From the NCBI GenBank assembly GCA_054600435.1, contig BAAIJX010000002.1, positions 929,912 to 949,911 of the forward strand: a stretch of 20,000 bases of DNA. The letters run 5' to 3'. The translations under genes were made by a program, and so were the position numbers. The notes under the pieces were generated by a model. That model saw nothing but the letters and a program-made list of their open reading frames with translations, did no database searches and was not told the DNA's origin. The DNA is from Neophaeotheca triangularis. Its lineage: Eukaryota. This document shows positions 1 to 20,000 of this stretch, one piece after another (position 1 is the stretch's first letter; each line of letters starts with the position of its first letter).

Positions 1-2022
1 TCGCACTCCATGGACTCTGGCCCCAGTCTTTGGTTGCCACCCTCGCTGCAAAGCAACCTCACCCATCTGGGCAATTATCTTGCAGTTCTGTCGTTCTCAG
101 GCGAAGGAGAAATCTTGAGACCGGAGCTCTTACGTCCGTGACAAAACTGTACCTATCTACCTACCTACTTACCTACCTGCCGGAGAAGCAGAGGTGTGAG
201 TGGAGAGAGCTTTGTGCAGTTGTAGTGTGGCGAGCTGAACCGTGGGGTCGGGAGCAGCAAGTGTGTATGTACTGTAGGTTCACTGCCTAGGTAGATGATG
301 ATTGATGGTTTGGAAAGAGGTGGAAGCTGGGAGCGGGTCGAGCGGGTGGGATTTGGGAAGTGTGTGCGTTGCGTAGGTGGTTGTTATCTAGGTGAGTAGG
401 TAGGTAAGTGGGTAGGTAGCTGGTGTTGCGTTGCAGCTTGGAGGGACGTGGAGGAGGCACGTGTTGGTGGAGGTGCGTGATGGTGAAGTAAAGGCATGGC
501 GACTACTGTCGGGTAGATGAGCCTGTATCAATCTCTCTCATCGAGCACCGGCATCCTCGATAAGCAAAAGACTGCCGTGCCGCTGAACCAAACCCTCCCT
601 CATGACTCGCGCGACCACTCCCACGCCTCGACCGCTGACACGAAGAAAAAAAGAAAAAAAAAAGAAAAAAGCAAGGTAAATATGCTGCGAGTAATGCGTA
701 CCTACCTGTACCTACCTATCCAACTCATACAGTACCTAGTACCTACCCCCCACAGCTCAACAATCCAACCCCCGCCTGTCGAACACCTGTACCTAGGTAA
801 AATACAAGCCAAGGTGCCCTCGTATCGCACCCGAGTTGACCACCCTAACCCGACAAGTACCTACATACCAGAGCAGGAAGGTAGCTCGAGCGACAAAGGT
901 ATAGGAAAATGAAAATGCCGCAGCCGCAGTCGTCGCCAATACTCCTAAGGAATTGGCGCTGGAGACGGCGCCTCGTAACCGCTAGTTCCTAAAGGGCAGC
1001 GCTGGCGAGGGTACCCTATGCGTCGTCGTCGTTGTTGTTGGCCATGCGAGGAGAAGAGCAGCGAGCGGTATGTATTTCGTCGTTGACTTAGCACTAGGAA
1101 AATTGCTGGCTTGGTCGCTTAATTCTCGTTTTTTTTTTTTTTCATTGAGACCTACGTATAGATTTGAATCTCGGGCGCCGGCGGTGTGGCTTTCTCATAG
1201 GTGGGAGATGGGAGGGGAGGTTTGCTCCTCATTCCAAGACAGTGCTCGGGAGAGTTGCGAGCGAGTTGGGCAGGTCAGATGATACAGGTACCTCCACTAA
1301 GCTGGGCACTGCAACTGCAACTGCAAATACATACCTACTAGACATACCTACTAGTAGGTACTGTACCTTAGCTAGGTAAGCAGGAATTGAGTGAAGCTAG
1401 GCGGTCGGGCAGATAACCTTAGACGACCCTTCTTATTACTGCTATCCGTCTGCTTTTAGCATCGTAGTAGTGAAGTCGTATCGAAGATATTAAAGAAGAA
1501 TTAAGGATAATGATGGTTATTTCATACAGATTATTATTCTTCACAGTTCTTACAGCGAGCGTGTGTATACATCATCGTCGCATCAAAAACAAAAACATGA
1601 GATGCACAATTGCAGATCGAAGCAGACGTTGCTGCAAGGTGGAGCCGGGACTTGTTTCGTCACTTTATTTTATCCATCAATCAAATCATCAATCAATAAT
1701 AGTATCATCTTTAACCGGCTTTCCGCTTAAGTTTAGTCGATTTTGACACTGCTCTCGCCTGGTTGGCCGGCTTTGGATTAGCGAGGCGGATGCATTATCA
1801 TTGTTAATTATTGGCCATAGAAGAAAGAAAAGGTGCGCCGCCGCCGAAGCCGCCAAAGAGAGGGAGGGAGGTCGGAGAAAGAGTCCCACGTCCTGTTTTG
1901 CACAGGCGCCGCCGCTTGACACTTTGTTCTGTGTCTTGTTAATGTCGTCGACCGCCCGCCCGCCCGCCTGTCCATGTCCATGTCCAGTGAGCCTATGTGC
2001 CGGTATCTCTCTCACTACTCTT

Positions 2023-2090
2023 TCTCTCTCTCTCTCTCTCTCGCTCCCAGCTCTGTCCTGTCCTGTCCTATCCTCTGTCCTGTGTGTGTG
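2023..2090. repeat. Compound simple repeats (TC)10, (TGTCC)n, (TG)n; pyrimidine-rich tract upstream of the 2975 gene
   Basis: Visible directly. CT-rich boxes commonly lie near fungal transcription starts (inference for this locus). Confidence 0.85.
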
Positions 2091-2148
2091 CGTGTGATCC
2101 TGTTCGTGCTCGCTACCGGTCTGCTCTTCTCTCTCCTCCGCTCTCGCG

Positions 2149-2196
<48 letters not shown>
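2149..2196. repeat. (CTA)16 trinucleotide microsatellite
   Basis: Perfect 48-nt CTA run; it produces the spurious poly-T and poly-Y ORFs in the track. Confidence 0.97.
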
Positions 2197-2197
<1 letters not shown>

Positions 2198-2974
2198 ACT
2201 ACCCCTCCCCCTTGCTGTTCTTCCTCCTCTGCTGCCACTCCTCCCCCCTTCTCATAATCACTGCAAGGAGATATAGGTAAAAATTGAGTTTTCGCGTGGA
2301 GCCGGAGAGAAAGAGAAGATCGTCCTGTCTTGTGGCCTTGATTTGAAAGCCGGAAATCGCCAAGCGCGAAAGAGCCTTTCCGCCACTGCGATCAGCACAA
2401 GTCCAGTCCGTTTTGTTACTGCTGAGCCACAGCAACGACATCCATTCTTCTTCCAATCTTACTGTACGCAACCCTTTTCTTCCTTCCTGTCTATTCTTAC
2501 CTGACTACCATACCAACGCCGCGTCTCTCATCACGCCCACTCCGCCACCCGACTATCGCGCTTTTCTTGCACGCGCACAAAAGCAACGACGCTGACGTAT
2601 CCCTGGTGGGCAGAAGAGGGCGTAACACCTGACCGTACCTGACACCTAACGACGACTACTACTACTACACACCCACAACCGCCACATCCGGTCATTTGTT
2701 TTGTGTCTCCTCATCCAAGACACACTTCGACCTTTCTCCGATCACTCTCCCGCGACGTCCGCACACCCATATCAGAGAATGATCGACATATTATAGTACG
2801 CATTGGCCTTCGGGTCGGCATTGCGTTACTCTCGACGTAGTGACTGGAAAAGAGAGAGATAGAAGCCTAGCACGAGTCTGCTGCCGGCATTGAGATACGA
2901 ACATCACTCGCACCGGACTTCCCAAGACGACCACTAACGAATACATCCACACCTTTACTTCGACTTTACAAACC

Positions 2975-5659
2975 ATGGACGCACACGATACTACCACGCG
3001 CCAAGCACCACCAACTCCCAACCAAGCCATGGACCACGCCGAAGAGATGCTCGCAGATGTCGACGAGCCGCCGGATGATCGAGGGTACTTTACTTGGGGT
3101 CATACAAGGATACACCGTTATGAGTCGCATTCTGCGGCATATGCGAAGAGTCAACTCCCTCCGTATGCGCGTCGGGAATCGCTTCTGACGAGACAGCTGC
3201 ATTCGGAGAACGAACACACCGAAGATGAAGCGCATGTCAGACCACCGAGAGGGTTGAGCACTGTATCGACTTGGAGTAATCCCAGCACGACTTCGACGGC
3301 AGAACTCACTAGTGATGATGGGAAGAGTGTTGCCAGCCCTGCTATCAGTCCACCTCCTTCCGTTACACATTTCAGGAATATGCTCGATTCGCACAACAAT
3401 CCGATTACCGAAGAGCCGGCCGTGGTTGAGGGGCAAGACGACGCACCGATGAATGTCAAGGTTGAAGAGAAGAAACCAGAACAGAGTGTGGAAGCGGGAC
3501 TGGGCCGGAAGAGATGCATTACCTTTGCTTGTGGCGGGAAGAAAGAGGCCAAGGTCGTTACACCTCCAGTCGTGGAGGAGACGCCGGAAGAGAAGCCCAC
3601 GAGTCCGCCAAAGAGAAAGTGCGCGATCAAGTTTGTCTGTCCTACACGGGCTGGGGCTGAGAATAACGCAACTTTGGACAAAGCACAGCCACAACTTAGG
3701 AGACCAGCAAGCCCGGCTCCGACTTGCAAAAAGCGGTCTTCATCGAAAACACATCGAGGATCCGACAGCACCGTCACTCATGCCTCACCGAAGAATATTC
3801 GCAAGTCTTCACAACCTCCTAATACCGACGTGACTAGCGCTCCTAGGAAGCTTTCGAATGACTCGGATGACAGCGGGCCGGAAGCTACTAGGTTTCATGA
3901 ATTTGGGACTAGCGAAGAGGAGCCTGAAGAATGGGTTCAAGAGGCGACTTGCCATCGGAGCAGGCTTACCATTACTGATACTCTGAGAAAGGAGAACGCC
4001 ATTAGAAAATTGGCTGAAGAGGATGAGGAGGAGGAGGCTCTACTCGAGGAGGATCTAGACGAAGGCTTAGATCTGGACGACGACAATGACGACGATGATG
4101 ACGAGGACGCCGATGACCAAGATGGGGAAGAAGATACCATTGATGTCGCTCAAGATGATGCAGAGGAAGAAGACTCGGACTCTGACGATGGCTTCAAATC
4201 CGACGATGAAGGAGGCTTCGCCGAGTCCGACTCCTCAGGCGATGAGAGCGATTTTGAATGGTGGCGGCCTGGTGGTGCTCCCTCGACGGCCGCGACCTCT
4301 CACGAGAACATGAACGAACACTTGATCACGCCTAAATTAAAAGCGGACAGGATGATGTCGGAATCCTCGGTCGGCAGCGCCAGTTCCGCCCATCTCTCCC
4401 CCAGATCCTCACGACAGAAATTCCACGGTCGTCCCAGAAAGCGCACCGTCACAGCCGCCGTGCCAATCGTCCGTCCAGAATTGCCAGACTTACCCGACAG
4501 CACTGACTTCGTCTGCGGAACTCTGGACGAAGACAAACCCTTGGAAGTGGCGTATGTATCTTGCAAAAAGGAGCGGGAAGCGGCAAAGCATTCTGCACGT
4601 CCTCAAGACATCGATCCGACTTTCCCAACCTCGGATCCGGAAATGGACGAAGAAGACGACGAGGATATCGAGGACCCGGAAGAGAGCGAGTCGGATGCCG
4701 AAAAGCAAGCGATGGTGCATGGGTCCATGGAAGAGCTGGACGAGCCTTCGCCGCCTCAGACTATGGTTCGTCGCCCTTCGCCGCATCATGCTAAGCGCTC
4801 GAATCAGCGCTCTCCACCGCCTCCTCAGACTTCTCGTCATCGCTCTCCACCGCCTCCTCAAACTTCTCGTCACCGCTCTCCACCACCTCCTCAAACTTCT
4901 CGTCACCGCTCGCCTCCACCGCCAACCCGCCACCGCTCACCCCCTCCACCAAACAAGCGTCGCTCAATCGCGCACTCTCCTCCACCCCCAACAACAACAA
5001 ACACAACCCGCCAAAAAGCCCTCGCGCACTCACCTCCACCTCAACCCCGCAAACTCTTCGCACGAGACCAATCCAGTCCGCCACCCAACTCCCGCCGCCA
5101 AACTTCCCCAATAAACGCACCTCAACACCGCCTAACCTCTCCCCCAAACACTCGCCGCGCGTCCCCAACCTCAACAAACACAGCCATGGTCGGACTCGCC
5201 GGCCGGCCGCAACTAACCCACACGGCCTCCCTGCCACGAGGCGGACTTTCAACACTATTGCGACAACACCACCTCCGTCAAACCGGCGGCCACCACCACC
5301 ACTCGCATCACACCAGCGCCAACTCGTCGGATGCACCGAAGCGCGGCGCCATCGATATCGTCAAAGGTCTCGAAAACAAGCGTCAACGCCGGAAAGAGAA
5401 GTTGTACCAGAAGCATTGCGCCAAAGCTGCGGAAAGGGGAGGTAGACATCATCATCATCATCATGGTGGCGGTGGCGGACAAGCTGCGGGGGCTGAAGGG
5501 GTCGCCGCTGGTGGAGGTGGGGGTCGGGGGTATAGAGTCAAGCCCGGCAAAGGAGCGGAGAGGATGAGGGAGATTGGCTGGCGGTTGGGCGGGTATCATG
5601 GCAATCTCGGTGGTGGTGTTCAGGGTGGGGGCAAGGGGGGGCATATCTTGTCGGTGTAG
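2975..5659 (+). CDS. Conserved fungal DUF2457-like protein (acidic tract, Ser-Pro repeats; often annotated 'extensin-like'), 894 aa, single exon
   Basis: Long ORF with good start context (aaaccATGG). Blocks recalled from DUF2457 proteins: ESLLTRQL, RFHEF, RLTITDTLRKENAIRKL, PDLPDSTDFVCGTLDEDKPLE, PQDIDPTFPTSDPE, AIDIVKGLE..RQRRKEK, PGKGAERMRE. The CDS is secure; the family name is from recall. Confidence 0.85.
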   Translation: MDAHDTTTRQAPPTPNQAMDHAEEMLADVDEPPDDRGYFTWGHTRIHRYESHSAAYAKSQLPPYARRESLLTRQLHSENEHTEDEAHVRPPRGLSTVSTWSNPSTTSTAELTSDDGKSVASPAISPPPSVTHFRNMLDSHNNPITEEPAVVEGQDDAPMNVKVEEKKPEQSVEAGLGRKRCITFACGGKKEAKVVTPPVVEETPEEKPTSPPKRKCAIKFVCPTRAGAENNATLDKAQPQLRRPASPAPTCKKRSSSKTHRGSDSTVTHASPKNIRKSSQPPNTDVTSAPRKLSNDSDDSGPEATRFHEFGTSEEEPEEWVQEATCHRSRLTITDTLRKENAIRKLAEEDEEEEALLEEDLDEGLDLDDDNDDDDDEDADDQDGEEDTIDVAQDDAEEEDSDSDDGFKSDDEGGFAESDSSGDESDFEWWRPGGAPSTAATSHENMNEHLITPKLKADRMMSESSVGSASSAHLSPRSSRQKFHGRPRKRTVTAAVPIVRPELPDLPDSTDFVCGTLDEDKPLEVAYVSCKKEREAAKHSARPQDIDPTFPTSDPEMDEEDDEDIEDPEESESDAEKQAMVHGSMEELDEPSPPQTMVRRPSPHHAKRSNQRSPPPPQTSRHRSPPPPQTSRHRSPPPPQTSRHRSPPPPTRHRSPPPPNKRRSIAHSPPPPTTTNTTRQKALAHSPPPQPRKLFARDQSSPPPNSRRQTSPINAPQHRLTSPPNTRRASPTSTNTAMVGLAGRPQLTHTASLPRGGLSTLLRQHHLRQTGGHHHHSHHTSANSSDAPKRGAIDIVKGLENKRQRRKEKLYQKHCAKAAERGGRHHHHHHGGGGGQAAGAEGVAAGGGGGRGYRVKPGKGAERMREIGWRLGGYHGNLGGGVQGGGKGGHILSV
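4808..4951 (+). repeat. Coding tandem repeat: 33-bp unit (RSPPPPQTSRH) x3 plus two degenerate copies
   Basis: cgctctccaccgcctcctcagacttctcgtcat and near-identical copies start at 4808, 4841 and 4874; shorter variants start at 4907 and 4934. Confidence 0.95.
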
Positions 5660-5970
5660 GAAGAGGGTATAGGAGGTCGGAGATATTCGTCGGGGAGAAT
5701 GGGCTCTGGGGAATAGGGATGAAGGGGTCAACGAAGCAAGCGGTCATCGGTTTCTGCTTGCTATTTTGGGGAGATGATGGAATTTTATGGGGGGTTTTTT
5801 TTGGGGCAGTTGCGCTATCGGAACTAGTGGCAAGGCAAGTCGGGGTTTCGTGTCGTTGTCGAGTGGAGGTTGAGGGCTTCTGATGAAGTGCATTTACATA
5901 TTCCTAGCGTTCTGAGCAAGTTTTTTCTTTTGATGATTTTTTCCCCCTCTCGTGGTGGGGAGTTCGGTTC

Positions 5971-6046
5971 GGTCTGGGGTCTGGTCTGGTCTGGGGTCTG
6001 GTCTGGTTTGGGGTCTGGTCTGGTTTCATCGTGGTCTGGTCTGGTC
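5971..6046. repeat. Imperfect (GGTCT)n pentanucleotide repeat downstream of the DUF2457 gene
   Basis: ggtctggggtctggtctggtctggggtctggtctggttt... visible directly. Confidence 0.85.
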
Positions 6047-6537
6047 AGTGGTCTTTTGAGGCAGGAGCGGGCAACAGGCATTTCTTTTGGCGAAACATGA
6101 CGGCGAGGGAGGGGGGGGGGGCTCCTTTTTTTTTATTTAGGGGGGATGTGGTACATGTGTATATACTGTCGTTATTGCCTTTTTCCGTCGCTGTTCTCAT
6201 CATCTTATGATAGGGGAGAGAGAGGGAGTTGGTCGAGTCGATTGCTATACTAGTAGGAAGATGGAATTGGAATTGGATCGGGTTGACTAGTAAAGTGGTT
6301 TAAAGACTGTGTAGCTTGAATGGGGGGTTGGATTGCATGATAGTGGGAGGTAGTGGGAGGTAGTAGGAGGTACCTAGTGTAGGTATGTATATGCTTGGTT
6401 TAGTTGCAAGGGGCTCCTAGAAGCGATTTTGCTTATTGCTATTACTGGTTTACTGGTTCTATTGATGAATGGTGTTAACAGTGGTCTTTTGTTGGTTGTA
6501 GGGTTGTTTACTGTACTTGGGTGGTACTGATAAAGTG

Positions 6538-6571
6538 GGTGGTGGTAGTAGTAGCGGTGGTAGTAGTAGTG

Positions 6572-6626
<55 letters not shown>

Positions 6627-6640
6627 CGGTGGTAGTAGTG

Positions 6641-6697
<57 letters not shown>

Positions 6698-6719
6698 ATG
6701 GTAATGGTAATAATAGTAG
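6538..6719. repeat. Long compound (TAG)n microsatellite with TGG/CGG/TAA interruptions, about 180 bp
   Basis: Visible directly; it generates the poly-V/S/Y/T pseudo-ORFs. Confidence 0.97.
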
Positions 6720-7124
6720 AGAAAGGCCGCGGTATAATCACGGTGAAAGTGACTGGTGACGTCCATTCATGCTGCTCTACTGTTCCGATATCGGTGTCGC
6801 CTTTCAGAGCTCTACCCCGTCACATGTACCTCCAGCCGGAAGAGGAAAGTGAGAAAGACACTGGAGGATGATACACATACCTCACATACCTTCCTCTTCC
6901 GGTTGTAATTATCATCTTTACCTTGTGTGTGTTGGTTTTGTTTCGATGGAACACGACGACATGACTTGATGCTGATATGCCACTTTGACTTGTACTAGGC
7001 TTGAGAGGGAAGTTGTTGACCTACCTCTCTCTACCTTACTTCAACCTTTTCTACCTTCACTTGCTTATTCAATTCCATCTTCTTCATCTCTTCCTCTTCT
7101 ACTTTCCCTTCCCCAAAATCCACC

Positions 7125-9180
7125 ATGACCACCCCCATCACCCAACACTCCCCCCTTCTCTCCCTCCCCGCTGAACTCCTCCACCACATCCTAACTTACC
7201 TCCCTGCCCGAGCCCTCTCAACCCTCGCCCTGACCAGCCTCGACCTCGCCCACGCCACTCACGACGACCGCCTCTGGGCTCTCCAAACCCGCCTAATCTC
7301 CGCCACACCAATCTCAACCCCGCATCCCCTCCCCACCTTCCGCGACCTCTACCTCGCCCACCACCCCCACTGGTTCCTCGTCCGCAACTACGTCTGGTTC
7401 TCCGACGCCGAGCCTTATGGGAAATTAATCGTCTGTGGTTATGACGAGAGAAGACAGTGTATCGAGGCTTATGCTGTTACTGCTACCAAGGGCCCGTTGA
7501 GCTGGAGTCAGTGGGAAAGGGATCGGAATGTCGTCGTTCACGGCTTTGATCCCGAAGTGAGGGTTGAGAAGAGCGCGCCGGTTTTGAGGGTTGGGCTTGA
7601 TAGTGAGAGGAGGGCGGGGGATGGTGGCACTAGGTATGGGGAGGAGGTTTTGATGCAGACTTTCGCGGAACCGGGCGTGCATAGTTCGTTGCAGCTTTGT
7701 CGGGGGTTGCCGGAGAGGGCTGTGGCACGGGGGGCGGCGGTTTGGCCGCCGCTGACTTTTCCCGCGGCTAGTAGGACGCGGAACGAGAGTAGTTGTCACT
7801 TTCGCTCCGAGGCGCATCGACCCAGGGGGGACAAGGAGTTGTCACAGGAGACTTTTCGACTGAGGAAGTGGGCGAGTTATGCGGGGCGGCACGGGGCGGC
7901 CGGCATGTTGCCTTTGCAGGCTCGGAATGGGGATGGAATCGAGGATGAAAACACCAACGAGACTCTACGCCGCTACATACAACTACTATCCGCTGGGGGC
8001 GTTCCTGCTCCTAGCCACGGCAGGCTCGGACGCGGTGCCGGTGGTGCGGGTATCAGCTTGCAAATCCCGGAGAGTGTTTCGACTTTTGCTACGCTGCCGA
8101 GGGACATCTGGACCCCGACAGCGGAGAAGCCGTGGCAAGGGGTTTGGGTTGGGGATTACAGCGCCCATGGCTGTGAGTTCCTGGCCGTAGTGCAAGATCT
8201 ACCTGGCGAAGAACGAGTGCCTTTACCCAAAGGGTTGCAGTGGTTAGCTGCCTATTTCCGCGGCGAGGGTAGGGAGGGGACATTCGAGGCAGAAGTCAAC
8301 GGAAATGGCGACGTTAGTGATGACGAGGATGACGAGGAAGACGAAGGCAGCGAGAGCAGCTGGGCTAGTGCTCTTGAGCACAATCACTCCAGCTCCTCGT
8401 CCCCGACCGGCAACGCTCAAGCTGGAAGCAGCAGCACGGCCAGCACTACTACCCACTGGGCTGGCCCGGCTATCGGCCACATTGCCGATTTAATACGTCA
8501 AGCCGCTTACAACGGGCCTGAACCGGAATCCTCGACTGTTACTGCTATGGCGGACACCGACGACGACGACGACGATAGCGAGGACTATGAAGACTATGAG
8601 CTCGTGGGCCACGACGATGGAACGGAGCCGGCTGCCGCGATCCAAGCACCACTCCCGACTACCGACCACAATCCTCCCACTACCACTACCTCGCTTCCCG
8701 ACTCTTCAAGCACCGCAGACGCCAGCGCCGGCCCCATCAGTACCCAAGACCAAGCCCGCGAGCCTAAAGGTAGGCTCTCGGCTGTCAAATTAACAGGCGA
8801 CCCTAACATTCCTCGCGGCGAATATACTTTTATTGCCCCCGATATAGGCGAGGGAGGTTTCGAGAGGATCGCCGACGAAGAGCTGTTCAAAGGCGCCAGA
8901 GTCGTCAGGAGTTGTGGACACATCGCCGGGAGGGGGTTCAGGGATGGTGAGTTTGTTCTTTTACTTACTTTATGTCCTGGCAGGTTTGTTTCCTTGCTTA
9001 CGGCTCGGTCTACCTGTATCCAATGCTTTCTTCTGCTGACACTTTCATGTCCGGACATCAGATCAATACACCCCTTCCCAGCTCATTATGGTTTCTCACG
9101 ACCGGCTCGCGCAGTTTTGGGAGGGGTTTGGCCATATTAGTTTTTACCAGAAGGTTGATTTGGAGGCGTTGTTGGGGTGA
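7125..9180 (+). CDS. F-box protein, FBXO31/Pof7-like (N-terminal F-box, C-terminal DUF3506/Cyclin_D1_bind-type domain); exons 7125-8946 and 9062-9180, 646 aa
   Basis: F-box LLSLPAELLHHILTYLP; family motifs KPWQGVWVGDYSAHGCEFL and KLTGDPNIPRGEYTF. The intron has a GTGAGT donor (8947), GCTGAC branch (9035-9040) and CAG acceptor (9061). Splicing yields DQYTPSQLIMVSHDRLAQFWEGFGHISFYQKVDLEALLG*, the expected C-terminus for this family. Confidence 0.9.
8947..9061 (+). other. Spliceosomal intron (115 nt, phase 1) of the F-box gene
   Basis: Canonical GTGAGT...GCTGAC...CAG; removing it restores the reading frame to a conserved tail. Confidence 0.9.
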
Positions 9181-10243
9181 TTTGAGAGGTCTGAGGCATC
9201 AATGTGAAAGGGACTGGGATTGTTTGGGGGCCTATGGGCATTCTTACGCCTTGCCTCGAGGGGGTGCCAGGGGTCTTGTTACGGAGGCGTTAGGGGTGCT
9301 GTCGAGGTGGAATGCATGGCTGCTGGGGTTTCGGGCGCCTTGGGGCACGCGCGGGTGGGTCGGAATGGGTTTTTGGGGCTATAAAACGGCCTTCTGGGTT
9401 GAGGTTAGAGATGAGATACGAATACTGGTGGGGTTAGTAAAGGGTGGGTAAGTAAGCAAGTACAGTCTCCACCTTCCGTCTAGGTATCGTATCGTCTAGC
9501 CACGACCGTCGGGTACTGCGGACGAGGCGATCGTCGACGAGGGTCTGGATTGGATTCACTGGTTTGAGCTCTAACCTGACCTTGTTACTTCTCATCGACT
9601 GCAGACGACGAGCATAATTATCCAGGCGACGATGTCGCTGGAACTGGACTCGCTCACTTTTACTCCTTTCTCGACTGGAGGTGTTAGCGCAGACTTACTC
9701 CCATTCCACGACTCCCCCCGACACAACCCCAGCACTAACCATGGCCCCTCTGAAAGCATCAAAACTCCCCCATACCCCTCCTCAGCAACCTTCACCCCTA
9801 TCATCCCCGCCTCCTCTCCCTCCTAAACTCCGCCGCAATGGCAAGGCGCTGAGGGCATACGTGCGGAGCATAAGGAGGTGACAAAGTCTGAACCCCTATT
9901 AGTGTTGTTTGTAATCGCGATGTGGGTGTGCTGACAACGAGTTTGGGTCGAAATTTGAAGAAGTTGGCTGAAAAGACGGAGACGAGCGTTTGGAGAGAGG
10001 TCGAGGGGAGTTTTTGTTAGTGAAGGCGGTCAGAAAGAGGGGCGGAGAAGTAAGTTGTATACCAAGAGGGGGAATCTTTCCTGAGAGTAGATTTGGTCAG
10101 GCCGTAACGCTCGTCTGTACATTATGTACATATCTGGCCGCCGCTCGAAATGACTCTCCAGCAAGACAACCGTCAATATTCCCACATCCCGGCTTCAAAT
10201 CAATCCTCTTCCCTTCTCCTTCCCACCCCTATCCTATCTTCCT

Positions 10244-10549
10244 CTACGAACTCCCCACAACAGCCCCCCCGAGGAAAACCGGCTCCTTGTCGCTAAAATT
10301 CTTCACATCCCCCATAACCTCCGCCGTAGCCTCACTCTGCACCGCCTTTTGCATGTCCTCGACGCTCGCCCACTCGAGAGAAGCTTGCACGCAGTAAGCC
10401 TGGTCGTCGCCGAACTTGAGAACGCGCCAGCTCTTCAGGCCGTGCGGGCCCCATTTGGACATGACGAGCGGCATGTGCGTGGACAGGTAGTAGTCCATGT
10501 TGAAGGTGGCGCCTTGGGGGTAGATGACGGTGGAGGAGGCGGTGGGCAT
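10244..10549 (-). CDS. EthD-family (dimeric alpha/beta barrel) small protein, 101 aa
   Basis: TVIYPQGATFNMDYYLSTHMPLV..KWGPHGLKSW and VMGDVKNFSDKEP match the fungal EthD pattern. Start context ccaacATG follows a C/A-rich leader. Confidence 0.9.
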   Translation of the reverse strand: MPTASSTVIYPQGATFNMDYYLSTHMPLVMSKWGPHGLKSWRVLKFGDDQAYCVQASLEWASVEDMQKAVQSEATAEVMGDVKNFSDKEPVFLGGAVVGSS

Positions 10550-11795
10550 GTTGGCTGGCGGTTTTGTTGGAGTGGGTGTTGAGACCTCAAGGGGGGGGAA
10601 GATGTTAGATGGAGAGGGTAGCTTGAGGGTGAGTGGAATAGTGTCTTACTGTTGGGTTTCTGTTTGTTTCTCTTAATCAATCGGCGCTTTTGCTTTTTCG
10701 TTAAGGATGGATGTTTGTAGAGGTAGGGTAGGTGTTCTCGTGAATATATGTCCGCTCCCCTATCCTACCTTACCCCACCTCTGACACAGCTACAGCCCAC
10801 CCTCGGTGATAGATACCTTACAACCGAGACAACCCCGCCGTCAGGCATATGTTCAGCTTTATGCACCTCGTCGAGATACCGCTATTGCTGTATAATAATG
10901 ACCCCGCCGACTCTACCTACCGTACCTAGGTACTAACTGTTTTGCACGCAAGGCGAGATAAAAATGATTGATTTAACGAAGAGCTAACTACTTGCTATCT
11001 AGATTAGTAGAGATATATGTGTACAGATATGCCTTAGGCATAAGTTGCCTCTATTACAAGTCCTCCTAACTTAGTTGTAACATTCTAGGCTCTAATAGGT
11101 AAGCATATGTATAGATAGAGGACTCCCCTAACCTTTCTTAATAGAAGGAACCCTCCGCATCCTATACCTTAAGATAGTTACCTACTTCTTGTCTAGTCTG
11201 AAAGCGGATATGAACCTGGGTTTGCTACAGTACGGATATCGTTCGAGGAAATGAATGGCATGATTAGGGCATGGAGTATTGGCGAGGGAAGTATTGAAGA
11301 GGGCCTTGAGGAAGGTGCCCCAGCGTACTGAAAATGATTATTCACACTGAATAATAAGGTAGTCATATATATAGAAGAATCGCGGGATTGGGGTAGAGAC
11401 TTACGCACGGCTCCATCCTCCCGGAATGAGAACGCTAAGTCAGTCGCGAGCGGTAGGAATACGTAAGAAAGTTGTCCTCTTTCTTTCAAGAGGAACCTTA
11501 GACCAAGGATGAGCTCTACATAGGAAGTATCGCTAGCTACATATACAGGAGATTCGTGTGTCTCGACTGTCTCGCCTTCGAGATAGTCGATTGCTGCTCA
11601 CCGTCTCAAGTTGTCGACCTTAGTCGACCTTCGTCGATGCGAGTCGGGCGAGACAGGGCACGGCAGAAGGACTTCGGCCGAACTGTGGTTAGGATGCAGC
11701 TCGACAAATTTCTGTTGAGACGCTGCGTTCGTTGACTTAGCACATAGCACTTCCTTACCAACTAATGAAACCCTGCGTCCGGAGATCCAGTAACA

Positions 11796-12728
11796 TCATA
11801 CCCCTCGCTCAGTCGCTATCTGCGCAAGACGCTTTGCTATAAACAGGTCTTGAAGCGAGATGCCGGAGCTATCGAACATAGTGACCTGCTCTTTGCTCTC
11901 TCTCCCAGGCTGGGTACCCTGAAGGACGTTGCCAATGGCACACATCTCAGCAGAAGCTGGAGCGTGCTGAAACTCTCCAATGGCTCGGGACTGCGATGGC
12001 AGATCGCAAAACAGCTGCGCACGCGCGAACAGGGCCGCTGGGATTTCCTGCTTTCCTTTCGAGTCCGCCCCCATGCAGGATACGTGCGTACCAGGTTTGA
12101 TCCAGTCGGCTTCAAAAAGTGGTGCCCGAGCTGGAGTTGCAGTTACGACGACATGGGCGTCTAAGCAGGCTTGTTTTGCGTCTGAAGCAACAGTGGCAGA
12201 AATATTATAGCTCTCCAACTTGGCCACCATTTCCTGACCCTTGGTTGAGTTGCGGGCCACGATTTCCACCTTCCTAATGGGCAAGACACGCGATAAAGCG
12301 ACGCATTCAAACAGCGCTTGGTGTCCTGCTCCGAAGACGACCAGATTTGAGGCGTCAGGGCGGGCAAGCACGGAGGCAGCAATAGCATCAGCAGCTGCGG
12401 TACGGTAGGCATTCACCTCTCCGGCTTCGATGACGGTCGAGATTTTCCCATTCGCCTGGTTGATTAAGAGAATGGTAGAGTTGTGATTAGGGTCGCCCCG
12501 GGAAATATTGTCTGGCCAGTACGAGCCAACTTTGAGGCCAGAGACAGTCGAAGTCGTTCCAGATTTGACAGTGAAGACGTTAGCCGGCTGAGCAGCGTGC
12601 GCAATAACGGCCGGAAATACGGTGGACGTTTCATCAACCGCAGCGGCGATGAAAGCTTCTTTGACCGCATCAAACGCGATGCTGTGACTAATGAGAAGCC
12701 GTGACTCTTCCTCTGAAATGTATTTCAT
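11796..12728 (-). CDS. Ornithine cyclodeaminase/mu-crystallin family NAD(P)-dependent enzyme (imine/ketimine reductase-like), 310 aa, intronless, bacterial-like
   Basis: GLKVGSYWPDN...HNSTILL, NAYRTAAADA, Rossmann motif VFGAGHQA, VVVTATPA, PGTHVSCMGADSKGKQE, FDSSGISLQD. Start context atcaacATG. Confidence 0.93.
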   Translation of the reverse strand: MKYISEEESRLLISHSIAFDAVKEAFIAAAVDETSTVFPAVIAHAAQPANVFTVKSGTTSTVSGLKVGSYWPDNISRGDPNHNSTILLINQANGKISTVIEAGEVNAYRTAAADAIAASVLARPDASNLVVFGAGHQALFECVALSRVLPIRKVEIVARNSTKGQEMVAKLESYNISATVASDAKQACLDAHVVVTATPARAPLFEADWIKPGTHVSCMGADSKGKQEIPAALFARAQLFCDLPSQSRAIGEFQHAPASAEMCAIGNVLQGTQPGRESKEQVTMFDSSGISLQDLFIAKRLAQIATERGV

Positions 12729-13263
12729 GTTGATGGTGTATCGTAGACAGATGGAGGAATGTACGTTAAGATATGTAAGTTAGATGAATGAGGTCGGGTA
12801 CCCTTGACCCGACGCGTGCAAAACTTTTTCGCCCGACTATGTAGCTAAGGACCGGGGTGGGGTAATCTCATCGTCCGATGGGGTCTTCGCTATATAAGAA
12901 CGGGGATATTATTGTATACTACTGTACGAAGTCGTAGCAAAAGTTGGGTCTACACCTATCGATAACTACTTGGACTATATGCTGCTTAGGACGACGTTGG
13001 AAATAGCGCTATCCAAGCTATGAAGGAACTACTGACTGCTACATTATCTAGGAAGTCCCCTTGACTTGATCTGAATACTCATCCAGCGGTGGGCTTTCTG
13101 AGGGGACCAGGGAAGACCTTGGCTGGTAGGGCGACTCATTGAATGAGATTTCATCGTGCTGCTAGAGCATATGCTGAGAGAGGGTTTTCCAACAGACTCA
13201 ACTCGGTGTAAATAAAAGACTGATGAAGAACTATACCAGACAGCGGGATGAGAGAACTGGATG

Positions 13264-14260
13264 TCAACGTCGCGATATGCAACAGGACAGCAGCCTAGAC
13301 GTCGTGTAACGGTACGACGCTCCCTGAAAAATCATCACTCGCCACAATGCCTCCCTATTGCCTACCCGAGGAATGACCACAAAAAGAAAGACAAACTCTC
13401 GCACATGAACGCACGCTATCAACTCAAACCGTACCAACGACAAACGATCCACTGTCGGATCGCCGGCGGGCAAATAGCCAGACTTCTTTTCGAGTTCGGA
13501 GTTGACAGCTCCCTTCGAAAGAACAATTCTATATTCCGGGACCTTGGGCTCTGTCCACTTGCGCCAGTGCTGCAATGTCCACGGCGAAGGCAGCTCATTG
13601 ACTATCACTCGATCGACCCGTTCCTCCTTCACTGCCTTATACCGCATTCAAGAAGAACAGGAACTTATGATTGTGGATAAGCGGACGGTGCGAAAGTGAG
13701 GGAAGACAGAATTCTTCATTAGCGGCAGGACGTGGTCTTGGAAGAAGTGCAGCTGGTCTCGGATCTCTGTGTCTTCGTGGCACAGCTGCTGTACGTTGCT
13801 ACAGCTGACCACGAGGAGCGCAATCTCGGCGGCTGATGAGCCTTGTCGTAGCCGGTCTACGAGAAACTGCCGCCTTCCGATTTCGAGATCGAGGCGTCGT
13901 ACCTGAGCATTCATGCGAAAGACGAAGAGCGAATCGTCATAGTGCAGTTTCGTCCAGGCCACATCTAGAGCTGGCGTTAAAAGGAAGATCTTTTCGATGT
14001 TGTAGAAAAGGTGCGGTTTATCCGTCAATGACCTGAGGAGCAAACTGAGTCGCCCGCGTCTCGAGCGGACGCCGACAGTGCGATACAATATAGTTTGCGA
14101 CATGCGGTCGAACGATCGGCTCGCGGCGGAAACCGATCGAAGAGTTGCGGAGTATGAGTCGGCTTGTGGGTCTATTCGAGGTGTTGGACTGGGCATGAGT
14201 CTTGAGATACTCAAATATTTCTAGTCAAAGCTCTTCCGGCAGTAGTCCCGGTAACCGCAC
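13264..14260 (-). pseudogene. Decayed fungal F-box domain gene (two in-frame stops and one frameshift)
   Basis: The minus strand reads LPGLLPEEL*LEIFEYL (TGA at 14227-14225). A 1-nt frame change leads to ATLRSVSAASRSFDRMSQTILYRTV...LLLRSLTDKPHL (ORF 13648-14214). After TGA at 13650-13648 the same frame continues as ORF 13264-13647. Confidence 0.6.
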
Positions 14261-14445
14261 GTTCTCGACCGGCCACGATTACGAGGTTTGGATTGCAGGG
14301 GCAGGGTCGACGGCTAAAGAAGGAACGAAGAGTGGGGGTAGATTCTGAGAATTCAGAGCGCTTGTATGGAAACCTCCTACGTGGGCGCGAAGGTCGGGTC
14401 TGATTCACTTTGCCGAACGTCAAGCTTTTGCACGTAACAAGACAG

Positions 14446-14772
14446 TTAAGGCTTGATTGATAGTAAATTTATCGGACAAACCAACTTCGCAGGTGACTGG
14501 CCGTAGATGCTTGGCGCGTGGAAAAGAAACGGCTGCACCAGTTTGTTGAAGGTTTTGCTGACCCTCGAGCAGGTCAAAATGTTACGCAATTTGAGGCGAT
14601 CCGAGAGAAGAGTTACTTCCGCCATCTCTCGAGGCGCCTTAAGTGATAGGTGAGATGAGATGTTCGCCAGGACGCCTTCCGGAAGCCTAACGAAGCTGTT
14701 GTCGTGGCTATCGGAGGTCGCCATTCCCGGGCAAGATCTGGATGGCGGAGGGATCGAAGTCGGTCCATACAT
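14446..14772 (-). pseudogene. Truncated F-box-like ORF (gene remnant or first exon)
   Basis: SFVRLPEGVLANISSHL...LRNILTCSRVSKTFNKLVQPFLFHAP is a typical fungal F-box plus the following helix. ATG candidates are at 14772 and 14724. The ORF stops soon after the domain. Confidence 0.55.
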
Positions 14773-15421
14773 GGTTGGGACGGCGATCTTGATTATGTAC
14801 TCTGCGGTCGACCGTGTCGTCAGGAGAGCGACCGACGCTGGTCGGGTACGTGTTTTTCGCCGAGCTGAAGTCTGAAGACTCAACGGTAGTAAGCAGCGGC
14901 CGACGTTCAAGTAGGGTAGAAGAAAGTAGGGGTGAAGGCTGGGAAGAGGGAATGTTTACTTGCGCGCTTGATTGAGGGACACGTCCCCAGAAGGGAAAAC
15001 GCGGTGTGAATTTTATGATCATTGTAGGCCGCAAGATCCGAGATCAGGTGCGCCGGTGGAGAAAAGGAAGCAAGAAGAAAGAGCAAGTGGAGCCGCTGTG
15101 TTGGAGATAAAGGCACTGTACGATGCATCAGATCAGGACCAATCCCCTGGTATAGTAGATTGTAGAAACTTTGTACCTCTAGCTGCGCAGGTGTTTAAGA
15201 GACGGGGGGTGGAGTGTTACAGTCGGTTGCCGAGATCGCCTATCTAGGACATCTTTCCGACTGTACCCCAAACGCTAACCCTACCTTATAGTACAGAACG
15301 TACACACGGGAAAAGAAATCACCTCAGGAAGCGTCAAATTCAAGAGTCCCGTTCTCTAAATCACCAAGACAGTCACGTCTACCTGCCACTAGCCTAGCCA
15401 GGTGCGCTCCCCTCTGTCCAA

Positions 15422-16843
15422 TCACTCCTCCCTCCTCACCCATCCCCCGACCCCCAAAATTCCCCCATCCTCCGCCGCAGGATCCATACTCCACTTCTTC
15501 ACCGGCGCAACTTCCCACCCAGATTTCCACCCAGCATTCCACATTTCCACGCCGGCCCAAGCAATCATCAAAGCGTTATCGGTACACAACTCCACAGGTG
15601 GGAAAGCCAACTCCACTTTCTCAAAACCCCGTACGTCCAGCATCGCGCGCAGGACATGGCGTAAATAGCGCGAAGAAGCCACGCCGCCGGAGACGACGAC
15701 GGTCTGCGTGGGAGTAGTGGAAGTGGCGAGGTGCAGCAGAATGCGCGAGGCGAGGTGCTCGTAGGCTACGCGCTGGACTTCGCGCGCCATGGTCTGGCGT
15801 TCTTCGAGAGTGATTGTTTCCGGGGAACGGGGTTCTTTACTTGGAGTGCCGGTAGGGGTTAGGCGGAATCTCATGAAGCGCTCAATGCTTGTGAGTAGGC
15901 CTGCGAAGGAGTAGGCCATGCGTTTGGAGGTTTTGGCGCCGCCTTTGCTGTCGGCGAGGGGTGGACCGAGAGACCAGCCCCAGGGTGTTGGGTGGCGGGT
16001 TAGTTCTTCTTGTCGCCGGGCCGGGGGCGTGTAGTGGTAGTCTGCCGAGCCGTTGGGGAAGGCAAAGTTTTCTAGGGCTTTGCCGTAGGGTGGCTGGAGA
16101 TCTGAGATGGGGAGGATCGCTCGTGCAGCTTTGTCTATGCAATCGCCTATGGCTATGTCTTGAGTTGAGGCTAGAATGGCGTGTTCGGTGAGGCCGGTCG
16201 AGTTGATTAGTAGAGTGTGACCTCCGCTCGCTAGGACTGTGAGAAAGGGGAATTCTGGCTTGAGAGAGCTCGGGTTCCAGTGGTCGGATTGCTCTGACGA
16301 TATCCTTTGCGGTTTAGAGTCAGGCTCTCGGGAAATGACATGACAAAGCCGTGGAGTCAGTGCATGAGCCTGCATGTGATGAACACCTAGTAAGGGCACT
16401 CCCCATGCCAAAGCTAGCCCTTTGGCTGTATCGAGGCCTACAGCCAGATTACTTCTCATGCCTGGGCCTCTGGTTACCGTGACAAAGTCCGGTTTGAACA
16501 CTTCTCCAATGGATGAAGCATGGCTGGCACTCTGTTTCAGTGCTTTTTGTACCAAACCAGCCAGATTCGTCTGATGCGACTCCAGAGCAATCAGGGGGTG
16601 GATGCCATTGTAAGCTTCGCTTTTGGCGGTGATTTTATCATGGAACAGAACTTGTCCTCGGATGTCTTTGCTGCGATTTCCAGATACCCTCAATACGGCT
16701 ACGGAGGTATCATCACACGAGGTTTCAATGGCCAGAGTTTGCTGGTGCCATGCGCGGGTATGTATCAGTGGCGAAAGCCGGCCAATTTGGGGGCTACATG
16801 GTCGTAAGGTTAGCGCTGCTGGCATGCGCAGCGCCGAACGCAT
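15422..16843 (-). CDS. QRI7: Mitochondrial tRNA N6-adenosine threonylcarbamoyltransferase (Kae1/TsaD/Qri7 family)
   Basis: TLAIETSCDDT, VTRGPGM, metal-binding HHMQAH, LASGGHT, DIAIGDCIDK, SFAGL, VVSGGVAS, CTDNALMIAW. The Arg-rich, acid-free N-terminus from M43 (16843) resembles a mitochondrial presequence. The true start may be 16843 or 16825; the ORF-track ATG at 16969 is less likely. Confidence 0.93.
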   Translation of the reverse strand: MRSALRMPAALTLRPCSPQIGRLSPLIHTRAWHQQTLAIETSCDDTSVAVLRVSGNRSKDIRGQVLFHDKITAKSEAYNGIHPLIALESHQTNLAGLVQKALKQSASHASSIGEVFKPDFVTVTRGPGMRSNLAVGLDTAKGLALAWGVPLLGVHHMQAHALTPRLCHVISREPDSKPQRISSEQSDHWNPSSLKPEFPFLTVLASGGHTLLINSTGLTEHAILASTQDIAIGDCIDKAARAILPISDLQPPYGKALENFAFPNGSADYHYTPPARRQEELTRHPTPWGWSLGPPLADSKGGAKTSKRMAYSFAGLLTSIERFMRFRLTPTGTPSKEPRSPETITLEERQTMAREVQRVAYEHLASRILLHLATSTTPTQTVVVSGGVASSRYLRHVLRAMLDVRGFEKVELAFPPVELCTDNALMIAWAGVEMWNAGWKSGWEVAPVKKWSMDPAAEDGGILGVGGWVRREE

Positions 16844-17207
16844 CAAGCATATAGGAAGCCTGAAATCCAAGGTAAGTCGTGGAAAGATTAAGGGTGTGGT
16901 ATTACTTAGGTAGTATGTATTATTGCTGAGGGTCGGTTGGATGGATTGTACCTGCAGGAAGTCGGGCATCCGAAGATGACGCGCGCGTGCGCTTCTTTTG
17001 GGCCCCCACGTTGACCCAAGACCACATGCAACTGGGCATGTACCTTAATGTAGGTACTAGTACTGTAGATATATCTTTGTAACATCCTGCTACCAACACC
17101 ACACTTTCTTACCTCCCTACTGCTCTCCACAATCTATGGACAGTCTTTCTGTCGACTGCGGTACTTGGCGACGATAAAGTACCCGGAAGCGTGCAAGGAC
17201 AGCCAAT
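16844..17207. promoter_or_regulatory. Probable bidirectional promoter between QRI7 and the patatin-like gene
   Basis: Head-to-head genes about 364 bp apart. Contains the palindromes ACGCGCGCGT (16979-16988) and GTACTAGTAC (17055-17064) and a pyrimidine-rich tract near 17100-17130. Confidence 0.55.
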
Positions 17208-19790
17208 ATGGCCGACATCAAAAAGACCACCGACGGCCCTAGCACCGACTCCCCTGAGGCCTGGGACTACCGCACTCTCCCTGACTGGGACGAGGACTTT
17301 GTCAACGAGGACGACTTTCGTACCTTTGCCTCAGCTCTCAGCGCGCCCGACATCTCTCCATCCGAGGAAGACCTACTCAACCCCAAGAGGCAGAGTCCGG
17401 AGTTCATCACAGCCCTCAACGACTGGCGACCCATCCACCAGAATGTCAGAGGCAAGCGGAAAGGGGAAGTTGCAGCCAAGGGCAAGAAAGGGAAGAAGCC
17501 GCGTAGGGGGAAAGACGAGACTCGCGAGGGTTGGTCGTACAGCTTGTTCCGATACCCCATACTGGTGTTCGTGTTAGGGTGTGTTATTGTCGAAGGCGCG
17601 ATATACCTCTTGGTGCGCATGTACATTTACTTGTACGAGCATTACATCACATGGCGGGGGCGGAGGAATCGATTGCGCAAGAATTTGAGCACGCAGACCA
17701 GCTATCAAGATTGGGTCGAGGGAGCGAAAGAGTTGGATCAGCATTTGGGCAACGATCGGTGGAAGGACGAGGATGAATACGCCTATTACAACGACAAGAC
17801 CGTCAGGAAGGCAAGAGATCAAATGAGGCAGCTCCGGAAAGCTGCTGAGAAGGAAGAGGCGAGCAACGACAGTCCATTTGCGCAGAGAGCCATCGACGAC
17901 TTGCGATCTTTGGCGGAAGCTTGCGCGAAAAACAACTTCGCGGGCTACGAAAACCCGAGATTATACTCAGAGACTTACTATGGGACCAAGGAGTTGGTGC
18001 AGTCGTTTGTTGACGAGGTGGCAACCACTCTGCGCTTTCTCCTTGCCAGCAAGCAACTCAACCAGCAGGACAAGCGAAACCTTTCCAAACACGTTAGCAA
18101 TAACTTCGGTCGATCAGCACTCTGTCTCAGCGGTGGGGCTACTTTCGCATACTACCATTTCGGTACTGCCAAAGCTTTACTCGACGCTGACCTACTCCCT
18201 TCAATCATCACCGGAACGTCTGGTGGTGCTTTGGTGGCAGCGCTTCTGGCAACGCGAACAAACGAGGAGTTAAAACGTCTTCTGATCCCCGCGCTGACAT
18301 ATCGAATTAAAGCGTGCCAAGACTCTTTCTTCACTTGGGCACCGCGCTGGTGGCGGACAGGCGCTCGCTTTGATAGTGTTGAGTGGGCGAAGAAGTGCGC
18401 TTGGTTCTCACATGGAAGTCTCACCTTCCTCGAAGCTTACCAGCGCACCGGTAAGATCCTGAACGTCAGCTGTGTACCCTCTGACCCACACAGTCCGACA
18501 ATTTTGGCAAACTACCGCACCGCCCCTGACTGCGTTATCTGGTCCGCAGTACTTGCATCCGCAGCGGTGCCTGGCATCCTCAATCCTGTGACTTTGATGC
18601 GCAAAAACCGCAATGGTCAACTCGAGCCATACTCTTTCGGCCACAAGTGGAAGGACGGTAGCCTGCGTACTGACATTCCCCTCAAAAGCCTCAACACCCA
18701 CTTCAACGTCAACTTCAGCATTGTCTCCCAAGTCAACCCGCACGTCAACCTCTTCTTTTTCAGCTCCCGCGGCTCCGTCGGACGACCAGTCACCCACCGC
18801 CGTGGCCGAGGCTGGCGAGGCGGCTACCTCGGCAGCGCCCTAGAACAATTCCTCAAACTCGATCTCAACAAGTGGCTCAAAGTGCTCCGCCATCTCGAGC
18901 TCCTCCCCCGCTGGCTCGGCCAAGACTGGTCGCAAATCTGGCTCCAAGGCTTCAGCGGCAGCATTACCCTCTGGCCCAAAACCCAGATCTCAGACTTCTA
19001 CTACATCCTCTCCGACCCCACTCCGCCGCGTCTCGCCCGCATGTTACATATGGGCCAACTAGCCGCCTGGCCCAAACTCAAATTCATCGCAAACCGCATG
19101 GCGATCGAAAAAGTCATCGAAAATGCTCGCGAAGCCACTCGGCCACCCGAGCAACCCTTCCCCACTCCCGGCGGCCTCCCTCGCGACTCCCGACTCCACG
19201 GCAGCAGCAAATTCAGCGAAGAAGACCTCCACGCCTTGCTTGAAAAAGCCCGCCACAACGGTGGCAGCGTCGCTCTCGCCAATGACGCTCTCACTCCCAC
19301 TGCCGAGACCACTCCTGCCAGACTTCCTCCGTCTTCTTCCCTCCCAACTAGCGGCCGCGCTTCCCCATCTCTCCCAAAACGCAGCTGGAGCAATTGGTTT
19401 CCCAGCCGCTCTTCAAGCCCTACCGCTACTTTCGACAACTTACGCCCTTCTCTCATGGAAAGACGTTCCAATGGCAGCGGGGCCAGTGGCGGTGGCGGGG
19501 GTGGGCGCGGACTTCTGGAAGCTCACCGCCGTGGCTCGGCCATGGATGAGTTGAAACGACAGAGTTTAGTCTTCTGGGATGATGAGCCGGTTCAGGAGGG
19601 TGAAGAGGCAGAGGGGAGTGAGGTTGGGGATACAGGGACGGAAGGGGAGGGTGATGGGGAGCGGGAGAAGGATGGAGAGAAGGATGTTGCGCCCTATGAT
19701 TCTGAGTCTGAGTCCGAGGACGGGGCGGAGTCTGTCACTTCTGCTAATAGTGGGGTGGAGATTCGAGGGAAAAGGGGAAAAGGCGAGTAG
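17208..19790 (+). CDS. Patatin-like phospholipase / TGL3-4-5-related lipase (DUF3336 plus patatin domain), 860 aa, single exon
   Basis: N-terminal TM helix YPILVFVLGCVIVEGAIYLLV; oxyanion LCLSGGATFAYYH; nucleophile GTSGG; ASAAVPG; catalytic KWKDGSLRTDIP; SIVSQVNPH; disordered acidic C-terminal tail. Confidence 0.95.
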   Translation: MADIKKTTDGPSTDSPEAWDYRTLPDWDEDFVNEDDFRTFASALSAPDISPSEEDLLNPKRQSPEFITALNDWRPIHQNVRGKRKGEVAAKGKKGKKPRRGKDETREGWSYSLFRYPILVFVLGCVIVEGAIYLLVRMYIYLYEHYITWRGRRNRLRKNLSTQTSYQDWVEGAKELDQHLGNDRWKDEDEYAYYNDKTVRKARDQMRQLRKAAEKEEASNDSPFAQRAIDDLRSLAEACAKNNFAGYENPRLYSETYYGTKELVQSFVDEVATTLRFLLASKQLNQQDKRNLSKHVSNNFGRSALCLSGGATFAYYHFGTAKALLDADLLPSIITGTSGGALVAALLATRTNEELKRLLIPALTYRIKACQDSFFTWAPRWWRTGARFDSVEWAKKCAWFSHGSLTFLEAYQRTGKILNVSCVPSDPHSPTILANYRTAPDCVIWSAVLASAAVPGILNPVTLMRKNRNGQLEPYSFGHKWKDGSLRTDIPLKSLNTHFNVNFSIVSQVNPHVNLFFFSSRGSVGRPVTHRRGRGWRGGYLGSALEQFLKLDLNKWLKVLRHLELLPRWLGQDWSQIWLQGFSGSITLWPKTQISDFYYILSDPTPPRLARMLHMGQLAAWPKLKFIANRMAIEKVIENAREATRPPEQPFPTPGGLPRDSRLHGSSKFSEEDLHALLEKARHNGGSVALANDALTPTAETTPARLPPSSSLPTSGRASPSLPKRSWSNWFPSRSSSPTATFDNLRPSLMERRSNGSGASGGGGGGRGLLEAHRRGSAMDELKRQSLVFWDDEPVQEGEEAEGSEVGDTGTEGEGDGEREKDGEKDVAPYDSESESEDGAESVTSANSGVEIRGKRGKGE

Positions 19791-19860
19791 GGAAGGATGA
19801 AAGCGTGCGGCGAAAGGGTCTCGGTTGGTATGGAGAAACAGCACGAGGTCTCGAGAAGAA

Positions 19861-20000: not shown

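Follow-up and report, generated by a model that had tools for sequence, protein, structure and literature searches.

How did an intronless gene of bacterial ancestry come to lie among the genes of the fungus Neophaeotheca triangularis, and what reaction might its product catalyze there? The locus sits in a 20,000-nucleotide stretch of contig BAAIJX010000002.1 (assembly GCA_054600435.1, positions 929,912 to 949,911), hereafter the window, for which an initial annotation made from the letters had proposed a bacterium-to-fungus transfer. We follow the gene from its reading frame and surroundings to its relatives, its partner genes in other organisms, and its present state in the host.

The gene and its local setting

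The gene, P0001 (11796..12728, minus strand), belongs to the OCD/mu-crystallin family and encodes a predicted imine reductase of 310 aa. Its 310 codons contain no internal stop, its Met1 pairs with the Met1 of bacterial homologs, and the alignment covers 97-100% of its length; because it aligns end to end from Met1 with the bacterial proteins, P0001 has neither an intron nor a targeting extension, which bears out the initial description of a compact ORF. Membership in the family is clear from PF02423, which scores 196.6 bits over residues 19-300 (gathering cut-off, 24), and all five of the signature motifs named in the initial annotation are present: GLKVGSYWPDN (64), NHNSTILL (81), GAGHQ (133), MGADSKGKQE (219), and SRAIGEFQHA (247). 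An AlphaFold2 model built on a 28-row alignment reached a pLDDT of 91.8, with TM scores of 0.91-0.92 to 1OMO (archaeal alanine dehydrogenase) and 6RQA (BhcD), or 0.89-0.92 when 1X7D is counted. The protein has the two-domain OCD fold and its core features, namely the Rossmann GAGHQ (GxGxQ), K66, R109, and D294, and it retains 61 of the 63 positions conserved across 169 bacterial-side rows, including K55, K66, H82, R109, and D294.

The composition of the gene was also considered. The mean absolute GC skew in 200-bp steps is 0.078 in the P0001 ORF vs 0.22-0.24 in all five host ORFs measured, so the remark that it lacks the strong skew of its neighbors holds locally. We rejected composition as a mark of foreign origin, since the GC (0.54) and GC3 (0.558) of P0001 fall inside the range of the six other window ORFs measured (GC, 0.535-0.61; GC3, 0.54-0.82). 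Six bacterial relatives have a GC3 of 0.62-0.93, above that of P0001, and the start of the gene, read directly (context CAAC-ATG), has no Shine-Dalgarno-like run.

P0001 is held on a presence/absence island of about 4 kb (11194..15227) between two host genes, an EthD-domain gene on the left (10244..10549, minus strand, by domain match) and a TsaD/QRI7-type gene on the right (15422..16969, minus strand), for which the profile basis is PF00814 and the name QRI7 is that of the initial annotation. The island was recognized from contigs of runs X2 and X3. In X2, an island-less contig joins 11193 to 15228 through 101 other letters at a depth of 62, the island-bearing contig has a depth of 61, and the flanks are near 120; X2 thus comprises two haplotypes at half depth, with the island in one of them, and the sample may be diploid, heterokaryotic, or mixed. 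Run X3, which carries another organism label, shows loose ends at 11195 and 15228 and an empty site, where the letters are absent from the window. No terminal repeats or target duplication bounding the island were found. Besides P0001, it contains an F-box-like ORF of 108 aa (14446..14772, minus strand; PF00646, 25.2 bits), part of which the X2 island haplotype skips, and two ORF pieces of 182 and 127 aa (13264..14196, minus strand) with no Pfam family, the longer of which is single-copy in the host assembly. The X2 island haplotype also lacks 13125-13906.

Directly behind the P0001 stop codon stands a solo LTR of 428 bp (11368..11795, plus strand) from an LTR-retroelement family. Over the 280 bp at its 3′ end, it shows 72-80% identity to paired LTRs at other places in the host assembly, which lie 6.6 kb apart on several contigs and measure 419-444 bp; its 5′ boundary was set by the target-site duplication and length, the 5′ 146 bp matching the family no better than shuffles. 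The left copy of the 5-bp duplication TCATA (11363..11367, plus strand) is its one occurrence in the 60 bp expected to contain the start, where the chance of finding it is about 0.09, and the right copy (11796..11800, plus strand) includes the TGA stop of P0001. Because the duplication carries the stop codon and the relatives end at 306-316 aa, truncation of P0001 by the LTR was rejected; the insertion displaced the 3′ flank and left the protein unshortened. With this LTR, a fragment of a second dispersed repeat (10937..11071, 73-77% identical to three other places), and the F-box-like pieces nearby, the description of the surroundings as decayed DNA is only partly right.

Bacterial origin and route among fungi

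In a homolog search with P0001, 8000 candidates were scored and 1799 hits obtained; the best 120 of these separate into a first tier of 16 clusters at 66-71% identity and a second tier at 47-62%. Members are listed for 14 of the 16 first-tier clusters, the other two being singletons, and the named ones within those best 120 hits are Aureobasidium namibiae and Cladosporium inversicolor (~70%). Three of the five first-tier metagenome contigs examined show fungal families or intron-bearing fungal genes next to the reductase, and two are too short or unclassified. The named proteins of the second tier are all bacterial (Methylobacterium, Azospirillum, Novosphingobium, Agrobacterium, Bosea, Arthrobacter, and Saccharothrix).

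Trees were built from 101 of 189 rows, retained after removing near-copies at 80%; BhcD or an archaeal row served as the root, and no native fungal OCD row is included, 8H8P being left out. In the FastTree phylogeny of 101 rows, the first tier together with P0001, 17 rows in all, forms one clade (support, 99) deep among bacteria, and in an IQ-TREE phylogeny of 48 of these rows, the fungal clade (11 of 11 rows, 100/99) lies within bacterial clades at 99/91. Its sister is Methylobacterium plus Bosea, at 90/90 in the 48-row tree and 82/60 in an 18-row tree. The native homolog of Candida parapsilosis, CpIM1 (8H8P), an NADPH imine reductase yielding L-amino acids (PMC8446579), has the same fold but a 371-residue chain, and it matches P0001 with only 22.6 bits and 19% identity vs 379-393 bits for bacterial relatives, pointing to a separate origin; the expectation that typical fungal OCD-like proteins differ thus proved correct for this one.

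The nested trees, the distant native yeast homolog, and the linkage of the gene to fungal DNA (see below) support a bacterium-to-fungus transfer with one fungal origin. P0001 does not sit in a broad fungal clade, which would have spoken against the transfer; its clade is narrow, comprising 17 clusters and two species with a name within the 120 best of the 1799 hits. The event is not special to N. triangularis, as its origin is common to A. namibiae, C. inversicolor, and 14 further clusters, and the clade first described as proteobacterial includes Actinobacteria as well as Proteobacteria. Synonymous sites are saturated (pS, 0.75-0.83; pN, 0.19) against the four loci scored, so the transfer is old; the branch leading to P0001 is short (0.18-0.20). 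We take the donor to be a bacterial OCD/mu-crystallin subfamily and the recipients to be Dothideomycetidae, with Methylobacterium and Bosea as the nearest sampled kin, and the gene to have later moved and often been lost. Two other searches added little: a scan of named prokaryote genomes with a single protein gave two loci, both distant, and the ESM Atlas, queried with the Aureobasidium homolog, returned bacterial OCD clusters only, which is uninformative on transfer.

How the gene reached this particular host is less clear. A different fungus could have passed it on to N. triangularis as a 4-kb block, the alternative being descent from the first recipient with many losses; to this second-hand route we give somewhat less than even odds. 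The host was placed with one gene, a patatin gene whose nearest relatives are in Teratosphaeriaceae (Oleoguttula, 79%; Meristemomyces, 78%; Hortaea, 76%), and in a 36-row patatin tree, it falls in Teratosphaeriaceae (92), inside a group with Cladosporium (100) that leaves Dothideales outside. P0001, by contrast, sides with A. namibiae and another row, P0003 (98/90 in the 48-row tree), although an AU test did not reject a grouping of the window with Cladosporium (p = 0.073) and the 18-row tree does not resolve the base of the fungal clade. Among the 24 genera of these orders named in the patatin search, Cladosporium alone has a named member in the reductase clade, but broken Cladosporium copies indicate that loss is common. 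That X3 and one of the two X2 haplotypes have an empty site also fits a second-hand arrival, as does the finding that none of the five fungal-clade loci shares a flank or synteny with the window; on the other hand, synonymous saturation against all four scorable loci means that no close donor was sampled.

A dehydratase-coupled subfamily and its predicted reaction

The best solved relative of P0001 is BhcD of Paracoccus denitrificans (6RQA; 156 bits, TM 0.92), and the initial annotation had counted BhcD in the same clade. The two proteins share GLKxGxYWPxN, H82/H83, K55/K54, and GD..GKQE, and BhcD acts behind a PLP hydroxyaspartate dehydratase. Nevertheless, P0001 belongs to a sister subfamily: it is 38% identical to BhcD, a long branch separates them, Arg159 of P0001 is absent in BhcD, and the BhcD model NF045643 gives 233.4 bits against a cut-off of 500, where a true BhcD control gives 585. 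The bhcABCD operon context is absent from the window, and no bhcA or bhcR match was found in any of 75 loci. P0001 passes none of 16 NCBIfam models. It scores 142.8 vs 350 (NF005762) and 193.2 vs 408 (NF006141) for cyclodeaminases, with 25-26% identity to 1X7D/1U7H; 162.8 vs 322 (NF004793), 99.1 vs 266 (NF005603), and 61 vs 400 (NF045512) for Pyr2C/Pip2C reductases; and 170.5 vs 409 for archaeal AlaDH (TIGR02371), 162.5 vs 472 for EutC (TIGR02992), and 86.8 vs 327 for SbnB (TIGR03944). All of these identities, BhcD included, were rejected on these cut-offs. Of the two activities first suggested, imine reductase or cyclodeaminase, the second is unlikely, and for the first there is now a dehydratase partner to connect it with.

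We take the active-site set of BhcD to be V39, R41, G52, K54, and H83, with R41 as the substrate-binding Arg. By this numbering, P0001 retains two of the five (K55 and H82), while A40, I42, and T53 differ; the column of R41 holds Ile (I42) in P0001 and Arg in 3 of 169 bacterial-side and none of 17 fungal rows. Candidates to take over from the BhcD Arg are H44, S69, and residue 81. In Rossmann folds, an Arg after the second strand without a preceding acidic residue points to NADPH. Such a residue, Arg159, with no acidic residue before it, is found in 168 of 169 bacterial-side and 16 of 17 fungal rows, which suggests that the cofactor of P0001 is probably NADPH. Compared with the bacterial donor subfamily, with 47-62% identity and 61 of 63 conserved positions in common, fungal copies differ in lacking the bacterial partner gene and in having N81 fixed at a position that is Arg in 131 of 169 bacterial rows. 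We found no curated model, structure, or paper for this subfamily. In hydroxyectoine catabolism, EutB and EutC have been proposed to form a pair of PLP dehydratase and OCD-type reductase that removes a hydroxyl, a proposal without biochemical test (PMC5924519); P0001 is set apart from EutC by its TIGR02992 score of 162 vs 472 bits, and no eut context was seen around it.

In the bacterial relatives, the partner gene is common. A PLP-dehydratase match lies within 300 bp of the reductase gene in 51 of 70 bacterial metagenome loci, and when near-copies are merged, in 39 of 55 groups (28 DSD1-like and 11 fold-II), on the same strand in 38 of the 39. A dehydratase occurs anywhere in the locus in 44 of the 55 groups; for relatives with at least 50% identity, the values are 18 of 25 groups within 300 bp and 21 of 25 in the locus. 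In most of the 11 groups with no dehydratase partner, little sequence is present on one side of the gene; an upstream flank of 4.5-8 kb is present in at least three of them. We also examined 9 of 20 plasmid records at 47-58% identity. Seven have a DSD1-like gene; one has a threo-3-hydroxy-L-aspartate ammonia-lyase over the NCBIfam cut-off (455.7 vs 452), and one, whose record ends 677 bp upstream, has neither dehydratase type. Other genes at these nine loci are RidA with a dicarboxylate symporter (three), GNAT (four), aldehyde dehydrogenase (five), and FAD oxidoreductases beside the reductase gene (three). For two of the seven plasmid DSD1-like partners searched against the PDB, the best match was the D-threo-3-hydroxyaspartate dehydratase of Delftia (358 and 379 bits), with chicken D-serine dehydratase at 194 and 212 bits and BhcC at 77; all five of the seven that were scored failed the BhcC model. 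At L037 and L038, two near-identical loci, the reductase gene stands behind BhcB-like (75%) and BhcC-like (79%) genes and a shortened DSD1-like remnant. In Bosea, part of the closest bacterial sister, an FAD oxidoreductase and an aldehyde dehydrogenase gene lie between the reductase and dehydratase genes, so an oxidase could supply the imine.

A similar arrangement exists in fungi. The DNA of two fungal-clade loci, L014 and L017, shows a Dsd1-type gene (PF14031) downstream of the reductase on the same strand, followed by a Zn2Cys6 gene in convergent orientation, in which a GT-AG intron interrupts the run of six cysteines; the clustered Dsd1 has a GT-AG intron of its own and is 50-54% identical to other fungal Dsd1. 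In C. inversicolor, reductase and Dsd1 carry the adjacent locus tags Q7P35_007567/007568 (proteins KAM0704782.1 and KAM0704781.1), the reductase being annotated as a short protein of 274 aa. Indirect evidence comes from 12 further reductase/Dsd1 member pairs whose contigs agree exactly in length (two of them being L014 and L017), covering 7 of 12 reductase clusters of the subclade, with 9 of 11 Dsd1 clusters looked up. The clustered Dsd1 proteins form a clade of 11 clusters at 79-100% identity, and the closest relatives with a name are Dsd1 proteins of Sordariomycetes and other fungi (49-55%). Because they nest with fungal Dsd1, in a tree where long-branch joining of the host Dsd1 to the outgroup was flagged, and are only 25-29% identical to the bacterial partners, co-transfer of a whole bacterial operon into Cladosporium was rejected; identity to the host's own Dsd1 is 38-43%. 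The same pairing appears twice, in bacteria and rebuilt in fungi from a dehydratase of unrelated lineage, which we regard as good evidence that both would serve a shared reaction. The arrangement is not universal: at L013, which is nearer to P0001, the neighbor is a Gig2-like gene instead of Dsd1. In the host, the Gig2-like gene is on contig C74, no dehydratase adjoins P0001 in the window, and Dsd1 is unlinked, on contig C27. The Cladosporium Zn2Cys6 regulator was not found in the host genome with one query, and the best host matches to an SRY1-type hydroxyaspartate lyase, also with one query, were at ~35%, under the cut-off.

From this coupling, we propose, with a probability of about 0.6, that the old bacterial gene encodes an NAD(P)H imine reductase that would trap the imine of a dehydratase and yield an L-amino acid. 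A PLP dehydratase would dehydrate a D- or beta-hydroxy amino acid to an enamine/imine, which the P0001-type enzyme would reduce with NAD(P)H, probably NADPH, before it is hydrolyzed to keto acid and ammonia, as BhcD does behind BhcB. Capture of the imine would keep the nitrogen and remove a reactive intermediate, and the unlinked Dsd1 would act as the partner enzyme in N. triangularis. Precedents for this chemistry exist in the literature, the proposed EutB/EutC pair among them: the enamine/imine products of PLP dehydratases are hydrolyzed by RidA (PMC3565831), BhcB and BhcD together with BhcC convert glyoxylate and glycine to aspartate, with BhcD being required (bioRxiv 2022.08.08.503134), and the known substrates of Dsd1p provide a chemical precedent (PMC8071972). 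As to the substrate of P0001, our judgement gives equal, modest odds to imines from D-Ser, D-Thr, and similar Dsd1 substrates and to compounds outside the named classes, and only slightly lower odds to iminosuccinate or its amide.

Because P0001 stands alone in the host, a general ketimine reductase or decay must also be weighed. A gene of the same bacterial origin could act as a general ketimine reductase on Pyr2C/Pip2C or on imines from D-amino-acid oxidase, with no link to Dsd1, in place of a missing native mu-crystallin-like gene, which we consider unlikely. P0001 is indeed the only OCD-family match in the host assembly (PF02423 and NF004848, E up to 1), but this was an exon-by-exon search, which may overlook a split native gene. 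Members of the family are promiscuous imine reductases (PMC11876095, PMC8446579) and FAD oxidoreductases adjoin the gene at the three plasmid loci mentioned, yet the Pyr2C/Pip2C models, at 61-163 bits, remain far below their cut-offs. The window links no dehydratase to P0001, whereas coupling is recurrent in bacteria and appears again in Cladosporium.

Present state in the host and significance

The gene could also be a passenger in the present-day host, intact only by recent relaxation and either silent or dispensable; we find this quite improbable. The LTR at its stop codon and displaced 3′ flank, the polymorphism of the island, and the fragmentary state of the other island ORFs would be expected of such a passenger. 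The full frame, the retained conserved positions, and the short branch would not, nor would the lack of a RIP-like dinucleotide signature in the P0001 ORF (TpA/ApT, 0.62), when by contrast none of the three LTR elements examined has a stop-free stretch longer than 172 aa. The idea that the gene is possibly under selection holds for the fungal clade over long times, given its low pN and saturated pS, but is no more than a possibility for the present day: one X2 haplotype lacks the island, and several related copies are damaged, with a stop at codon 10 in L014, early ends in P0017 and P0015, and a 6-residue gap in P0014. The dN/dS ratio is 0.62 for the closest pair, L016/L017, and 0.16 for deeper pairs; L014, whose early stop leaves nine codons, was left out of the substitution rates. 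No contig of the metatranscriptome run X4 fell on P0001, in a data set that covers 9 of 30 bins at low depth and barely contains N. triangularis, so that this speaks neither for nor against expression.

The reads also link the gene to its fungal flanks. A single 13,213-bp contig from run X1, possibly the source of the assembly, spans 6722-19855 with no differences and a flat depth of 125, joining P0001 to fungal neighbors within one assembled contig. Bacterial contamination or a chimeric assembly is thus extremely improbable: the gene is intronless and 54-62% identical to bacterial proteins, and the window lies at the end of its contig (C2), but the X1 contig ties it to host genes, X2 carries a diverged allele (56 differing letters and 6 gap letters over 11367-12796), its stop codon is the insertion site of a host LTR, its GC3 is below that of the bacterial relatives, and its nearer relatives sit in other fungal genomes.

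As transfers of OCD-family genes into fungi have already been cataloged, the transfer alone is ordinary. Supplement 3 of PMC11708051 holds at least 13 such rows representing at least five events, with bacterial or archaeal best hits; the hosts of 6 of the 13 listed rows belong to other fungal groups, and the Cladosporium, Rachicladosporium, and Aureobasidium assemblies of that study appear in none of them. According to the same study, Dothideomycete genomes have acquired a median of 19 genes each, of which 56% lack introns. D-amino-acid racemases have also been transferred into fungi often, in a study where a term search gave no mention of the OCD family (PMC5169069). Our search, in which subscription literature was scarcely covered, found no published report of the P0001 fungal clade or of the dehydratase pairing.

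The interesting part is the rebuilt pairing rather than the transfer alone. A wider reading, which we regard as speculative, would be that dehydratase and OCD-fold reductase form a widespread, so far unrecognized module converting D-serine, D-threonine, or hydroxyaspartate-type compounds to L-amino acids with the nitrogen kept; black fungi would have received the reductase in a single event, small accessory islands would then have carried it from order to order, and Cladosporium would have recruited a non-orthologous, intron-bearing Dsd1 and a Zn2Cys6 regulator. The pairing gives a testable function to a large uncharacterized subfamily that databases label ornithine cyclodeaminase, and its Cladosporium version is an example of a fungal cluster assembling around a foreign gene. 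The phenotype could be tested directly on strains that have or lack the island, a natural plus/minus comparison. If the proposed reaction is true, a new imine reductase would become available for biocatalysis, eukaryotes would gain a reductive alternative to the RidA-type hydrolysis that relieves enamine/imine stress, and the BhcB/BhcD principle would extend to the salvage of D- and hydroxy-amino acids in surface-dwelling, stress-tolerant fungi.

Mobility and gene neighbours of the bacterial module

The block consisting of symporter, RidA, OCD, LysR and DSD1 genes lies beside IS26 on the IncN plasmid pN3 (L007, 3583-7756), and near-identical blocks were found on an Erwinia plasmid (L008) and a metagenome contig (L030). 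Judging from these near-identical copies, the module is mobile in bacteria. At two further bacterial loci (L010, 7931-12912; L009, 7729-10115), the genes adjoining the module encode a four-carbon acid sugar kinase, PdxA and threonine aldolase, along with threonine dehydrogenase, homoserine kinase and threonine synthase, hinting at substrates of the 4-hydroxythreonine or threonine type in some bacteria. In the metagenome locus L038 (2975-7398), RidA is followed by BhcB-like and BhcC-like genes, then by a DSD1-like ORF that is shortened internally, and finally by a reductase of the P0001 subfamily, the family of our predicted imine reductase. This reductase takes the position normally held by bhcD.

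Host lineage, haplotypes and repeats

Host proteins encoded at 17208-19790, 2975-5659 and 10244-10549 were all singletons in 90% clusters, and the top match of the host patatin was at 79%, so the host lineage, placed near Teratosphaeriaceae, is by these comparisons thinly sampled. In sequencing run X2, one haplotype is filled at the island (11194-15227) and the other is empty, each at half depth, and the filled haplotype showed additional skips at 10865-11367, 13125-13906 and 14329-14570; the X2 sample thus looks diploid, heterokaryotic or mixed. Its alleles differ by 1-7%. A long TAC/TAT-type microsatellite, whose minus strand translates as a poly-Tyr ORF, spans 6374-6766, where contigs of the X1 run assembly break.

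Elsewhere in the host assembly (G000), full-length LTR elements of ~7.1 kb are located at C8:485617-492709, C32:13795-20888 and C4:816847-823988, with LTR pairs 97-98% alike; their dinucleotide ratios are RIP-like (TpA/ApT 1.3-1.5), and their stop-free stretches do not exceed 172 aa. Near-identical LTR spacing also occurs on C18, C21, C22, C19, C67 and C2.

Fungal reductases and their partners

The clustered Cladosporium Dsd1 (L014, 9435-10879; P0287-P0298) matches Sordariomycete and other fungal Dsd1 at 49-55% but is farther from the Neophaeotheca host Dsd1 (38-43%), and may be a paralogue or a fungus-to-fungus acquisition in its own right. At L014 8001-8030, codon 10 of the reductase is TGA where relatives have Arg, and three members of its cluster are called from a downstream start (304 aa).

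For P0001, TATATA at 12891-12896 (-), ~165 bp upstream of the start codon, is a possible TATA box. Residue 81 of the protein, adjoining the invariant His82, is Asn in 17/17 fungal rows, whereas 131 of 169 bacterial-side rows have Arg there, a difference that may mark a post-transfer substrate shift.
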